Below, in pieces: positions 1 through 64,000 of a stretch of 64,000 nt of DNA. Under the pieces are notes generated by a model. The model was given only the letters and a program-made list of their open reading frames with translations, ran no database searches and was not told the origin of the DNA. The DNA is taken from positions 1-64,000 of the forward strand of contig CAVTZU010000013.1 in the NCBI GenBank assembly GCA_963739305.1, written 5' to 3'. Source of the stretch: Candidatus Bathyarchaeota archaeon (GTDB lineage: Archaea > Thermoproteota > Bathyarchaeia > Bathyarchaeales > Bathycorpusculaceae). Numbering within the stretch: position 1 is the stretch's first letter; the number at the start of each line of letters is the position of its first letter. The position numbers and the translations under genes were made by a program.

Positions 1-107
1 CTAAGACAGACTTCGCAGAGATAGACCAAGCGACTTGGCTTGCCGTTCGCCAAGATATTCCAGTTCGCGCGCGCTACAAGGGCAACCCGCTTTTGCTTGT
101 TCTTCAT
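1..107 (-). CDS. 5' part of a hypothetical protein running off the left edge (MKNKQKRVALVARANWNILANGKPSRLVYLCEVCL...)
   Basis: ATG at 107 on the minus strand, preceded by GGAGG; frame is open to the window edge. Confidence 0.5.
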   Translation of the reverse strand, partial: MKNKQKRVALVARANWNILANGKPSRLVYLCEVCL

Positions 108-160
108 CGAGTCTTCCTCCTAGTGTTACAGGTACGCGCTAAAACAAGAGTGTAGTTCGG

Positions 161-946
161 TTAGGCTTCATTGCTTGTGCTTGTATTTCGTTTCCTCCGG
201 AACAAGACCGGGACAATCGATACTCCGATGAGCAACGGCAACAACATGATAGGCAAGAATTCGTTAACAATAGAATAGTCTCCCACTCTTGCTACCTCAA
301 GTTGGAAGACATTGGATTCAAAGTTAAGGCTGGAATGCTTGTCTAAGTAAAGCACAATTCCTGACGACTTCTCGAACAGGACATTCGTTATCTCAGTTGG
401 TGTGCTCTGCCCGGAAGCGTTCCAGCATTGATAGGTTGCTCCATTCAGAGTTATGTTTTGTTCGTCGACAACGGCTAGGTTGTAACTTGGGGGATTCTTT
501 GAAGCTACTTGAATGTTGGAGCTTAGTGATGCGTTCGTCGGGAGAAGGAACGGGAAGGCCATCGGCAGATCGCTCGGCGTGATGTAAGGAAAGCCGGTGG
601 TGCTGGTGATTATCATATTGGCAACGTCCACCAACCAGTAGCTGCCATTCGCAGGTGGATTCGAAGATGGTGGATATTGTGGGGCATCATAGAAAGATTG
701 AAACGAGACGCCGAAAACGTCTTGGGATGGGTTGGCGGCGAAGGTGAGATTCCAAACTACGTTTGTATAGTTGATGCTTCCATCTGGTTCAGTTGCGGAA
801 TTGTTGTAGGTGAGGAAGTCACCTACTCTCGGGATCACAAAGGGACGTAGAGACTGCGCGTGTGATACTTGTTGGCCAAAAACCAGAGATAAGCAAACAA
901 TGAGTAATGAAGGCAGGATCAACCTTGAAATTAGTCCTTTCTTCAA
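161..946 (-). CDS. Secreted/surface protein with PEF-CTERM-like C-terminal anchor
   Basis: N-terminal signal peptide, many N-x-S/T sequons, C-terminal VNEF + TM helix + RRKR. Confidence 0.75.
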   Translation of the reverse strand: MKKGLISRLILPSLLIVCLSLVFGQQVSHAQSLRPFVIPRVGDFLTYNNSATEPDGSINYTNVVWNLTFAANPSQDVFGVSFQSFYDAPQYPPSSNPPANGSYWLVDVANMIITSTTGFPYITPSDLPMAFPFLLPTNASLSSNIQVASKNPPSYNLAVVDEQNITLNGATYQCWNASGQSTPTEITNVLFEKSSGIVLYLDKHSSLNFESNVFQLEVARVGDYSIVNEFLPIMLLPLLIGVSIVPVLFRRKRNTSTSNEA

Positions 947-1053
947 AATCCGTCATCTATATTATCTCAGTTCTCCTCAGGATTTTTATAGTTTTGGGTA
1001 AGGCGCGCGCGAAATAGTTAAGAGTTCGAATGCGTTCCGAGTAAACGGAACGA

Positions 1054-1454
1054 TTGTTCACGACTGGCGCAAAGCGTCCACGTTGGGTGAATAGAATTAT
1101 TCCTTTGTTGTATGTGCTCTTGGTTATTGCACCTATCGTAAATTATTTGGGGTATCCCCCAAAGGGAATGGTACTATCAGTGTTGAGATGTTGAACGGAT
1201 TAGTGACAGGGTCGAGCATACTTTTTGGTCTTTGTGTTCTTCCTTAAGGGAGAAAGAAAATGGAGAGCCTGCTTTGGCTTATGATAGTGGATGATCTTTT
1301 GCTGTTGATGTTAACTGGATTCGCTTATTTCAGACTTGCAATTGGAGAAAACGTTGGAGTGCTTGCGTTGGTTCTTACGGCGATGAGTTTCAACGCGAAT
1401 GCGGTTACTGCTCTGTTTCGTCATGGAGTGGTCGGAGAAGAAGTGGGCACGTAG
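1054..1454 (+). pseudogene. Fragmented small membrane protein
   Basis: Three consecutive hydrophobic segments in different frames (RIIPLLYVLLVIAP, MLNGLVTGSSILFGL, MESLLWLMIV...). Confidence 0.3.
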
Positions 1455-1516
1455 AATTGTTGCGTCGGCTTTGCCGTTTTGCTTCATGTCTATTGCGAAG
1501 TTTATTAGGTCTTGGG

Positions 1517-2113
1517 TTATCTGTGGTTTGTATGCAGGTGCAGTGGAAAAGTCGATAGGTGCAACTGAACCTGCCACGACCTCAAGTAGTCCGCTGGGTC
1601 AAATCCGCAAACCTTGATTATCTTGGTGCGTTCGTCCACGTTAACTGTTCGAGTCGGCCCTACAAAGAGCACTCCCGTTTCCTCATCAAGGAGGCTTTCG
1701 TTAATCCTTCTCGAAACGTAATCGTCTCTTTCTCGGACTGAATCCTGGAACATTTCAAGAGACACAATATCCAAAGGATTCTGCCTAGTCATGTCACGCC
1801 ATGACTCCGACTCAGCGACAAGTAGAGGATCTTCCGTTGCCTCGAACACGGCACCGTTCTCAACGAGTTTTTTCACTATCAGAAAGTTTTCATGCTGCAT
1901 AGAAGACAGGATAGCAAGACCTTCTTCTCCGCCTTGACAGATCTCATCTCGGTAGACTCTCTGGATCCTGCCAGCGAAAACCTTGAGCTTGTCCTCAACG
2001 TAACTCCAGAACTCTTGAGTCTTTTGCCCAAAATCCTCAGGGACAACTGACACGAGTCTTTTGACCTCGCTTTCGGTGTACATCCTTGGCACGAGAAGCA
2101 GCATTCTACTCAT
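1517..2113 (-). CDS. Conserved hypothetical protein
   Basis: 198-aa ORF with globular composition; TATA-like TTATAA at 2152-2157 upstream. Confidence 0.7.
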   Translation of the reverse strand: MSRMLLLVPRMYTESEVKRLVSVVPEDFGQKTQEFWSYVEDKLKVFAGRIQRVYRDEICQGGEEGLAILSSMQHENFLIVKKLVENGAVFEATEDPLLVAESESWRDMTRQNPLDIVSLEMFQDSVRERDDYVSRRINESLLDEETGVLFVGPTRTVNVDERTKIIKVCGFDPADYLRSWQVQLHLSTFPLHLHTNHR

Positions 2114-2164
2114 GGATTCATTCCTTTGAAACCGATCTGATATGCGTCAAATTATAAGCATTTC

Positions 2165-3157
2165 ATGGGGCTGCCCGGATTTGAACCGGGGTCTAGAGAG
2201 CCCAAGTCTCCAAGCCTAGACCAAACTAGCCGACAGCCCCTTTCGCAGAGTCTAGAACCCCTTCAGCCTATTAATGATTTTGCACTCATCGTAAAGACCG
2301 TAGCTAAACTTCAGCATTTGAGCAAAGCTAATCAAAAAGCAATCTGGAGCAGACTCACATGCTTGGGCAAACATGTTAATCTTCAGCTTTCTAGTGATGT
2401 TGAACGATTCATTTATTCTATGAACTGTAAGAATGTTTACAAGAACAAGCTCTTTGAGGCGTACGAGCGTTTTTGCTGTGCGAATGGTATCTGTTATAGA
2501 AAGCCGAAGAAGTTGAAGAGCGAAGAGTTTGTTATCAATGTTCCGACTGAGGAAAGAATCGACACGATCATTGCATGCTGCGGATGGGTTTACACGACAG
2601 TCTTCAACCTGAGCAAGCATGGTCTTAGACCTGATGAGATTGCGAAGCTTACGCTCAGAAACATTGACTTAGAAAACGGCAGAATTAATGTTCCAACGAG
2701 TAAGCTTGGCGCTCAACGTACGATTCAGCTTCAGAAATTGTCTGCAGATATTCTTAGGGACTATGTTCATAGAAGACGGATTTACACTCTTGACAAAAGG
2801 CTGTTTGGTTCGGCGGGCAAGATAAAAGAAAATTGGAGAGGATACAGGCGAAGAGCTTACGGGAAGTTTGAGGACGCTGAGCTTTTGAAAATAAGATTGT
2901 ACGATCTGCGCCACTGGTTTGCAACGATGACTTACATTAAGACAAGAGATATTTTCCGTGTCAAGTATGTTCTCGGGCACAGAAGACTCGAAAATACTCT
3001 TATCTACATTCATCTGGCTGAGGGTTTAGCTGACTTTCCGGGAGATTATGTTTGCGCAACTGCAAAAACAGTTGAAGAAGCAGCGAAGCTCATAGAGCAG
3101 GGCTTTGACTTCGTCACTGATGTCGATGGAGTCAAGCTGTTCAGGAAACGAAAATAG
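2165..3157 (+). mobile_element. Tyrosine recombinase/integrase overlapping tRNA-Pro antisense (possibly an intC fragment)
   Basis: Catalytic motifs GLRPDE (R), SKLG (K), YDLRH, LGH, TLIY (Y); N-terminal PGFEPG comes from the tRNA antisense. Confidence 0.9.
2166..2240 (-). tRNA. tRNA-Pro(TGG), no intron, CCA not encoded
   Basis: Cloverleaf GGGGCTG...CAGCCCCA, anticodon loop CT-TGG-GC, T-loop TTCAAAT. Confidence 0.95.
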
Positions 3158-3171
3158 CAAACGCGTGCGCG

Positions 3172-3483
3172 TCAAGATGGTTTGACTAGAACAGTGGCCC
3201 TTAGCTCCGCATACTTCCTTTCAATGTCCTGCTTGAACTCTGCGATCTCCGACGCGAGTTTCGTCTTTGTTTCTGTGTCGAGACTCGCCTTCATGATTCC
3301 CTCATCAACCTTTTCAATATCATGCAAAGTGTTGTGCTTCATTTCTTCAGTCTTCTTCAGAGTCTCCACCTTCTTTTTCTCAAGGTCTACCAATCGACTT
3401 CTGACATCCACTTCTCTCTTGTGAAATTCTTCTCGTGCCTTTGTAAGTTTCTTCTGAAGCTCGAAGATCTCACTCACTTCCAA
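3172..3483 (-). CDS. Coiled-coil hypothetical protein
   Basis: 103 aa, E/K-rich heptads, GGAGG upstream. Confidence 0.7.
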   Translation of the reverse strand: MEVSEIFELQKKLTKAREEFHKREVDVRSRLVDLEKKKVETLKKTEEMKHNTLHDIEKVDEGIMKASLDTETKTKLASEIAEFKQDIERKYAELRATVLVKPS

Positions 3484-3674
3484 TCATCCTCCAGAATACT
3501 TCTGGGTCATCGTCGAATAAGCTTTTCTTTGGGTCTGCCTTAGGCATAGTATATCCTGTGCTCAAATAGGCGTACGGTGTCATCTTTCTGAGAACTCTTG
3601 TAGCAAGAAGCGCACGCTTGTGGAACATTTCTCGCTTGAAGTCAAAACAGAGTTTGCTTTCGAGATTTTCTAGT

Positions 3675-3890
3675 CTACAGCTGCTTCTCTCTTTCAAGTC
3701 GGGCTAATTTCTTCTTTTTTCGCTTATCTTCTCTATCTTTCTTTTTCTCAGGTTTAGGCTTTTTCAGTTCTTCTCTTGTCTTACCTCTTTTGTAGCCCAC
3801 TATTGCCACCCTCTCATGTGAAAACAGAGAATCTTTATCTTCTTTTCTCATTTGTGTTTGAACTACTAATGCCTGTTGAGAGCCATACAT
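3675..3890 (-). CDS. Small Lys/Arg/Glu-rich hypothetical protein
   Basis: 71-aa low-complexity ORF. Confidence 0.3.
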   Translation of the reverse strand: MYGSQQALVVQTQMRKEDKDSLFSHERVAIVGYKRGKTREELKKPKPEKKKDREDKRKKKKLARLEREKQL

Positions 3891-3983
3891 TTCGATTCAG
3901 GTCAAAACAGGGATTTTCCACTATAGGTATCTATATGGGGTTTTTCGTGTTTTGAAAATGTTATACTCCATCTGATTCTTCAG

Positions 3984-4310
3984 ATGTATCCTCGGTTGAG
4001 AAAGAATTCTGGCGTATACTTTCATAGAAAGATAGATGAGAAGAGAAAAAAGGCAGGATTCACTTGTTCAACCGAAGTGAACGGATTGAATGTTGCAGGC
4101 TGGGTTCTGATTCCACTTCCTTTGGTTGGTCAATACCTGACTTGTCCAAATTGCAACATGCATGTCTCTTCAGTTTCAACCTACTGTAATTTTTGCGGGG
4201 CATTGCTGCGAACCAAACTTGTATTGAAAATCTGCCCTAACTGCCACAACAGAATTTCAGTCTCATCACGTTTTTGCCCAGAATGCGGACACAAGCAAGC
4301 GCAACAATAA
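3984..4310 (+). CDS. Double zinc-ribbon protein (true start probably further downstream)
   Basis: CPNC...CNFCG...CPNC...CPECG motifs. Confidence 0.75.
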   Translation: MYPRLRKNSGVYFHRKIDEKRKKAGFTCSTEVNGLNVAGWVLIPLPLVGQYLTCPNCNMHVSSVSTYCNFCGALLRTKLVLKICPNCHNRISVSSRFCPECGHKQAQQ

Positions 4311-4440
4311 TTTATGTAGTTTTACGTGTTTTGAAAAATGCTCATAGAATGCTGATAACGCCTTAATCTAGGATAGTACCGTCTTAAGAAAATCTACTAA
4401 GTCCATAGATTCAATCTCTGAACCACAATGCAGCGCGCGC

Positions 4441-5022
4441 GTGATGTACAAGGCAAACCTATCTTGGTCGAAGCTGCAAGACTCTTTCAAGAAACTTGAA
4501 GCAAAGAACCTAATCTACATCGAAACTGACGAATCCACTCGTAGAAGAAGAATTCGCCTGACTGAAAGCGGCGTAATCTTCGTCGCAAGACATAAAAGCC
4601 AACTGAAGGACCTCTTAAGCAACATGAAGAAGATAGGCCAGCCCAAGGGCGAGTCTCCATCTCAGCTGATAGACGCGAAGATCAAGGAGTTGGGCGATTG
4701 GCGGGGCGAGACGCTATCTCGGATCCGGGCTCTGATCAAGCAGGCCGACCCAGACGTCGTAGAGGAGTGGAAGTGGGGAGGTGTTCCGGTGTGGTCTCAC
4801 AGCGGGCTGATCTGCACCGGCGAGACGTACAAGAACGTCGTGAAGATGACCTTCTCCAAGGGCGCCTCGCTGAGGGACCCTTCGGGCCTCTTCAACTCCA
4901 GTCTCGAAGGTAACGCAAGGCGCGCCATCGACTTTCACGAGGGTGACAAGGTCGACGGGGAGGCCCTGAAGGCACTCGTTCGCGCAGCGGTGGCGCTGAA
5001 CATCTCCTCTAACCGAGTCTAG
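4441..5022 (+). CDS. Chimeric ORF: truncated winged-helix domain fused to a DUF1801/YdhG-like domain (own ATG at 4624)
   Basis: MYKANLS...RLTESG is a wHTH; IKELGDWRGETL...EEWKW...AIDF is DUF1801-like; GC content steps up at about 4620. Confidence 0.75.
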   Translation: MMYKANLSWSKLQDSFKKLEAKNLIYIETDESTRRRRIRLTESGVIFVARHKSQLKDLLSNMKKIGQPKGESPSQLIDAKIKELGDWRGETLSRIRALIKQADPDVVEEWKWGGVPVWSHSGLICTGETYKNVVKMTFSKGASLRDPSGLFNSSLEGNARRAIDFHEGDKVDGEALKALVRAAVALNISSNRV

Positions 5023-5431
5023 TCGACGGGTCCAACGATCGCTCGGTACTCCTCGCCTGCTACCTCTCTCGAACGCCAGCGGCTGTCCGCACGGCTCTGC
5101 CAAGATACGATCAGGGGATCTCAGAGTTGATAATCATCGTCGGAACGCCCGGCCAAAGCGGAGCCGGAACGGTTGCCCACTCCATCGGGACTCCGCAAAC
5201 ATAGCTGGGATGGCCGCGCGCGCGTTTTGGTTTTCCGGAAAAGTTATAGCTGAACAGCGTAGGATTCTATGTCTTCAAGGTGTGCATCGCTTCTAGGAAG
5301 CTTTCAAACAATGACCCTTCTATAGCGCGCGCTTACTTATTTTGCGCTCCACAGTTTGGACACTTCAGCATAGAACTATCAAGAGAAGAAAAATGGAATC
5401 GCAGTGTTACGGCTCAGTTTTCGAGGGGAAT

Positions 5432-5776
5432 TCATCTGTATTTCTTGGTGCCGCACTGCAAGATCTTGGGGCAGACGAGACAGTCGTCGGGGATAGGGAT
5501 GTCAAAGGAAATTGCGTCCACGAACACTGAGTAGTGAGCGCATTTAGCGGGTGAGTCGAAGACCTTGGCATACTCCATCGCTTTCACATCAACGACTTTG
5601 AGGCCTTCGACCTGAAGGTCTATCTTCGACATGCAGTGCGGACAAGCGTAGAACGTCTTTCTGGGCATCGTGGTCGAGTCTGTGAGGATGGTGGGTCTTT
5701 CAAACGACTTGCCACACCCGTTGTAGGGACATTTTAGCTTTGGCCCACCATGGAGGTGTAATGACGACAAATTCAT
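5432..5776 (-). CDS. Cys-rich zinc-finger protein
   Basis: CPYNGCGKSF, CPHC, C...CLVCPKILQC. Confidence 0.75.
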   Translation of the reverse strand: MNLSSLHLHGGPKLKCPYNGCGKSFERPTILTDSTTMPRKTFYACPHCMSKIDLQVEGLKVVDVKAMEYAKVFDSPAKCAHYSVFVDAISFDIPIPDDCLVCPKILQCGTKKYR

Positions 5777-5870
5777 CCTTCACAGACCCCTGCTATATAT
5801 CGTTAATATTAAGATTTAATAAAGCTTATTGTTGTTATGCACAACAAGAATACACATGACGGACAGTAAG

Positions 5871-5944
5871 AGCCTCGGCCGGGCTTTGAACCCGGGGCCT
5901 GCTGCTTACGAGGCAGCCGCTCTACCGAGCTGAGCTACCGAGGC
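5871..5944 (-). tRNA. tRNA-Thr(CGT)
   Basis: GCCTCGG...CCGAGGCT, anticodon arm GCTGC-CTCGTAA-GCAGC. Confidence 0.95.
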
Positions 5945-6007
5945 ACGCGCGCTTACTAGTGAGAGGAACCCTTATTTTTAAGATGTTCGGAAGTAGCCTT
6001 GGACGGT

Positions 6008-6800
6008 ATGTCCATGGAAAATTCAACTCTAGTAAAGACTATTCTGGAAAGAACCTCCGTCCGACATTTTTACAAAGAACGAGAAATCCCAGAAGACGTC
6101 GTAAAACAGATATTGACCGCTGGAATCCGTGCTCCCTCGGCGGGAAATATCCAGCCCAGAACCTTCATCGTCTTGAAGAATGAGGAGGTGAGAGAAGAAG
6201 TCTATCAGTTGTGTGAAGATCAAGCTTTCATGAAAGAGGCTCCTCTCTGGATCGTAGCCTGCGTTGACCTTCACCGTCACCTAAAGGCCGCAAGCCTAAC
6301 CGGAGTTCAATACGATTACACAGGCTTTCTTCCCTACACGATGAGCGTTCTAGATGCCGCCTTATCTCTGGAAAACATGACGCTTAGCGGCAGAGGCTCT
6401 TGGGTTGGGAAGCGTGATGATTGGGTCGATAATAGAACATCCGGAAGAAGCAAAGAAAATCCTGGAGTTGCCAGAACAGTGCTTTGCTATATGTATCCTC
6501 TGCGTAGGATATCCCAAGAATAAACCCCGCCCAAGAGTGAAATGGGACTACGACGTGATCGTTTGCTATGACAGCTACAAAGACGTTGAAATGGACGACG
6601 TTTCAGCTTATTGGAGAAACTTCATGTTTGGTGACTTGGAGCGAAATGAAAGAAAAATCCCCGTAGAGACCGTGGAAAAAGTCATCAGAGAAAGAAGCTA
6701 TGGGAGAACCTATGCAGATCATTACAAAGAAGACTTCGTGAAAACCACCAACATCAAAATAGCCGAGTTTCTGAGAAAACAGAATATTATGAAGAAATAA
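6008..6800 (+). pseudogene. Nitroreductase family protein, split by one extra base at about 6386
   Basis: RTSVR, APSAGNIQP, then LENMTL|AAEALGLGSVMIG continues in the +1 frame to ...VGYP. Confidence 0.85.
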
Positions 6801-6803
6801 GTC

Positions 6804-7811
6804 TTGACGAGGCGAATCAAACTGAAGAAAGTAAGAGACTTAGGAGAACGCAGAATAATCAAGATCATCCAGCGCCACCTAGACCGGACGCCAAAAATGG
6901 CCGTTCCTTTCGGGGATGATATCTCCGCGTTTGAAGTTGAAACCGGCAAACTCGTTGTCTTGAAGACTGACATGCTAGTGGACAAAACCGACGTCCCCCC
7001 GAGCATGAGCATGTGGCAAACAGCCCGCAAAGCAATCGTCATGAACGTCAGCGACTTTGCTGCCAAAGGGGTCAAGCCTGAGGCAGCTCTTGTTTCTCTT
7101 GGCTTGCCGAAAAACCTTACTCAAAAAGATGTAGAGGATATTGCAGCTGGCTTGAACGCAGGAGCGCGCGAATACGATACTTATATCATCGGTGGAGATA
7201 CTGGTGAGGCTTCTGATCTCGTAATTGCCATTTCACTCTTTGGAATGGCCGAAAGGGAAAAGCTAGCGCTGCGAAGCGGTGCGAGACCGGGGGACTTCGT
7301 TGCGGTGACTGGGTTGTTCGGCAAGCCTGCGGCTGGTTTGAAGATTCTTTCTGAAAACACTAAAGCTCCTGCGGAAATCAAAGAAGCCTTGGTCGACTCA
7401 GTTCTGATGCCTCACGCTCGTCTGAAGGAGGGACTTGCCCTGCAGAAATCCGCAGGAGTCAGTGCTGCAATCGATTCGAGCGACGGTTTAGCATGGAGTC
7501 TCCACGAAATTGTTGCAGCTAGCAAGATCGGCATCACCTTAGACACATTACCGATAGCTGAAGAGTGCAAGAGTTTTGCGAGCATAAATAAGCTCGACTC
7601 AAAGGCTCTAGCACTCTACGGCGGAGAAGAATATGAACTCGTCGTCACGGTGAAGCCTGATCACTGGAAAGATGCTTGCGCGGCTGTCAAAAAGGCCGGT
7701 GGCAGACTTCTCAAGGTTGGAAAAGTGACGTCGGAAAAAGGCGTCATGTTAAAGGTCGGTTCGGGACGGGTTGCTATTTCACCGCGAGGATATGAGCACT
7801 TTAAGTCATGA
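6804..7811 (+). CDS. thiL: Thiamine-monophosphate kinase
   Basis: GDD, KTDML, NVSDFAAKG, IGGDT, DSSDGL, GGEEYEL, GYEHF. Confidence 0.93.
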   Translation: MTRRIKLKKVRDLGERRIIKIIQRHLDRTPKMAVPFGDDISAFEVETGKLVVLKTDMLVDKTDVPPSMSMWQTARKAIVMNVSDFAAKGVKPEAALVSLGLPKNLTQKDVEDIAAGLNAGAREYDTYIIGGDTGEASDLVIAISLFGMAEREKLALRSGARPGDFVAVTGLFGKPAAGLKILSENTKAPAEIKEALVDSVLMPHARLKEGLALQKSAGVSAAIDSSDGLAWSLHEIVAASKIGITLDTLPIAEECKSFASINKLDSKALALYGGEEYELVVTVKPDHWKDACAAVKKAGGRLLKVGKVTSEKGVMLKVGSGRVAISPRGYEHFKS

Positions 7812-8052
7812 GACACTTACTTTTTCAGCGTCTCTTCGATCGTGAAGTGCAAGAAGGCGCGTCAATTCCCCGCGCGCGCCATCATCGCGCAACTCGACTG
7901 AAGAGAATGAAACACCTCAGACGCCGTTATTGGCGACGATCAAGGCTCAACGTTGTGTTTAATGTCTTTCAAAGGAATACTTATATTGGAGCCGTCTCGC
8001 TCTTATTTCTGTCTCGTCTCTGAAACCGAAATTTCGGGCGATGATAGGCCGC

Positions 8053-8364
8053 TTATTTCTTTCTTCTCTTATTTCTTTTTTTGCTCGACTTGACGACTGC
8101 AACAGAGCTTGCCTTGTTGAATCTCCGAATTTCAGCGCCTGGAAAGATCCGTTTGATTTCTTTAACCAGTTGATTCATGTCTACTTGTCCGTACGTCTTG
8201 ATGTCAACAACTTCTCTAGCATGTTCATCGTGACTGACTGCGACTGTGTATCCGGCGCCAACTTCGATCTGCACTGGTTCTACGATGAACGTTTCTTCAG
8301 AGTCAGCATCCGAATTGTCCGTCTCGGAGAGACGTTTGCTCTTCCGTTCGCTCATAAAGACCAC
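8053..8364 (-). CDS. Hypothetical protein with basic C-terminus
   Basis: 103-aa ORF with plausible beta/alpha composition. Confidence 0.6.
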   Translation of the reverse strand: MVFMSERKSKRLSETDNSDADSEETFIVEPVQIEVGAGYTVAVSHDEHAREVVDIKTYGQVDMNQLVKEIKRIFPGAEIRRFNKASSVAVVKSSKKRNKRRKK

Positions 8365-8499
8365 GCTTCAAAATGAAAAGTGCAAATAAAAAGGGTTGTT
8401 AACCTCGAATATTGATTGACGTTCTCTTCGAATAACATTTGCAGGAACAAGAACAAGGAAAAAGAACGTGTTGGAACAGCGTGGACATCAGATGGACTT

Positions 8500-9060
8500 C
8501 TAACGCCCGATTCTTTTGTCCATGATGAAGTTGAGAATCGTTATGCATGAGGCCGCGAGGTACGCCTGTTTTCCCAAACTGACCTTTTCTCCGTATCTCA
8601 ACACAAAACCCTCAACAGTTTTGGGCAGACCAATATGATCCCCCAGAACAAAAATCGGACAATCGTCCAGGCGGACCCTTTCCAGATCTTCGCCTCCTTC
8701 CTCTAAGACGTAGACTTGGTGATCTCTGGCTTTTTCTTTCAGAACAGCCTCAAAACTGACCTTATGCATAGACACACCTGGATGGGTTTCTCCGGATAAG
8801 ACTTTTCGCAGAATGCGTTCCCATGTTCCTTGATCAGTTCGCACGTCATAGAGTGTTCGTCCATCGAATTTCAAATGAAGCGGCGGCGTTGGCGGTCCAC
8901 TGAGCACGGCGTTGAAAACAACATTTCTTCGTAGTCCGTGTGACAGAAACAATGATGCGACGATACACTCATGAACGACGTCAAGGCGTCCTGCGTCGTG
9001 CAAGTTCCTGAATTTCGCATCCGTCTGACCCTTTCGTGAATACAGAATGAATTCTCGCAT
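8500..9060 (-). CDS. trmY: tRNA (pseudouridine54-N1)-methyltransferase (SPOUT)
   Basis: MREFI, AGRLDVV, LFLSHGLR, FVLGDHIG, VSLG...YLA motifs. Confidence 0.9.
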   Translation of the reverse strand: MREFILYSRKGQTDAKFRNLHDAGRLDVVHECIVASLFLSHGLRRNVVFNAVLSGPPTPPLHLKFDGRTLYDVRTDQGTWERILRKVLSGETHPGVSMHKVSFEAVLKEKARDHQVYVLEEGGEDLERVRLDDCPIFVLGDHIGLPKTVEGFVLRYGEKVSLGKQAYLAASCITILNFIMDKRIGR

Positions 9061-9175
9061 CTTTCTGACCAATCGAAGCATGATGTCTATCCAGAAGTTA
9101 TTTGTTGCGCTTACCACGCGCCTGTTGTTACTGCTCAAACAAATGAACTGAGAACACGTTTTTTTCGTAAGAAAG

Positions 9176-9249
9176 AGCCTCGGGCGGGATTCGAACCCGC
9201 GACCTACAGCTTACAAGGCTATCGCTCTGACCAGCTGAGCTATCGAGGC
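9176..9249 (-). tRNA. tRNA-Thr(TGT)
   Basis: GCCTCGA...CCGAGGCT, anticodon loop CT-TGT-AA. Confidence 0.95.
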
Positions 9250-9596
9250 ATCAGACTCCCAGTCGTATGTTGATTGGCGAGGCTTGATTTAAGGTTATTT
9301 GGTTCGTGTTTTCACTAAAGGTCATAACTTGTGAACCAGTCAATGGGAAACCGAGAACACGAATATGTCTCACAACGATGCCGAGGCTCATGCATCGAGG
9401 CAACGTTCCGTAGCTAGGGACGCAAAGAAAGAGTTGGATGCATCTGGTTTCTACTACGTAATCCTTATATCTGCGAAAAGTGCTTCTGAAGTAATTTGGC
9501 TACTTACTTGTAGCCATAAAAAAGATGCAACTCTCCACCGACCGGTGGTGAGTGAAGGGTGAAAATGAGCTACAGCAGCGTATGCTCACGATGACA

Positions 9597-9670
9597 CCAT
9601 GCATAGACTCAAGAACCTGAGCAGAAGTTTCACCGAAACGTCAAACAGACACTGCCAAAAGGTTCGATAT
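9597..9670 (+). other. 5' strand of the 23S pre-rRNA processing stem with bulge-helix-bulge
   Basis: 9597-9611 pairs perfectly with 12745-12759; CGTC-AAA-CAGACACTGCCAA pairs with TTGGCGGTGTCTG-GACG-ATA (12697-12716). Confidence 0.85.
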
Positions 9671-12688
<3,018 letters not shown>

Positions 12689-12959
12689 TCGAATCCTTGG
12701 CGGTGTCTGGACGATATATTCGGCGAGACTCGAGCTCAGAAGAATGAGTCTATGCATGGCGTTCCAACAACAATCTGTTGGACTCATTGATTTACATTGT
12801 TAGATATCCGCAATTTTGCTCCTTTGCGAATTCACCCAAGTTAATCTTGGTTTTCTTATGTATTAGTTGATACCTTGGCTCTTCTTCTCTGTAAGCAATG
12901 AATAAAAGGTCGGTACCTCGTCAAAGTTCTTAATGTTAACCCAACATTCGCTCGCGCAA

Positions 12960-13214
12960 ATGAAGGGGAATAGGAGGGACAGACTCGTGATTTTGTCAGC
13001 GATGTTATCTCACGCGGCGAAGGGTGTCTGCAAGACTGAATTGATGTACAAGGTGGGGCTGAGTTCCGCTCAACTGGATAGGTACGTTCCCGTGCTTGTC
13101 AAGTCCGAGCTGCTTGAAGTCTCGAATCACTCGAAAAGACCTGTTTACAGAATAACCGACAAGGGGAGAAGCTTCTTGGATATTTTTGACACTCTTGTAA
13201 GACTTCTCGACTAG
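12960..13214 (+). CDS. Winged-helix transcription regulator
   Basis: RRDRL..I, KTELMYKVGLS, YRITDKG. Confidence 0.85.
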   Translation: MKGNRRDRLVILSAMLSHAAKGVCKTELMYKVGLSSAQLDRYVPVLVKSELLEVSNHSKRPVYRITDKGRSFLDIFDTLVRLLD

Positions 13215-13493
13215 AACAAGACGAATCGGTTTGAAAAGGGATTTGCGTCAGCTCCCTTCATTGTTGAGAACAAGATTTCTGTAGGATTCTGACTTCTGGG
13301 TATTCGACCTGCGATTTCAGTAGCGTTCTATTTCTGATGCGTCAATTATCTAGCAAAAAGCATTTTCGCAACATACCTGGCGCCCAAACAGGATCCAAGT
13401 TTCTTGAGCAATTTTGCATAGGATATTCTGGTTTGGACACCCAAACAACTTTAATATGAGATCTTCCAGAACTTTCACCTCACGGGTGGAAGA

Positions 13494-14711
13494 ATGATTG
13501 ATTTCGAGTTCACTGAGGAACAAGAACTTTTCCGCAAAGCTGTCAAAGAATGGGCAGAGAAGAACCTACCGATAGAAAAAGTCAGGGAAATGGATACCAA
13601 AGGAGCGATCCCGCAGAGTATACTGAAAAGCATGGGCGAAATGGGATTAAACATAATGACTGCACCACAGGAACACGGTGGGACCGGCGCTGATTGGGTT
13701 ACCGCGTGCATTGCAGCAGAAGAACTTGGCTACGCTGACGTTAGCATCGCGCTTCCAGTACTTTGGCTCGTGGAATCATCTTGGGGCTATGTTGTTGACC
13801 GGTACGCAACCGAAACCGTACGCGATGCTGTGATTCGCAAAGCCATCAAAGGCGACGCTTTCATAGGCATAGGCTCAACTGAGGCTGGAGGGGGATCAGA
13901 CGTTGCAGCGTTCAAGTCAACAGCCAAGAAACAAGGAAGCGACTGGATACTCAACGGTGAGAAGACCTACATCAGCGGCACAGAAGAAGCAAAGAGACTT
14001 GGTGGAGGCTATTTCGTCGTTGCTCGAACATCACCGGCACCGCCAGAAGCGTCACACAAGGGAATGACCGGTTTCTACGTTCCAATGAACGCGCCTGGAG
14101 TGGAGATCAACAAACGTTACGAAGACATGGGAAGAATGGCAATATCAACCGGCGGCTTCTTGATGAAAAACGTGAAAATCCCTGATTCCTACCGTTTGGG
14201 TGATGTTGACAAAGGCTTCTACTTGACAATGGAAGGCTTCGATACCGCGCGTATTCTCATCTCTTCGGTGTGCGTCGGAGCAGCAAAACGTGCGCTCGAC
14301 ATAGGCATGGAGTACATAAAAGAAAGAAAAGCCTTCGGCAGACCAATCGGCAAGTTCCAAGGCATACAATTTGAGATGGCAGACGATTGGGCACACCTTG
14401 AAGCACTAAGATCGTTGGGCTATCGCACGGCATGGATGATGGACAAACGCTACAAGGAGAACAAGTTCTCGCCTCTGGAAGTAACAAAGATGATTGCTGC
14501 CTGCAAACTCTTAGCACCACACCTTGCTTTCGACATCTACAAACACGTGATGATATGGCTCGGCGCATACGGATACACCAAAGAATGCCCGATCGAAATG
14601 GGAATGCGTGGAATAATGTCCTACTGCGTCGGTGCAGAAGGAGCTACAAACATCCAGCGAACAGTCATAGCTAGAGAAATGCTCGGGAAAGAATTCATAG
14701 CCTACAAGTAG
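13494..14711 (+). CDS. Acyl-CoA dehydrogenase
   Basis: TEAGGGSD, LNGEKTYIS, RKAFGRPIGKFQ, GAYGY, AEGATNIQR. Confidence 0.93.
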   Translation: MIDFEFTEEQELFRKAVKEWAEKNLPIEKVREMDTKGAIPQSILKSMGEMGLNIMTAPQEHGGTGADWVTACIAAEELGYADVSIALPVLWLVESSWGYVVDRYATETVRDAVIRKAIKGDAFIGIGSTEAGGGSDVAAFKSTAKKQGSDWILNGEKTYISGTEEAKRLGGGYFVVARTSPAPPEASHKGMTGFYVPMNAPGVEINKRYEDMGRMAISTGGFLMKNVKIPDSYRLGDVDKGFYLTMEGFDTARILISSVCVGAAKRALDIGMEYIKERKAFGRPIGKFQGIQFEMADDWAHLEALRSLGYRTAWMMDKRYKENKFSPLEVTKMIAACKLLAPHLAFDIYKHVMIWLGAYGYTKECPIEMGMRGIMSYCVGAEGATNIQRTVIAREMLGKEFIAYK

Positions 14712-14898
14712 GCAATTCCCTTTTTATTTTTCTGCTCCGCCAATTCATCCTTGGAAAAGACGTTTCCTCATAGGCACCTTCTTTGAAGATGTCCTCTGCT
14801 CCCTTTTGAGGTCTGATTAGAAAACCTTAAGAATGGACAAAATCGTTGCTTATTGTCAGAACCGCCAACTCAACAGCCAGGTGGATCGCTGAAGATTT

Positions 14899-16317
14899 AT
14901 GACGATTGAAATCATCCATAACATATTGAAACCTCGTTCTATCGCGATGATAGGTGCTTCTAGGGAACCTAAGAAGTTGGGGCACATCACGTTGAGGAAT
15001 CTCATCGAAGGAGGTTTCAAGGGGAAAATATTCCCAATCAACCCTGAAGCTGGTGAAGTCCTCGGTTTACAGGCCTACGAGAGTATTCTGAAGGTGCCTG
15101 AGACGGTTGATCTGGCCATCTTAGCTGTGCCTGCTGCTTTGGTCCCGAAGGTCATTGGAGAGTGCGGGCAAAAGGGCATCAAGGCTGCCATAATAATCTC
15201 TGCTGGGTTCAGAGAGGTTGGTCCTCAGGGCGAGGCCTGTGAGCAGGAAACTGTGAGAGCGGCCGAGAAAGGCGGAACACGGATTTTGGGACCCAACTGC
15301 CTCGGGGTCATCAACGCCTCAGAAAACTTGGACGCAACGATTTCCAGGGTGATCGATCCGAAGAAACTCAAGAGCGGAAACATCGCGTTCATTTCTCAGA
15401 GTGGAGCATTCGGCGCTTCGCTGTACTCCTGGGCGCAGGGAAAAGGGATAGGCTTTGACAAACTCATCAGTTTCGGCAACATGTGTGACATTGATGAATC
15501 AGACATGTTTGAGTACTTAGCAACTGACGAGAAGACCAAGGTCATTGTCATGTACATGGAAGGCGTGAAAGATGGAAGGAAATTCCTGAAGACAGCAAGA
15601 GAGGTTTCAGTCGTCAAGCCCATCGTGATAATGAAGATTGGACGAAGCAGTAGAGGTTCAAAGGCTGCAAAATCCCACACTGGGGCACTTACTGGTTCAA
15701 ACGTGATCTATGACGCTGCCTTTAAACAGTCAGGCGTGATCAAAGCAGCAAACACGACGGAAATGTTCGACTTCACCAAAGCGTTTGCCACGCAGCCTCT
15801 TCCAAAAGGCAAGAAGATGGCTATAGTCACTAACGCTGGTGGTCCAGGTGTTGCTGCAACAGATGCGTGTGAGGAAGAAGGTCTGGAACTCGCAGAAATT
15901 GATGAGAGCACGAGGAACAGCATACGCGCTTTGATTCCGTCTTTCGCGAGCGCGTTGAACCCAATTGATACAACTCCGCAGGTGGGTCCTAGAGTTAACG
16001 GGGAGATTTTCAAGATTCTTCTCAGCAACAGAGGAATTGACGGTGTCATATCGATACTTGTTGGGTCTAAGCCGAGAGAATACGCTGAAGAAGTCGTCAA
16101 AGCGCACATAGATGTGTCCCTGAAGTACGGCAAACCTTTGGTGCTTTCTTGGACCGTTGACAAGTCTGCTGAGGATTTGGTGATGAAGCTCGAAGAAAAC
16201 AGCGTTCCAGTTTACGAAACACCTGAAAGAGCCGTCAAATCAATGGCCGCCTTAACGAAGTACGAAGAATTCTTGGAAAAGAACCGCTCTGATTCTTGCG
16301 CGGCTTCGGAAAAGTGA
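14899..16317 (+). CDS. acdA: Acyl/acetate-CoA ligase (ADP-forming) alpha subunit
   Basis: IGAS, GPNCLG, SQSGA, phospho-His SHTGAL, TNAGGPG, NPID. Confidence 0.9.
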   Translation: MTIEIIHNILKPRSIAMIGASREPKKLGHITLRNLIEGGFKGKIFPINPEAGEVLGLQAYESILKVPETVDLAILAVPAALVPKVIGECGQKGIKAAIIISAGFREVGPQGEACEQETVRAAEKGGTRILGPNCLGVINASENLDATISRVIDPKKLKSGNIAFISQSGAFGASLYSWAQGKGIGFDKLISFGNMCDIDESDMFEYLATDEKTKVIVMYMEGVKDGRKFLKTAREVSVVKPIVIMKIGRSSRGSKAAKSHTGALTGSNVIYDAAFKQSGVIKAANTTEMFDFTKAFATQPLPKGKKMAIVTNAGGPGVAATDACEEEGLELAEIDESTRNSIRALIPSFASALNPIDTTPQVGPRVNGEIFKILLSNRGIDGVISILVGSKPREYAEEVVKAHIDVSLKYGKPLVLSWTVDKSAEDLVMKLEENSVPVYETPERAVKSMAALTKYEEFLEKNRSDSCAASEK

Positions 16318-16413
16318 AGCTGAGTGTTGAGGTATGAGTTTTCTTGTAATCGAATAGATTTTTATATTCTTGACAATCTCCTAGAAGACTGAAAAACAAA
16401 CTGAGGAATCGTT

Positions 16414-17382
16414 TTGAAGCCGTTCAAAGTTCTGTTGACAGATAAGATTGACAAGGCTGGAATCGAAATTCTCGAGGAAGTTGCAGACTTGAAATTCGCG
16501 TCATCTTCGTCGGAAGAAGCGTTGGTTAAGGAGGTTAAGGACGTTGACGGAATGGTTGTCAGAGTTCCCGCTGTTATTACGAGAAAAATCTTGGAGAACG
16601 CCAGCAAGCTGAAGGTGATCGCAAGGTTTGGCGTTGGGTATGACAACATAGACGTCGATGCTGCGACTGAGAAAGGCGTCGTAGTGACTTACACTCCTGG
16701 GGCTAACACTCAATCAGTTGCCGAATACGCGGCAGCTCTGATGTTCACATTGACAAAGCAGATAGTACAGGCCGACAGGGCTCTGAGGGAACACAGGTGG
16801 GCTATGAGGCTTGATTACTCTGGGATCGAATTGGCTGGGAAAACGCTGGGTCTAATAGGGACCGGGGCGATCGGCTGTCAACTGGCTCAAATTGCTGGGG
16901 GTTTCCAGATGGAAGTCATCGGCTACGATATTTATCCTAATCAAAAAAGGGCGGATGAAATTGGATTCAAATACGTCGATCTTGATTCCGTGCTCAGGCG
17001 AAGCGATGTTGTCTCTATACACGTCCCCTTGAACCCGGACACAAAGAAGATGATTGCGAAAAAGCAGTTTTCTCTGATGAAGGATGGTGCTTACTTCATC
17101 AATACAGCGAGAGGTGAGCTCGTGGATGAACAAGATCTTTACGATGCTTTGAGAGATGGCAAGCTCGCGGGAGCGGGGTTGGATGTGTTTGAGAAGGAGC
17201 CACCGTATGAAAGCCCCTTACTGACTTTGCCGAACGTGGTCGCTGGTCCTCACGTGGCCGCACTGGCGAAGGATGCCAACAAAAGAGTCAGCGTCTGGGT
17301 AGCCGAGGACATCGTTCGGGTTCTCAAGTATGAAAGACCTTTACATCCAGTCAACCCACAGGTCTTGGACAAGGAAAAATGA
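16414..17382 (+). CDS. D-2-hydroxyacid dehydrogenase (SerA-like)
   Basis: GVGYDNID, GLIGTGAIG, NTARG, LDVFEKEP, PHVA. Confidence 0.9.
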   Translation: MKPFKVLLTDKIDKAGIEILEEVADLKFASSSSEEALVKEVKDVDGMVVRVPAVITRKILENASKLKVIARFGVGYDNIDVDAATEKGVVVTYTPGANTQSVAEYAAALMFTLTKQIVQADRALREHRWAMRLDYSGIELAGKTLGLIGTGAIGCQLAQIAGGFQMEVIGYDIYPNQKRADEIGFKYVDLDSVLRRSDVVSIHVPLNPDTKKMIAKKQFSLMKDGAYFINTARGELVDEQDLYDALRDGKLAGAGLDVFEKEPPYESPLLTLPNVVAGPHVAALAKDANKRVSVWVAEDIVRVLKYERPLHPVNPQVLDKEK

Positions 17383-17485
17383 ACTGGAGCAAGAATTGTT
17401 TGCCGGTGCAGGCTTGAACTATAGCGGTCTGTAAGGCGACTGGATGATACATCCGAAAAAGAGATGCAGACAATAGGTGTCTAGT

Positions 17486-18589
17486 TTACTCATCTTCAGC
17501 CAAAGGTCTGACCGCCCCAGGTGGTATGTAGAGGTACACGTTCTTTTTTTCTGTTGACGATGAGGCGTTGCAGAACTTGTGTGTTGTCACGCATAGGTTG
17601 GCGTCGCCGACCTTGATTCTGTGGTCTGTCACGGTTCCTCGGAATTCTCTCGCAGTGACTTCTCCTTTGACCACATTTTCTTCGGAGTCGGGTTTTGTTT
17701 CGGAAAGCGCGATTTCATTGTACCTCAGAATTACTTTCGTCATGTTCTTTGGGTATTCGTCATCGTACATGCAGACTAGATCTGTGTGCATTTCCGGGAC
17801 TTCGATAAGGGCTGTTTTTTCCTTCTCGTTGACGCTTTTTGTGTGTGCGCCTAGAATGTTTGCCCTTCCTACGAATTCTGCAACGAACGCGCACGACGGG
17901 GCGTCGTAGAGTTCCCTTGGCTTTGCCTCTTGAATGATCTTGCCGTCTTTCATCAGTATTATTCTGTCAGAGAGTACGAAGGCTTCTTCCTGATCGTGGG
18001 TCACGTACACCGCTGTGACTCCTATTCTCTTGAGCAGGAGGTGTAGTTCTCCTCGCATTCTATCGCGGACTTTTTTGTCCAAATTGCTGAGGGGTTCGTC
18101 GAGAAGCAGTACTTTGGGTTCGTACGCTATGTTTCTCGCGAGGGCCACGCGTTGCTGTTGTCCACCGCTGAGCTGGGCAGGATACCTGTTTTCAAGCCCA
18201 GTTAATCCAACGGTTTCAAGCGCAGCCTTCACTCCTTTGTCGACATCCGCCTTTGAGAACTTGCGCACCTTCAAACCGTATGCAACGTTATCTCGAACTT
18301 TCATGTGAGGCCAGAGCGCGTAACTCTGGAAAACAAGTCCAAGATGCCGCTTCTCGGGGGAGACGAAAAGTTTCTTCTTTGGCGAAGTGATCGTTGTGCC
18401 GTCTATCAGTATTTCTCCGTCGTCAATGTCCTCAAGGCCAGCGATAGCTCTTAGAAGTGTGGTTTTTCCACAGCCACTTGGGCCCAAGAGAGACAATGTT
18501 TCGTTTTCTTTGACAGAAAAAGACACGTTGTCGACAGCCAGGACCTTTCCGTACTTCTTCACTACATTCTTAACTTCTATCTTGTCCAT
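17486..18589 (-). CDS. ABC transporter ATP-binding subunit (FbpC/PotA type, C-terminal TOBE)
   Basis: GPSGCGKT, LSGGQQQR, LLLDEP, VTHDQEEA. Confidence 0.95.
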   Translation of the reverse strand: MDKIEVKNVVKKYGKVLAVDNVSFSVKENETLSLLGPSGCGKTTLLRAIAGLEDIDDGEILIDGTTITSPKKKLFVSPEKRHLGLVFQSYALWPHMKVRDNVAYGLKVRKFSKADVDKGVKAALETVGLTGLENRYPAQLSGGQQQRVALARNIAYEPKVLLLDEPLSNLDKKVRDRMRGELHLLLKRIGVTAVYVTHDQEEAFVLSDRIILMKDGKIIQEAKPRELYDAPSCAFVAEFVGRANILGAHTKSVNEKEKTALIEVPEMHTDLVCMYDDEYPKNMTKVILRYNEIALSETKPDSEENVVKGEVTAREFRGTVTDHRIKVGDANLCVTTHKFCNASSSTEKKNVYLYIPPGAVRPLAEDE

Positions 18590-18635
18590 TTTGGTCTAAC
18601 ACATCCCTTCGATCGCGTGGGTTTTAACGTTTCGG

Positions 18636-20321
18636 TTATTTCGCTCTTCTTCTGCTTAAGATGTACTGTATCAGACTCGGTATCGCAAGCGCGACCATTA
18701 TGAACATGCTTAGCAAAACGGACGCCGCAGCTAACATATTGAGCGCCAACGCGTGTTGAGACTGAATTTCTAGCAAGAGTGTCATAAAGACCACCGAGCT
18801 ACCGGTTGCCAGCAGAACCACAGCGCCGAGTTCTCTCAGAGAATTCACGAAAGCGTATATGAAGCTGTTGAGCATCCCTCTTCTCATCAGTGGCATGACG
18901 ATCTTGTAGAAGGTCCTTGACCATGACGCCCCAGAGACTCTTGATGATTCTTCCAGCTCATCGGATATTTGGATCAGACTGCCGGAAACCATCCTGACGC
19001 TGTAAGGAAGCCTGATGAAGACTAGGGCTGCTACTAGCGGCCAGATCGTCCCGTAAAGAAAGTTTACAACCGGTAGAAGAAGGAAAGTCCAGTAGAGCGC
19101 AAGGCCATAGACAATTCCTGGAAAAGCCATAGGTACGCTTGCAATCAGGTCCACAAGACGAGCGCCCCTGACTTTGCTTTTCAGGGCAGCATAAGACATA
19201 AACGAGGCAATTAGAGTGCCGATTAACGCTGACACAAGTCCCAGAAAAACGCTGTTGTAAATAGAAGTGTACAGTAATGGAAGATTCAAAGCGTCGACAT
19301 AATTCTGCCAAGTGAAGTGGAAGCTGATTCCACTTACGGTTGTTAGGAACGTCGTAAACGACATCATAACAAGTGTGGCATATGGCAGCAGGAAGGAAAT
19401 GAACATAACCAAAAAACAAACTAACAGCGCCGCGTATTTCCATCGACGCAACTTGTGCACGGTTTCGCGAGGTGCTTTTCCAGTGACCACGACAAACTTG
19501 TACGCTTGTCGTGTTACGTATATGTATACACCTACTATGATAAAGGTCAATATGATGAATATTATGCTGTAGATGGCTGCTTGTCCGTACTGGGGGGGTA
19601 TGGATGCATAAATCGAGTAATACACCTGAGTCGCCAGAGTGTTGATGTTTGCATATCTACCAAGCATGTAGGGGTAGTCGAAGTTTGTAAGTCCTATGAT
19701 CGTTAGAAGAAGGAACGCTGAGAGTATTGAAGGAATTAGGACGGGGATGGTAATTTTGAAAATGGTTTTTAGGATGCCGTTGCCGGCAGTTCTTGACGCT
19801 TCTTCCAAAGCGGGGTTCATGGATTTGATAGCGGGCTCTACCGTAAGATAGGCAAGGGGGACGCCGCCAGTTCCGATGGCGAATATCAAACCTGGCATAC
19901 TAAAAATGTTGACGATTGGCCCTAAACCCGTAACTTGCTTGAACAATATGTTTGTAATACCAATTGTCGGCGCGAAAAGGTATGACCAAGCAAAAGCCTT
20001 CACGAGAAAAGGCATAGTTAATGGAAGGATTGGCAACAATTCCCACACGCGTTTTCCTGGAACGTCAGTTCTGACTATTATCCACGCGTAAGACGTTGCA
20101 AGTACTGTCGCAAGCACAGCGCCTCCGAGTGCGAATTCAAGCGTGTTAATCAGAAGGTAACCTGTCGTGGAAGAAACCATTATGCTCACGAATGTGTTCC
20201 ACGTAAGCGTGGAACCACCTAGCTGGAAAAACGTGCTGCCGTAGACAAGATAAATTATGGGAATTATGAAGATGACCAAAAAAAGAAAAGAGAGTATTAT
20301 GGGTATCTGTGACCCTTTCAT
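18636..20321 (-). CDS. ABC transporter permease (FbpB type, duplicated)
   Basis: About 12 TM helices with two EAA loops (LEEASRTAG, LEESSRVSG). Confidence 0.92.
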   Translation of the reverse strand: MKGSQIPIILSFLFLVIFIIPIIYLVYGSTFFQLGGSTLTWNTFVSIMVSSTTGYLLINTLEFALGGAVLATVLATSYAWIIVRTDVPGKRVWELLPILPLTMPFLVKAFAWSYLFAPTIGITNILFKQVTGLGPIVNIFSMPGLIFAIGTGGVPLAYLTVEPAIKSMNPALEEASRTAGNGILKTIFKITIPVLIPSILSAFLLLTIIGLTNFDYPYMLGRYANINTLATQVYYSIYASIPPQYGQAAIYSIIFIILTFIIVGVYIYVTRQAYKFVVVTGKAPRETVHKLRRWKYAALLVCFLVMFISFLLPYATLVMMSFTTFLTTVSGISFHFTWQNYVDALNLPLLYTSIYNSVFLGLVSALIGTLIASFMSYAALKSKVRGARLVDLIASVPMAFPGIVYGLALYWTFLLLPVVNFLYGTIWPLVAALVFIRLPYSVRMVSGSLIQISDELEESSRVSGASWSRTFYKIVMPLMRRGMLNSFIYAFVNSLRELGAVVLLATGSSVVFMTLLLEIQSQHALALNMLAAASVLLSMFIMVALAIPSLIQYILSRRRAK

Positions 20322-20327
20322 CGGTGT

Positions 20328-21419
20328 TTACCCGAATATGCCCTGGTACGTAGTGCTCCAATTGGTCGGGTTCAGATAGTAGTCTGGATTGTTGCCTGCT
20401 GCTGCTACAATTGAAGTTCCTGGTGGTAGTACGCCTGCGAGTATCGTGAATGATGCTATGGCCGCGCTGCTCGGTACTCTTCCCGTGTCAGCGATTGAGT
20501 ATTGTCCTGCGCCTGATGCGAACCAGTTAAGGAACAGTTTCGCAAAGTTCGGATGTGGTGCACCTGCACATAGAGCACATGGCACTGGCAGGCTTGTCAC
20601 CGGTGGAATCCACGCTACTGAAACGTTTACTGTCGGTTGTGACAACGCCGCCAAATAATCATTTACCAGTCCTATGCCTATTGCCGCTGTTCCCTGCGCA
20701 ACGTCGGTGAAAGAGTCTCCTGCACTTGTCGTCTTGATCGGATGGTTGTTCGCAATTCCCTGCATCAGTGTGGTCCAGCTTGCGTTGAGCATTATCGGAT
20801 AGAGATGAGCGAAAAGCGTGCCTGCAACGTTAAGGGTCTTGGGATCATCTATTACCATCTTACCATTCCAGTATGAGTCGGTCAGGTTCTGCCATGCTGT
20901 GGGTACATGAGCCGCGTCGACGAGGTTCTTGTTGTAAACGACCACGATCGGTATTCCGAAACCGATTGTCCATAGGCCATTTGGATCATAGGTCCCTGAT
21001 GAGTAGTTCATGAGACTTATCATGGGGTTTGTGTAGTTTACTGCAACTCCGGCGACGAGAGCTGATTCCATGCTTCCCAAAGTGTCGATCAACAAGTCAG
21101 CAGTGACGTGGCCAGCCCTGTATTCGGACAGAGCGGAAGTGGCGATATCAGCTGGAGACTTGCCAACATAGTTTATCATTCCCGCAGCCCACGGATACTG
21201 GGCTACGAAAGCGGGCTGCACCCACTTTGTGAAGTCTGTCGTGTCCATGACGCCGTAAATTGTCAGACCTCCTTCTTTGAAGGCGTTCTCTTCCAATGTC
21301 GTTGGCGTGTAATTCGTGGTTGTTGTGGTTGGTCTTATCCATCCGTATGCAGCGACTGCAGCAACGATTATCAGTAGAACGAGCAATGCAACAACTACTG
21401 TACTTATTCCTCGCTTCAT
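20328..21419 (-). CDS. ABC substrate-binding protein (Fe3+/thiamine/polyamine cluster)
   Basis: MKRG + hydrophobic anchor + Thr linker; VYNKNLV..PTAWQNL, APHPNFAKLFLNW. Confidence 0.88.
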   Translation of the reverse strand: MKRGISTVVVALLVLLIIVAAVAAYGWIRPTTTTTNYTPTTLEENAFKEGGLTIYGVMDTTDFTKWVQPAFVAQYPWAAGMINYVGKSPADIATSALSEYRAGHVTADLLIDTLGSMESALVAGVAVNYTNPMISLMNYSSGTYDPNGLWTIGFGIPIVVVYNKNLVDAAHVPTAWQNLTDSYWNGKMVIDDPKTLNVAGTLFAHLYPIMLNASWTTLMQGIANNHPIKTTSAGDSFTDVAQGTAAIGIGLVNDYLAALSQPTVNVSVAWIPPVTSLPVPCALCAGAPHPNFAKLFLNWFASGAGQYSIADTGRVPSSAAIASFTILAGVLPPGTSIVAAAGNNPDYYLNPTNWSTTYQGIFG

Positions 21420-21464
21420 TTTGATCACGCATGGACAGTTGTCATCATTGAGCTTATATAGTTT

Positions 21465-21520
21465 TTCAAGAATCAACTGCTTTGAAAAGTGCTTCCGTTT
21501 CTTGACTAAATTGAAACGAT
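21465..21520. promoter_or_regulatory. Putative operator, copy 1 (TTCAAGAATCAA...TCTTGAC-N3-ATTGAAACGAT)
   Basis: Lies just upstream of the BRE/TATA of the ABC operon; duplicated at 22013-22061. Confidence 0.55.
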
Positions 21521-21652
21521 ACGCTAAAAGCATAATCTAGAACCGAATTCTTGACAACTCGGATTATTCTCGGGTTCATATTGTACGAGGTAAGATCTTT
21601 GAGTTCACAACTTGCTTTGCTTTTCAGAATTTCGGCGGATCTCAGCTTTCCA

Positions 21653-21856
21653 CTATGGTCGAATTCTCGTGGTGGACCATGTCCCCTCATTGTTCCGCGT
21701 AACGTATCCCCATTTCTTAAGGCTCTTCAGACGAACCGACACATAAGTGTAAACCGTGTATTTCGGATACTTCTTCTTAGCAAGTTCTGACACTTGCGTG
21801 GTCGTTGCTTTGCCCCCGAGTTCTTCGAGCAGTTCATAAACCACTTTTTGACTCAT
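21653..21856 (-). CDS. Small winged-helix protein
   Basis: LLEELGGKATTTQV...RLKSLKKWGYV...GTW. Confidence 0.7.
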   Translation of the reverse strand: MSQKVVYELLEELGGKATTTQVSELAKKKYPKYTVYTYVSVRLKSLKKWGYVTRNNEGTWSTTRIRP

Positions 21857-22012
21857 GTTCGATCCAGTGCAGACTTCCTGCTCCAATTGGAAGTTCTCTA
21901 GCTTATCTGCGTTACCTTTCTATGCAGGCTAACTGCTGTTTCAAAGTCTTCGCCGATAACGCAAGGTGCATAAAGTTTCTATTCTTGTGGACTATTTGCC
22001 CGAATTCTCAGA

Positions 22013-22061
22013 TTCAAGAATCAAGCTTTCTTTGTCTCGTCTTGACCTTCATTGAAACGAT
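22013..22061. promoter_or_regulatory. Putative operator, copy 2
   Basis: TTCAAGAATCAA...TCTTGAC-N4-ATTGAAACGAT, between the wHTH and amidohydrolase genes. Confidence 0.55.
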
Positions 22062-22221
22062 GGTTTTTCTCAGAATCTGGTTAAGGTCGTGGTTAGTTCT
22101 TGTCAACTTTCGCAGTTTCCCGATCTGTTGTGCAATACCCATTCGCGTGCGCGTGCAAAAACACCAAAAGAGCGAAATACCCCCTGATTCTCTGAGTTTT
22201 CAACCAAAAAGGCGGCACAAA

Positions 22222-23646
22222 ATGGTCGACATACTGATCGAACACGGGACGGTCATAACAGTTGACAAAAATCGGCGAGTAATCAAAGACGGCGCAGTCG
22301 CTATTGAAAAAGACAAGATTTTGGATGTGGGCACGACAAGAGAGCTCAATCAGAAATACAAGGCGAAACAAGTCATAGACGCAACTAGAAAGGTGGTGAT
22401 GCCTGGTTTGACAGACACGCATGCTCACGCAGATATGTTGCACAAGACTGTTGCTCACCACGAACCCGTTCACGACGGCCTCACAGATCATCTTTACCGT
22501 TCTGAAAGCAAAGAAGGATGGTACTGGGGAGGCTTACTTTGTGCACTCGAAAAAATGAAGTTTGGGACCACCTGCGGAATGTCAATGATGCATCGAAGAA
22601 GCGACGACCCAGATTCTCCAAGCGCATTTGCTAAAGCAAATGCGGAAGTCGGAATCAGAGCCGTGATCACGGTCGGTCCGAGTGTCCATCCGACAAGGAC
22701 AGTTTTTCCAGACAGGACAAAAGAGGGAGTTGAACGAACCATATACTATGATGACTACTACGACATAGTTGAGGAAATAATGCGCCGATGGCATGGAAAG
22801 GCTGACGGCAGAATACACATTTGGCCTTGCCCTGGAGATGATATCTGCATATCACCGATTTTTGACAAACTGAAAGAAGATGACATTCCCGCGTTGAAGG
22901 AAAAGGCTCAGAGATGGAAGGATCTTGCCGCTAAATATCACACAGGAATACATTCGCACTCTTCGGCACCGGGCGTCATCAAGTTCGCGCATGAAAAACT
23001 GGATATTCTCGGGCCGAACGTGATCTTGGCTCACTGCGTAGGAATGTTAGATGAGGAGATTCCTATCTTAACGAAGACAGGTGCGCATGCAGCCCATTGC
23101 CCATATGCAATCAATGCGATTGGGCAGTACTGTCCTGCCCCTGAACTGATCGATGCAGGTGCCAGCGTGTCGCTTGGATCAGATGCCCCCGCCGCCACAA
23201 CGAATCCTCCGTTCGACATGTTTATGGTAATGAGAGGGGCACAATGGTTACAGATGGTGCGTTTCAAAGATCCTAATGTGATGCCGCCAGGAAAACTCAT
23301 CGAGATGGTCACGATAGATGGCGCTAGAGCCTTTGGGTTGGACAAGCAAATAGGATCAATTGAACCAGGCAAGAAGGCTGATGTAATTCTAGTAGACATG
23401 TTCAAGCCTCACCTGGTCCCGATATTCACCGAATGGGACAGGATAGTCTTTGAGGCATCGGGACACGACGTAGACACCGTTATCGTCGACGGAAAAATCT
23501 TAATGGAGCACAGGAAAGTCAAGACGGTTGATGAAGTCAAGGTGATGGAAAAGGCTCAGGAAGAAGCGGAAAAAATGGTAGAAAAAGCTGGCGCTCAGCC
23601 TTTCATGCAGATACACGAACACTTCTGGGGGCACTCAAGGTACTAG
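22222..23646 (+). CDS. Metal-dependent amidohydrolase/deaminase (SsnA/MtaD/AtzA family)
   Basis: MPGLTDTHAH, AHC, HCP, LGSD, TIDGA, GSIEPGKKAD. Confidence 0.9.
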   Translation: MVDILIEHGTVITVDKNRRVIKDGAVAIEKDKILDVGTTRELNQKYKAKQVIDATRKVVMPGLTDTHAHADMLHKTVAHHEPVHDGLTDHLYRSESKEGWYWGGLLCALEKMKFGTTCGMSMMHRRSDDPDSPSAFAKANAEVGIRAVITVGPSVHPTRTVFPDRTKEGVERTIYYDDYYDIVEEIMRRWHGKADGRIHIWPCPGDDICISPIFDKLKEDDIPALKEKAQRWKDLAAKYHTGIHSHSSAPGVIKFAHEKLDILGPNVILAHCVGMLDEEIPILTKTGAHAAHCPYAINAIGQYCPAPELIDAGASVSLGSDAPAATTNPPFDMFMVMRGAQWLQMVRFKDPNVMPPGKLIEMVTIDGARAFGLDKQIGSIEPGKKADVILVDMFKPHLVPIFTEWDRIVFEASGHDVDTVIVDGKILMEHRKVKTVDEVKVMEKAQEEAEKMVEKAGAQPFMQIHEHFWGHSRY

Positions 23647-23671
23647 TGGTGAGTATTAGGAGGTGGCCTGA

Positions 23672-23980
23672 TTGGTAAAGTATAAGACCGAGGCTTGTTT
23701 CTCATGTGGAAAATACCTCAAAGAACGTTCACCTTGCGGGACATGCGCGATAGTTCCTTCAGAAGGCGTCGTTGAATGTGTCGTATGTACCAAGATTCTC
23801 CCTGAAGGCGAAAAACAGCATTATCAGACACTGAAAAACTGGAGCGGTTCAAAGCATTGGAAGTACCTAAAGAGATATTGCATATGCTCTGATTGCTTGC
23901 AAAGAGCCAAGAACGGAGAATGGAAACTCAGGCTCAAAGCGCCCGTAACTGAAGGCGAACCGACTCCGGATTGGCGTTAG
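23672..23980 (+). CDS. Cys-rich zinc-binding protein
   Basis: Four CxxC pairs; GGAGGTG ribosome-binding site. Confidence 0.7.
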   Translation: MVKYKTEACFSCGKYLKERSPCGTCAIVPSEGVVECVVCTKILPEGEKQHYQTLKNWSGSKHWKYLKRYCICSDCLQRAKNGEWKLRLKAPVTEGEPTPDWR

Positions 23981-24208
23981 GATATACACCCAAGCAACAA
24001 TACTTGTTCTGAGTAGCTTTCTTTTTCAAGTCACTTTTCAATGCCGATCACAAGCGGAAATTCGGAATATATCATAAAAATCACATTTTCGCCTAGACCA
24101 ATAGTGACGCACTTTTTCTTGTTGCTGCTCAGCAACGGTCAACGCATTTCGAGGCTTCTGAAAAGAAAGTTTATTCTTGGACCCTTTGCAATAGTTCAGT
24201 GTCTGAAC

Positions 24209-24709
24209 ATGGATAAGCAACTCACAATTGATCTGGACAAATGCAACGGGTGCAGAATGTGCGAAATGGCATGCTCTCTTGAAAAAGAGGGAGAATGCAG
24301 CACACGTTACTCCCGAATCAGAGTCATCAAGATAAATGAAAGCTTAGATGTGCCTATCGTTTGTCTGCAATGTGAGGATCCTGTGTGCGAAAAAGTCTGC
24401 CCTGTAAAAGCGATAACAAGAAGCGATATCGGTGCACTTTGGATAAACAATGACCTGTGTAATGGATGCAAAATATGCGTCAAAGTGTGCCCATTCGGAG
24501 CCGTATTCTTCAACCCTCGACTGAAGAAAATAATCAAGTGTGACCTATGCAATGGTGATCCTTCATGCGTGAAATTTTGCCAGCCAAAGGCAATTGAGTA
24601 CGTCAGAAAGAACCAGTGGGACCCTACTGCGAAAGGAATCGCAGTCAAAAAGATGATGAAGTCTGCAAAGACGAGAAAAAATTACGAACAAGATGTTAGA
24701 TCGAGGTGA
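24209..24709 (+). CDS. 4Fe-4S multicluster ferredoxin (AOR small-subunit type)
   Basis: CNGCRMCEMAC, CLQCEDPVCEKVCP, CNGCKICVKVCP, KCDLC..CVKFC. Confidence 0.92.
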   Translation: MDKQLTIDLDKCNGCRMCEMACSLEKEGECSTRYSRIRVIKINESLDVPIVCLQCEDPVCEKVCPVKAITRSDIGALWINNDLCNGCKICVKVCPFGAVFFNPRLKKIIKCDLCNGDPSCVKFCQPKAIEYVRKNQWDPTAKGIAVKKMMKSAKTRKNYEQDVRSR

Positions 24710-24714
24710 ACGTC

Positions 24715-26652
24715 ATGAAGTACGGCTGGAGCAACAACAGGCTTTTCGTGAATCTAACGAAGCGAAAGATCCGAAAGGAACCTCTGCCCAAGCCTTTAGC
24801 CTTGAACTTCATCGGCGGAAGAGGCATCAATTCAAAAACCCTCTACGATCTAATAACGCCGGGAACCGATCCGTTGGGACCTGAAAATGCTTTGCTGTTT
24901 GGCGTCGGACCTCTGAATGGAACTCTGGTTCCTGGTTCAAGCCGATACACGGTCACAGCTCTTTCACCCTCAACAGTAGTTGGCGATGACAAACCCTGCC
25001 TTGGAGATGCTAATGCAGGCGGGTTCTTTGGCCCCGAGCTCAAGTTTGCAGGATATGACCAAATAATAGTCACCGGAGCATCCGATGCGCCCGTCTACTT
25101 GTGGATTGACGATGAAAATGTCGTCATCAAAAAAGCGGTGCACATTAAGGGTATGGACACTTGGGAGACAGATGACGTTATCAAGGAGGAGGTTAGAGAC
25201 CCAGAAATCCAAACCGCGTGTATCGGGCCTGCTGGCGAGAATTTGTGCAGGAACGCCTGTATTGTTTCAGGAGGCAGAATCTCGAAAGGCGTTGCAGGTA
25301 AATGTGGAATTGGCGCCGTGATGGGTTCTAAGAGGCTAAAGGCTGTTGCAGTTAGGGGGAGCGGATGCGTCAAAGTGGCAAAACCAGAGGAATTGCAGAA
25401 GGCGACGGCAGAAGCAATCGATATGCTCTATAGTGACACCCAGTCAAGGTTATATTCAAAATATGGTACGGCTTCCTTAGTGGATGCGCATCAATCTACT
25501 GGAAGACTGCCAACCAAAAACTATCAGGAAACGCAATTTGATCGCTACGAGCAGATAAATGCGGAAACACTTGAACAGAAATACTGGGTCAAATCCAAAG
25601 CATGCTTTGGCTGTCCACTACACTGCCGCCACTATTTCAAAGTAAACTCCGGACCCTACGAATGCGATGGAGAAGGTCCAGAGTACGTGACGCTCGGAGG
25701 CTTCGGGTCAAAATGCGGCAACTCCAACTTGGAATCGATACTGTATGCAAACACGCTCTGCAATAGACTCGGACTGGACCACCAAGGCGTCAGCAGCGCA
25801 ATTGCTTGGGCGATGGAATGCTCACAACGAGGGATTCTTGATAAACGAAGAACTGATGGGCTTTCGCTGGAATGGGGCAATCATGAAACAATAATAGAAC
25901 TCATTAAAAGAATAGCTTTCAGAAAGGGATTCGGAAATCTTTTGGCTGAAGGTGCCTACCGCGCAGCAAAAGCTTGTGGCAAGGGTTCAGAGGAATTTGT
26001 GATGCACTCAAAAGGCCAAGACCCCGCGATTACCGATCCAAGGGCAGCCAAGGCATGGGGGCTCGGATACGCGGTCTCCAGTCGAGGTGGGGACCACTTG
26101 AGAGCTCTGCCTACCGCGGAGACTTTTTTCACTCCTGAAGAAGCAGAGGAATTGTTTGGAACAAGAGACGCGGTGATGCCCAGAGGTGTAAAAGGCAAAG
26201 GAAGACTTGTCAAGTGGTGTGAAGAACAGAGAGCTGTGGCTGATTCTCTGGAAATGTGCAAGTTCGTTACAAGAACTGTGCTGATGCCGCCCAAGTGGGC
26301 AGCGAGGTTCTTCAACGCTGTCACTGGTTTGGATTTTTCGCCAGAGCAAATAATGAAGACAGGTGAGCGGATCATAAATGTTGAAAGAGCATTTAACGTA
26401 CGGCAAGGACTTGTTAGGAAAGACGACACCCTTTCAAACCGGTTTCTGAATGAGCCGGTTCCAGCTGGAGTAGCGAAAGGAGAAGTTTTGAGACTGGAAC
26501 CGATGTTGGACGAGTATTATGAAGCTCGAGGGTGGGATGTGGAAACGGGAATTCCGAGCAGGGGACGACTGAAAAGACTTGGTCTGGCAGCCATCGCAAA
26601 TGACCTCGACAGAACGAGAAATCTTCGAGAGGGAAATCTTGAGGAAAAATAG
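24715..26652 (+). CDS. aor: Tungsten aldehyde:ferredoxin oxidoreductase family protein 1
   Basis: IGGRG, GPAGENL, GAVMGSKRLKA, CFGCPLHC, GPEY, GLD, SSRGGDH, CKF, YYEARGWD. Confidence 0.92.
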   Translation: MKYGWSNNRLFVNLTKRKIRKEPLPKPLALNFIGGRGINSKTLYDLITPGTDPLGPENALLFGVGPLNGTLVPGSSRYTVTALSPSTVVGDDKPCLGDANAGGFFGPELKFAGYDQIIVTGASDAPVYLWIDDENVVIKKAVHIKGMDTWETDDVIKEEVRDPEIQTACIGPAGENLCRNACIVSGGRISKGVAGKCGIGAVMGSKRLKAVAVRGSGCVKVAKPEELQKATAEAIDMLYSDTQSRLYSKYGTASLVDAHQSTGRLPTKNYQETQFDRYEQINAETLEQKYWVKSKACFGCPLHCRHYFKVNSGPYECDGEGPEYVTLGGFGSKCGNSNLESILYANTLCNRLGLDHQGVSSAIAWAMECSQRGILDKRRTDGLSLEWGNHETIIELIKRIAFRKGFGNLLAEGAYRAAKACGKGSEEFVMHSKGQDPAITDPRAAKAWGLGYAVSSRGGDHLRALPTAETFFTPEEAEELFGTRDAVMPRGVKGKGRLVKWCEEQRAVADSLEMCKFVTRTVLMPPKWAARFFNAVTGLDFSPEQIMKTGERIINVERAFNVRQGLVRKDDTLSNRFLNEPVPAGVAKGEVLRLEPMLDEYYEARGWDVETGIPSRGRLKRLGLAAIANDLDRTRNLREGNLEEK

Positions 26653-26657
26653 TCCGC

Positions 26658-28565
26658 TTATTCTTTGTACAGTCCGAGTTCTTCTAGATTTTTGGCAACA
26701 TCTGATAATCCCAGTTTCTTGAGGGTCTCCTTCGTAGGAATTCCCGTCTTCACGTTCCAGCCATGCAGTGTATAGTACTCATCGAGCATCGCATCGTATT
26801 TCTTTCTGTCGAGGACTGCACCTTTATGTGGTCCTACTTTGTATGGTTCTTCGAATTCTCGCCACGGAGGATAATCATTCTTTCTTCTTGCGCCTTCTCT
26901 GGCTATGAAGGCCCGCTCGACGTTGTAGGCTCTTTCACCTGCTTTGAGGAGCTCGGCTCCGCTTATCTTTGTGCCTGTGGCATAAGTGAAAAGATCTGCC
27001 CATAGGTCCAAGTCTAAGAAGTGCATCGAAAGCCATGGGCTTTGAAACTTGCAAGTTTGAACCATGTCTGCCACTTCTGCGACGCTCTCATAGAATATTA
27101 CACCTGAGGCTTTGTTGTCATATGACAATGGATCAGGGTTGAAATTGTACTTGGTGGCGTCCTCAGGGCTCATGTCTCGTTCAGCATGGTAAGCGCCTCT
27201 AAGGTGGTCTGGACCTCTTGTCGAAGTTGACTGCGAGAGTGCATGCCCTACTATGGCACGTAAAGGTTCGTGCTGTTCCAAGTTTTTCATCGTCAGAACG
27301 TATTTTTCTGCTCCTCGCCCAATCCTCTGGGCAGCCCTCACTTCGCCTTCAGCCAATATGTCTCCAAAGCCTTCACGCTTCGCGATCATTTCTATGAGTC
27401 TCAGCTCCGCCTCTGTGTCACCCCATTTTAATGGAAAACCAACGTCCTTCTCAGTGATTATGCCTTTTTCATAGAGTTCCATTGCGAAGCCAATGATTCG
27501 CCCGCCTGAGTCACAGTCAAAACCATACTGGTCTGATAATTGAGACGCCTTAAGCACCGTTTGGAGGTCGGTGACGTACGGGGCTGACCCGAACGATGCA
27601 AAATGCTCATACTCTGGGCCTTCACCTATCATTCCCTTGTAAGGGCCATCTGTTATCTTGAAAACTGGCGTGCAGCACCAAGGACACGCGAAGCACCCGT
27701 GCATCTTAGTGACGTATTTGTCGAAGAAGATTTTCGGGTCCAATTTTTCCGCTTCGACGAAATACCCGTGTTGCTGATGTTTGGTAGCGGTCATTGATGC
27801 GTTGTTGTGCCTGAACCATAGTTGTCCGTAGGTTCCTCCCTGTGGCGAAAGAGCCCCAAATACATATTTCCAATCTTCAAGCCTTGCCCGGGCTATTTTT
27901 GCGCTTTCCATAAACTTCTCTGGATCAGCGATTTTTACTCCTTTGCTCCCGCTCACAGCGATGGCTTTCAGTTGCTTTGATCCCATGACAGCCCCAGTGC
28001 CTGTTCTGCCAGCAGCGTGTTTGAGTCCTGTCCTAACGTTGGCTATTCGAACGAGATTCTCTCCGGCTTGGCCTATGCATACAATTTGGACTTCTTCGTC
28101 TTTCAGTTCATCTCTAATAACCTTCTGAGTCTCCCACGTGTCCAATCCCCACAAGTTTTTTGCATCTCTGAGTTCAACATCATCGTCGGAGATGTTTAGG
28201 TAGACGGGTTTTTCTGATTTCCCGAAAACCACGATGTGATCATAGCCTGCGAATTTCAGTTCGGGTGCCCAGTGACCGCCGCAATTTCCATCTCCCAAGA
28301 AACCCAATGGCGACTTTGAAGTAACGTTAAACCTTCCAGATCCAGCGGCAATGGTTCCTGTTAGAGGACCCGTGCCGAAGATTATTCGGTTAGTAGGGTC
28401 AAAGGCATCCGTTTTTGCTTTGACCTCGTCGAAGAGGATTTTGTCGTTAATCCCTCTTCCCCCGATGAACTTGGTCCTTAGTTCTTCTGGAATTGGTTGC
28501 TTCTCGATTTTTCCTTCCGTTAGATTCACTCTGAGTATTAGTCCAGCCCAGCCGAACATAATCAT
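26658..28565 (-). CDS. aor: Tungsten aldehyde:ferredoxin oxidoreductase family protein 2
   Basis: IGGRG, GQAGENL, GAVMGSKQLKA, CFACPWCC, GPEYE, STRGPDH, CKF. Confidence 0.92.
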   Translation of the reverse strand: MIMFGWAGLILRVNLTEGKIEKQPIPEELRTKFIGGRGINDKILFDEVKAKTDAFDPTNRIIFGTGPLTGTIAAGSGRFNVTSKSPLGFLGDGNCGGHWAPELKFAGYDHIVVFGKSEKPVYLNISDDDVELRDAKNLWGLDTWETQKVIRDELKDEEVQIVCIGQAGENLVRIANVRTGLKHAAGRTGTGAVMGSKQLKAIAVSGSKGVKIADPEKFMESAKIARARLEDWKYVFGALSPQGGTYGQLWFRHNNASMTATKHQQHGYFVEAEKLDPKIFFDKYVTKMHGCFACPWCCTPVFKITDGPYKGMIGEGPEYEHFASFGSAPYVTDLQTVLKASQLSDQYGFDCDSGGRIIGFAMELYEKGIITEKDVGFPLKWGDTEAELRLIEMIAKREGFGDILAEGEVRAAQRIGRGAEKYVLTMKNLEQHEPLRAIVGHALSQSTSTRGPDHLRGAYHAERDMSPEDATKYNFNPDPLSYDNKASGVIFYESVAEVADMVQTCKFQSPWLSMHFLDLDLWADLFTYATGTKISGAELLKAGERAYNVERAFIAREGARRKNDYPPWREFEEPYKVGPHKGAVLDRKKYDAMLDEYYTLHGWNVKTGIPTKETLKKLGLSDVAKNLEELGLYKE

Positions 28566-28673
28566 AACTCTCTTTTCAGGATTGACGTACTACCATGAAT
28601 CCGCGTTAATATAAATCGATTGATCTTGGCTTGCGTCAAAGCTTGTTGAGAAAACAAAGCAGATTCGAGTGCC

Positions 28674-29585
28674 TCAGCGTGTGAAAGATGCATTGTTGGA
28701 TCCTATTTCGGTGCGTTCCATTCTCTTTGCAAGGCCGTTGGTCTTGATTGCATGGAAGCCAACGCCCATCTCTTTTGGATTGAAACCCATCGCGAATCCA
28801 ATCAGTTGGGTCAGGTACAATACTGGAATCTCGCTTCTTTTTGCGGTTCTTCGCGAGACAAGTACTTGCCCCAGATCGAGTTGGAGGAAACAGTAGGGGC
28901 AAAGGACAACGATGCATTCAGCATGTGCCGCTCCGATATCGATGATTTTTTCCTTCACGAATTCGAGGGAGATATCTTCGTTAATAGGCCGCGCAAAGGC
29001 TGCACAACATGTCATCTCGCTCGGGTATGCGACCACTTCGCCACCGATGGCATTGATAATTCTCTTGAGCGATTGAGGGTTCTTTACGTCGTCGAAATCT
29101 TCAAGTTCAGGGATGATGTGACATCCGTAGTGGACCGCGACCTTAGTATTCTTCAACGGAGACTTGACGTGTTTCTTTATTTCTTCTGGCCCTACATCTT
29201 CGTATAAGACTCTGAGGAAACTTTTCACCGATACGTTTCCTCTGAAGGTTCTTCCGATTTCCTTAAGGTTTCTGTTGACTTGTTGTTTTAACCTATTGTC
29301 CGCTTTCAATTCCTTGTTGACTTCAAACAGGGTTTCATTGCACCCGTTGCAGAGAGTTAGTATGTCAAGCCCTTTCTCCTCGGCCAGCGAAATGTTTCGT
29401 GCAGCAACGGTGTACCATGTTTCCTTGCTCATCGTCTGCATTGAAAGAGGTTCTGGGCAACAAGTCCATCCGTCGATTCGTTCCAACTCTACACCAAGTG
29501 CCTTGAGAACTTTGAGACTCGAAGCTTCGAACTGTGGAAAGCGGGACGGTATCATGCATCCTGGAAAAAAAGCGTACCGTCTCAT
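28674..29585 (-). CDS. hdrB: Heterodisulfide reductase subunit B-like protein (two CCG domains)
   Basis: FPGC, WTCCP, CNGC, HYGCH, TCC, CPYCFLQLD. Confidence 0.9.
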   Translation of the reverse strand: MRRYAFFPGCMIPSRFPQFEASSLKVLKALGVELERIDGWTCCPEPLSMQTMSKETWYTVAARNISLAEEKGLDILTLCNGCNETLFEVNKELKADNRLKQQVNRNLKEIGRTFRGNVSVKSFLRVLYEDVGPEEIKKHVKSPLKNTKVAVHYGCHIIPELEDFDDVKNPQSLKRIINAIGGEVVAYPSEMTCCAAFARPINEDISLEFVKEKIIDIGAAHAECIVVLCPYCFLQLDLGQVLVSRRTAKRSEIPVLYLTQLIGFAMGFNPKEMGVGFHAIKTNGLAKRMERTEIGSNNASFTR

Positions 29586-29875
29586 CGTTTTTCTCCGAGT
29601 CTTCTGCTTATTCCCGTTTTCTCCACGAGCCTTTTGATTTCAGTCGGATCGAAACAAGGCAGAGGCGGAAGACCCAACTGTTCCCGCCTCTTCAGCGCTA
29701 AATCTGTAACATTCACTGTGCTTCCATTATTGACCACTAGCGACGTAATTGTCCTGCAATTGTCAAAAAATCCAGAAAGAGCCACTTCTTTGAAAAGGAA
29801 CGCCTCGAATTCATATGCAAAATTGGGAGGCTTCGTGTTTTTAATGATTTTGTGAAGAATCGTTTTGTGACGCAT
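29582..29875 (-). CDS. HdrC C-terminal-like stub without Fe-S motifs
   Basis: KRREQLGLPPLP...EIKRLVEKTG resembles the HdrC C-terminus; overlaps the hdrB start (ATGA). Confidence 0.6.
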   Translation of the reverse strand: MRHKTILHKIIKNTKPPNFAYEFEAFLFKEVALSGFFDNCRTITSLVVNNGSTVNVTDLALKRREQLGLPPLPCFDPTEIKRLVEKTGISRRLGEKR

Positions 29876-29985
29876 GCCATTCGGCCACGTTAACTTGGTT
29901 TTGACTAAACCGAGTGACTCCTATTAAACGTTTGGAGAATATTTAAATAAACATGAAAACATCAACCCAAAGCAGGGTTTCAGAG

Positions 29986-30471
29986 ATGGCGAAGGTCTTG
30001 GTAATTGACCCAGAGAAATGCGCTGGCTGCAGGACATGTGAATCTGTCTGCAGTTTCTACCATGAAAAAGAGTTCAATCCTGCCAAGGCGAGAATTCACG
30101 TCTTGAAGTGGGAGTTTGCAGGTCTGGACGTACCAATGGTCTGTCAACAATGTGAAACTCCCGTGTGCGAAACGGTATGTCCAGTGAAGGCTGTTTCAAG
30201 GGACGCTAAAACCAGTGCGATGCTCATAGACTACGATGTCTGCATTGGATGCAGAATGTGTATGATGGCATGCCCCTTCGGAGGTCCATCAATAAACCCT
30301 GAGACTAGAAAGACCATAAAATGCGACCTCTGCGACGGCGATCCGCAATGCGCGAAATTCTGTCCGACCGGAACGATAGAATACAAGAACGCTACAAAAG
30401 CCTCATATAAGAAGAAGAAAGAAGCAGCGAACAAACTAGGCGATTTAATAGCGAAACTTGCAACTCCTTAG
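29986..30471 (+). CDS. 4Fe-4S multicluster ferredoxin
   Basis: CAGCRTCESVC, CQQCETPVCETVCP, CIGCRMCMMACP, CDLC..CAKFCP. Confidence 0.92.
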   Translation: MAKVLVIDPEKCAGCRTCESVCSFYHEKEFNPAKARIHVLKWEFAGLDVPMVCQQCETPVCETVCPVKAVSRDAKTSAMLIDYDVCIGCRMCMMACPFGGPSINPETRKTIKCDLCDGDPQCAKFCPTGTIEYKNATKASYKKKKEAANKLGDLIAKLATP

Positions 30472-30505
30472 TTAACAGCTTCGGCATTTCATTTTTCCTA
30501 GAGTG

Positions 30506-30823
30506 CTAGCCACCCGTAACGGGGAAAGTGAATATTACTGAGTCGCCATTCGCAAGAACAAGCTGCAGTTTTTCTTTGAACTGGTCCAAAGACCGCCCAT
30601 TAATGAGAATCAAAACATGCGGCTTTATCTCGCCTGTTTTTAAATCAAAGATCTCTTTCTTCCAGGTGATTCCGTATTTCTCAGTTAACTTGTCCAACAA
30701 ATCCTTCACGGTAGACTTTTCACGGAGCAATAAGTCCTCTTTCTTCTTTCCCGTGACCACCGAGAAATTAACGAGATACCTCACCGAGATGCTTACCACA
30801 TTTCTCAACTTGGACTGTTTCAA
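30506..30823 (-). CDS. MoaD/SAMP ubiquitin-like sulfur carrier
   Basis: ILINGR...GDSV..FPVTGG, C-terminal diglycine. Confidence 0.88.
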   Translation of the reverse strand: MKQSKLRNVVSISVRYLVNFSVVTGKKKEDLLLREKSTVKDLLDKLTEKYGITWKKEIFDLKTGEIKPHVLILINGRSLDQFKEKLQLVLANGDSVIFTFPVTGG

Positions 30824-31024
30824 AAATGGGTTTTGCCGAATAAAAAGGCTATGTTCAGCAAGAACTGACGAATTCTGATGGGGTTTGTATCCCTAAAAGG
30901 CTAGCCTACTAAGCGATCTCTCACAGATTGGCAGCCGCTCGTTTTGCAAAACAAAACTTCGACCATAAGGCTTACTTAGATGTAGACTTCAATTTTTGCT
31001 CTCAGATTTGGAGGTTCAAAAAGG

Positions 31025-31916
31025 TATGAGTATGGAGCTTGCTTTGACGTTTGCCTTGATTGCGTCTTTCTGCTATGGGACAAGCAAATTCTTGATAAAG
31101 AAAGCTAACAACGTCAATCCCCTCGTGAGCGTGCTCTACACTTTCCTTCTGGCCCCGCCCATTCTCTTAGGCTTCGCGCTGTTCAATGGAGATTTGTCCA
31201 TTTCATACACTTTTAGTCCCTTAACGATCACGTATCTGGCTTTGGCAGGTGTCTTCTACCTAGCAATAGGTCGAATCTTCGCTTACTCCAGCATCAACCT
31301 CGTTGGGGCGGCAAGGGCAAGTCAACTCACTAGTACTCAGATAATTTTCTCGTCCATACTCAGCGTCATTTTTCTGCAAGAACAAATGGATCTGAAACTG
31401 GCTGTCGGAACAGTCACAATCTTCCTTGGTCTCATTCTTATATCATTCAGTAACGCCAAATGCGAAGGCAAGGACGTTATTCCTTCCAAAAAATTTAGCA
31501 GAGGGGTCTTCTTGGGTCTCATCGCCGGAGTCTTGTGGGGAGCATCCCAACTCTTTCTCAAAGAAGGCGGTCGGGGCCTGAACTCGCCAACGATGGCTAG
31601 TCTAATATCGTATCTTTTCGCAATTTTGCTTCAGGGTTCAATCGTGCTGTTTTTTGCAAGGAGGGAATTCAAACGGGAAAAAATGCAGACTGTGTTTCTT
31701 TTTTTGGCAGGCATAGTTTCGACATTTGCTTTACTGGCCCAGTACTCGGCTTTGCGAATAGCAGATGTTGTCTGGGTGAATCCCATCATAAACACAAGTC
31801 CACTAATAACGCTGATTGCTTGCTATCTGCTGATTCAGAAAGTGGAGTCCATTAACAAGAAAGTGATCTTCGGAGCACTTGCAGTCGTGACCGGCGCTGT
31901 ACTAGTCGCTATCTAG
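31025..31916 (+). CDS. DMT/EamA family transporter
   Basis: Two 5-TM repeats, GAARAS, P.INTSPL. Confidence 0.88.
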
Positions 31917-32047
31917 TGCGCGAATTCAAAATCGGGTTCTTGTTGGAAAACGCGACATTGGACCGAGGAAGAAATATGGAGAAGATATCGAATTTTCGTA
32001 ACTCTTATTTGCATGTCCACTTGCTTACCATAGGTGTGTGAAAATCC

Positions 32048-33329
32048 ATGACCAAAGTAGTCGTTGTCGGAGGGCGGATGGTCCGGGTTCGGAGCTTCTA
32101 TTGCAGCAGCCAAAGCAGGCGCTAAAGTTACGTTACTAGAAAGAAGCGACATGCTCCTCGGGACAGGACTTGTGGGAGGTATCTTCAGAAACAATGGGCG
32201 CTTCACTGCAGCGGAAGAAGCGCTTGCAATGGGTGGCGGCGAACCTATCGAACTAATGGATTCGCTCGCAAAACACAAGAATATCAAGTTCCCTGGACAC
32301 GAACACGCTAGTCTCTATGACGTACTTAATATCGAGCCTGAAGCGCGAAAATGCTTAGAACACGCAGGAATACAACTACGGTTTCAGACGAGAGCTTCAG
32401 ACGTGAAAATGAATGGAAAAAAAGTCGCGGCAATTGTCACAGACGAGAAAGCCGAAGTTGACGGAGATGTTTTTGTCGATTGCACTGGAACGGCTGGCGT
32501 TCCAGGATACTGCATGAAGTACGGTTATGGGTGTGCCATGTGCATCCTCAGGTGTCACACGTTTAAACAGAGAATTAGCTTGACTGAGAAAGCAGGAGTC
32601 AAAGAGTGGATCGGGAAAAAAGCTGATGGAACATATGGAGCGATCAGCGGAGCATGCAAGCTCGTCAAAGATTCACTTTCACCCGCGATTCGAAACGAGT
32701 TGAACACGAAGGGCGTCGTGGTGGTGCCTCTACCTGAAGAACTCATCAAACAAGACAAGCTCAAGAAGAAAGCCTGTGTACAGTACGCTTTGAAGGAGTT
32801 TGCAGAGAACATAGTTTTGCTCGACACTGGGCCGGCTAAGCTGATGACACCATTCTTCCCTCTTGACGATCTTAGAAGGGTACCCGGGTTTGAGCATGCT
32901 AGATACGAAGACCCCCTTTCAGGGGGTGTCGGTAACTCGATCAGGTTTATGGCAATCGCTCCAAAAGATAACAAATTGAAGGTTCAAGGAGTTGACAACC
33001 TGTTCTGCGGCGGCGAAAAAGCAGGACCGCACGTTGGACACACGGAAGCTGCAGTAACGGGGCTATTGGCTGGACACAATGCAGCGCGGTATGCAACGGG
33101 CATGGAAGGCGTGGAAATACCTTCGACGACGACCATAGGAGACTTCATATCCTACGTAAACAAGGAAACACAAACTGAGGAAGGTCAAAAACAACGCTAC
33201 ACGTTCTCGGGCGGGGTCTACTTCGAGAGAATGAAAAAGTTAGGGCTTTACTCAACTAATGTCTCTGAGATAAGAGAACGCGTGAAGAATGCTGGAATGA
33301 CAGGAATTTTCTCGAAGAAACTGAAGTAG
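32048..33329 (+). CDS. FAD-dependent oxidoreductase (GidA/TrmFO-like) with a Cys cluster; frameshift at about 32072
   Basis: ATG 32048 gives MTKVVVVG|GGWSG once one G of GAGGG is removed; CMKYGYGCAMCILRC; GHTEA. Confidence 0.85.
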
Positions 33330-33354
33330 ACTGTTCTCGAAAAATGAGACTGGG

Positions 33355-34257
33355 TTACTGAAGGCCCAGTTCCTTCCATTTCTTGTCTATGAGTTCCTGA
33401 ATTTGAGCAATCTCTGGTTCTGTGATGTGTTTGAATCGTCTCTGTATCAGCAAGTAGTCTTTGACGGGCTTTTTTTGAGATACCTTCTGAGTTACCGCTA
33501 GCTTACCGTTCTCTATTTCGTAAAGAACCCATGCCCCAGTCTGAACTGCAAGTCGTGCAATCTCGATCGTCTTGGCTTCGGGAAATCCCCATCCAGTTGC
33601 GCAGGGGCAGTGTATATGAATATACCTTGGTCCATGTATGCTCGCTGCTTTCTTGACTTTCTTAGTGAGGTCCGCAGGGTAAGCTATTGAAGCCGTGGCG
33701 ATGTAGGGTATGCCGTGTGCGGCCATTATTGCAGGCATGTCCTTTCTCAATTTTCCCTGAATGTGCTGTTCGCCGCGCTTCTTCTCACCGACCGGCGTCG
33801 TGGTGGTCGAAGCAAAAGGCATTGTGGTTCCGCTTCTCTGGTTTCCTGTGTTCATGTAAGCTTCATTATCGTAGCAGATGTAGATGAAGTCATGTCCGCG
33901 TTCAGCCGCTCCCGAGAGAGTCTGGATGCCGATGTCCGCTGTACCGCCGTCACCGCCAATTGCAACAAGCGTCACTCCGTCTCTCTTTCCTAGTGCTCTC
34001 AATCCGGCGTCCATTCCTGAAACGACAGCTCCACCAGTTTCAAAGGCCGTGTGCAAAGATGGGCACGTGAGCGGATATTCCCCCTTGGGGAAAACGCCTC
34101 CTCCCATTATTGACACTTCCATGCAGCTGGTTGCTATATGAACAATGATGTCCCTTCCAAGTGCGTTCAACGCGTGCTTCACCGCCAGAATTGCACCGCA
34201 TCCGGGACATGCTCTGTGTCCCGAAACTAATACTTTGTCTTTGTAAGTGGATTCCAA
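33355..34257 (-). CDS. porB: Pyruvate/2-oxoacid:ferredoxin oxidoreductase beta subunit
   Basis: GHRACPGCG, GGDGG...DNEAYMNTG TPP-binding motif. Confidence 0.93.
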   Translation of the reverse strand: MESTYKDKVLVSGHRACPGCGAILAVKHALNALGRDIIVHIATSCMEVSIMGGGVFPKGEYPLTCPSLHTAFETGGAVVSGMDAGLRALGKRDGVTLVAIGGDGGTADIGIQTLSGAAERGHDFIYICYDNEAYMNTGNQRSGTTMPFASTTTTPVGEKKRGEQHIQGKLRKDMPAIMAAHGIPYIATASIAYPADLTKKVKKAASIHGPRYIHIHCPCATGWGFPEAKTIEIARLAVQTGAWVLYEIENGKLAVTQKVSQKKPVKDYLLIQRRFKHITEPEIAQIQELIDKKWKELGLQ

Positions 34258-34260
34258 GAT

Positions 34261-35466
34261 TTAACCTCCAACCAGATTTGTGTTCAATCCGACCCAATCA
34301 ACTTCTCTTTCTATTTTTCCCGTTTCCGCGGCTTTGATGGCTTTTTCGAAGACTGTCGTGAGACCCTTCTTGTCTACGTCTCTGCCTCCCATGCCTGCGA
34401 TGAAATTGAGCAGGACGGGTCTCTCCGATGCATTTGACATCGTAGAGGCCAGGTCTGAGAAAACTGGGGCGCCCAAGCCGTATGAAATGGATCTGCTCAC
34501 AACTGCAACTGCTTTTGAACCGCACGCAGCTTTGAGCACTTCTTCTTTGGGAAACGGTCTGTAAGATCTTAGTTTAAGGACGCCTACGCGCCAGCCTTTT
34601 TCGCTTCTCAACTTGTCCGCAACGTCTTTGGCTGTGCCGACTAATGTGCCCATTCCTACCAATATCGCGTCTGCGTCTTCACACTTGTACGCTTCCACTA
34701 AACCATACTTTCTGCCGAAGGCTTCGCCGAATTCTTCGTCGATTTTTCTCAACGCTTCTCTTCCTTTTTCTTGTGCCTCATATTTCTTGTAGTCAAACTC
34801 CATGGTGAAAGCGGGTGGGCAGCCTCCGCCTGCCGCCAACGGTTTTTTCACATCCAGCAGCGTATGATAATCGGCGTCAGGTTTGTACGATGGCAAAAAG
34901 TCACAGATTTCTTTTTCCTGAGGAATTTCAACAGGTTCAGAAGTGTGGGAAAGAATGAATCCGTCCAAACACACCATAGTGGGGAGCAGAACCTCTCTTG
35001 TCTCAGCGAGTTTAAAGGCTTGAATGACTGTGTCAAAAGCCTCTTGACAGCTTTCAACGTATATTTGCATCCAACCCGAGTCCCTTTCGCCCATCGCGTC
35101 ACTGTGATCGCACCACATGCCCAATGGCTGTGAAAGTTGACGGTTCGTTACTGCCATGACTATTGGAAGTCTCAGTCCTGCAGCAACGTAGTTTAATTCA
35201 TGCATTAGCGCTAGTCCCTGTGAGCAAGTTGCAGTAAAAACTCGGGCGCCTACAGATGACGCTCCAATACACGCGCTCATAGCGCCGAATTCGCTCTCTG
35301 CCTGAATAAATTCCGCGTTAAGTTCTCCGCGGGCTATGAATTCTGAAAGGTATTCCACAATAGAGGTCTGAGGCGTTATCGGGTATGCACTTACAACGTT
35401 GACTTTTGAAAGTTTGACTGCTTCGGCTATTGCTCGGTTTCCAGACATTAACCTTCGAGTGGTCAT
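34261..35466 (-). CDS. porA: 2-oxoacid:ferredoxin oxidoreductase alpha subunit
   Basis: AYPITPQT, ESE, TATCSQGL, DGFILSH, RPFP. Confidence 0.93.
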   Translation of the reverse strand: MTTRRLMSGNRAIAEAVKLSKVNVVSAYPITPQTSIVEYLSEFIARGELNAEFIQAESEFGAMSACIGASSVGARVFTATCSQGLALMHELNYVAAGLRLPIVMAVTNRQLSQPLGMWCDHSDAMGERDSGWMQIYVESCQEAFDTVIQAFKLAETREVLLPTMVCLDGFILSHTSEPVEIPQEKEICDFLPSYKPDADYHTLLDVKKPLAAGGGCPPAFTMEFDYKKYEAQEKGREALRKIDEEFGEAFGRKYGLVEAYKCEDADAILVGMGTLVGTAKDVADKLRSEKGWRVGVLKLRSYRPFPKEEVLKAACGSKAVAVVSRSISYGLGAPVFSDLASTMSNASERPVLLNFIAGMGGRDVDKKGLTTVFEKAIKAAETGKIEREVDWVGLNTNLVGG

Positions 35467-35756
35467 TTTTCCGACACCTCAATAATCATTCGTAAGGCTT
35501 TGACTGGGCACTCGTTTTCACATATTCCGCAGCCTTTGCAGTAGTCGTAATTTATTTCAATCATACCTTTTTCGTTTTTCACGATGGCATCATCGGGACA
35601 ATGGAGCACGCATATGCCGCATTTTGTGCATTTTTTCTCGTCCAATACGGGTCTAACACTTCTCCACTGACCACATTTGAAGGCCAAAGAGCCTGCTGGA
35701 TTTCGAATGTTCGGTGTTATGGGAAAGTTTTCTTTTGTCCAGTATGGTTTAGACAT
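35463..35756 (-). CDS. porD: 2-oxoacid:ferredoxin oxidoreductase delta subunit
   Basis: WRSVRP, CTKCGIC..CP, YCKGCGICENECP. Confidence 0.92.
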   Translation of the reverse strand: MSKPYWTKENFPITPNIRNPAGSLAFKCGQWRSVRPVLDEKKCTKCGICVLHCPDDAIVKNEKGMIEINYDYCKGCGICENECPVKALRMIIEVSEK

Positions 35757-35758
35757 TC

Positions 35759-36316
35759 CTACTCGCTCCTCTTTTTCACGGCGTTGTAGGCTTCTTCCAT
35801 CGCCTTGTTATTCTTTTCAGCGACGACTTTGGAAAAACGGTTCTCCACTGCTTCAAACAGAGATTTTAGTTTCACCTCGCCTGTTGCAGCGGAAAAGGCG
35901 CCCAAAATTACTGTGTTCAGTATGGGGCTTCCGATAACGTTCATCGCTATCGACGTTGCGTCTATTGGATATATCTTGCCTTGATTGACGATTTTCTCTT
36001 CTCTCACTCTTTCGACACTCAAAGGCGTGTTTATGATGACGGACCCATCAGGCTTGAGACCCGCAGTTAGGTTTTGGGTCTTGCTTATAGTAGAATCTAG
36101 AACTATGACGTAGTCTGGTTCGTAGATTTGACATCTGACTCGAATTGGTTTGTCGTCAATTCTCGTGAATGCCATGACAGGTGCGCCCCTTCTTTCAGGT
36201 CCAAACGTTGGGAATGATTGAGAGTACTTTCCGTCTCTCATTGCAGCATCTGCCAAAATGTCTGCGCCTGCGACTGCGCCTTGCCCTCCACGTCCATGGA
36301 ATATTATCTCTTTCAT
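35759..36316 (-). CDS. porG: 2-oxoacid:ferredoxin oxidoreductase gamma subunit
   Basis: HGRGGQG, FGPERRGAP, NTVILGA. Confidence 0.93.
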   Translation of the reverse strand: MKEIIFHGRGGQGAVAGADILADAAMRDGKYSQSFPTFGPERRGAPVMAFTRIDDKPIRVRCQIYEPDYVIVLDSTISKTQNLTAGLKPDGSVIINTPLSVERVREEKIVNQGKIYPIDATSIAMNVIGSPILNTVILGAFSAATGEVKLKSLFEAVENRFSKVVAEKNNKAMEEAYNAVKKRSE

Positions 36317-36428
36317 AGGGGCACTCCTCACTGTTTTTAGCTCATGTTTCGTATCTTTTAAATCCTTCCGAGTGGGCACTCAATTCGAAACGTTGAAAAT
36401 AGCGCGATGTTGTCTGAATCTTCTATTT

Positions 36429-37643
36429 CTAGAGTTTGGCAACAGCCTTGCTGATGTTGGCAAGTCCTTGTTTGATGTTTTCGACAGATGTTGCGTATGA
36501 CATTCGCAGGTATCCTTCGCCGCTTGTACCAAACGCTGCTCCAGGGGTTGTGACGACTTTTGCCTCGTTGAGCAGGTACTCTGCCAGTTCCTGCGATGTT
36601 TTTCCAAGTTTTCTTATGTTCACGAAGGCATAGAATGCTCCCTTGGACTTGGCTACGGAAAATCCCTTCACTTTGCCTAATCCTTCAAAGATCACTTCTC
36701 TTCTTCGTGCAAATTCCTTCGCCATCTTCTCTATGGACTCTTGGGGTCCTTTCAATGCTTCAACGGCTCCTCTCTGGGCAAAGGTCGTGGCAGAAGCTAC
36801 GGCGCTCTGTTGCAGCTTGACGCACTGAGAAATGATTTCTTTGCTGGCTACGAGATAGCCGATGCGCCATCCAGTCATAGCATAGGCTTTTGAAAAGCCA
36901 TTGAGCGTAATTATTCGGTCTGGCTCTTTTGACAATGCGCCAACGCTGTAGTGTTTTTCGTTGTCGTAAATTATCTTTTCGTATATTTCATCTGCGAGTA
37001 TCAAGAAATCATGTTTCACTGCCAACCCATCGATTGCCAGAAGATCATCTTTGGTCATCACCGAACCTGTTGGATTACACGGTGAATTTACCACTACCAT
37101 CTTGCTTCTTGAGGTCAAGTTTCTCTCTAAATCCTCAGGTGTAAGCTTGAAATCGTTTTCCTCTCTCAAGGGTACGGAGACTGGTGTTCCGCCTGCCATT
37201 TGAACGCAATTCCTGTAAGTATAGTAGCCAGGCTCGGGGATGAGAACTTCATCTCCTGGCTCAATCGTGCACATTATGGCAAGGAAGGCTGCCTCCTGCG
37301 ATCCAACGGTGACGCATATCTGCGAGACCGGATCCACGTCGATGTTGTTCTCTTTCTTCAGTTTTCCAGCAATTGCTTGTCTAAGTTCAATGAGACCAGC
37401 GTTTGTGGTGTAGTGCGTGGCTCCTTCATCAAGAGCCTTTTTTGCGGCTTCTTTTATGTTAACGGGGGTATCAAAGTCAGGCTCGCCAAGCTCAAAGTGG
37501 ATCAGTTTTTCTCCTTTGGCCTCTAGTGCTCTGGCTTTCTCAAACATTATTCTGCCAAGAAATGGCTGGACTGCTTGGATTCTGTCAGCAATTATCTTTT
37601 TCAATTTTGATTCCCTCACCCGAACATTGTGTTCTTTCAGCAA
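36429..37643 (-). CDS. Class I PLP-dependent aminotransferase (AspB-like)
   Basis: GEPDF, NPTG, DEIY, SKAYAMTGWRIG. Confidence 0.93.
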   Translation of the reverse strand: MLKEHNVRVRESKLKKIIADRIQAVQPFLGRIMFEKARALEAKGEKLIHFELGEPDFDTPVNIKEAAKKALDEGATHYTTNAGLIELRQAIAGKLKKENNIDVDPVSQICVTVGSQEAAFLAIMCTIEPGDEVLIPEPGYYTYRNCVQMAGGTPVSVPLREENDFKLTPEDLERNLTSRSKMVVVNSPCNPTGSVMTKDDLLAIDGLAVKHDFLILADEIYEKIIYDNEKHYSVGALSKEPDRIITLNGFSKAYAMTGWRIGYLVASKEIISQCVKLQQSAVASATTFAQRGAVEALKGPQESIEKMAKEFARRREVIFEGLGKVKGFSVAKSKGAFYAFVNIRKLGKTSQELAEYLLNEAKVVTTPGAAFGTSGEGYLRMSYATSVENIKQGLANISKAVAKL

Positions 37644-37732
37644 GAAACAGTTTTAAGCGTTGCTCAAGAGGCTTTCGTGATCTACGCTACGTTTGGGAAA
37701 ATCTCGAACGGCAACGATTCAGCCGTTGACTG

Positions 37733-38701
37733 CTAATGCTTCGCGCGAGAAAGTTCCTTGTTCACTAAATACTTGGGCTCTTCCCTTCTGAGTATTCTCG
37801 CTGCTTCTTCTGCTACGGTGAGTTGAATTCTTTCAGTAGATTCTACTGACAACCCAGCCATGTGTGAAGAAGCTACAACGCTGTCAAATTTCAGCAGGGG
37901 ATTGTCCACCGTGGGCGGTTCCTTTTCAAACACGTCGAGACCAGCTCCCGCTATTCTCTTTTCCTGCAATGCCTTTATCAATGCGCGTTCGTCAACGATT
38001 GGTCCACGTGCGACGTTAATGAGGTATGCCGTCGGTTTCATCATTCCTATTTCCTTTTCGGAAATCAAGCCTTTTGTTTCATCAGTCAACAGGCAGCAGA
38101 CGACGACAAAATCTGACCGACGCAGAACGTCGTCAAGTTTGACAGGTTCACCCCCGATCTCCACAACTCTTTCGTTTGGGACATATGGATCGAAAACCAA
38201 CAATTTCATTCCGAATCCTTTTCCAATCGTGGCGAGGTAAGTCCCTACCCGTCCAAGCCCGACCAAACCAAGGGTCTTGCCCCAAAGTTCTTTTCCAATA
38301 AGTTCCCAACGCACCCATTTTCCAGCCTTCAGACTCGCATTCAACTGCGGAATTCTCCTCCCCAAACTCAGCATCAAACCAAAGGCAAACTCTGCAACAG
38401 TCACCGCATTCACGCCTGGCGTGTTGACCACATAAACTCCTTTTTCAGTCGCAGCTGCGACATCGATGTGATCAAAACCGACCCCATAAGCAATCACGCC
38501 CTTCAACTTCTTACCCGCAGAAATCACGTTCCTAGTTATCAAACGAGAGCCAGTTATCACAATCTCAGCGTCTTCGATCTCTTTTATCAGCTGAGATTCC
38601 TTGTCCCCTTCTGCCCACACGACCTGTCCTGCGTCGTTTAAGATTTTCATGGATACGTCTGACATGGGTCTTCGATCTGCGAAAAGTATCTTCGATTTCA
38701 T
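37733..38701 (-). CDS. D-2-hydroxyacid dehydrogenase (second paralog)
   Basis: GVGFDHID, GLGRVG, NVARG, LDVFEKEP. Confidence 0.9.
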   Translation of the reverse strand: MKSKILFADRRPMSDVSMKILNDAGQVVWAEGDKESQLIKEIEDAEIVITGSRLITRNVISAGKKLKGVIAYGVGFDHIDVAAATEKGVYVVNTPGVNAVTVAEFAFGLMLSLGRRIPQLNASLKAGKWVRWELIGKELWGKTLGLVGLGRVGTYLATIGKGFGMKLLVFDPYVPNERVVEIGGEPVKLDDVLRRSDFVVVCCLLTDETKGLISEKEIGMMKPTAYLINVARGPIVDERALIKALQEKRIAGAGLDVFEKEPPTVDNPLLKFDSVVASSHMAGLSVESTERIQLTVAEEAARILRREEPKYLVNKELSRAKH

Positions 38702-38842
38702 AGCATTATCCTCCGCGCCTTACGGTACTAGCAGGTACAACTTTTATTAGCCTTTCGTCAACTCAGGCACAATGTCGTAACTGAGGAATTGCCAGAATCT
38801 ATTTCCATTGTTCAGCGCTTTCTGGAAGTGTCAAATAGCCGC

Positions 38843-39283
38843 TCATTTTTTGCTGTAAAGTCCCACAATTTTTCCTTCTGCGATTATGTTGGCTTTTATC
38901 GCTGTCTCAAGTCCAGTTCTTCTCAGATCTTTGTTGAGGTCGAGTTGTTTATCTAATGCAAAGATTTTGAAGATGTACCGGTGGGTGCCGTAGGGAGGGC
39001 AAGGTCCTCCGTAGCCGTGTTTTCCGAAGTCGTTGAGACCCGCAATTCCAGATGACGTGTTTTCTTCTATTTTCTTTGTTGGCGCCAAGTTCCAGACAAC
39101 CCAGTGACCAAAGGTCCCATAGGGTGCATCTGGGTCTTCGACTATTATCGCAAGGCTCTTTGTCTCGGGCGGTATTCCATCGATGGTTAACGGAGGGTTC
39201 ATGTTTTCACCATCGCAAGCGTATTTTTTCGGGATAGGCTTGTTGTTCTCAAAGGCGGTGCTCTTTACTATCAGTTGTTTCAC
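38843..39283 (-). CDS. YbhB/YbcL (PEBP) family protein
   Basis: DPDAP..F.HWV, GYGGPCPP..HRY. Confidence 0.92.
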   Translation of the reverse strand: MKQLIVKSTAFENNKPIPKKYACDGENMNPPLTIDGIPPETKSLAIIVEDPDAPYGTFGHWVVWNLAPTKKIEENTSSGIAGLNDFGKHGYGGPCPPYGTHRYIFKIFALDKQLDLNKDLRRTGLETAIKANIIAEGKIVGLYSKK

Positions 39284-39527
39284 GTATTTCGCCCCTTGAC
39301 ATCAAAGTAGGACAGCTATTACCGTATAAGACTTGTCAAATGGGCTTTACAGTCATAATGATTAGAAGACATTGGTCAATTCTGCGCAAGAATCCAAGTG
39401 TAGAAGACGCTCGTGGCGATTAAATGCTTCTCTTAGCGATTTGATGCAATCTTCTAATACAACTTGATGCTCTTTCTCAATGTGACTTCTATGTGGCGTT
39501 CGGGATCCAGATTTGGGGTTAGCATTG

Positions 39528-40901
39528 ATGAAGAAAACGAAGATAATCTGTACGGTTGGCCCAGCTAGTACTTCTCGAACCGTTCTCAGAAGAATGTATC
39601 GCGCCGGGATGAATGGTGCTCGAGTAAACACCGCATATGGGGCACTGGATCAGTACAAACTCATCGTTAGAAATCTTCGAGAAGTGGCGGACGTTCCGAT
39701 AATTGTCGACGTAAAAGGACCTGAAATAAGAATCAAGACAACTCGGAGAAGAAGTGTCAATCGAGGAGACATTCTTGAGGTGGGCAAAACCAAGAAAATA
39801 AGGTTCAGCAATGACGTCTACGGGGACTTGTGCGAGGGCGACATTGTTCTCATTGATAATGGCAAGTTGAGAACAAAGATAGTGGAGATACGAAATCACG
39901 TCATTAAACTGCTCGCTACCACGAGCGGCGAAATAGACGATGGAAACGGCGTGAACATCCCACATAGGAAACTCTTGAATCCCACGTTGTCAGTTAGGGA
40001 TCGGAAAATGGTGGATTTTGCAACCGAATGCAATGCCGAATTCCTAGCGCTCTCGTTCGTCAGAAACGCTCAAGATGTGAACGTCTTGAAGAAGGAGGCT
40101 GTCGGTTTCAAGGGCGCAGTGATAGCAAAGATCGAAAATTCTGAGGGTGTTGACAAATTCGATGAGATTTTGAATGTTGCGGAGGGAATTATGGTTGCAA
40201 GAGGCGATTTAGGCGTCGAAATAGAACCTGAGAAGGTCCCCAATGTCCAGAAATCAATAATCAGAAAATGCAATCAGAAAGGGAAGATCGTTGTGACGGC
40301 AACAGAAATGCTGGAATCTATGACCTATCAGCCTAATCCGACTAGAGCTGAAGTCAGCGACGTTGCCAACGCAATATTGGATGGAACGGAAGCAACGATG
40401 CTTTCAGGGGAGACGGCAGTGGGACGATATCCAGTGGAGTCTGTCTCAATGATGTCCAGAATAGCGACCGAGGCCGAAAAAGTAGTGCAGAATCACGTTG
40501 AAGACGAAGGCTTCATCAACATCTCAGACACGATGAGCAGGGCAGTTCAGAGGATATGTGCAGAAATGCCAGTAAAAAAAGTTGTCACTTTAACAAGGTC
40601 AGGCTACACAGCTCGAATGATCTCACGATTCAAGATCCCTCAGCCGATTGTCGCTGTTACACCCGACAAATGTGTCAAGAAACAGCTTGAGTTGTCATAT
40701 GGAGTCTACCCTGTTCTCATTGACTACCTCAAAGAAAAAGACCGTATTCTCGCCACAGCAACCAGGCTTCACTCAATGAGCATCATCCGCGACCGAGACA
40801 CAGTTGTTTTCATGGCGGCATTCAGGACATCCCAACAACATTCAAGCAATCTGATAGAGATACACAACATCAAAGAACTCATCCGATTAACCGAGAAATA
40901 G
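39528..40901 (+). CDS. pyk: Pyruvate kinase
   Basis: KTKIICTVGPAS, KGPEIR, AKIE, MVARGDLG, PTRAEVSD, MLSGETA. Confidence 0.95.
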   Translation: MKKTKIICTVGPASTSRTVLRRMYRAGMNGARVNTAYGALDQYKLIVRNLREVADVPIIVDVKGPEIRIKTTRRRSVNRGDILEVGKTKKIRFSNDVYGDLCEGDIVLIDNGKLRTKIVEIRNHVIKLLATTSGEIDDGNGVNIPHRKLLNPTLSVRDRKMVDFATECNAEFLALSFVRNAQDVNVLKKEAVGFKGAVIAKIENSEGVDKFDEILNVAEGIMVARGDLGVEIEPEKVPNVQKSIIRKCNQKGKIVVTATEMLESMTYQPNPTRAEVSDVANAILDGTEATMLSGETAVGRYPVESVSMMSRIATEAEKVVQNHVEDEGFINISDTMSRAVQRICAEMPVKKVVTLTRSGYTARMISRFKIPQPIVAVTPDKCVKKQLELSYGVYPVLIDYLKEKDRILATATRLHSMSIIRDRDTVVFMAAFRTSQQHSSNLIEIHNIKELIRLTEK

Positions 40902-41182
40902 CGGCAACTATCTTCAGTACTGTGTTTGAAACCTAGTGGAGGGGCATGTCGTTTCTGAATTGAAAACTCCAAAGCTATGTTGAGCAAGCCCCCCATTTGT
41001 GGGCTTGAAATGCGGTCTTCAAAATTGAGAATTGGTAGCCCGGAGTTACCGTTACAAGTGCTGGAGAATACCTTGATTGAATACTTGAAACCTCACAACC
41101 CAACAAGAATCAGCGTGCGGTTTTGTGACCAACCATAAATTTAAATAAAAAAACGCGACAATTGTAATTTGAGGCCAAAATA

Positions 41183-41230
41183 GTGCCCAAAGCCGCAAAA
41201 GGAAAGAAGAAAAAGCCCGTAAAGAAGTGA
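41183..41230 (+). CDS. Putative 15-aa Lys-rich microprotein MPKAAKGKKKKPVKK
   Basis: TATA box TTTAAATA at 41140-41147, GAGG 8 nt before the GTG start, T-tract terminator at about 41269-41280. Confidence 0.6.
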   Translation: MPKAAKGKKKKPVKK

Positions 41231-41381
41231 GAACGGAAAATCACTTACAAACGCACAGATCCACCTCACTTTCTTTTTTTATGAATAAACGCGACTTCAA
41301 TAGAATCCGCGTACAGTTTTGTTACTAACTATCAAGAATCACGGCAAAGAAAAGAGGGGAAGTATTCTCTAACATATGGAA

Positions 41382-41457
41382 TGGTAGCCCGGGAGAGATT
41401 CGAACTCTCGTCAGCGGCTCCAGAGGCCGCCATGTTTGACCACTGCACCACCGGGCT
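41382..41457 (-). tRNA. tRNA-Gln(CTG), CCA encoded
   Basis: AGCCCGG...CCGGGCTACCA, anticodon arm GCGGC-CTCTGGA-GCCGC. Confidence 0.95.
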
Positions 41458-41528
41458 CCATCAAAAAGAGTAGAAGCTTCAGCATGAAATAAAAACCTTA
41501 GCACCCACGAAGAAAAAACCGTTATCGA

Positions 41529-41732
41529 CTATTTCTGTTTCTTCAAGGTCTCCTCAATGCAATGGCACTCTTGAGCGCTTGGATACCAATCATCACAGCA
41601 CCACAACGTCGAAACCACCGCATTCTCGTTCTTCAAAAACCTCCGCGTACAAAATACCTGATCAGGAAAATCATAGGCGTTGTGACTGGTGCAGTTCCCG
41701 CAAAACATGTGTTTGCTCGGCTTCTTCTTCAT
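41529..41732 (-). CDS. Small Cys/His-rich protein
   Basis: CGNC..H, FC, CC, CHC; starts 6 nt after the dys stop. Confidence 0.65.
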   Translation of the reverse strand: MKKKPSKHMFCGNCTSHNAYDFPDQVFCTRRFLKNENAVVSTLWCCDDWYPSAQECHCIEETLKKQK

Positions 41733-41738
41733 TGCCCA

Positions 41739-42767
41739 CTACTCCTCTGAACCAACCTTCTCGCACTTCACATTCCTGGCCCGTTTGAAATCTCTACCGA
41801 GCCTCTCTTTCACCGACGCCACCATCAACGGGAAAACAATCGTGGCATCGCCTATTACCATAGTCTTGTCTGCCTGCCCCTTGAGTTTCCCCCAGCTCAC
41901 TGTCTCCTCCAACGTTGACCCCGAAAGGCCACCTGTCTCGGGCCTATCCATCGTTATCACAACCGCGTAATCCATCCCAGACTTCGTCGCTAGAGCTGCT
42001 GACTGAATCGTGTTCCTCGGCACTCCTCCGCCGATGACAACCATGCCGTTCTTTGAACTGCCTCGACATATGTTTATGATTTCCGGCACATCCTTGAACG
42101 CATCTACGACCAATGTGTTCTTAAACTGCCTCCGCGTCGCATGCAGATTGTAGATGTATCCAAACTCTGAATCACGCACGGCTGGAATGAAAACTGGGGC
42201 TTTCGACTCGTACGCAGCACGAAGAATAGAATCCGGGTCCTTCAATCTCTTTCCTAGCTCCCAAGCGAAATCCTTGGATGACAGCGACTTGCCCCTAAAC
42301 TCGTTTGCTATCTGATCGTAGACCTTCACGAGCTCCATGTCGAGTTTTATGAAGTCTTCCTCAGGAACGAAGACGTCGTAAATGCGGTACGTGTGATTCT
42401 TGTACAACATGTAATCGTCCGCAGCCCAGTGACCCCTGTAATGATGTCCTCCCAGAGCTTCAACAGCATCGTGAACCATGTTTGCTCCAGTTGTCACGAG
42501 AACGTCGATGAGGTTTTCTCTCAGCAAACCGGAAACAAGAGATCGCAGCCCCGCGGGAACCATGGCTCCAGCAAGGGCCAGAAACACTGTGCAGTCGTCC
42601 TCACGCAGCATTCGTTCATAAATGTTACAAGCCTCAGCGACTCTCCCAGCTCCAAAGGACCCCGAATTCTGGAATTGTCGCACAAGCTGGTCCACAGTCA
42701 ATTTGCCCTTGATCTTGATGTGCTTGACGGGCTCGCGCAGAATCTCTTTCCTCTGCATCAAATTCAC
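41739..42767 (-). CDS. dys: Deoxyhypusine synthase
   Basis: TTGANMVHD, GGGVP, TGGLSG, active-site SWGK. Confidence 0.92.
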   Translation of the reverse strand: MNLMQRKEILREPVKHIKIKGKLTVDQLVRQFQNSGSFGAGRVAEACNIYERMLREDDCTVFLALAGAMVPAGLRSLVSGLLRENLIDVLVTTGANMVHDAVEALGGHHYRGHWAADDYMLYKNHTYRIYDVFVPEEDFIKLDMELVKVYDQIANEFRGKSLSSKDFAWELGKRLKDPDSILRAAYESKAPVFIPAVRDSEFGYIYNLHATRRQFKNTLVVDAFKDVPEIINICRGSSKNGMVVIGGGVPRNTIQSAALATKSGMDYAVVITMDRPETGGLSGSTLEETVSWGKLKGQADKTMVIGDATIVFPLMVASVKERLGRDFKRARNVKCEKVGSEE

Positions 42768-42873
42768 GCCTAGAATTCCAATGTTTGGTTGATTAAGGAG
42801 AAATAACTTTCTGTTTTCTCTGCCTGTTCAGCTCTAGAACTTCCAGATCAACCGGTTTGTTTTGGTTGCATCG

Positions 42874-43358
42874 CTACTTGACTATCATTACTGGACAAGG
42901 CGCATTCTTTATGACTCCTTCGGTTACGCTTCCCATCAGCAGGTCTCTTATCCTGTGGGTTCCTCTTGCGCCAATAACTATCAGGTTGAACTGTCCTTCT
43001 TTCGCGGTCTTCACGATTTCCTGTGTGCTGTTGCCTTCTCTGAGTGCCGTCTCAACTCCGACGTTGTCTTTCCTAACCCTTTCTTCAGCGTCTGCAAGAA
43101 TTTTCTTTCCAGCGTCCCGCGCAGCATCAACCATCTTCGAAACTTCTGCGGAAGTAGCGATCGGAACTCCCGTTGGGTTAAGAGTGGTGGGTTCTGGTAT
43201 GACGACTGGTGTGAAGCAGTAACTGAGTAAACATGAAGCAGCGTCAGCTCACCGCTGAAGTTCCTTGCGATCTGAATCGCTATTTCAAGCGCCCTTTGTG
43301 AGTGGTCGGAACCATCCAGGGGCACTAGAATCTTCCGAAAAAGTGCCGTGGTTTCCAT
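42874..43358 (-). pseudogene. Universal stress protein UspA, one base missing at about 43214
   Basis: ILVPLDGS...LLHVY in one frame; IGARG...MGSVT...APCPV in the other. Confidence 0.85.
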
Positions 43359-43438
43359 GAAGGAACTAGTACGCGTTTTCAGATATAACTTTTGATTCCT
43401 TAGAAAAACCAGAGATGTCCATATTATATGTTCAATTG

Positions 43439-43717
43439 CTACAGCAGGGCAAAAGTCGTTGACCTGATTCTTCCCTTCGTGTCGATGGTAACTTCAAACC
43501 TTTCAGCCCACGGATGTCCTTCAAGGTCGATTGGACACGTGCCTCGAATCACCCAGATGTCTTTGCTCTGCTCAACCGCCGAGACGTCAACTCTTTCCGT
43601 GCTCTTTCTCCTTTTGAGGAATTCAACAGCTATTTGTTGGACTGACTCGACCGTCACACCTTTGTCTTTCACTGAATATCCTCCAGACACCTTCTCCATT
43701 ATCTCAGCAGATGACAT
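43439..43717 (-). CDS. Small hypothetical protein (PepSY-like beta pattern)
   Basis: A..FLK...W.I.G...FEV.ID..G.I. Confidence 0.65.
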   Translation of the reverse strand: MSSAEIMEKVSGGYSVKDKGVTVESVQQIAVEFLKRRKSTERVDVSAVEQSKDIWVIRGTCPIDLEGHPWAERFEVTIDTKGRIRSTTFALL

Positions 43718-43771
43718 AAAAAGAGTTATGAACGGGCAATCTTTACTTGAAATAAACGTGCCTGGTAGGCA

Positions 43772-44845
43772 ATGAATGGAAAGAAGAGAATCATCTTTCA
43801 CGTTGACATGGATCACTTCTACACGGCTGTTGAAGAACGACACCGACCTGAACTCAAAGACAAACCTGTAATCGTTGGCGCTGACCCGGGAGGAGGTCGG
43901 GGCAGAGGCGTCGTCAGCACCAGTAACTATGAGGCGAGAAAGTTCGGAGTTCGATCAGGAATGCCTATCTCTCGAGCCTGGAAACTCTGTCCCCAAGGTG
44001 TATACTTACCAGTTAACATGCCGTTGTATGTCAAGGTTTCCGACAGGATTATGATGATCCTCAGAGAATACGCAGACAAATTCGAGCAATGGGGCATCGA
44101 TGAAGCTTTTCTTGACGTTACCTCTAAAGTCGATGACTATGCTGAAGCCGAGATTTTGGCACGTGAAATAAAGAAGCAGACAGTCGCGCGTGAAGGCTTG
44201 ACCTGCTCGGTAGGCATCAGTTACAACAAGCTCATCGCGAAGATTGCGAGCGAGATGCAGAAGCCTGATGGTCTGACGATAGTTAAGGAGGAGGACGCTG
44301 AAAAATTCCTTGCTTCTCTCCCAGTTCGAAGACTGCTATGGGTCGGGAAAAAGACTGAAGCGGCCCTTGGAGCAATGGGTATCGCAACGATTGGGGATCT
44401 GGCGAGCCATGATCCGAGCGAGTTGGCTGAAGCTTTCGGCGTCATGGGCAATCAACTCTATCTTATGGCTCATGGAATAGACACTAGTGAAGTTGAAGAG
44501 AGAACCGAGATCAAGTCGATCGGGCGCGACGCTACTTTTCAGGAGGATACTGATGATTTTGATTTTGTGTTGAAGACGCTGGATGATCTGGCGGAAGACG
44601 TGTACAATCAGGTCTCCAGAAATCAGTCTTACTTCAAGACTGTCACGATTAGAATCCGATACGAGAATTTCGAAACGCATACGCACGCAAGGACTTTGTC
44701 TTTCGCGACAGATCGATTGCTGGATTTGACTAAAACGGCTCGAGAGCTAATTCGACCTTATCTTAGACCTGACAGGAAGATACGGCTCGTTGGCGTTAGG
44801 GCTTCAAACTTGGTATCAGTCTTAAATCAGAAGAAACTGGCTTGA
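43772..44845 (+). CDS. dinB: DNA polymerase IV (Y family)
   Basis: HVDMDHFY, YEARKFGVRSGMP, IDEAF, KPDG, IRLVGVR. Confidence 0.95.
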   Translation: MNGKKRIIFHVDMDHFYTAVEERHRPELKDKPVIVGADPGGGRGRGVVSTSNYEARKFGVRSGMPISRAWKLCPQGVYLPVNMPLYVKVSDRIMMILREYADKFEQWGIDEAFLDVTSKVDDYAEAEILAREIKKQTVAREGLTCSVGISYNKLIAKIASEMQKPDGLTIVKEEDAEKFLASLPVRRLLWVGKKTEAALGAMGIATIGDLASHDPSELAEAFGVMGNQLYLMAHGIDTSEVEERTEIKSIGRDATFQEDTDDFDFVLKTLDDLAEDVYNQVSRNQSYFKTVTIRIRYENFETHTHARTLSFATDRLLDLTKTARELIRPYLRPDRKIRLVGVRASNLVSVLNQKKLA

Positions 44846-44924
44846 TTTGTTGGTTTCAAGCATGGCCTGTGAAAAATGGTTATTAGTCAGTCACGTGAAA
44901 TCTGTCTTCGTCGTGAGCTCGTGA

Positions 44925-46505
44925 ATGCGGGAAAAGGCGATGGCGGCAAAATCCGGAGTCAAGGTTGTACTTACGGCTTCAGCCACTGAAATGAGTGATT
45001 TCCTTAACAACCCGTTTGTCGCGTTTGCAGGCGGTTTTGCGAAGGGTCCAGTGCCGCTTTGGTTCCTGAGAAGAGCCTTGTATCCCCCTGCTGGGCAGAA
45101 CAATGGTGTTGGCCGGGCGAGGGTTGCGCCTTACGGGCTGAGAAAAGTTGAATCCTTACTCCTTGAAAACGGTTTTGATGAGTCGGAAGTGGCAGTGGTT
45201 CATCCAAAAGATCTAGATAGTTTTGTCGGTCCCCAGACAAAGGTCGTCGGCATTTCTTCTATGGATCCTACAGGCATGGCCTACGTTAGCAAAACTTATT
45301 CTTCTATAGTGGGCGGCGGTGAACCGTTGAACGCCATTGAGTTCAAGAAGCTTGTTGGCCACAGGGCTATTCGGACATATCGGCCCAAGGTGATCGTAGG
45401 AGGTTTTGGATCCTGGCAACTGGAAAGAAAGCGTGTGTCTGACAGCTACGGGGTCGATTGCGTGGTGATCGGAGAGGGAGAAACAGTTGTCAGCAAAGTT
45501 TTCAAAGCCGCAGTGAATGGGGAACCTATTCCCCGTGTTGTCCGGGCCACAGGTTACGCGAACTATGATTGCGTACCGTTGATTAGACATCCGGCCATTC
45601 ATGGATGTGTTGAGATTTCTCGAGGTTGCGGCCGTAACTGTCAGTTCTGCACGCCTACAATGCAGAAAAGGCGAGACGTTCCACTTGAAAAAATCATCAA
45701 AGAAGTGGAAGTTAACGCCAGGGAGAGCAGTTCCCGCATCACCTTGGTTACTGAAGATCTTTTCCTGTACGGTATGAAGGACCCGCGTTTTGTTCCTAAC
45801 AGGAAAGCCATATTGAATTTGGTGAAGAGTGTGGCTTCGGTTCCTGGCGTCAAAGGGATACAGCCATCGCACAGTTCTTTGGCCCCGGTGGTCGCTGACC
45901 CTGGGTTGGTTGAGGAAGTTGCTGAGATTCTGATTGAACACAATTGGTACTTTCACGGGTCGAAGCCAATCGTTACTTCTGAGATCGGGTTGGAGACGGG
46001 CAGTGTTCGATTAGTGCGGAAGTACATGGTGGAGAAGATGCTTCCCTTTAAACCTGAGGAGTGGAGGAGCGTTGTCACCCGAGCCTTTGGAATCATGAAT
46101 GACGTTGACTGGTACCCACTTGTGACTCTGATCATCGGGTTGCCTGATGAAGGTGAAGCGGATGTGCTGGAGACGCTGAGTTTGATGGATGAACTGCATG
46201 ACTACAACGCATTCTATGTGCCGTTGTTCTTCGTGCCGCTAGAGAATTGCCGGCTGGTGCACAATCGGGGGACCGAGTTGGATTCGCTTACCAAGGCGAG
46301 ATGGGAGTTGTTCACGCGTTGTTGGGAGTACAACGTACGGATTTGGGGGGACACGTTTCTGGAACACAGGATTCCAAGCCCGTTGCTGTTCAAGTTTGTT
46401 AAGCACGTGGCTATTCCGTTTGGAGGAAAAGTGGCCAGCTTTTACTATGGGATGAAGCATGGGGACGAGCTCGAGAAGGCCGTTTGGAGAATGGCCAATG
46501 CGTGA
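44925..46505 (+). CDS. Radical SAM protein with B12-binding-like N-terminal domain
   Basis: EISRGCGRNCQFC (CxxxCxxC), GEGE, IGLETG. Confidence 0.9.
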   Translation: MREKAMAAKSGVKVVLTASATEMSDFLNNPFVAFAGGFAKGPVPLWFLRRALYPPAGQNNGVGRARVAPYGLRKVESLLLENGFDESEVAVVHPKDLDSFVGPQTKVVGISSMDPTGMAYVSKTYSSIVGGGEPLNAIEFKKLVGHRAIRTYRPKVIVGGFGSWQLERKRVSDSYGVDCVVIGEGETVVSKVFKAAVNGEPIPRVVRATGYANYDCVPLIRHPAIHGCVEISRGCGRNCQFCTPTMQKRRDVPLEKIIKEVEVNARESSSRITLVTEDLFLYGMKDPRFVPNRKAILNLVKSVASVPGVKGIQPSHSSLAPVVADPGLVEEVAEILIEHNWYFHGSKPIVTSEIGLETGSVRLVRKYMVEKMLPFKPEEWRSVVTRAFGIMNDVDWYPLVTLIIGLPDEGEADVLETLSLMDELHDYNAFYVPLFFVPLENCRLVHNRGTELDSLTKARWELFTRCWEYNVRIWGDTFLEHRIPSPLLFKFVKHVAIPFGGKVASFYYGMKHGDELEKAVWRMANA

Positions 46506-46622
46506 CGTTTTTCTATTTTTTTCTCGAGTTTTGGTGACTTGATCGCCTCAACTTCGTGTCTGATGTGGCACGTTTTCTCTGTCGGTTATTCAGTGGGCAA
46601 ATTAGCGTGTTGAAAAGCCCTT

Positions 46623-46898
46623 TCATATTTCCGGGTATTTTTCCCTTATTTTTTGATCAGCGATCTTTGCGATCATGCCGTTGGATATGAGAACGTGTTT
46701 TACGCCTTTCAGTTCTGCGAGTTCTGAGGGTTTCTGGTCTTGCGTCACAAGCAGAAAATTGTGTTTTTGGGCGTATTCAACTATTTCTTTGTCTTTTGCG
46801 CCTTTGAGGCCGACTTCTTGGGCGGTCTGTGCTTCCCAGCCTAGGGTCTCGAAGTACTCTTTCAACCCTGCGTACATTTCGTCGAGAAGGAGTTTCAA
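46623..46898 (-). CDS. PIN-like DUF5615/Mut7-C family protein
   Basis: MKLLLDEM...KD.EI...LLVTQD. Confidence 0.8.
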   Translation of the reverse strand: MKLLLDEMYAGLKEYFETLGWEAQTAQEVGLKGAKDKEIVEYAQKHNFLLVTQDQKPSELAELKGVKHVLISNGMIAKIADQKIREKYPEI

Positions 46899-47026
46899 CG
46901 TGCTTTTCCTCTTTCTTAGTTTGAGCGATTGCGTATTTAGGTGCTTCTCAGGCTCGTCTCGGTGTTCTTTGGGCTCTCAATTGGGTTTTTTCAGAAAGAC
47001 ATAAATCTTGTGGAGAAAATCGTTTT

Positions 47027-47809
47027 TTGATGTCCTTGTTTGGTGTCCCTGGGCGATTCTTGGTATTCTTGCTATTCTTGTTTTTGATCTTAGGTCTCTC
47101 TAGGCCGGTGGATGCGGGCGTCAGTGTTGTCTCAGGCCAGTTCTTTCGTTATGGTGTTTCTGAGACGAGTTTGACTGGGAACGACACGCAACTGATTGCT
47201 CAGTTGAAGGAGGGAGCCTATTGGATCAACTTGACGGTTGCGTCTGTTTCGGGTAACTCTTTGACGGTTAATGCTGTGAGTTATAATTCAACGTTTGTTT
47301 CGGACAGTTCGACGATGCAGTTTAATCCTGTCACGGGTGAAACTGTGCCGAGTGGGGGTCAACGCTTTTTTGTTCCAGGCAACTTGGGAGCGGGTGACGG
47401 AGTGAGTTTTGTGTATCCTGAGAATCGGACTTTGACGTTGAACGAGACGTTTTGGGCGAAGCGTTTGGGGGTTTGGATGCAGACGAATCATCTTGGTTAT
47501 GATGCAGTGAATGTTAACGTTAATTTTACTGGTGTGGTAGCGAATGTGAGTACTTCTTTGAATTATTATTGGGAGAAGGGAACCGGGGTTCTTGTTGACT
47601 TCAATTATACTGCGAGCAGTAATCGTACGGTTAGCGGTGATCTGCTCGTGCTCGGTCAGAGTGTCGACCTTGAGATTTTGTCGGCGTACCCTATGATTCC
47701 TGAGTTCGGTTCTCTTTTCTACGTGCTTCTTGCTGTGATGGGAACGGTTTCGATTGTTTATGTGTCTAGGCGTTGGGAGCGTTCTCGAACGATTCGGAGA
47801 AAAGGTTGA
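47027..47809 (+). CDS. Secreted glycoprotein with PEFG-CTERM anchor
   Basis: Signal peptide, sequons, IPEFG + TM helix + basic tail. Confidence 0.8.
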   Translation: MMSLFGVPGRFLVFLLFLFLILGLSRPVDAGVSVVSGQFFRYGVSETSLTGNDTQLIAQLKEGAYWINLTVASVSGNSLTVNAVSYNSTFVSDSSTMQFNPVTGETVPSGGQRFFVPGNLGAGDGVSFVYPENRTLTLNETFWAKRLGVWMQTNHLGYDAVNVNVNFTGVVANVSTSLNYYWEKGTGVLVDFNYTASSNRTVSGDLLVLGQSVDLEILSAYPMIPEFGSLFYVLLAVMGTVSIVYVSRRWERSRTIRRKG

Positions 47810-48000
47810 GGGCCTACTCAACATGGATTTTGACAAAAAAACAGTCTAAAACACCCTACCCCCCGGGCTTTTTTTCTTGTGCAGTGCCGTTTGCGTGGTC
47901 TTGGTTGGGGCTTGTTTTGGTTCTTTGGGTGGTTTTTGCGCTGTTTTGAATGTTGAAGTTGGTCGTGTGTCATGTTGAGTTCAGTGCGCGCGTTGTGTTG

Positions 48001-48078
48001 TGGTGGGCCCGAAGGGATTCGAACCCTTGACCAACAGGTTATGAGCCTGGCGCTCTAACCTAGCTGAGCTACGGGCCC
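48001..48078 (-). tRNA. tRNA with CAT anticodon, likely tRNA-Ile2 (agmatidine type), CCA encoded
   Basis: GGGCCCG acceptor stem is typical of archaeal Ile tRNAs; lacks the initiator A1-U72 pair. Confidence 0.88.
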
Positions 48079-48187
48079 GGGTTTGATCCAGTTTAGTATG
48101 CTGTTTTGAATTCAATTTAAACGTTTTCTGCGTTCAGATAGACTTAGGTAAGTCTTCGCTATGCTTGTGCAGTTCATGCGACTTGGG

Positions 48188-49090
48188 CTAGCGTTCTTTT
48201 CTCGAATTCATTCGCTCATAGTGATACAAGTATTCTTGGGCATAGCCTGCATACTTGCCGAAGTATTCTCGTCCAAACCTGTTTAACTGCTTGTATTGGG
48301 ATTCGCTGAGCGATTCTTCTGTGGAAATTCTTGTTACGAATTTCTTTGGAAAGTGCGATGCATAGTGTCTGAGCATTACCCGCCTCATCCACACGTCAAC
48401 TGGGAACGCCTCTAGTTTTCCTAGGCCAAAAAGAAGCACGCAGTCTGCCACCTTCGGGCCTACTCCGGGGAACTGGAGTAGAAATGCTCTAGCGTCATCA
48501 TAAGTTGCCTCCTTCAGGCTGTCAAGGTCATAACTGTTTTCGAAGACTTTTTTTGAAGTCTTCAAGACATATTCGGCTCGGTAACCGAGCTCGCATTTTC
48601 TGAGGTCGCTAATTGACGCGTTGGCAAGCTTTTTGGGAATTGGAAACGTGAAGAAATCTTGGTTTTCAGTGCGGATTCTCTCTCCGAATTGTCTTGATAG
48701 GTTATGCAACATCCTTTTTATTGATGCGATGTTCTTGTAGGTTGCACAGATGTATGATATCAGTGATTCCCAGGGGTCTTGACGCAGAATTCGGAGACCT
48801 CTAAATTGCTCAACAGCAGCTCTAATGTGTCGATCACTGCTGATTTCAGAATAGATCTTCACCAGATCGTCCGTTAAACCTAGAAAAGTCATCGCAGCGT
48901 CCTTGCTAGCGCCATAGAACTCTACCGATTCATTTTCTTGCCGGATCTTGACTGAATTTTCTCCAATTGCGCCATGCCACCATTCGCCTTCCCTGTCCCA
49001 CCTGAAAGTCTGACCGCAACAAAGAGTCAAGTCTAAGTCAAAGGGACACGCCTTTTCCAGGTGAACTATCATTAGTCTCAAGTCTTCCAT
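48188..49090 (-). CDS. ogg: 8-oxoguanine DNA glycosylase (OGG1 type, HhH-GPD)
   Basis: CGQTFRW, GLRILRQDPWE, GYRA, GVGPKVADC, FPVDVW, AGYAQ. Confidence 0.92.
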   Translation of the reverse strand: MEDLRLMIVHLEKACPFDLDLTLCCGQTFRWDREGEWWHGAIGENSVKIRQENESVEFYGASKDAAMTFLGLTDDLVKIYSEISSDRHIRAAVEQFRGLRILRQDPWESLISYICATYKNIASIKRMLHNLSRQFGERIRTENQDFFTFPIPKKLANASISDLRKCELGYRAEYVLKTSKKVFENSYDLDSLKEATYDDARAFLLQFPGVGPKVADCVLLFGLGKLEAFPVDVWMRRVMLRHYASHFPKKFVTRISTEESLSESQYKQLNRFGREYFGKYAGYAQEYLYHYERMNSRKER

Positions 49091-49235
49091 TCTTGTACGT
49101 GGTTCTAATCTTTGTTGGTTTCGGTGGAATCCATTGTTACGGTACACGGGTAGACAGACATGCTTATTTTCGTCGGCTCCTATCTTCTAAATTAGATGTG
49201 AGGTCTGATGATGAACCTGAATCGAGGGCGTTCTC

Positions 49236-49742
49236 ATGGGCGCTGAACAGTCTTCCAAGAGCGCGGTCAAAACTGGAGATCGCGCCCCAGATTTTTCGCT
49301 TCCCGATCAGAACGGGCAGATGGTCAGTTTGAAAGATCTTATCAGCAAAAAGATCGTGGTTCTATATTTCTATCCAGCCGATTTTTCGCGAGGCTGCACG
49401 GCTGAAGCATGTTCTTTCAGAGACAGCTATGAAGTGTTCAAGGAAGCTGGTGCTGAAGTTGTCGGTGTAAGTTCACAATCTGTAGATTCACACCGAAGAT
49501 TTGCTGCAGAGAACACACTTCCGTTTATCCTTTTGAGCGACAAGAATGGCGAAGTTAGAAAGCTCTATGGAGTTTCATCAACGCTGGGATTGATTCCGGG
49601 AAGAGTCACATACATTATCGACAAGAATGGCATCGTCAGACATGTGTTCTCGTCGCAGTTGAATCCCACCAAGCACGTTGGGGAAGCTTTACAAATATTG
49701 AAAGAGATTGGTAACCAGCCAAGTGACGTTAAGGAAGGTTGA
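49236..49742 (+). CDS. bcp: Peroxiredoxin BCP/PrxQ
   Basis: LYFYPADFSRGCTAEACSFRD. Confidence 0.92.
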   Translation: MGAEQSSKSAVKTGDRAPDFSLPDQNGQMVSLKDLISKKIVVLYFYPADFSRGCTAEACSFRDSYEVFKEAGAEVVGVSSQSVDSHRRFAAENTLPFILLSDKNGEVRKLYGVSSTLGLIPGRVTYIIDKNGIVRHVFSSQLNPTKHVGEALQILKEIGNQPSDVKEG

Positions 49743-50176
49743 GTGGAAAAATGGAAGAGTTTCCTGAGAGGAAAGTTCTGAAGGATTTGCTTGCCAAGCT
49801 TAAGAGTCATACTATCGCGTCTGAAGAGGAACTTAGGAAAGAGGAAGAGCGATTTATAAAGCGCTTTGAGGAGTCGCATGAGAGGCTGAAGCTTTTGGCG
49901 AAAAAATGTGAAACGCAGCCCACTACAACGGACGCGGTCGACGCTTTTTCAGAAGTAATTTATCGAATGGATCTGCTTGCAGAAGACTTTGCGAAGAGCG
50001 TTCATAGAAACAACGAGAACGTGCAGTTTTACATCGATGCCCTTGAGGAATACTCGGCTGAACTTGACGGAACTCTGACAGAGATTTTTGAACGTGCGAG
50101 GAAAGATGCTGAGGAGCAAATAAAGCAGCAAGAGGAATTGAGGAAGAGAACGTCGCCTGAATCGTACACTGCATGA
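49739..50176 (+). CDS. Coiled-coil hypothetical protein
   Basis: 145 aa, helical, translationally coupled to bcp. Confidence 0.7.
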   Translation: MSGKMEEFPERKVLKDLLAKLKSHTIASEEELRKEEERFIKRFEESHERLKLLAKKCETQPTTTDAVDAFSEVIYRMDLLAEDFAKSVHRNNENVQFYIDALEEYSAELDGTLTEIFERARKDAEEQIKQQEELRKRTSPESYTA

Positions 50177-50218
50177 CACTTTCCGGTGCAATTCCTGAGA
50201 ATTTCTTGTCTCACGAAG

Positions 50219-52417
50219 CTATGAGCAAATTTCATCGACGAAGGTTTCCGGCCTCGGGACATCCTGTGGTAGCCCTTTCTTTTTGCGAAGTTCCAGTATG
50301 GATTCACTTGCGAGTTTGTCGGGCATTCTCTCCCAATGGTCAAAAACAAGTTCCCAGAAAGCATGTCCCGAGGTTGCAGAACGCATTTCAGCAGACAACT
50401 CAAACGCCTTTGCAACGGGAATGTATCCCACAACGTTGACTGAACTTCCTCGTTGTTCTTTCGAAACTATTTTGCCCCGTCTATGAATTATAAGGTTAGA
50501 ACAAGCGCCAAGCCACTCGATCGGCACGGAAACTTCGAGCCTGAATATCGGCTGCAGAAGCACTGGTTTTGCAGTTAGGAAAGAACCCAGAATTGCTCGG
50601 CTTATCCCTCGTTCAATCTGCGGGGGTTCCTTGTTTTTCTGGTCTGGGTTCAAGATGGCCTTAACGAGGACGATTTTCGTGCCTCTTAATGGCTGCTCGC
50701 AGAGAGGTCCAGTTCGGCACGCCCAATGAAAACCTGACAGTATGCCATCTGCCACATCAGTTCGTACGTTTTTGTTTCCAGTTGAATCCACCAGAACATT
50801 GACATGCTCATCGAAAGCCCAGACTTCTTGGTCTATTAGGCCAGAGACACTTGTCTTCAACCTATCTGGACTTGAAACTCCGTTCTTTTCGATAAACTCA
50901 ATTGCCCTGTCTTCAAGTGGTTCGACCTGAACCCAAAATTCGTTTAGTCGATTAGGACTCGCAGCCATCACAAGAGAGCCTTTCTTTGAAATCGCTTCTC
51001 TGTAACTTGCAATGGGTTTACCAACCTTCAGTTCTATCCCGTCGTTGTATTGTTTCAGGAAATTCACGGCCACTTCCAGGTGAAGTTCTCCCAGACCGCT
51101 GATAAGATATTGACCAGTTTCTCTGTCAACTGAGGTTTTAAGGTCTGAGTCCTCAATTTCAAGACTTTTCAAAGCTTCAATTAGGCATTCCAAGTCTTTT
51201 GGGTTTCTCGGTTCAACTGCAACAGTCATGATCGGCCTAGGAATATGCCTAAAACCCTCTAAAGCGACTTCCAAGCCTTTGCACTGAGCATCAATGACCG
51301 TTTCTCCAACCCTTACGAATGTTAACCCTGTCACCGCGGCTATGTTTCCGGCAGGTATCTCATTTGCAGTTTCTCTGATTGAACTCATGTAAAAAGAAAC
51401 TTTTTGCAACCGACTTCTTTCCTTAGCATTAACACCATAAATCATCTGCCCTTGTTTCACAGTGCCGGAGAACAATCGCCCCGTAGCGACCAAGCCCTCG
51501 TCTGGAAATGATTTGACGGCGGTAATGCACATCACCATCGGTCCATTATCGTCGCATCTCATCATCGCTTTGCCAACTTCTGAAGTCAATGGGCCCTTCC
51601 AAATCTTCGGAATGCGATACTTCTGACTATCAACAGGGCTTGGAATGTTCTTTGCCACCATTTCAAGTATCGCCTTTTGGAGAGGAACGGCACGTGAAAG
51701 CTGTTCAAAATTCCCTTTTCTCCAAAATTCCATTTTGGCGGAATCATCGAATCTTATTCCTTTGCTTTCAGCTTCATCCGTAGTGAAGCCCCATCTGTGA
51801 AGTGCTGAACCGAAGACAACGCTTCCTTTTCTAGGATAAACTTTCCATTTTCGTTTGAATTCAGGTTCGCCGTGGATTTCAATGATGTTGTTGAAGTCAT
51901 TGATTATGTGAATGAACTTCTGTCGGATCTCGCCCGAACTTAGTCTCAGTTCTTGTATCAAGCGGTCGACCTTGTTTATGAAAAGCACTGGTTTAACCCG
52001 TTCTTCGAGGGCTTGGCGCGTAACGGTTTCGGTCTGAGCCATAATCTCTTCAACAGCGTCAACAACAACGATCGCTCCGTCAATTGCGCGCAAGGCTCTT
52101 GTCACTTTGCCCACGAAGTCCACGTGGCCGGGAGTATCAACCAGGTTGATCAAGTAAGTCTCTTTGCCCATTCTGTGCAGAAACGATATGTTCGCTGTCT
52201 TGATGGTTATGCCCCGTTTCTGTTCCTCTTGAAGATAATCCAGCACCCGCGGTGAACCAGCAATCCGAGGTGGCAGAAGTCCAGCTTCAATCAGAAGCGA
52301 GTCCGTCAAGGTTGTTTTTCCATGGTCGATATGGGCGATTACGCCGACGTTTCGAACGAGTTCCTTTCTATGCATAAGCTTGAGAATTTCTGACGTCTGG
52401 TGAAACTTGGGCATCAT
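50219..52417 (-). CDS. fusA: Elongation factor EF-2 paralog (aEF-2p-like) lacking the diphthamide His
   Basis: AHIDHGKT, RGITI, DTPGH, NKVD, GELHLE; domain IV loop reads LNPDQKNKEPPQ instead of HxDxxHRG. Confidence 0.9.
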   Translation of the reverse strand: MMPKFHQTSEILKLMHRKELVRNVGVIAHIDHGKTTLTDSLLIEAGLLPPRIAGSPRVLDYLQEEQKRGITIKTANISFLHRMGKETYLINLVDTPGHVDFVGKVTRALRAIDGAIVVVDAVEEIMAQTETVTRQALEERVKPVLFINKVDRLIQELRLSSGEIRQKFIHIINDFNNIIEIHGEPEFKRKWKVYPRKGSVVFGSALHRWGFTTDEAESKGIRFDDSAKMEFWRKGNFEQLSRAVPLQKAILEMVAKNIPSPVDSQKYRIPKIWKGPLTSEVGKAMMRCDDNGPMVMCITAVKSFPDEGLVATGRLFSGTVKQGQMIYGVNAKERSRLQKVSFYMSSIRETANEIPAGNIAAVTGLTFVRVGETVIDAQCKGLEVALEGFRHIPRPIMTVAVEPRNPKDLECLIEALKSLEIEDSDLKTSVDRETGQYLISGLGELHLEVAVNFLKQYNDGIELKVGKPIASYREAISKKGSLVMAASPNRLNEFWVQVEPLEDRAIEFIEKNGVSSPDRLKTSVSGLIDQEVWAFDEHVNVLVDSTGNKNVRTDVADGILSGFHWACRTGPLCEQPLRGTKIVLVKAILNPDQKNKEPPQIERGISRAILGSFLTAKPVLLQPIFRLEVSVPIEWLGACSNLIIHRRGKIVSKEQRGSSVNVVGYIPVAKAFELSAEMRSATSGHAFWELVFDHWERMPDKLASESILELRKKKGLPQDVPRPETFVDEICS

Positions 52418-52587
52418 TTGAACCTGCGTTCTTAGTTCTTCAACATTATAGATTGTTGAAACTTCTAAAACATTTGCATCAAGGACTAAGAGTCAGCATC
52501 GGTCCAACGTGCTCGTCGGATAACTCTTAAATTATATCTTGCACACGAAAGCTGTGAAAAAGTCAAAGAACAGAGAACGGATGAAGA

Positions 52588-53334
52588 ATGGCGGTTCAGA
52601 CTCTTGATAGGCTTACGGAAGAACCGTATGCATCGATCATATGCTACCCGAAAGTCCGAAAAATCGAGCTTAAGAAACGTTTGAACGGGCTCAGAAAGCT
52701 CGGAATAACTGCCTTGGAATTCTCTGGGCAGAAGCGGTTGCTCAACACTTGCGTCTTGGGAAAAGGATGCGTTGGCATCGTAGTGATTGCTTGGAGGAAG
52801 GGTCGAAGGGTGGCTTTGAAGATTCGGCGAGTTGACGCTGATCGAGAGAACATGATCCGAGAGGCCGAACTTCTGAGAAAGGCAAACCGCCAGAAAGTAG
52901 GCCCAAAACTAATAGACTTTTGTAACGACTTTCTCGTAATGAAGCTCGTCAGAGGCGACCTGCTGCCAAAATGGATTGAAAAAAGAGTTGGCAAAACGCA
53001 GGTGCAGAGAGTATCACGTGAGATCTTGGAACAATGCTGGAGACTAGACGTTGCGGGATTAGACCATGGCGAATTGAGTCATGCTCCAAAGCACATAATC
53101 ATAGACGCTGGAATGAACCCGATTATCGTTGATTTTGAGACTGCCAGCGAAAATCGGAGATCGTCAAACGTCACTTCGATGTGTCAATTCCTTTTTATGA
53201 GCAAAACCATGTTGAGAATCGCTCGAAAGATAGGCATTGCAGATAAGGAAGTCATTATTGATGCCCTGCGAGGTTACAAAAGGGAAATGAATCGTGAGAA
53301 TTTTGATCGAGTGTTAGAGTCCTGCGGTCTTTAG
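52588..53334 (+). CDS. Atypical (RIO/Bud32-like) Ser/Thr protein kinase
   Basis: LGKGCVG, VALK, EAELL, DHGEL, IVDFE. Confidence 0.85.
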   Translation: MAVQTLDRLTEEPYASIICYPKVRKIELKKRLNGLRKLGITALEFSGQKRLLNTCVLGKGCVGIVVIAWRKGRRVALKIRRVDADRENMIREAELLRKANRQKVGPKLIDFCNDFLVMKLVRGDLLPKWIEKRVGKTQVQRVSREILEQCWRLDVAGLDHGELSHAPKHIIIDAGMNPIIVDFETASENRRSSNVTSMCQFLFMSKTMLRIARKIGIADKEVIIDALRGYKREMNRENFDRVLESCGL

Positions 53335-53552
53335 GTTATGTAGCCTTTGGTCAACTCTGACCTGTGATTTTCTGAGTTGAGGTCTTCAATCTTTAGCTCT
53401 TTTACAAGCTGAGAAAGTTGAAGCCAGGTCTCTACTTGAAGCTGCCTCGCCACTCTTCTCTTGTCATAGATGAGGGGTACGTGGTCAACGAAAACCCAGC
53501 CGCAGGACTCGGCCATTTCTCCCTTCTCCGGCAGTAGAAAAGGCATTTTCAT
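53331..53552 (-). CDS. Small hypothetical protein
   Basis: Short ORF; purine-rich ribosome-binding site before the internal ATG (MAESCG). Confidence 0.4.
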   Translation of the reverse strand: MKMPFLLPEKGEMAESCGWVFVDHVPLIYDKRRVARQLQVETWLQLSQLVKELKIEDLNSENHRSELTKGYIT

Positions 53553-53615
53553 CCCTTATAACGGCCTATGTAAAAATAGAATAGAAGAAAATTCTAGAAT
53601 TGAATGCTGTGTTGG

Positions 53616-54701
53616 TTAGGCAAGTATCTGGTTTATTCGGCCTTTTTCAAGTGCTTGTTTGATTTCCATCGCTATTCTTTTTCCAGTGTACATGTTTTGT
53701 CCGTACTTCAGGTACGCGTAGGGAGAGGTTCCAATTCCGACGTTAGTTCCTGCAACGATTCGGGCAGAGATTTCGAAAGTATAGATGTCCAGGCTGTCTG
53801 TGATTACTGTTTCCAAGCAGAACGGGCCGATTATTCCTGGTGGCGCGAGTTCGGCGGATTTTTTCATCACGTTGTCTCCCATTCTTATAAGTTCCGGAAG
53901 TAACGATTCCCTCAGTGTTATTGGAATGTTTCCCACTATTGTGTAGGTTGGGTTGACTCCGATTTCAAGCTGGTCCTTCGCAGGAATTCGTCCGATGGCG
54001 TCTACGCCCGACTCGTACCGCCTGTCCACGCCGAGGAATTCTACGTCTCCCTTGATTATCGACGCGAAATATTGCGGGTAAACGTTGACTCCCAGAATAT
54101 ACTCCTGTAGATGGATTTGGTTTAGATCTTCTTTCGTGAGCAGGTGTCTCTGGATCATGTCGCTTACTTTCTTCTTGAAGGACTCGGGTGAACTGACTAG
54201 AAAGTAGCCTCTTCCGCCCTTTGCACCGGGCAGTTTTGCTATGGCTAAGCCTTTGATCTCTTCAGCCTTCTTGTATGTTCTCGGCAGTCGAAGTCCCGCA
54301 CTTCGTAACCATTCTTCCTGTTTTGTACGGCTGGCTTCCCATTGGAGAAGCTGTCTGTTGCCAAACATTGGAACATACAGTTCGTTGGTCAACTGCTCAG
54401 TGCTCAAGTATGCGGTGAACGAGCCGTGAGGAACAAGAATGGTGTTTAGGCTTCTCAGTTTTTCTTGGAGTTTTTCATCAAGTAGATCTTTGAAGTCTTT
54501 GACGATGATGACGTTATCTGCCAACGGGAACTTTTCGTACAGTATCTTGTCCTCTTTCTTGCAGAGACTAACGGTTTTGAAACCCTCTTCTTTTGCCCCT
54601 TTGAAAATGTTCAAAGCTGAATGGGACCCCAAGGTTCCAATAGTGAGGTTCCTGAGGTCGTATCCGCTGATTATTTTTCCAATTTTCTTAGAGGTGATCA
54701 A
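53616..54701 (-). CDS. purP: AICAR formyltransferase PurP (ATP-grasp)
   Basis: TLGSHSAL, PHGSF, GAKGGRGYF, RESLL, EISARIVAGTN. Confidence 0.92.
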   Translation of the reverse strand: MITSKKIGKIISGYDLRNLTIGTLGSHSALNIFKGAKEEGFKTVSLCKKEDKILYEKFPLADNVIIVKDFKDLLDEKLQEKLRSLNTILVPHGSFTAYLSTEQLTNELYVPMFGNRQLLQWEASRTKQEEWLRSAGLRLPRTYKKAEEIKGLAIAKLPGAKGGRGYFLVSSPESFKKKVSDMIQRHLLTKEDLNQIHLQEYILGVNVYPQYFASIIKGDVEFLGVDRRYESGVDAIGRIPAKDQLEIGVNPTYTIVGNIPITLRESLLPELIRMGDNVMKKSAELAPPGIIGPFCLETVITDSLDIYTFEISARIVAGTNVGIGTSPYAYLKYGQNMYTGKRIAMEIKQALEKGRINQILA

Positions 54702-55789
54702 GTTACTATTTCCTTGAGTCTGTTCTCATCGGCTGCTCGGCGCAATTCCATTGCCACTCTTCTTCCCGGTCCTACGGGCATAGAATACTTGTATTCCATA
54801 TAAGGAGAAGTCGGTTCTACGCACGGGCATCCTGGCACTCGTGGACTGACATCAAATACGTAGAAGTCTAAGTCTTTTGATACGGCTCCTTGGAGAGAGA
54901 AAAGGCCAATCATCCCTGGGGGATATTCCTTCTTGCACACGCGCACGAATTTTTCGGCGGCGTCAAAAATCTTTTCCAGTTGGCTTTCGCGCATCGTTAC
55001 TCCCATGTGGCCTATCTCGATGTTCTGAATCGGAACGTGGAATTCCATCTGAGTTTCTGCTGGTAGGTCAAGTATGCCATCTAGGTTTGTTTGGATCCTC
55101 TTGTCAAACCCGAGAAAATCGATTTCATCTGTCAATGGTGACCAGAAATAGTTTGCGTTGAATTTCGCTCCTAGAACGTATTCTTCTATGACCGACTTTT
55201 CGAGGTCTTCTCGAGTTATAACCCCATGCAGGATTAGTTGTTCTGCCTTCTTCTTGAACTCGGCCGGGGAAGTCGCGTAGAAAAATGCGCGTTCGATCTT
55301 GCGTTGTTTTTCGGGAACCTTGACTATTACTAGTCTGTCTATTTCTTTGGGAGAAACGAATGTCTTCGGCGTCAACAGTCCGCCTTTCTTGAGGAGATAG
55401 TACTGGTTTCTTGGTGTGTTGCGCTCTTCGGTTTTGAGGATGTATCTGTTTCCGAAGATCGGGACGGCAAACTTTTCTTCGATGTTCTCGTATCCCAAAT
55501 AGACCGAGAAGGATCGGTTTGGAACAAAAACAGTAGAGAGGTCTGTCAGTTTTTTCAGGTTTTCCTCTCTTGTCATGTCTGAGAAGTTTTCGAGAAGCAG
55601 CACGTGGTCAAACAGTTTGCGATAGTATTTAGTGTAGGTCTTTTCTCGACCCTTCTGGCATACGACGACAGTTTCAAAACCCTCTTGTTTGGCACCGTGT
55701 GCGACTTCGAGTGCGGAATGTGAGCCTAGGACTCCGATCCTCAGTTTTTTCCGATTGTAACCGCTGACTACTTTTTTGATGTCTTTCAT
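54698..55789 (-). CDS. purP: PurP-like paralog
   Basis: LGSHSALE, PNRSF, IERAFF, DVSPRVPG. Confidence 0.88.
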   Translation of the reverse strand: MKDIKKVVSGYNRKKLRIGVLGSHSALEVAHGAKQEGFETVVVCQKGREKTYTKYYRKLFDHVLLLENFSDMTREENLKKLTDLSTVFVPNRSFSVYLGYENIEEKFAVPIFGNRYILKTEERNTPRNQYYLLKKGGLLTPKTFVSPKEIDRLVIVKVPEKQRKIERAFFYATSPAEFKKKAEQLILHGVITREDLEKSVIEEYVLGAKFNANYFWSPLTDEIDFLGFDKRIQTNLDGILDLPAETQMEFHVPIQNIEIGHMGVTMRESQLEKIFDAAEKFVRVCKKEYPPGMIGLFSLQGAVSKDLDFYVFDVSPRVPGCPCVEPTSPYMEYKYSMPVGPGRRVAMELRRAADENRLKEIVT

Positions 55790-55802
55790 AAAGTGATCAT
55801 TT

Positions 55803-56855
55803 TCACTTTGCTTTTTCAGATTTATATTTGTCGATCACTTCAGCAAGGCTCGGAACGTCAAAGAACCTGCGTTCAGTTAATTCGTTTGAAACGGCCATGT
55901 ACATTTCACTGATGATTTCTTTCAGTTTGGGATCCAACTTTGGTGGTTGGGATCTACAAAGCGTCTGCCATTCTTTTATTCCCGTTTCTTCAGCCTTCTT
56001 TTTTGCTTCTTCAACGTCTCTGAACCAGCTTGTCTTCTTGTAGAATTGTCTGGCTATTTCCTTACTCACGTGTAAATCTTGATAGGTGAACCGGCATTCG
56101 TCGAGTGTGCCGACGACATCGACGACCATCAGTTTCCTTTCATGGTTGAGTGCGAGTTCGATTTTTCCATCTTCGTTTTCTAAGTCGGCTTTGAGTGCTA
56201 TTTGGGTTATCGTGTGGTTGACTTTTGATAATAATTCTCTGACGCCTTCAACTTCCTCTGCTGTTAAGCCGGCTATTTCTTTCGCTTCTTTCCACGTGAG
56301 ATAACGATCCTTTTCTTCGAGTTTTGTGCTCACGTCGAATATGGGTTTTGAAAATCTCTCGCCTGGTCTTGGGTAGTGGGTTAAACCAAGTTCTTCAATG
56401 CTCATTTGGCCTTGCTCCAGCCGTTTGAACACGGAGGAACCTTCTGGCAGCCCGTTTCGATATATTATTTCGAGTGGAATTAAGCAATTTTTTGTGTTTG
56501 GAGTGTACGCGCTGTAGTCATAGTTCAGCTTTCCATCTTTGACGTAAGCGTTGGGTCGGTAAACGTTGACCAAGTCAATTTCCATCGTGTTCGAGGGTTT
56601 CGAAAGATCGTCGAATTTCGCGATTTTACCTGTTTCCTTGAGCAGGCCTCTGTAGTGAGTTTTGATGCCTTTTTCTTCAAGTCTTTCGAAGCAGTAGGCG
56701 CCCATTAGGCACAGCGCTGCCCCTTTCCCTTCTATCTGATCAGGCATTTCGCCCCAATCAAAGACCGAATATCTGTCGGAGAAGTGAAAGCGTCCGATTC
56801 CCATCTTGTCTTGCGTTGGCTTCAGAACGGTCTCAAGGTCTTTTACGCTGCCCAT
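55803..56855 (-). CDS. purC: SAICAR synthetase (long archaeal form)
   Basis: MGSVKD, FSDRYSVFDWG, STKLE, DGKIE, GTLDECR, SKE..RQ. Confidence 0.92.
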   Translation of the reverse strand: MGSVKDLETVLKPTQDKMGIGRFHFSDRYSVFDWGEMPDQIEGKGAALCLMGAYCFERLEEKGIKTHYRGLLKETGKIAKFDDLSKPSNTMEIDLVNVYRPNAYVKDGKLNYDYSAYTPNTKNCLIPLEIIYRNGLPEGSSVFKRLEQGQMSIEELGLTHYPRPGERFSKPIFDVSTKLEEKDRYLTWKEAKEIAGLTAEEVEGVRELLSKVNHTITQIALKADLENEDGKIELALNHERKLMVVDVVGTLDECRFTYQDLHVSKEIARQFYKKTSWFRDVEEAKKKAEETGIKEWQTLCRSQPPKLDPKLKEIISEMYMAVSNELTERRFFDVPSLAEVIDKYKSEKAK

Positions 56856-56864
56856 GTTTTCATC

Positions 56865-57344
56865 CTATTTGAGTTTCTTCACTGAACTGTCGGCTTCTTC
56901 TATCGTTTTTTTCTTCGCTTCTTGGTACTGTTCGACGTGTTTTTCTAGAGTTCCGTCTTCCAAGGCGAGGATCTTTGACGCCGCGAGAGCAGCTCCTTCG
57001 GGTTCAATTATGGTTAGAGAGGCGACGCCGCTTGGGACTCGGAGTGAGGAATAGATGTCCGCCCCAGCGAATTTATCCGAGTAGGGGGGACAAGCGATGA
57101 CCGGCTTCGACGTGTTGGCATCTACGAAGGCGCTTAGGGCGTTGGATCTTCCGGCAACCGTTACGTAGACGATCTTTTCGTTCTCGTATTCTCTTAGGAT
57201 TTTCAGGACTTTTTCGGGCGTTTTGTGCGCCGAAGCGACGCGGAACGCGAATTTCACTCCGAGCGTCTTGAGGGTTTTTGCGATTTCTTGAGAGAATTCC
57301 AAGTCGCGTTCTGAGCCCATGAGTATGATGACTTTGCCGTTCAT
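56865..57344 (-). CDS. purE: AIR carboxylase / N5-CAIR mutase
   Basis: MGSERD, ASAHKTP, AGRSNAL, PVIACP. Confidence 0.92.
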   Translation of the reverse strand: MNGKVIILMGSERDLEFSQEIAKTLKTLGVKFAFRVASAHKTPEKVLKILREYENEKIVYVTVAGRSNALSAFVDANTSKPVIACPPYSDKFAGADIYSSLRVPSGVASLTIIEPEGAALAASKILALEDGTLEKHVEQYQEAKKKTIEEADSSVKKLK

Positions 57345-57388
57345 GTTTGCACGCAGCAACTATTCTGCTAGAACGTTCAAGGTACTAA

Positions 57389-57661
57389 TTAGTTTTTAAC
57401 GTAGAATTCGTCTTTGGAAAAGACGGGTTTCTTTTTGCGTCTCCAGAACACTAGCGTGAGGGTGACAGCAACGCCTATGGCAAAACCGAGCGCGAAAATC
57501 ATGACGCTTAGGGTTGTTATGTCGGAGGATACGCCTATGATTGCTATTGCCAGCATTCCTGTGAGGAAACCTGCGATGAACACTGCGAAGTCCAAGACCA
57601 GTGATGCACCGAAGTCACGGTTTTTCCAGTCCATGCAGTTGCCCCACTTCATCAAGGGCAA
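57389..57661 (-). CDS. Small two-TM membrane protein
   Basis: Two hydrophobic helices and an RRKKK tail. Confidence 0.65.
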   Translation of the reverse strand: MPLMKWGNCMDWKNRDFGASLVLDFAVFIAGFLTGMLAIAIIGVSSDITTLSVMIFALGFAIGVAVTLTLVFWRRKKKPVFSKDEFYVKN

Positions 57662-57707
57662 TTTCTAGATCGCTCTTGAGACAAAAACCTTTCCTATGAG
57701 TGTCTGA

Positions 57708-58070
57708 CTACGTGCCTTTGTTTCGGTGGCCTTCGCCGTAACGGTATTCTCTGCTCTTGTTTTTTTGAAGCTTCTTCTCGAACATTTCATCCATGTTCAC
57801 TGTGGGGCAGGCCAGTCTGCTGGTATCCAGAATGTAGAATATTGCATCGACGAGTTCCTCAGCGATTTTTTCTTCGCTCTCTCCCTTTTTCCAAGCGTCA
57901 CTTGCTTCGCCGAGTTCAATGAAACCAAAGAGCAGCTTCTTTGGAATGTCTTCTGATCTGTTGTAGAATCCTTTCTCTATCACTAGGGCTTCTATTTCTT
58001 TCTTCATTTCTTCCAGATTCAATGCCTCTCCCTCGTTCGTCCGTGTCGAATCAGCTTTTTGATCGGTCAA
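57708..58070 (-). CDS. MazG-like nucleotide pyrophosphohydrolase
   Basis: ELGEA...EELVD motif, KL.KN..R. Confidence 0.85.
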   Translation of the reverse strand: MTDQKADSTRTNEGEALNLEEMKKEIEALVIEKGFYNRSEDIPKKLLFGFIELGEASDAWKKGESEEKIAEELVDAIFYILDTSRLACPTVNMDEMFEKKLQKNKSREYRYGEGHRNKGT

Positions 58071-58244
58071 CGGACCTTTTAAGCCTTAACTTGTCTGCTT
58101 GGGAACTAAGATTCTTGGCGCACTGAGTGGCAAGATGACTATTTGAATTGAGAATGAGGAATAAATATGATGCAGGAAGTTTCCGTTTAACCTCCATTCA
58201 ATCACTTTCACGACGGAGCTCTTTGGTCAGTTCGCTCTTTTGGT

Positions 58245-58709
58245 GATGTTCTTGAGTTCTTTCAATATTTCGGTGACGATTTTTCTTGCTTCTGAGAGTC
58301 AGATCGTGACAGAGTTTGCCGTTTAAATGCCTGCTTCATTTGCAACGATTCGACCTTTGGGTTATGGTTGTCACTTCCGGTCACGACGGACACTGCGGCG
58401 GGTCTTCGGTTAGTTCGTATTCTCCTATTTTGGTCCAGGGAATATTATGATCGGGACAGACGTGTGCATCATTCAGCGTATTGAATTAGCATTGTTTGCT
58501 GTGTAGAGCTTCATGAGGTTGATGGCCGTCACGTAGACTGCTGCGAGAGACTGGTTGGCCGCCTGCGAATTGGCTCAGCACGTAGAGCGATGTGGGAATT
58601 GATATTGCAGCTTGTACGTATGGGAGTATGAAGACTTTGAAGATTTTGCTTAGGGCGAGTTTTCTGAGTGGTATAGTGGCTTCTTCATGAGTTTTTCTGC
58701 ACCGAATAT
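58245..58709 (-). pseudogene. Decayed duplicate of the flippase 3' end (matches 58976-59437)
   Basis: Long near-identical blocks interrupted by many 1-nt indels. Confidence 0.85.
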
Positions 58710-58888
58710 CGAATGTACACTGTGTCTCCGGGGTTTGCAGCGTTTATGGCTGCTTGTATGGATGAATAGTCGTCTGGAACAGTTATGGTCTTTGGCACAG
58801 AGTAGAGTTGACAAGCTCCGCAACTGACAGGCAGGAAACTGATGATTATCGAGATGAGAATAGTCGGGAGGAAGAGTTGCCCTTTCAA
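58710..58888 (-). pseudogene. Truncated N-terminus of a secreted parallel beta-helix (NosD/pectin lyase-like) protein
   Basis: Signal peptide + TITVPDDYSSIQAAINAANPGDTVYIR, then joins the flippase remnant. Confidence 0.75.
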
Positions 58889-58951
58889 GGATCATCAATC
58901 GGATAATCTTTTTCTGCTCTTTTATGGCTTTCGTCTTCTAGGGATTTTCCA

Positions 58952-60468
58952 TTACTCTTCTTTCCCTCTCCTTAAGATGTTCTTGAGTTCTTTCCATATT
59001 TCGGCGACGATTTTTCTTGCTTCTGGGTCGATCGTCAAGAGTATTGCCATATAAATGCCTGCGCCAGTTGCAACTTCCGCGACCGTTAGGGTTATGGTCG
59101 TAACGTCCGGCAGCATATGAAGGACAACTGCGGCGGGCGTAGCTGCGAGTGCATATTTTCCAATGTTCATCCAGGGAATTTTGATCGGGACGGACGTGTG
59201 CATCATCGCGTATTGAATTAGCATTGTTGCTGTGTGGGCTACGAGGTTGATGGCCGTCACGTAGACTGCTGCGAGGACGGGTTGGCCGCCTGCGAATTGA
59301 CTTAAAACGTAGAGCGATGTGGGAATTGATATTGCCGCTTGTACGTATGGGAGTGTGAAGACTTTGAAGATTTTGCTTCGGGCTAGTTTTCTGAGTGGTA
59401 TAGTGGCTTCTTCATCGAGGCTTTCTGCCCCGAAAATGACGTTTGTGCCAAATTGAGTTATCAGGAGGATGAATGCGTCGACGGCCAATAGAAGCAGGAT
59501 CGGCGTTGCTTGATTATAGTCTACCTTTAGGACTGTGAGGAGTGAATCCGGGATGGAGAGGACAATGGTTGTCATTGGAATCGCGAACATGAGTACAGTT
59601 TTGAGCGAATCGGTGACGTCTTTCATGTTGTTTTCTGCCAGAAGTTTTGGGTATAACGCGTACGAGAGGAACAGCGCGTAGCCGATCATTGCTGCGAACG
59701 TGGTTGCTGCTTGGTAGTTTCCTCTGGCTGCTTGGCTGCCCAGGAGGAAGAGTAGGATTATTGGGATAGCAGCGAGTTGGGTTCCGATTGCGTTGTAGAG
59801 GTTGACTGTTGAGCCTTTGAGCCATTCTCTGGCGTACGTCCATTGGATTTTCTGTTTGAGTTCTCCTGCGGTGAGTGTCAGGTAATAGATCACCTGCACG
59901 CTGACGCCCACTATGAGGCTTAGGAGTGCACCGAGGAAGAGCTGTTGGAATCCTACGATCAGCACGTAAGCCAAGTGATTTTCGTGATTTCCTCTATGAG
60001 GAGTCCATACCCGATAGCTTGCGGTTTCTTAGCTCTCAGGATGGATTCGAGCATGACGACTAGGTGCAGGTTGATGATCTGAGCGGAAGCGATAAGGTAC
60101 ATTGCCACGTACTGCCCGCCGATGTTGAACGCGCGAGTAAGGCTGGGGGTAAGTGAGATGTAGATTGCGGCTGAGGCCAGTGAAATGATGAGGTTTGCGA
60201 GGAGTCCGGTTTTTGCGGCTCCCTGTTTCTGACGCGCGGCGAAGCGTACGGCCCAGAAAGGGAAGAGTCCGCTGAAGAGGAGGAAATAGCCGACGAGGTC
60301 GAAGATGTTGGCCCATATTCCGTATTCTTGCTGGGTCATGTTTCTCGAAAGCAAGAGCGTGAAAAAGAGTCCCGTGACTATGCTAATGATTTGAGCTGTG
60401 AAGATTATGAAACCCGTGTACTGGATTCTGATCGTGTTTTTTGCCAAGTGCTGGTCCCGTAGGATCAC
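58952..60468 (-). CDS. Polysaccharide flippase (MOP/Wzx family), frameshift at about 59973
   Basis: About 12-14 TM helices, LSRNMTQQEYG; EEITKIT|LAYVL needs one extra T. Confidence 0.8.
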
Positions 60469-60489
60469 GGTGCGTGAAGGTTGTTGTGT

Positions 60490-60578
60490 TGGCGCCGGGA
60501 GTGGGACTCGAACCCGCGCGGCCCCAAAGGGCCACTGGCTCTCAAGGCCAGCGCATTAATCCGCTCTGCCATCCCGGC
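60490..60578 (-). tRNA. tRNA-Ser(TGA) with long variable arm, CCA encoded
   Basis: GCCGGGA...TCCCGGCGCCA, anticodon arm CTGGC-CTTGAGA-GCCAG, variable arm GGCCC-TTTG-GGGCC. Confidence 0.95.
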
Positions 60579-60684
60579 TTTCCAGCGAGGTTGATGTTAT
60601 TCTGGTTGTCGTTAAAAAACTTGTTTAAGGCGTTGTTGTCTGGGTTCTGAGGGTTTTGTTGCATCAAGCATTAATAGTGGCTGT

Positions 60685-61425
60685 TTGTGGTTGTTTGTTT
60701 GGTTGTGTGCGTCTCGGTTGGATGCTTACCTGCTGTATGCTTCGGTTGCTTTGGTTGTTCTAGGTGTGGTGGCCTTGGGTTTGTTTTTTGTTTTTCGCAG
60801 ACGGTTCAGGCGTTTGACAATGGTTTCTAGGGGTTCGGTGGCTAACGTGTTTAATCGGACGTTTGTGGTTTTTGATCCTTATTCGCGGAAGGCGATCGTT
60901 CATAGGTTTTTGAGTTTGTTGCCTTTTGTGCCGTTGGTTTTGGGGTGGAGTATGGCTGTGTTGGTGTTGGTGATTATCAATGCAGGGTTGTTGTTGACGT
61001 TGTTGGTTTCGATTGTGGGTTTGAGTTTGATTGTGCTGGAGGAGTCGGTTGAGGCTCTAGATGAAAGTAAACTGCTTATTCGGGCGATCGAGGGTGGGAG
61101 CAGTTTCGGTGTTGGTGATGTCAGGTTGTTGGCCTTGACGAAGGGGTTGTTGCCGAGGTTGAGCCGATATTATCTGGGGCTTTCTGTGTGTTTTTTTGTG
61201 TTGGCTGGGGTTTTGCCGTTTGTGTGGGGGCAGTTTTTGTTGGGTCTTGGGATGTTCTTGGGGATGCTTGTTCAGGCGAGTGCGGTTCTTGGACCGACTG
61301 GTTGGTTGCTCGGGCTCGGTTTGTACGCTGGCGGGCTCACTGTCTTGTTCTTTTTAGTTACCGTGGCAAAGACACGGATTTTTGGCGGTCGTGTGGAAGC
61401 CGAGTCGTCTGAACTGCACGTTTAG
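60685..61425 (+). CDS. Multi-pass membrane protein
   Basis: About 6 hydrophobic segments. Confidence 0.7.
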   Translation: MWLFVWLCASRLDAYLLYASVALVVLGVVALGLFFVFRRRFRRLTMVSRGSVANVFNRTFVVFDPYSRKAIVHRFLSLLPFVPLVLGWSMAVLVLVIINAGLLLTLLVSIVGLSLIVLEESVEALDESKLLIRAIEGGSSFGVGDVRLLALTKGLLPRLSRYYLGLSVCFFVLAGVLPFVWGQFLLGLGMFLGMLVQASAVLGPTGWLLGLGLYAGGLTVLFFLVTVAKTRIFGGRVEAESSELHV

Positions 61426-61542
61426 GTAATGGCTTGATCATCGTGGTTTTTTGGTTGATGAAAGCCGGAAAATCCTTTCCTTCAGTTCTTTGTGCGCGTT
61501 GACTGGATGAAGCTCTAGGTTTGGCTGCTGGCTGATTCGGGC

Positions 61543-62478
61543 TTACTTGTCTGGAGTAGATTCCGTGTTTTTCTTCGAAAGAACGTACCTGATGTACACC
61601 AGGCCGAGGGTTGGGAGGATTATCATTATAGGTGAAAATAGGCCTAACCAATTTGACAGGCTTGTTGGTTCTGTGCTGATGACTTGGAACGTGTCGAAAT
61701 CGTTTCGCCACTGAAGCCATGGGTCGTTGTAGGGAACGATTGTCGCTCCCAGAGGAGTTCTGCCTTCCAGAATCATTGAGTGGAACATCGGATCAAGCAG
61801 TGTGGCTGTCACTTGAGAGATGGCATATACGGCAGCAATCATGCTGATCGTTATGAACACCGCGTCGAGGCGATGTTTCTTCCAGTAGCGAATCACGTTT
61901 TTGATCGATTCTTTCCTTGGTCTTGAATTGCCGTGCAGGTGGAAGCTGAGTGTGATCGAGATCAGGAACATGAAGGTTGAGGGGTAGGTGAACCAGTAGC
62001 CTCCACCTAGAGAAACGAAATTTTGAGGGTGATAAGCCGCGAGAGTGTTGTACGCTTGAATCATCAGCAGTGTCGCCACGATCGAAAGAAGGAATGGGAA
62101 AATCGCTGCTCTTCGTTTTCCAGGATAGAACGAAACTAGACCGAGGGTCAAAGTTGATACTTGGACGAGGAAGAGAACGGTCAAGACATCAGGTATTATC
62201 GAAATCAATGGAAAGCCTCTTCCGTTATTGAGCCAATAGTCTGTGAACGATTTTGCGAGACTTGAGTTGTCCATTTCGACGCACACACCGTGGTAAGACC
62301 AGCAGACGACGTACCAGAGAGAACGAACGATTCGTGGCGTACCAAACGGGTCTGGCGATGGAGAGATGAAGCCGAAGACCAAGAATGGTTGAATGAACGA
62401 GATCAAGAAGATAAGACATGCAGCCAGCAGTGTAACGTCACGTAGGAATGCCAAGGCTGCTTTCCTATTCTCAATCAT
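61543..62478 (-). CDS. Multi-pass membrane protein (claudin-like N-terminal half possible)
   Basis: About 6 TM segments, 311 aa. Confidence 0.7.
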   Translation of the reverse strand: MIENRKAALAFLRDVTLLAACLIFLISFIQPFLVFGFISPSPDPFGTPRIVRSLWYVVCWSYHGVCVEMDNSSLAKSFTDYWLNNGRGFPLISIIPDVLTVLFLVQVSTLTLGLVSFYPGKRRAAIFPFLLSIVATLLMIQAYNTLAAYHPQNFVSLGGGYWFTYPSTFMFLISITLSFHLHGNSRPRKESIKNVIRYWKKHRLDAVFITISMIAAVYAISQVTATLLDPMFHSMILEGRTPLGATIVPYNDPWLQWRNDFDTFQVISTEPTSLSNWLGLFSPIMIILPTLGLVYIRYVLSKKNTESTPDK

Positions 62479-62651
62479 TAGAATTTCCCCTATTCAGTAT
62501 AATATTTGCTGACATTGCTTAAGATTCCAGTGATTAGAACAGCATTGTACTAGAACAAGAACGCACACCCTTTCTTTATTGAGCTCAGGTTCACGGTGGA
62601 TGTGTTGGCGGGTGAAATTCTTATTAGCTTGGTCATCGATAATTTGGTGAT

Positions 62652-62901
62652 ATGGAGATTCAAGACTGGCGGATGCTCCGAAATCTGCTGTTGATGTTTG
62701 GTATAATACTCATTGCAGGCGGGATTTACGTTGCGTCTAGTGCTGGCCTGCCTGGATCAGGATACCGGGTGGACTACACTGCGTTCGCTCCAGATGGCCT
62801 CTAATGGGTGGGACGTTGGTCTCTTAATCGTTGGAGCATGCCTGATCTCGGCTGCGGTGATTTTTCACTTCAGAGTGAAAGAGGAAGAGTCGATTTCTTA
62901 G
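62652..62901 (+). pseudogene. Small two-TM protein, apparent frameshift near 62760
   Basis: MEIQDWR..LLLMFGIILIAGGIYV in one frame, second TM helix (VGLLIVGACLISAAVIF) in the +1 frame; GGTGA ribosome-binding site. Confidence 0.45.
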
Positions 62902-62961
62902 AAACTCTGCAGTGGCAGCGAACCATTGTCTTTGCGTACCCGACAGAACTCGCAGTCGGTT

Positions 62962-64000
62962 TCAGTCTGCGTAGCTTTGGTGTAGGTTGTTCCTGCAGAA
63001 CATTGGCCAATCCACGCTGGTGGTTTTGACTTGGAAAGCGTAGAGCGCGTAATCGTTTGTGATGAAGACTTTTCCGTCGGCGACGCTGGGGCTTCCGAAT
63101 CCGTCGCCTGATAGTTCGGTGGACCAGATCGTGTTTCCTGTTGTTTCATTTATCGCGTAGAAGGTTCCGCTTAGCGACTGGTAGAGGATTATTCCGTTCG
63201 TGAGCACGGGGCTACAATAAGATAGGTCTGGGCGGGCCAGGTTAGGCGGGTTTGTTATGAGTGCCGCGGTGTGCCAAAGTTCTGTTCCCGACACAAAGTC
63301 ATAAGCCCAAATCACGCCGTTTTGGCTTGGGATGAAGATCTTGCCACTGTGAATCAGCGGGGTGCTCTGTCCTCCTCTTCCCTCGAACCGTCTGATCAAC
63401 TGCCCGGTTGTCTCGTTTAGGACGTAGGTTGAGACGTTGGTTCTCGTACTTGTTCCTGCAACCTGTACGACCGTTCCTTCGTACACGACGGGCGAGGAAT
63501 CCCATGAAGAGCCGTAGGTTTCGTTCCAAACGACTACTCCCGTGGTAGCGTTGAACGCGTATTGTCCAGGTGGATCGTAAGCTGATATGAAGACAAGGCC
63601 GTTATCATAGGCTGCGGAGCACACGACTTTTCCTATTTCTTGATGCCAAACCGGGTTTCCGTTGGTCTTGTTCAGTGCGTAGATTCCTGTGCCTAACGTT
63701 GTGTAATAGACGAATTCGTCTTTCACGACTGGTGAGCCGACCCATGCTGTGTCGTTCGGCTCTGTGAAAGACCAGATTATGTTTCCTGAAGTTCTGTTTA
63801 ACGCAATGGCTCTCGGCTGAGGTGTCGGTTCTCCGTTGGGGCCAGAACACTCGCCGACGTATATCACGTCCGAATCGATGCAGGGAGACGCGTCACATTG
63901 TCTCACTTCGTGAACCCAGATGATGCCGCCAGTTGAAGCGTTTAGGGCATAGACACTGTTGTCTCCTTTTGAGGGAGCATAGAGGACTCCGTCCTTGTAG
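62962..64000 (-). CDS. PQQ-like/BamB beta-propeller repeat protein, 5' end outside the window
   Basis: Repeated SP....G......YALN..TG..W blades; WPMF motif. Confidence 0.88.
   Translation of the reverse strand, partial: YKDGVLYAPSKGDNSVYALNASTGGIIWVHEVRQCDASPCIDSDVIYVGECSGPNGEPTPQPRAIALNRTSGNIIWSFTEPNDTAWVGSPVVKDEFVYYTTLGTGIYALNKTNGNPVWHQEIGKVVCSAAYDNGLVFISAYDPPGQYAFNATTGVVVWNETYGSSWDSSPVVYEGTVVQVAGTSTRTNVSTYVLNETTGQLIRRFEGRGGQSTPLIHSGKIFIPSQNGVIWAYDFVSGTELWHTAALITNPPNLARPDLSYCSPVLTNGIILYQSLSGTFYAINETTGNTIWSTELSGDGFGSPSVADGKVFITNDYALYAFQVKTTSVDWPMFCRNNLHQSYAD

Follow-up and report, generated by a model that had tools for sequence, protein, structure and literature searches.

Among the described counterparts of the locus analysed here are the pTN3-like integrases, which use the 5' half of a tRNA gene as attB, with 41 bp shared and a minimal site covering tRNA-Leu 2-44 (PMC8371274, PMC5495485). 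The parts of these papers that deal with pTN3/TKV4-like elements state that integration splits the integrase and that the element drives expression of the rebuilt tRNA; in PMC5495485, the legend to S2 Fig describes the rebuilt tRNA-Leu as cut off from its original promoter. Recombination by pTN3-like enzymes is reported to use long identical segments with low sequence specificity (PMC5495485). In the sections of the 2021 review PMC8371274 on integrase relationships, the suicidal integrases (SSV, pTN3, pT26-2) are described as having PF16795 in common, as probably sharing one origin and as being tied to hyperthermophiles, and the pTN3-like enzymes are called unique among archaeal integrases for their use of the tRNA 5' half. 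Integration at the 5'-distal part of a tRNA gene is called rare in the passage of PMC6563490 that cites CalSub-E1, and intron gain via attP is proposed in the corresponding part of PMC3293823. Our search of the full-text literature found no description of split-gene or 5'-half integrases in Bathyarchaeia.

We analysed a stretch of 64,000 nucleotides (hereafter, the window) of a Candidatus Bathyarchaeota archaeon (GCA_963739305.1, contig CAVTZU010000013.1, here C13). The source genome (G000) is a binned archaeal assembly with 36 contigs and a contamination of 7.8%. Judging by the titles of related records, the integrase family belongs to Bathyarchaeia, and contigs holding part of the stretch were found in 20 public runs, which are peat, wetland and sediment metagenomes. 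On the minus strand of the window, 2166..2240 is a tRNA-Pro(UGG) gene with anticodon TGG (ARAGORN; Rfam, 54.6 bits). The plus-strand open reading frame 2165..3157 encodes 330 aa, its protein begins MGLPGFEPGSREPKSPSLDQTSRQP, its codons 1-26 are the exact reverse complement of the tRNA gene, and its ATG is composed of tRNA nt 74, the discriminator and one downstream base. The ORF listing, ARAGORN and Rfam confirm the original prediction that the integrase frame is open from an ATG overlapping the discriminator through the whole tRNA antisense. The TATA-like box ATTAATA, which that prediction had placed inside integrase codons, is indeed present on the minus strand at 2275-2269, 29-35 nt upstream of the tRNA-Pro 5' end and within codons 35-37. 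Canonical in-frame starts after ATG 2165 are TTG 2318 (residue 52), TTG 2363 and then ATG 2420, where the next in-frame ATG had been expected; no ATG, GTG or TTG stands in frame between 2165 and 2318, and both TTG codons fall inside the folded N-domain, in or past the first predicted helix (residues 39-48).

We conclude that ORF 2165..3157 is very probably the attR junction of a site-specifically integrated, decayed and immobile element, with a split integrase gene and an att formed by the 5' part of the tRNA. The features of the locus on this reading are as follows.

1455..2113, minus strand: sequence 3' of the tRNA, absent from that position in congeners, comprising ORF198 (1517..2113, no family) and a second-integrase fragment
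1455..1577, minus strand: the second-integrase fragment, N-terminal, 41 codons, with a nearly whole counterpart on contig C15
2165..3157, plus strand: chimeric integrase ORF, read as int(C) at attR; codons 1-15 run antisense to tRNA nt 75-34, codons 16-26 are the att core and codons 27-330 the element's integrase
2165..2207, plus strand: host-derived codons in place of the 12-codon int(N), complementary to the tRNA 3' part and starting at an ATG made up of tRNA nt 74, the discriminator and one flanking base
2166..2240, minus strand: intact tRNA-Pro(UGG) gene, the sole UGG isoacceptor gene besides the allelic copy on C15
2208..2240, no strand: putative att core, corresponding to tRNA nt 1-33, of which the orthologous elements L174, L176, L180, L183, L191 and L192/L193 carry a second copy at their far end
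2241..5378, no strand: element remnant of ~3.1 kb with integrase and cargo ORFs, far att end missing
2269..2275, minus strand: TATA-like box ATTAATA, candidate replacement promoter, in integrase codons 35-37
Within 2241..5378, minus strand: three small ORFs, cargo of the remnant
3984..4310: double zinc-ribbon ORF, cargo of the remnant
4441..5022: wHTH+DUF1801 ORF, cargo of the remnant
5379..5944, minus strand: host flank common to congeners, with a 114-aa Cys-rich ORF (5432..5776) and tRNA-Thr(CGU) (5870..5944)

The insertion and its side are demonstrated by comparison with 10 other genomes of the genus, in nine of which the tRNA region was matched. Four of the nine (G008, G002, G001 and G010) have an empty site, in which tRNA-Pro(TGG) lies ~160 nt from a homologue of the 114-aa ORF, with the ORF upstream and tRNA-Thr(CGT) adjoining just beyond it, whereas 3191 nt separate tRNA-Pro from the 114-aa ORF in the window. 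The native tRNA-Pro upstream region in these four genomes has a CCTTAAAC box that matches the genome-wide tRNA promoter pattern; this box is missing upstream of the window's tRNA-Pro, and integrase codons occupy its place. The identical order of tRNA-Pro, integrase and tRNA-Thr(CGT) was found in an independent assembly (L172). Of the two alternatives offered by the original prediction, integration on the 5' side with the element supplying the region upstream of the tRNA is supported by the empty sites of congeners and by the orthologues that preserve both ends. Four public runs were also aligned: three DNA runs yielded, on one contig each, joints from 2242/2243 to 5531 with 18-28 letters on the shorter side, which most likely come from other organisms with an empty site and hence are no evidence of excision, and the RNA run left the integrase uncovered, its tRNA-like contig continuing into unlike sequence.

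Orthologous elements supplied what the window lacks. Scanning metagenome contigs with the window protein gave 54 loci, and viral contigs gave seven relatives; no free circular form was present among these 54 and seven loci. At 15 or more metagenome loci, integrases 59-93% identical to that of the window overlap tRNA-Pro (TGG or CGG) in the same way, and on metagenome contigs with 80-88% identical integrases at the same tRNA both element ends are kept. Downstream of the integrase, L174, L176, L180, L183, L191 and L192/L193 carry a direct copy of tRNA-Pro(TGG) nt 1-33/34, and L182, at tRNA-Pro(CGG), a direct copy of tRNA nt 1-28; the integrase-to-copy distance is 6-10 kb where a contig holds both ends. 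At all nine far ends examined the int1 frame is open into the tRNA copy from an ATG 10-14 codons upstream (e.g., MTEIKDEPLRSA), and at eight of the nine a CTTTTAAGCC-like box lies ~24 nt ahead of AGAGG and the ATG. This far-end layout indicates that the gene in its free form consists of a promoter, GAGG, ATG, ~12 codons, the att core (codons 13-23) and the remainder, and both the att core of the orthologues and the split-gene layout are thus demonstrated. The orthologues follow the suicidal-integrase mode, with attP inside the ORF and the gene split by integration, of which the window keeps int(C) only; the pNOB8-type arrangement, in which att lies outside an integrase gene that stays intact, does not apply, since the int1-type att lies at codons 13-23.

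At the opposite junction, the first codon is ATG in five and GTG in 15 of 20 distinct close orthologues, the GTG being composed of tRNA nt 74, discriminator A and the first C of the encoded CCA in the integrase frame. According to the original prediction, frames over the tRNA that are open only at chance frequency would count against it. They are open through the tRNA in 8/8 distinct antisense-geometry homologues and 20/20 distinct close orthologues, counts that are no probability because the rows are kin, compared with 42 of 111 (38%) antisense frames open across the whole tRNA in the source genome. More distant homologues have this arrangement at different tRNAs: in G002 the target is an intron-bearing tRNA-Pro(GGG), with a 36-nt stub, 6.4 kb and a 31-codon int(N), and the attR tRNA has a 44-nt D-loop insert that is absent from the attL stub; G041 has tRNA-Arg(GCG), 39 nt, 12.9 kb and a 10-codon int(N); G043 has a 75-nt repeat, 6 kb and a 15-codon int(N); and G042 has a 24-nt repeat, 4 kb and no int(N) start. 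A stub of tRNA-Pro nt 1-42 joined to the host upstream side on contig C85 of G004 (L051) was considered for defining att, but in the int1 frame it is directly preceded by a TAG, so the insertion may belong to a different element and was left out of the att-core definition.

We propose that, in its free form, the element would carry the integrase gene with its own promoter, a GAGG box, an ATG and an int(N) of ~12 codons, followed by the att core at codons 13-23, an antisense copy of tRNA-Pro(UGG) nt 1-33, and then by the remainder of the coding sequence. On recombining with the tRNA in the chromosome, the element would come to lie upstream of it, leaving at the integrase end a full tRNA (att core plus host 3' part) head to head with int(C), and retaining at the far end the host promoter together with 33 nt of the tRNA as a stub, plus int(N) and the promoter of the integrase. 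The int(C) frame would run on through the antisense of the tRNA 3' part to a start codon at the discriminator, so that in the window 12 int(N) codons would have been swapped for 15 codons of tRNA 3'-half antisense. With its native promoter lost, the tRNA would be transcribed from the opposite strand of integrase codons ~27-41.

Loss of the far end is demonstrated in the window. No second tRNA-Pro(TGG) fragment was found in the window or in the 36-contig assembly, save the copy of the locus on C15 and a tRNA-Pro(CGG) gene. Exact 10-mers of 2140-2300 revealed no second att copy in window positions 1-12000, a blastn-short search with the tRNA as query returned chance 8-9-mers only, from the two locus variants as from the entire assembly, and the assembly contained no tRNA-Pro stub and no int(N) leader module. 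The original prediction had likewise seen no second att copy in the window, a statement that these searches uphold for the window and extend to the whole assembly; the partial tRNA-Pro with an intN fragment that it proposed seeking elsewhere in the genome is absent from the 36 contigs. Because there is no second att copy in the assembly, we regard the element as immobilised, and because the far att copy and int(N) are absent from this genome, we place the att core at 2208-2240 by homology.

ORF198, tRNA-Pro and the integrase are duplicated on contig C15 (95.5% identity over 1704 nt), and C15:1-5126 is syntenic with window positions 1456-5686, with patchy identity. Several further tRNA loci are duplicated in the bin, and we read C13 and C15 as two strain variants. 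They have differing cargo between the integrase and the common host boundary at ~5378/5379, which, together with the missing far end, indicates a truncated remnant of ~3.1 kb in the window and ~4.0 kb on C15. The two integrases are separated by 37.5 synonymous and 12.5 non-synonymous differences (dN/dS = 0.08). Divergence between C13 and C15 is 6.3% in the integrase and 0.65% (2/308 nt) in the adjacent host flank, a roughly tenfold contrast that we take to mean that the integrases diverged in mobile lineages or through exchange of element DNA and not in place. In the C15 integrase, protein similarity ends after residue 317, probably owing to an indel, and the DNA is alignable up to the stop. 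On the other side of the locus, the material at 1455..2113, 3' of the tRNA, is probably a second insertion; the 3' flank of tRNA-Pro in relatives is variable and matches scattered paralogues. The source genome as a whole has 12 matches to the window integrase, many of them fragments.

The window integrase is a tyrosine recombinase by its PF00589 match (residues 150-285, E=9e-16). In an alignment of 58 rows, K180, R249 and Y281 are invariant and R185, H250 and H272 are present in at least 90% of rows, and we read these six residues as having catalytic roles, with a predicted Tyr nucleophile among them. The protein has a two-domain Xer-like fold with a small conserved C-terminal alpha/beta extension past the catalytic Tyr. 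Archaeal XerA (PDB 4A8E, 5HXY) is the best sequence-profile match (E=6e-25, nearly full length) and also the best fold match, and the NCBIfam model for XerA (NF040815) scores 65.5 bits against a cut-off of 220. In a HMMER search, whose filters may hide very weak matches, neither the window protein nor L037 nor L111 matched PF16795 at E<=10, and the SSV1 integrase chain was absent among PDB sequence matches at E<=10 and among the Foldseek matches listed. Family matches, many of them C-terminal fragments, occur in 33 of 41 related genomes, making this Xer-like family abundant in peat and wetland Bathyarchaeia.

A tree of the 58 rows, built with att-encoded columns removed, places seven of nine antisense-tRNA rows in one group and the window integrase outside it, as sister to L059 (SH-aLRT 100). 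The antisense label requires at least four to five changes on this tree, which implies that orientation and side of attack have switched repeatedly. L059 comes from a 16.2-kb IMG/VR record with a 15.9-kb provirus between 31-nt 3' repeats; its integrase ATG, at the position of residue 42, lies 30 nt after a sense-oriented tRNA-Gln and outside att, as in the pNOB8-type or classical arrangement with att outside the gene. The original prediction had named homologues starting downstream of about 2280 as evidence that would count against it. L059 alone starts in this way, and to that extent the objection stands, but its tRNA is sense-oriented and its att is on the 3' side, a different arrangement. 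Other members of the family are located at the 3' end of the RNase P RNA gene (11 of 40 loci scanned, plus L017 and L019), at the 3' end of a TFS-like zinc-ribbon gene and at a C/D-sRNA-like stretch.

The chimeric ORF may be translated from ATG 2165, which is the sole canonical start that preserves helix 1 and has a counterpart at the junction in every orthologue (20/20). The closest TATA-like box upstream of this ATG ends 5-6 nt before it, a spacing that in our reading fits the divergent ORF198 better and makes transcription of the chimeric start doubtful; judging from orthologue far ends, the integrase promoter module stays at the far end after integration. In L076 and L108 the folded core itself begins right at a GTG or ATG, and translation may therefore sometimes skip the att-encoded peptide. 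The AlphaFold2 model has a mean pLDDT of 88.4, with values below 50 for residues 1-27 and the first helix at residue 39; residues 1-27, where few alignment rows extend, are predicted to be disordered.

Several other explanations of the overlap were weighed against an attR junction. It is improbable that the gene is a classical integrase with att outside it, a true start downstream of the tRNA and a fortuitously open frame across the tRNA. Such a gene would resemble its sister L059, with the start at the residue-42 position, the sense tRNA-Gln and the 31-nt 3' repeat, and would agree with the predicted disorder of residues 1-27 and with the 38% of antisense tRNA frames that are open by chance. 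However, the first alternative start, TTG 2318, would delete helix 1, 9/9 int1-type far ends have a conserved ORF that starts at an ATG and continues in frame into the att copy, and the frame is kept open in 20/20 orthologues. The second alternative of the original prediction, a domesticated and fixed dual-coding locus in which integrase and tRNA co-evolved in place with no mobile element, we consider highly unlikely and reject as the origin of the ORF, which is a junction product with codons 1-15 contributed by host tRNA antisense. The site is empty in four congeners, att repeats flank the orthologues, whose cargo varies, the excess of integrase divergence (6.3% vs 0.65% in the host flank) points to exchange of element DNA, and the C15 copy has lost protein similarity after residue 317; these observations outweigh the lack of a far att copy in both C13 and C15 and the dN/dS of 0.08 between their integrases, which a fixed locus would accommodate.

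We give almost no credence to an att that comprises the whole tRNA, such that the element would carry a full tRNA and start codon and integration would leave the gene unsplit. This arrangement would account for an ATG exactly at the tRNA 3' end and for the ATG (5) or GTG (15) found there in 20/20 orthologues, but the far-end repeats end at tRNA nt 33-34 (28-42 in relatives) and are preceded by a distinct, conserved 12-codon leader, and the GTG is explained by nt 74, discriminator A and the first C of CCA. Nor is it at all plausible that unrelated pieces were joined at the tRNA during assembly of a mixed-strain bin: although bin contamination of 7.8% and several duplicated tRNA loci would make such a chimera conceivable, this junction recurs on C15 and on over 15 metagenome contigs of independent origin, and L172 also has tRNA-Thr(CGT) past the insert.

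Integration of an element into the 5' part of the tRNA has a consequence for the expression of the tRNA itself. Each variant has its tRNA-Pro(UGG) gene at this locus only, so that element DNA must drive its transcription, and ATTAATA at 2269-2275 is a candidate for its working promoter. Native tRNA genes of the genome have a gCTTAAa-like box at about -38 to -48, and the window box, at -29 to -35, is somewhat nearer the tRNA, which implies that the leader is short. Third-codon-position identity among 13 orthologues is highest at codons 27-41 for windows of 15 codons (0.877 vs a mean of 0.74; rank 1/133) and at codons 35-39 for windows of five codons (rank 1/143), the orthologue rows in these tests being kin; TATTAATGATTTT is common to 13 of 14 orthologue sequences. 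A stricter test asked whether the TATA-like box is covered by an unusually long run of fully invariant codons; the longest run was three codons, a length reached in 859 of 5000 shuffles, which is not significant. The synonymous conservation at codons 27-41 is consistent with a non-coding constraint, which could be either a promoter or an integrase-binding sequence beside attP. Fossils of past insertions give independent support for a promoter within integrase DNA: G005 and G004 keep just 66-114 nt of integrase-derived DNA upstream of tRNA-Pro, and in the source genome ~90 nt upstream of tRNA-Gly(GCC) on C20 are 93% identical to the start of an intact integrase in G003.

A broader scenario, which we put forward tentatively and regard as possible but doubtful, is that Bathyarchaeia have independently evolved split-gene integrases from Xer-like enzymes. 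The split would remove only a 12-residue leader, and the antisense of the tRNA 3' half would provide a new start (GTG, from the discriminator and CCA, or TTG, from the T-loop in the other open frame), so that int(C) would be translatable and the element could still excise itself. Codons ~27-41 would also serve, on the opposite strand, as the promoter of the tRNA, and this piece would outlive the element as a fossil. If this is true, several host tRNA genes (Pro-UGG, Gly-GCC) across the class run on integrase-derived promoters. In practical terms, gene callers will include 15 first residues of host tRNA antisense in a 330-aa integrase annotation, island finders restricted to 3' tRNA repeats will miss elements of this kind, and short integrase-derived stubs upstream of tRNA genes are usable markers of past insertions.

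Compared with described systems, the window integrase shares with XerA a two-domain Xer-like architecture; unlike XerA, it is multi-copy, lies by tRNA genes and is associated with att repeats, which identify it as an element integrase and not a chromosome resolvase. With SSV1-type integrases, as described in the relevant parts of PMC8371274 and PMC3293823, it shares an attP within the integrase ORF and an att that is translated into protein. SSV1 uses the tRNA 3' part and leaves int(C) beside a partial tRNA, whereas the int(C) of the window overlaps an intact tRNA-Pro and the far-end repeat is the tRNA 5' part, so the original prediction was right that the geometry departs from that of SSV1. 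CalSub-E1 of Ca. Caldiarchaeum subterraneum (Sugahara et al. 2012) is similar in its recombination at the tRNA 5' part and in the intron proposed to derive from attP, as presented in the portions of PMC6563490 and PMC3293823 that discuss it; its recombinase was read as pNOB8-type, encoded on the tRNA strand and without overlap with the tRNA, unlike the window integrase.

The locus also resembles the pTN3/TKV4-like elements of Thermococcales, which, in the sections of the papers devoted to them, likewise combine a 5'-half tRNA attB, a split gene and a rebuilt tRNA without its native promoter; here, the repeat covers nt 1-33/34 and the promoter is displaced by 3.2 kb. In pTN3, integrase and tRNA appear from the published descriptions to be co-directional, with the tRNA on the integrase promoter and int(C) on the tRNA promoter. 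At the window locus, in contrast, the integrase is antisense to the tRNA, and this orientation means that the tRNA promoter must lie within int(C) codons on the opposite strand. The int(N) of the window family is just ~12 codons, unlike that of pTN3; pTN3-like enzymes have PF16795 and hyperthermophilic hosts, whereas the window integrase has PF00589 only and belongs to peat and wetland Bathyarchaeia of mesophilic habitats. Gene splitting and use of the tRNA 5' half are thus both seen in a Xer-like, PF00589-only family, against the picture of PF16795, one origin and hyperthermophiles drawn in the parts of PMC8371274 that treat suicidal integrases. Insertion on the 5' side of a tRNA gene is rare but known, and the novelty of the locus described here lies in the enzyme family and its orientation.

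The commonest target of the int1 integrase family in Bathyarchaeia looks to be RNase P RNA. The genes of a large clade of these relatives of int1, the window's integrase, follow the 3′ end of archaeal RNase P RNA genes directly and in frame, an arrangement found in 11 of the 40 loci scanned and in two further loci (L017 and L019) from a separate scan.

Integrases whose 5′ end adjoins the RNase P RNA 3′ end
L017, L019, L085, L095, L098, L109, L112
L113, L115, L118, L119, L124, L133

Other family members adjoin different non-tRNA sequences. At three loci (L010, L069 and L070), the sequence upstream of the integrase match is the 3′ part of a protein gene, from which the integrase runs on. Read in a different frame, that gene ends in a zinc ribbon (CPKCG...QTR.ADE...C.KC) that we take to be TFS/RpoM-like. 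The sequences suggest insertion into the 3′ end of a zinc-ribbon protein gene. In one subclade (L014, 1400-1460; also L073, L074 and L083), the integrase 5′ ends share a conserved sequence that is not a tRNA and that, read antisense, weakly matches a C/D-box sRNA model at 24.6 bits, below the gathering score.

Insertions of this family also follow one another at the same site. At three loci (L176, 8292-8657; L192, 16506-16889; L180, after 6076), a newer element's far att copy runs straight into the N-terminal part of an older integrase (49% identical). The elements lie in tandem, and the leader of the new one, the short 5′ gene part left at the far att end, is fused in frame to the old int(C), the remainder of the gene. 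A complete int1-type element of 10 kb occupies 1040-10050 of L174; its cargo comprises small wHTH-like proteins, a weak PvuII-like match and a 1123-aa PQQ beta-propeller/PKD/CARDB protein. No gene for replication or for a capsid was recognised in it, which makes it a cryptic integrated element.

A second integrase lies on the 3′ side of the window tRNA as a 41-codon N-terminal fragment (1455-1577, reverse strand; 27% identical) adjoining ORF198 (1517-2113, reverse strand). On C15 (4433-5919), the contig of the source genome with a variant copy of the locus, the same gene extends for ~304 codons, with a frameshift at its C-terminal end. Both this integrase and ORF198 are absent at this site in congeners. 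Elsewhere in the source genome, an integrase fossil upstream of tRNA-Gly(GCC) (C20, 145671-145837) retains the first ~56 codons at 93% nucleotide identity to the intact gene of the related genome G003, and the similarity stops ~90 nt past the tRNA. Many stand-alone fragments align only with the integrase's final 80-120 residues, a stretch that includes the conserved C-terminal alpha/beta extension beyond the catalytic Tyr; such fragments also occur in most related genomes.

C-terminal integrase fragments in the source genome (among others)
C13, 152954-153181
C17, 2725-2952
C1, 45768-45989
C27, 13806-14087
C9, 26186-26524

Near the far end of the window insert, a GC-rich motif of ~30 nt, which contains a TTTTCCGGAAAA palindrome, lies at 5225-5256 (and 5224-5380). 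It was found on six other contigs, four of which carry at least two copies, and in peat runs the summed contig depth of the motif region was 20-30 times that of its neighbours. Possibly, the motif is a small repeat element located where the insert's far boundary has decayed.

In the related genome G002, the rebuilt tRNA-Pro(GGG), which lies at the integrase end, has a 44-nt D-loop insert that is missing from the far-end stub.

tRNA-Pro(GGG) and far-end stub on G002 contig C5 (L054 and L055, joined coordinates)
9985-10107 and 16416-16451

In another genome, G043 (L162 and L163), both copies contain the insert. The D-loop insert fits a non-canonical tRNA intron brought by the attP, the attachment site of the free element.

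Follow-up and report, generated by a model that had tools for sequence, protein, structure and literature searches.

A conserved lysine-rich micro-ORF with its own expression signals as a probable microprotein gene of Bathyarchaeia

Four groups of very short or basic peptides bear comparison with the locus described here. The ribosomal protein eL41 (also eS32; PF05162) occurs in archaea and is likewise encoded by a stand-alone gene, is very short and extremely basic, and is missed by gene callers. However, the two have no sequence relationship: the eL41 of the taxonomic family studied here is a nearly invariant 25-residue Arg/Lys peptide that contains Trp and Tyr and starts with ATG, whereas the present peptide is 13-23 residues long, has Lys as its only basic residue, lacks aromatic residues, starts with GTG, and is variable, multi-copy and patchily distributed. 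The tiny basic ribosomal peptides of bacteria, which came to light through structural work, resemble it in size, charge, late discovery and missing annotation. They belong to another domain of life and have no sequence similarity to it, and their binding to the ribosome was shown by structures, whereas the peptide described here is known from sequence alone.

The tails of linker-histone-like proteins and of H1-like nucleoid proteins of bacteria, as well as protamine-like peptides, combine Lys with Ala, Pro and Gly, and disorder and binding through charge, not fold, are expected of them and of the present peptide alike. These are domains of proteins or are much longer, whereas here the whole product is a single block of 13-23 residues; the likeness is one of composition, homology not being assessable at the peptide's length. 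Finally, the attenuator leader peptides of bacteria are encoded by very short ORFs dominated by one amino acid and followed by a terminator-like tract. In contrast, the present ORF mostly has no regulated gene downstream, has no alternative hairpins, and belongs to an archaeon.

Full-text searches of the literature listed no description of a comparable peptide, either from Bathyarchaeia or from archaea at large. In PMC11364881, ORFs are predicted from 30 nt upward, so the catalogue given there may contain the microprotein family unnamed.

Anatomy and surroundings of the micro-ORF unit

The window, that is, the whole 64,000-nt stretch of DNA that was analysed, derives from a metagenome-assembled genome of Bathyarchaeia (G000; 2.32 Mb, 36 contigs, 97% complete). 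The micro-ORF unit occupies a 480-nt gap between a pyruvate kinase gene on the left (39513-40901, plus strand; PF00224 and PF02887) and a tRNA-Gln(CTG) gene on the right (41382-41457, minus strand; tRNA match). On the plus strand, the TATA box TTTAAATA (41140..41147) lies 43 nt 5' of the start codon and is followed by an AAT element (41160..41162) and by GAGG of the Shine-Dalgarno type (41171..41174), which an 8-nt spacer separates from the GTG. The microprotein ORF (41183..41230) comprises 15 codons, of which the GTG start (41183-41185) is the first, and a TGA stop (41228-41230). A short 3' untranslated region (41231..41269) with a C-rich end follows and gives way to the T-tract TTTCTTTTTTT (41270..41280), a putative archaeal oligo-T terminator. 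The codons after GTG are CCC AAA GCC GCA AAA GGA AAG AAG AAA AAG CCC GTA AAG AAG. If the GTG is decoded as Met, the product reads MPKAAKGKKKKPVKK, in which 8 of the 15 residues are Lys and from which acidic and aromatic residues are absent.

An earlier note on this DNA had reported the TATA box at 41140, the GAGG, a frame from GTG to TGA for 15 amino acids with 8 Lys, and the T-tract; all of these were confirmed in the sequence. Its view that they form a complete and unannotated unit for expressing a Lys-rich protein of very small size is supported as well; the unit is conserved across many genomes (see below). In an alignment of 32 sequences, the AA of the AAT element is invariant and the T is present in at least 90%. 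By the general geometry of archaeal promoters, this would be an A/T-rich promoter-proximal element located approximately 10 nt before a transcription start near 41170, and the RNA would be approximately 105-110 nt long.

A 34-nt direct repeat, D1, brackets the micro-ORF. Its left copy (41106..41139, plus strand) abuts the TATA box, and its right copy (41302..41335, plus strand) is 79% identical and spaced 196 nt from the left one. Conservation extends to both copies in three further genomes (G002, G142 and G090). The pair might serve a regulator or recombination, or might be the scar of a duplication; for the left copy on its own, an upstream regulatory site and a leftover of duplication both come into question.

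Beyond the tRNA gene, the minus strand carries a 67-codon Cys-rich ORF (41529-41732) and a deoxyhypusine synthase gene (DHS; 41739-42767; PF01916, E 8.8e-98). The Cys-rich ORF matched no Pfam family; it is probably a real small gene, since homologues occur in four other fetched loci. The earlier note had pointed to the closeness of the micro-ORF to tRNA-Gln and DHS. Both genes are indeed nearby on the minus strand, but a functional link did not emerge: of 148 loci, only two, including the window itself, have DHS in the flanks that were fetched, and the count for pyruvate kinase was also 2 of 148. The idea that the peptide is a modification substrate, along the lines of hypusine, or is connected to tRNA-Gln is thus unsupported, and we regard the nearness to DHS as incidental.

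The neighbours of the micro-ORF vary by subtype (subtypes are defined below). The second copy in G000, on contig C32, converges on a gene for an Rce1-like protease, and the 16-residue subtype precedes a tandem ferritin-like gene in 14 loci, where the ferritin-like gene has its own promoter. We considered reading the function from neighbouring genes and rejected this approach because the neighbours differ and the ferritin-like gene has a promoter of its own.

Occurrence, copy number and subtypes

A genome-wide scan of G000 for short basic ORFs (12-45 codons, Lys+Arg content of 45% or more) yielded 218. An upstream TATA-like motif together with a GAGG-type site was present in just three of them, and two of the three are the micro-ORF and its paralogue on contig C32. 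Together with the conservation of the unit in many genomes, this indicates that the micro-ORF is not a chance occurrence. In blastn searches against 41 relatives, a block of approximately 143 nt, extending from the TATA box to the T-tract, was matched in G002, G011 and G005 but not in G001, which is a single contig; within G000, the same search recovered the C32 copy, MPKATKGKKKKPVKK.

The genomes compared were all metagenome-assembled, and many are incomplete. A sequence-only covariance model built from five copies (R1; two from G000 and one each from G002, G011 and G005) matched 70 of the 151 sampled genomes of the taxonomic family. Retrieval of 20 of the weaker R1 matches revealed 18 true members, which share the architecture of the unit, and two false ones. 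A broader model built from 32 loci (R2; threshold E up to 1e-4) matched 75 of the 151 genomes, 40 of the 78 high-quality genomes, and 45 of 70 genera. The micro-ORF was not found in approximately half of the sampled genomes, including G008, which is 98% complete and belongs to the same genus as G000.

In a class-wide sample, members were found in two other families, in G275 (MPKKAKGKKKKVEKK) and in G192, where the frame starts with ATG (MASKKAKKAKKKK); the remaining weak model matches outside the family are not members. In another family of the class, G214 yielded a weak match (L086) that coincides with the start of a longer ORF, in which an N-terminal Lys/Ala-rich tail similar to the peptide is followed by a folded-looking domain. 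This ORF might be a fused analogue or a mere low-complexity resemblance.

Searches of wider scope pointed to the same class. A scan with an exact pattern across 185,579 species, each represented by one genome, returned 19 contigs, all titled Bathyarchaeia or Bathyarchaeota. When 401 genomes of the phylum were screened with a codon-degenerate pattern, four had a match, all inside the order, and the sampled genomes outside class Bathyarchaeia had none; the reversed-pattern control returned 0. Viral contigs gave 0 matches, and a viral origin was rejected on that basis. As far as searched, the putative microprotein family is restricted to Bathyarchaeia.

Genomes carry one to four copies, with four in each of G142 and G085. 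The copies fall into distinct subtypes of 13-23 residues, and each subtype is conserved across genera. The window's copy belongs to a 15-residue subtype, MPKA[A/T]KGKKKKPxKK. The others are of 16 residues, M[P/A]KAAKGKKKK[A/G][A/G]KKK; 17 residues, MAGSKTKKKKGKxxKTK; 18 residues, MSKSxTGKKKKGSKKKTK; 19 residues, MAKAKAKAKxKKKATKKKK; and 20 residues, MSKRAKGKKKKGGKKFALQK, the last from G054 (L050) and three metagenome contigs. In addition, a single 23-residue copy contains an internal repeat of the GKKKKGG block. The conserved feature is a set of Lys clusters spaced by small residues (Ala, Gly, Pro, Ser and Thr) rather than an exact sequence. In G000, the motif occurs only in the two micro-ORFs and in one unrelated 32-codon frame that has the GKKKK word alone. 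Fusion to a larger protein in this genome was rejected, as the motif is otherwise confined to the micro-ORFs.

Several further observations concern individual copies and other small ORFs. In the 18-residue subtype (L213, L217 and L219), conservation across genera nearly equals that of the gene over approximately 120 nt on the 5' side and approximately 100 nt on the 3' side, and these flanks contain no ORF or Rfam family that would explain this. The copy in G095 (L075) lacks 2 nt in the Lys run and has a 13-codon frame; its GAGG is changed to GAGT and its TATA box is weakened. Probably this copy is decaying or reflects a homopolymer assembly error. Other basic micro-ORFs in G000 include a 20-codon ORF, MPSKQKKKKALPKKYTKNKK, with TATA- and GAGG-like signals; this and a nearby 28-codon Arg/Lys ORF lie on contig C20, around 48295 (minus) and 49283 (plus). 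The genome also has three copies of a 20-30 codon Lys/Glu/Arg ORF, at C18:62465, C13:75583 (outside the window) and C11:77685.

Coding evidence and RNA-level alternatives

Fifty-four loci were read codon by codon. Every one has a Lys-rich frame of 13-20 codons (54/54). The start codon is GTG in 51 loci, TTG in two and ATG in one, and a non-start codon never occupies that position. Stop codons are TAA (34), TAG (12) and TGA (8). The loci encode 44 distinct peptides, and synonymous variants occur for Ala (GCC/GCA/GCT/GCG), Thr (ACA/ACT/ACC), Gly (GGA/GGG), Pro (CCC/CCT) and Lys (AAA/AAG). Length differences within the frame are multiples of three, in contrast to the 1-nt indels seen in the stretch that separates the TATA box from GAGG. 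A frame kept with synonymous changes was the check for which the earlier note had called, and the outcome is clearly positive in all 54 loci.

Selection was evaluated from summed Nei-Gojobori counts in four length classes. In the micro-ORF frame, pN/pS was 0.31, 0.30, 0.44 and 0.13, the lowest of the sense frames in all four classes; in the other two sense frames, it ranged from 0.69 to 1.58. These sums span all pairs of related sequences and are thus not independent. Purifying selection also acts at the non-Lys positions. One antisense frame that shares the wobble positions likewise had low pN/pS (0.20-0.52), so the substitution test alone does not fix the strand. The strand is instead fixed by the promoter, the GAGG, and the start and stop codons.

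The antisense strand also carries, opposite the micro-ORF, a hydrophobic 42-codon ORF (41141-41269, minus strand), and the true gene could in principle be this one, encoding, for example, a small membrane or toxin-like peptide. Although its frame is open across the five closest copies, its register gave pN/pS values of 1.82, 1.33, 0.83 and 1.14, indicating no selection; 1-nt indels shift its C-terminal part; and it has no conserved promoter, since the flanks past the T-tract vary. We consider this reading negligible.

The TATA motif is nearly invariant in the alignment of 32 loci and lies 40-43 nt from the start, a variation of approximately 3 nt, and GAGG is invariant in 32/32. An independent set consisted of 97 contigs (19 genomic and 78 metagenomic, the metagenomic contigs returned by the scan all being at least 1.1 kb) retrieved with a pattern that spans the GTG through the final Lys codons and nothing else, so that GAGG, the stop, the T-tract and the TATA box did not enter the search. 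In this set, the stop yields a product of 15-20 amino acids in 96 of the 96 contigs in which the frame does not run off the end. A TATA motif is present at -46..-38 in 93 of 95 contigs, and 94 of 95 have GAGG at -14..-10. In 88 of 93 contigs, four or more consecutive T occur at most 80 nt past the stop (median 31 nt).

We also considered read-through of the TGA into the in-frame open stretch that follows. This was rejected: other copies end in TAA, and the downstream changes fall at codon positions 1 and 2.

The central Lys codons, AAG AAG AAA AAG, are nearly fixed even at the wobble positions, which may reflect some RNA-level constraint besides coding. This conserved purine tract, together with the shortness of the unit and its own promoter and terminator, would suit a small non-coding RNA that base-pairs through its purine-rich centre to pyrimidine-rich targets, the ORF being incidental. 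Such an RNA would not account for a start position limited to GTG, TTG and ATG, for stops that interchange at a fixed position, for in-frame indels, for the fixed distance to GAGG, or for the dominance of third-position variation with pN/pS of 0.13-0.44. Neither a conserved fold nor an Rfam family was found. Specifically, Rfam matched only the neighbouring tRNA at the locus and had 0 matches in seven related loci. With five close copies as input, RNAalifold returned -8.8 kcal/mol, and with 15 transcripts of the 16-residue subtype it returned -2.3 kcal/mol; neither fold had a compensatory pair. With neither a covariance-model match nor compensatory changes, a structured non-coding RNA was rejected, and the broader proposal of a small pairing RNA is in our view highly improbable.

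A different possibility is that translation of the Lys-codon run matters and the peptide itself does not. The ORF would then be a leader or sensor that responds to lysyl-tRNA supply or ribosome stalling and controls the 3' part of its own RNA or a downstream gene. Lys accounts for more than half of the codons, and the 3' untranslated region is approximately 85-90% conserved within the closest subtype. Moreover, in the 20-residue subtype (L050, 1548-1921, from G054, and three metagenome contigs), the RBS and ATG of a 104-codon gene follow at most 13 nt past the stop, the only arrangement that looks co-transcribed. In the window and most other loci, however, a T-tract follows the ORF, and the next gene is on the opposite strand or has its own promoter. 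The 3' untranslated region diverges between subtypes while the peptide pattern persists, no alternative or conserved RNA structures were found, and the purifying selection at non-Lys positions also speaks against this role. An attenuator leader peptide in the strict sense was rejected, as the downstream tRNA-Gln and Rce1-like genes lie on the other strand and hairpins are not conserved. We judge a leader or sensor role improbable overall.

On the comparative evidence, the micro-ORF is very probably a real, selected coding gene. That it represents a real, conserved, stand-alone and previously undescribed microprotein gene family of Bathyarchaeia appears well supported.

Ribosomal and nucleic-acid-binding readings of the peptide

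The earlier note had listed ribosomal eL41 among known very short basic proteins and had proposed, as one reading, an unannotated ribosomal or chromatin microprotein; to judge from its composition, the peptide may have either role. In Bathyarchaeia, canonical eL41 is a different gene, encoding 25 residues (consensus MRAKWKKKRMRREKRKRKKRRARYK) with a mean column identity of 91%. A profile made from the family's own eL41 sequences matched 69 of the 151 family genomes; the eL41 loci examined were L089-L109. In G000, eL41 was not found with PF05162 (E up to 10), the family eL41 profile or a residue-pattern scan. With the family profile, it was likewise not found in the other sampled genomes of the same genus (0/4) or in several other genera (g2, g3, g4, g32, g33 and g38). 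There may have been a lineage-specific loss of eL41 in part of these archaea.

The Lys-rich peptide and eL41 occur together in approximately 25 of the 151 genomes (e.g., G018, G044, G045, G061, G100, G124 and G131), where approximately 32 would be expected if they were independent, in a tally corrected for weaker members. Since eL41 is a separate gene and the two co-occur, the peptide is neither eL41 nor a simple substitute for it. Identity with eL41 was rejected, as neither PF05162 nor the family eL41 profile matched the peptide or anything else in G000. Replacement of eL41 was also rejected: an anti-correlation with strong R1 matches vanishes when the weaker true members are counted, and it follows phylogeny.

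A ribosomal role need not involve eL41. The peptide could be a dedicated ribosomal or ribosome-associated micro-subunit that sits in a defined rRNA pocket, as do very small basic ribosomal proteins of other lineages. The gene has a strong consensus promoter and RBS and is stand-alone, tiny and extremely basic, as is that of eL41. Further, with eL41 undetected in G000 and its genus (0/4), there may be a gap that could in principle be filled. The approximately 25 of 151 genomes with both genes nevertheless argue against replacement. The gene is unlinked to ribosomal genes, and the products, at 13-23 residues, conserve composition rather than sequence, unlike eL41. The gene is also patchy (40 of 78 high-quality genomes) and has one to four paralogues. 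That it was not found in approximately half of the sampled genomes suggests that it can be dispensed with or replaced, and this counts against its being a core component of the ribosome; for nucleic-acid binding, the patchy presence says nothing positive. A dedicated ribosomal micro-subunit is, all told, unlikely. Granted that the gene is a real coding gene, we would call a specific ribosome-bound peptide doubtful.

Database searches did not point to a described family: Pfam and NCBIfam returned 0 families for a 20-residue variant at E up to 10, and the PDB sequences contained 0 chains for a 23-residue variant. Conservation of the Lys-cluster pattern and not of the exact sequence suggests that the product is most likely a disordered polycation. 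The Lys blocks with small spacers, the lack of aromatic and acidic residues, and the variable length and copy number point to a polycation acting on nucleic acids. A counter-ion or chaperone for DNA or RNA would, by inference, fit better than a precisely fitted ribosomal subunit.

We infer the following course of events, from transcription to biochemical function. The TATA box and the A/T element would drive an RNA of approximately 105 nt, carrying GAGG 8 nt before the GTG, the 15-codon frame, a short 3' untranslated region and an oligo-T terminator. Met would likely be removed from MPKAAKGKKKKPVKK to give a 14-residue peptide with eight Lys. This peptide would be a disordered polycation that binds polyanions by charge neutralisation, above all nucleic acids, that is, nucleoid DNA and/or RNA. 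In this it would be akin to the tails, rich in Lys, Ala and Pro, of linker-histone-like proteins, or to an oligoamine encoded by a gene.

The chromatin proteins found in G000 are one histone, a plain, tail-less 73-residue fold, and four Alba genes. Taken as a whole, a stand-alone microgene for a nucleic-acid-binding polycation is the best explanation that the sequence comparisons suggest, and we lean modestly towards it. If the gene is taken as a real coding gene, a general nucleic-acid-binding polycation would fall a little short of an even chance, and some other function would be a minority possibility.

A more specific form of the polycation reading, which we put forward tentatively, is that the free oligolysine peptides (14 residues in the mature form of the window's copy) may constitute a tunable multigene family, either as an encoded polyamine or as a histone tail provided in trans. 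They would neutralise the charge of the nucleoid or of RNA, with copy number and repeats of the Lys block setting the dose. The internal GKKKKGG repeat of the 23-residue copy fits such a charge-dosage function.

Genes this short escape annotation pipelines, and the present case indicates that comparative genomics alone can establish a gene of 15 codons. This one comes with its own promoter, RBS and terminator and spans dozens of genera of an abundant, largely uncultured class of archaea. As the peptide can be synthesised, it is a concrete and cheap target for tests with DNA, RNA and ribosomes. If made in the cell, it would add a new family to the few micro-polycations, such as eL41-like peptides and protamine-like proteins. 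If the oligolysine reading is true, these genes would rank with the shortest stand-alone protein genes so far known to be conserved in archaea, and their products would represent a new class of chromatin or RNA counter-ion.
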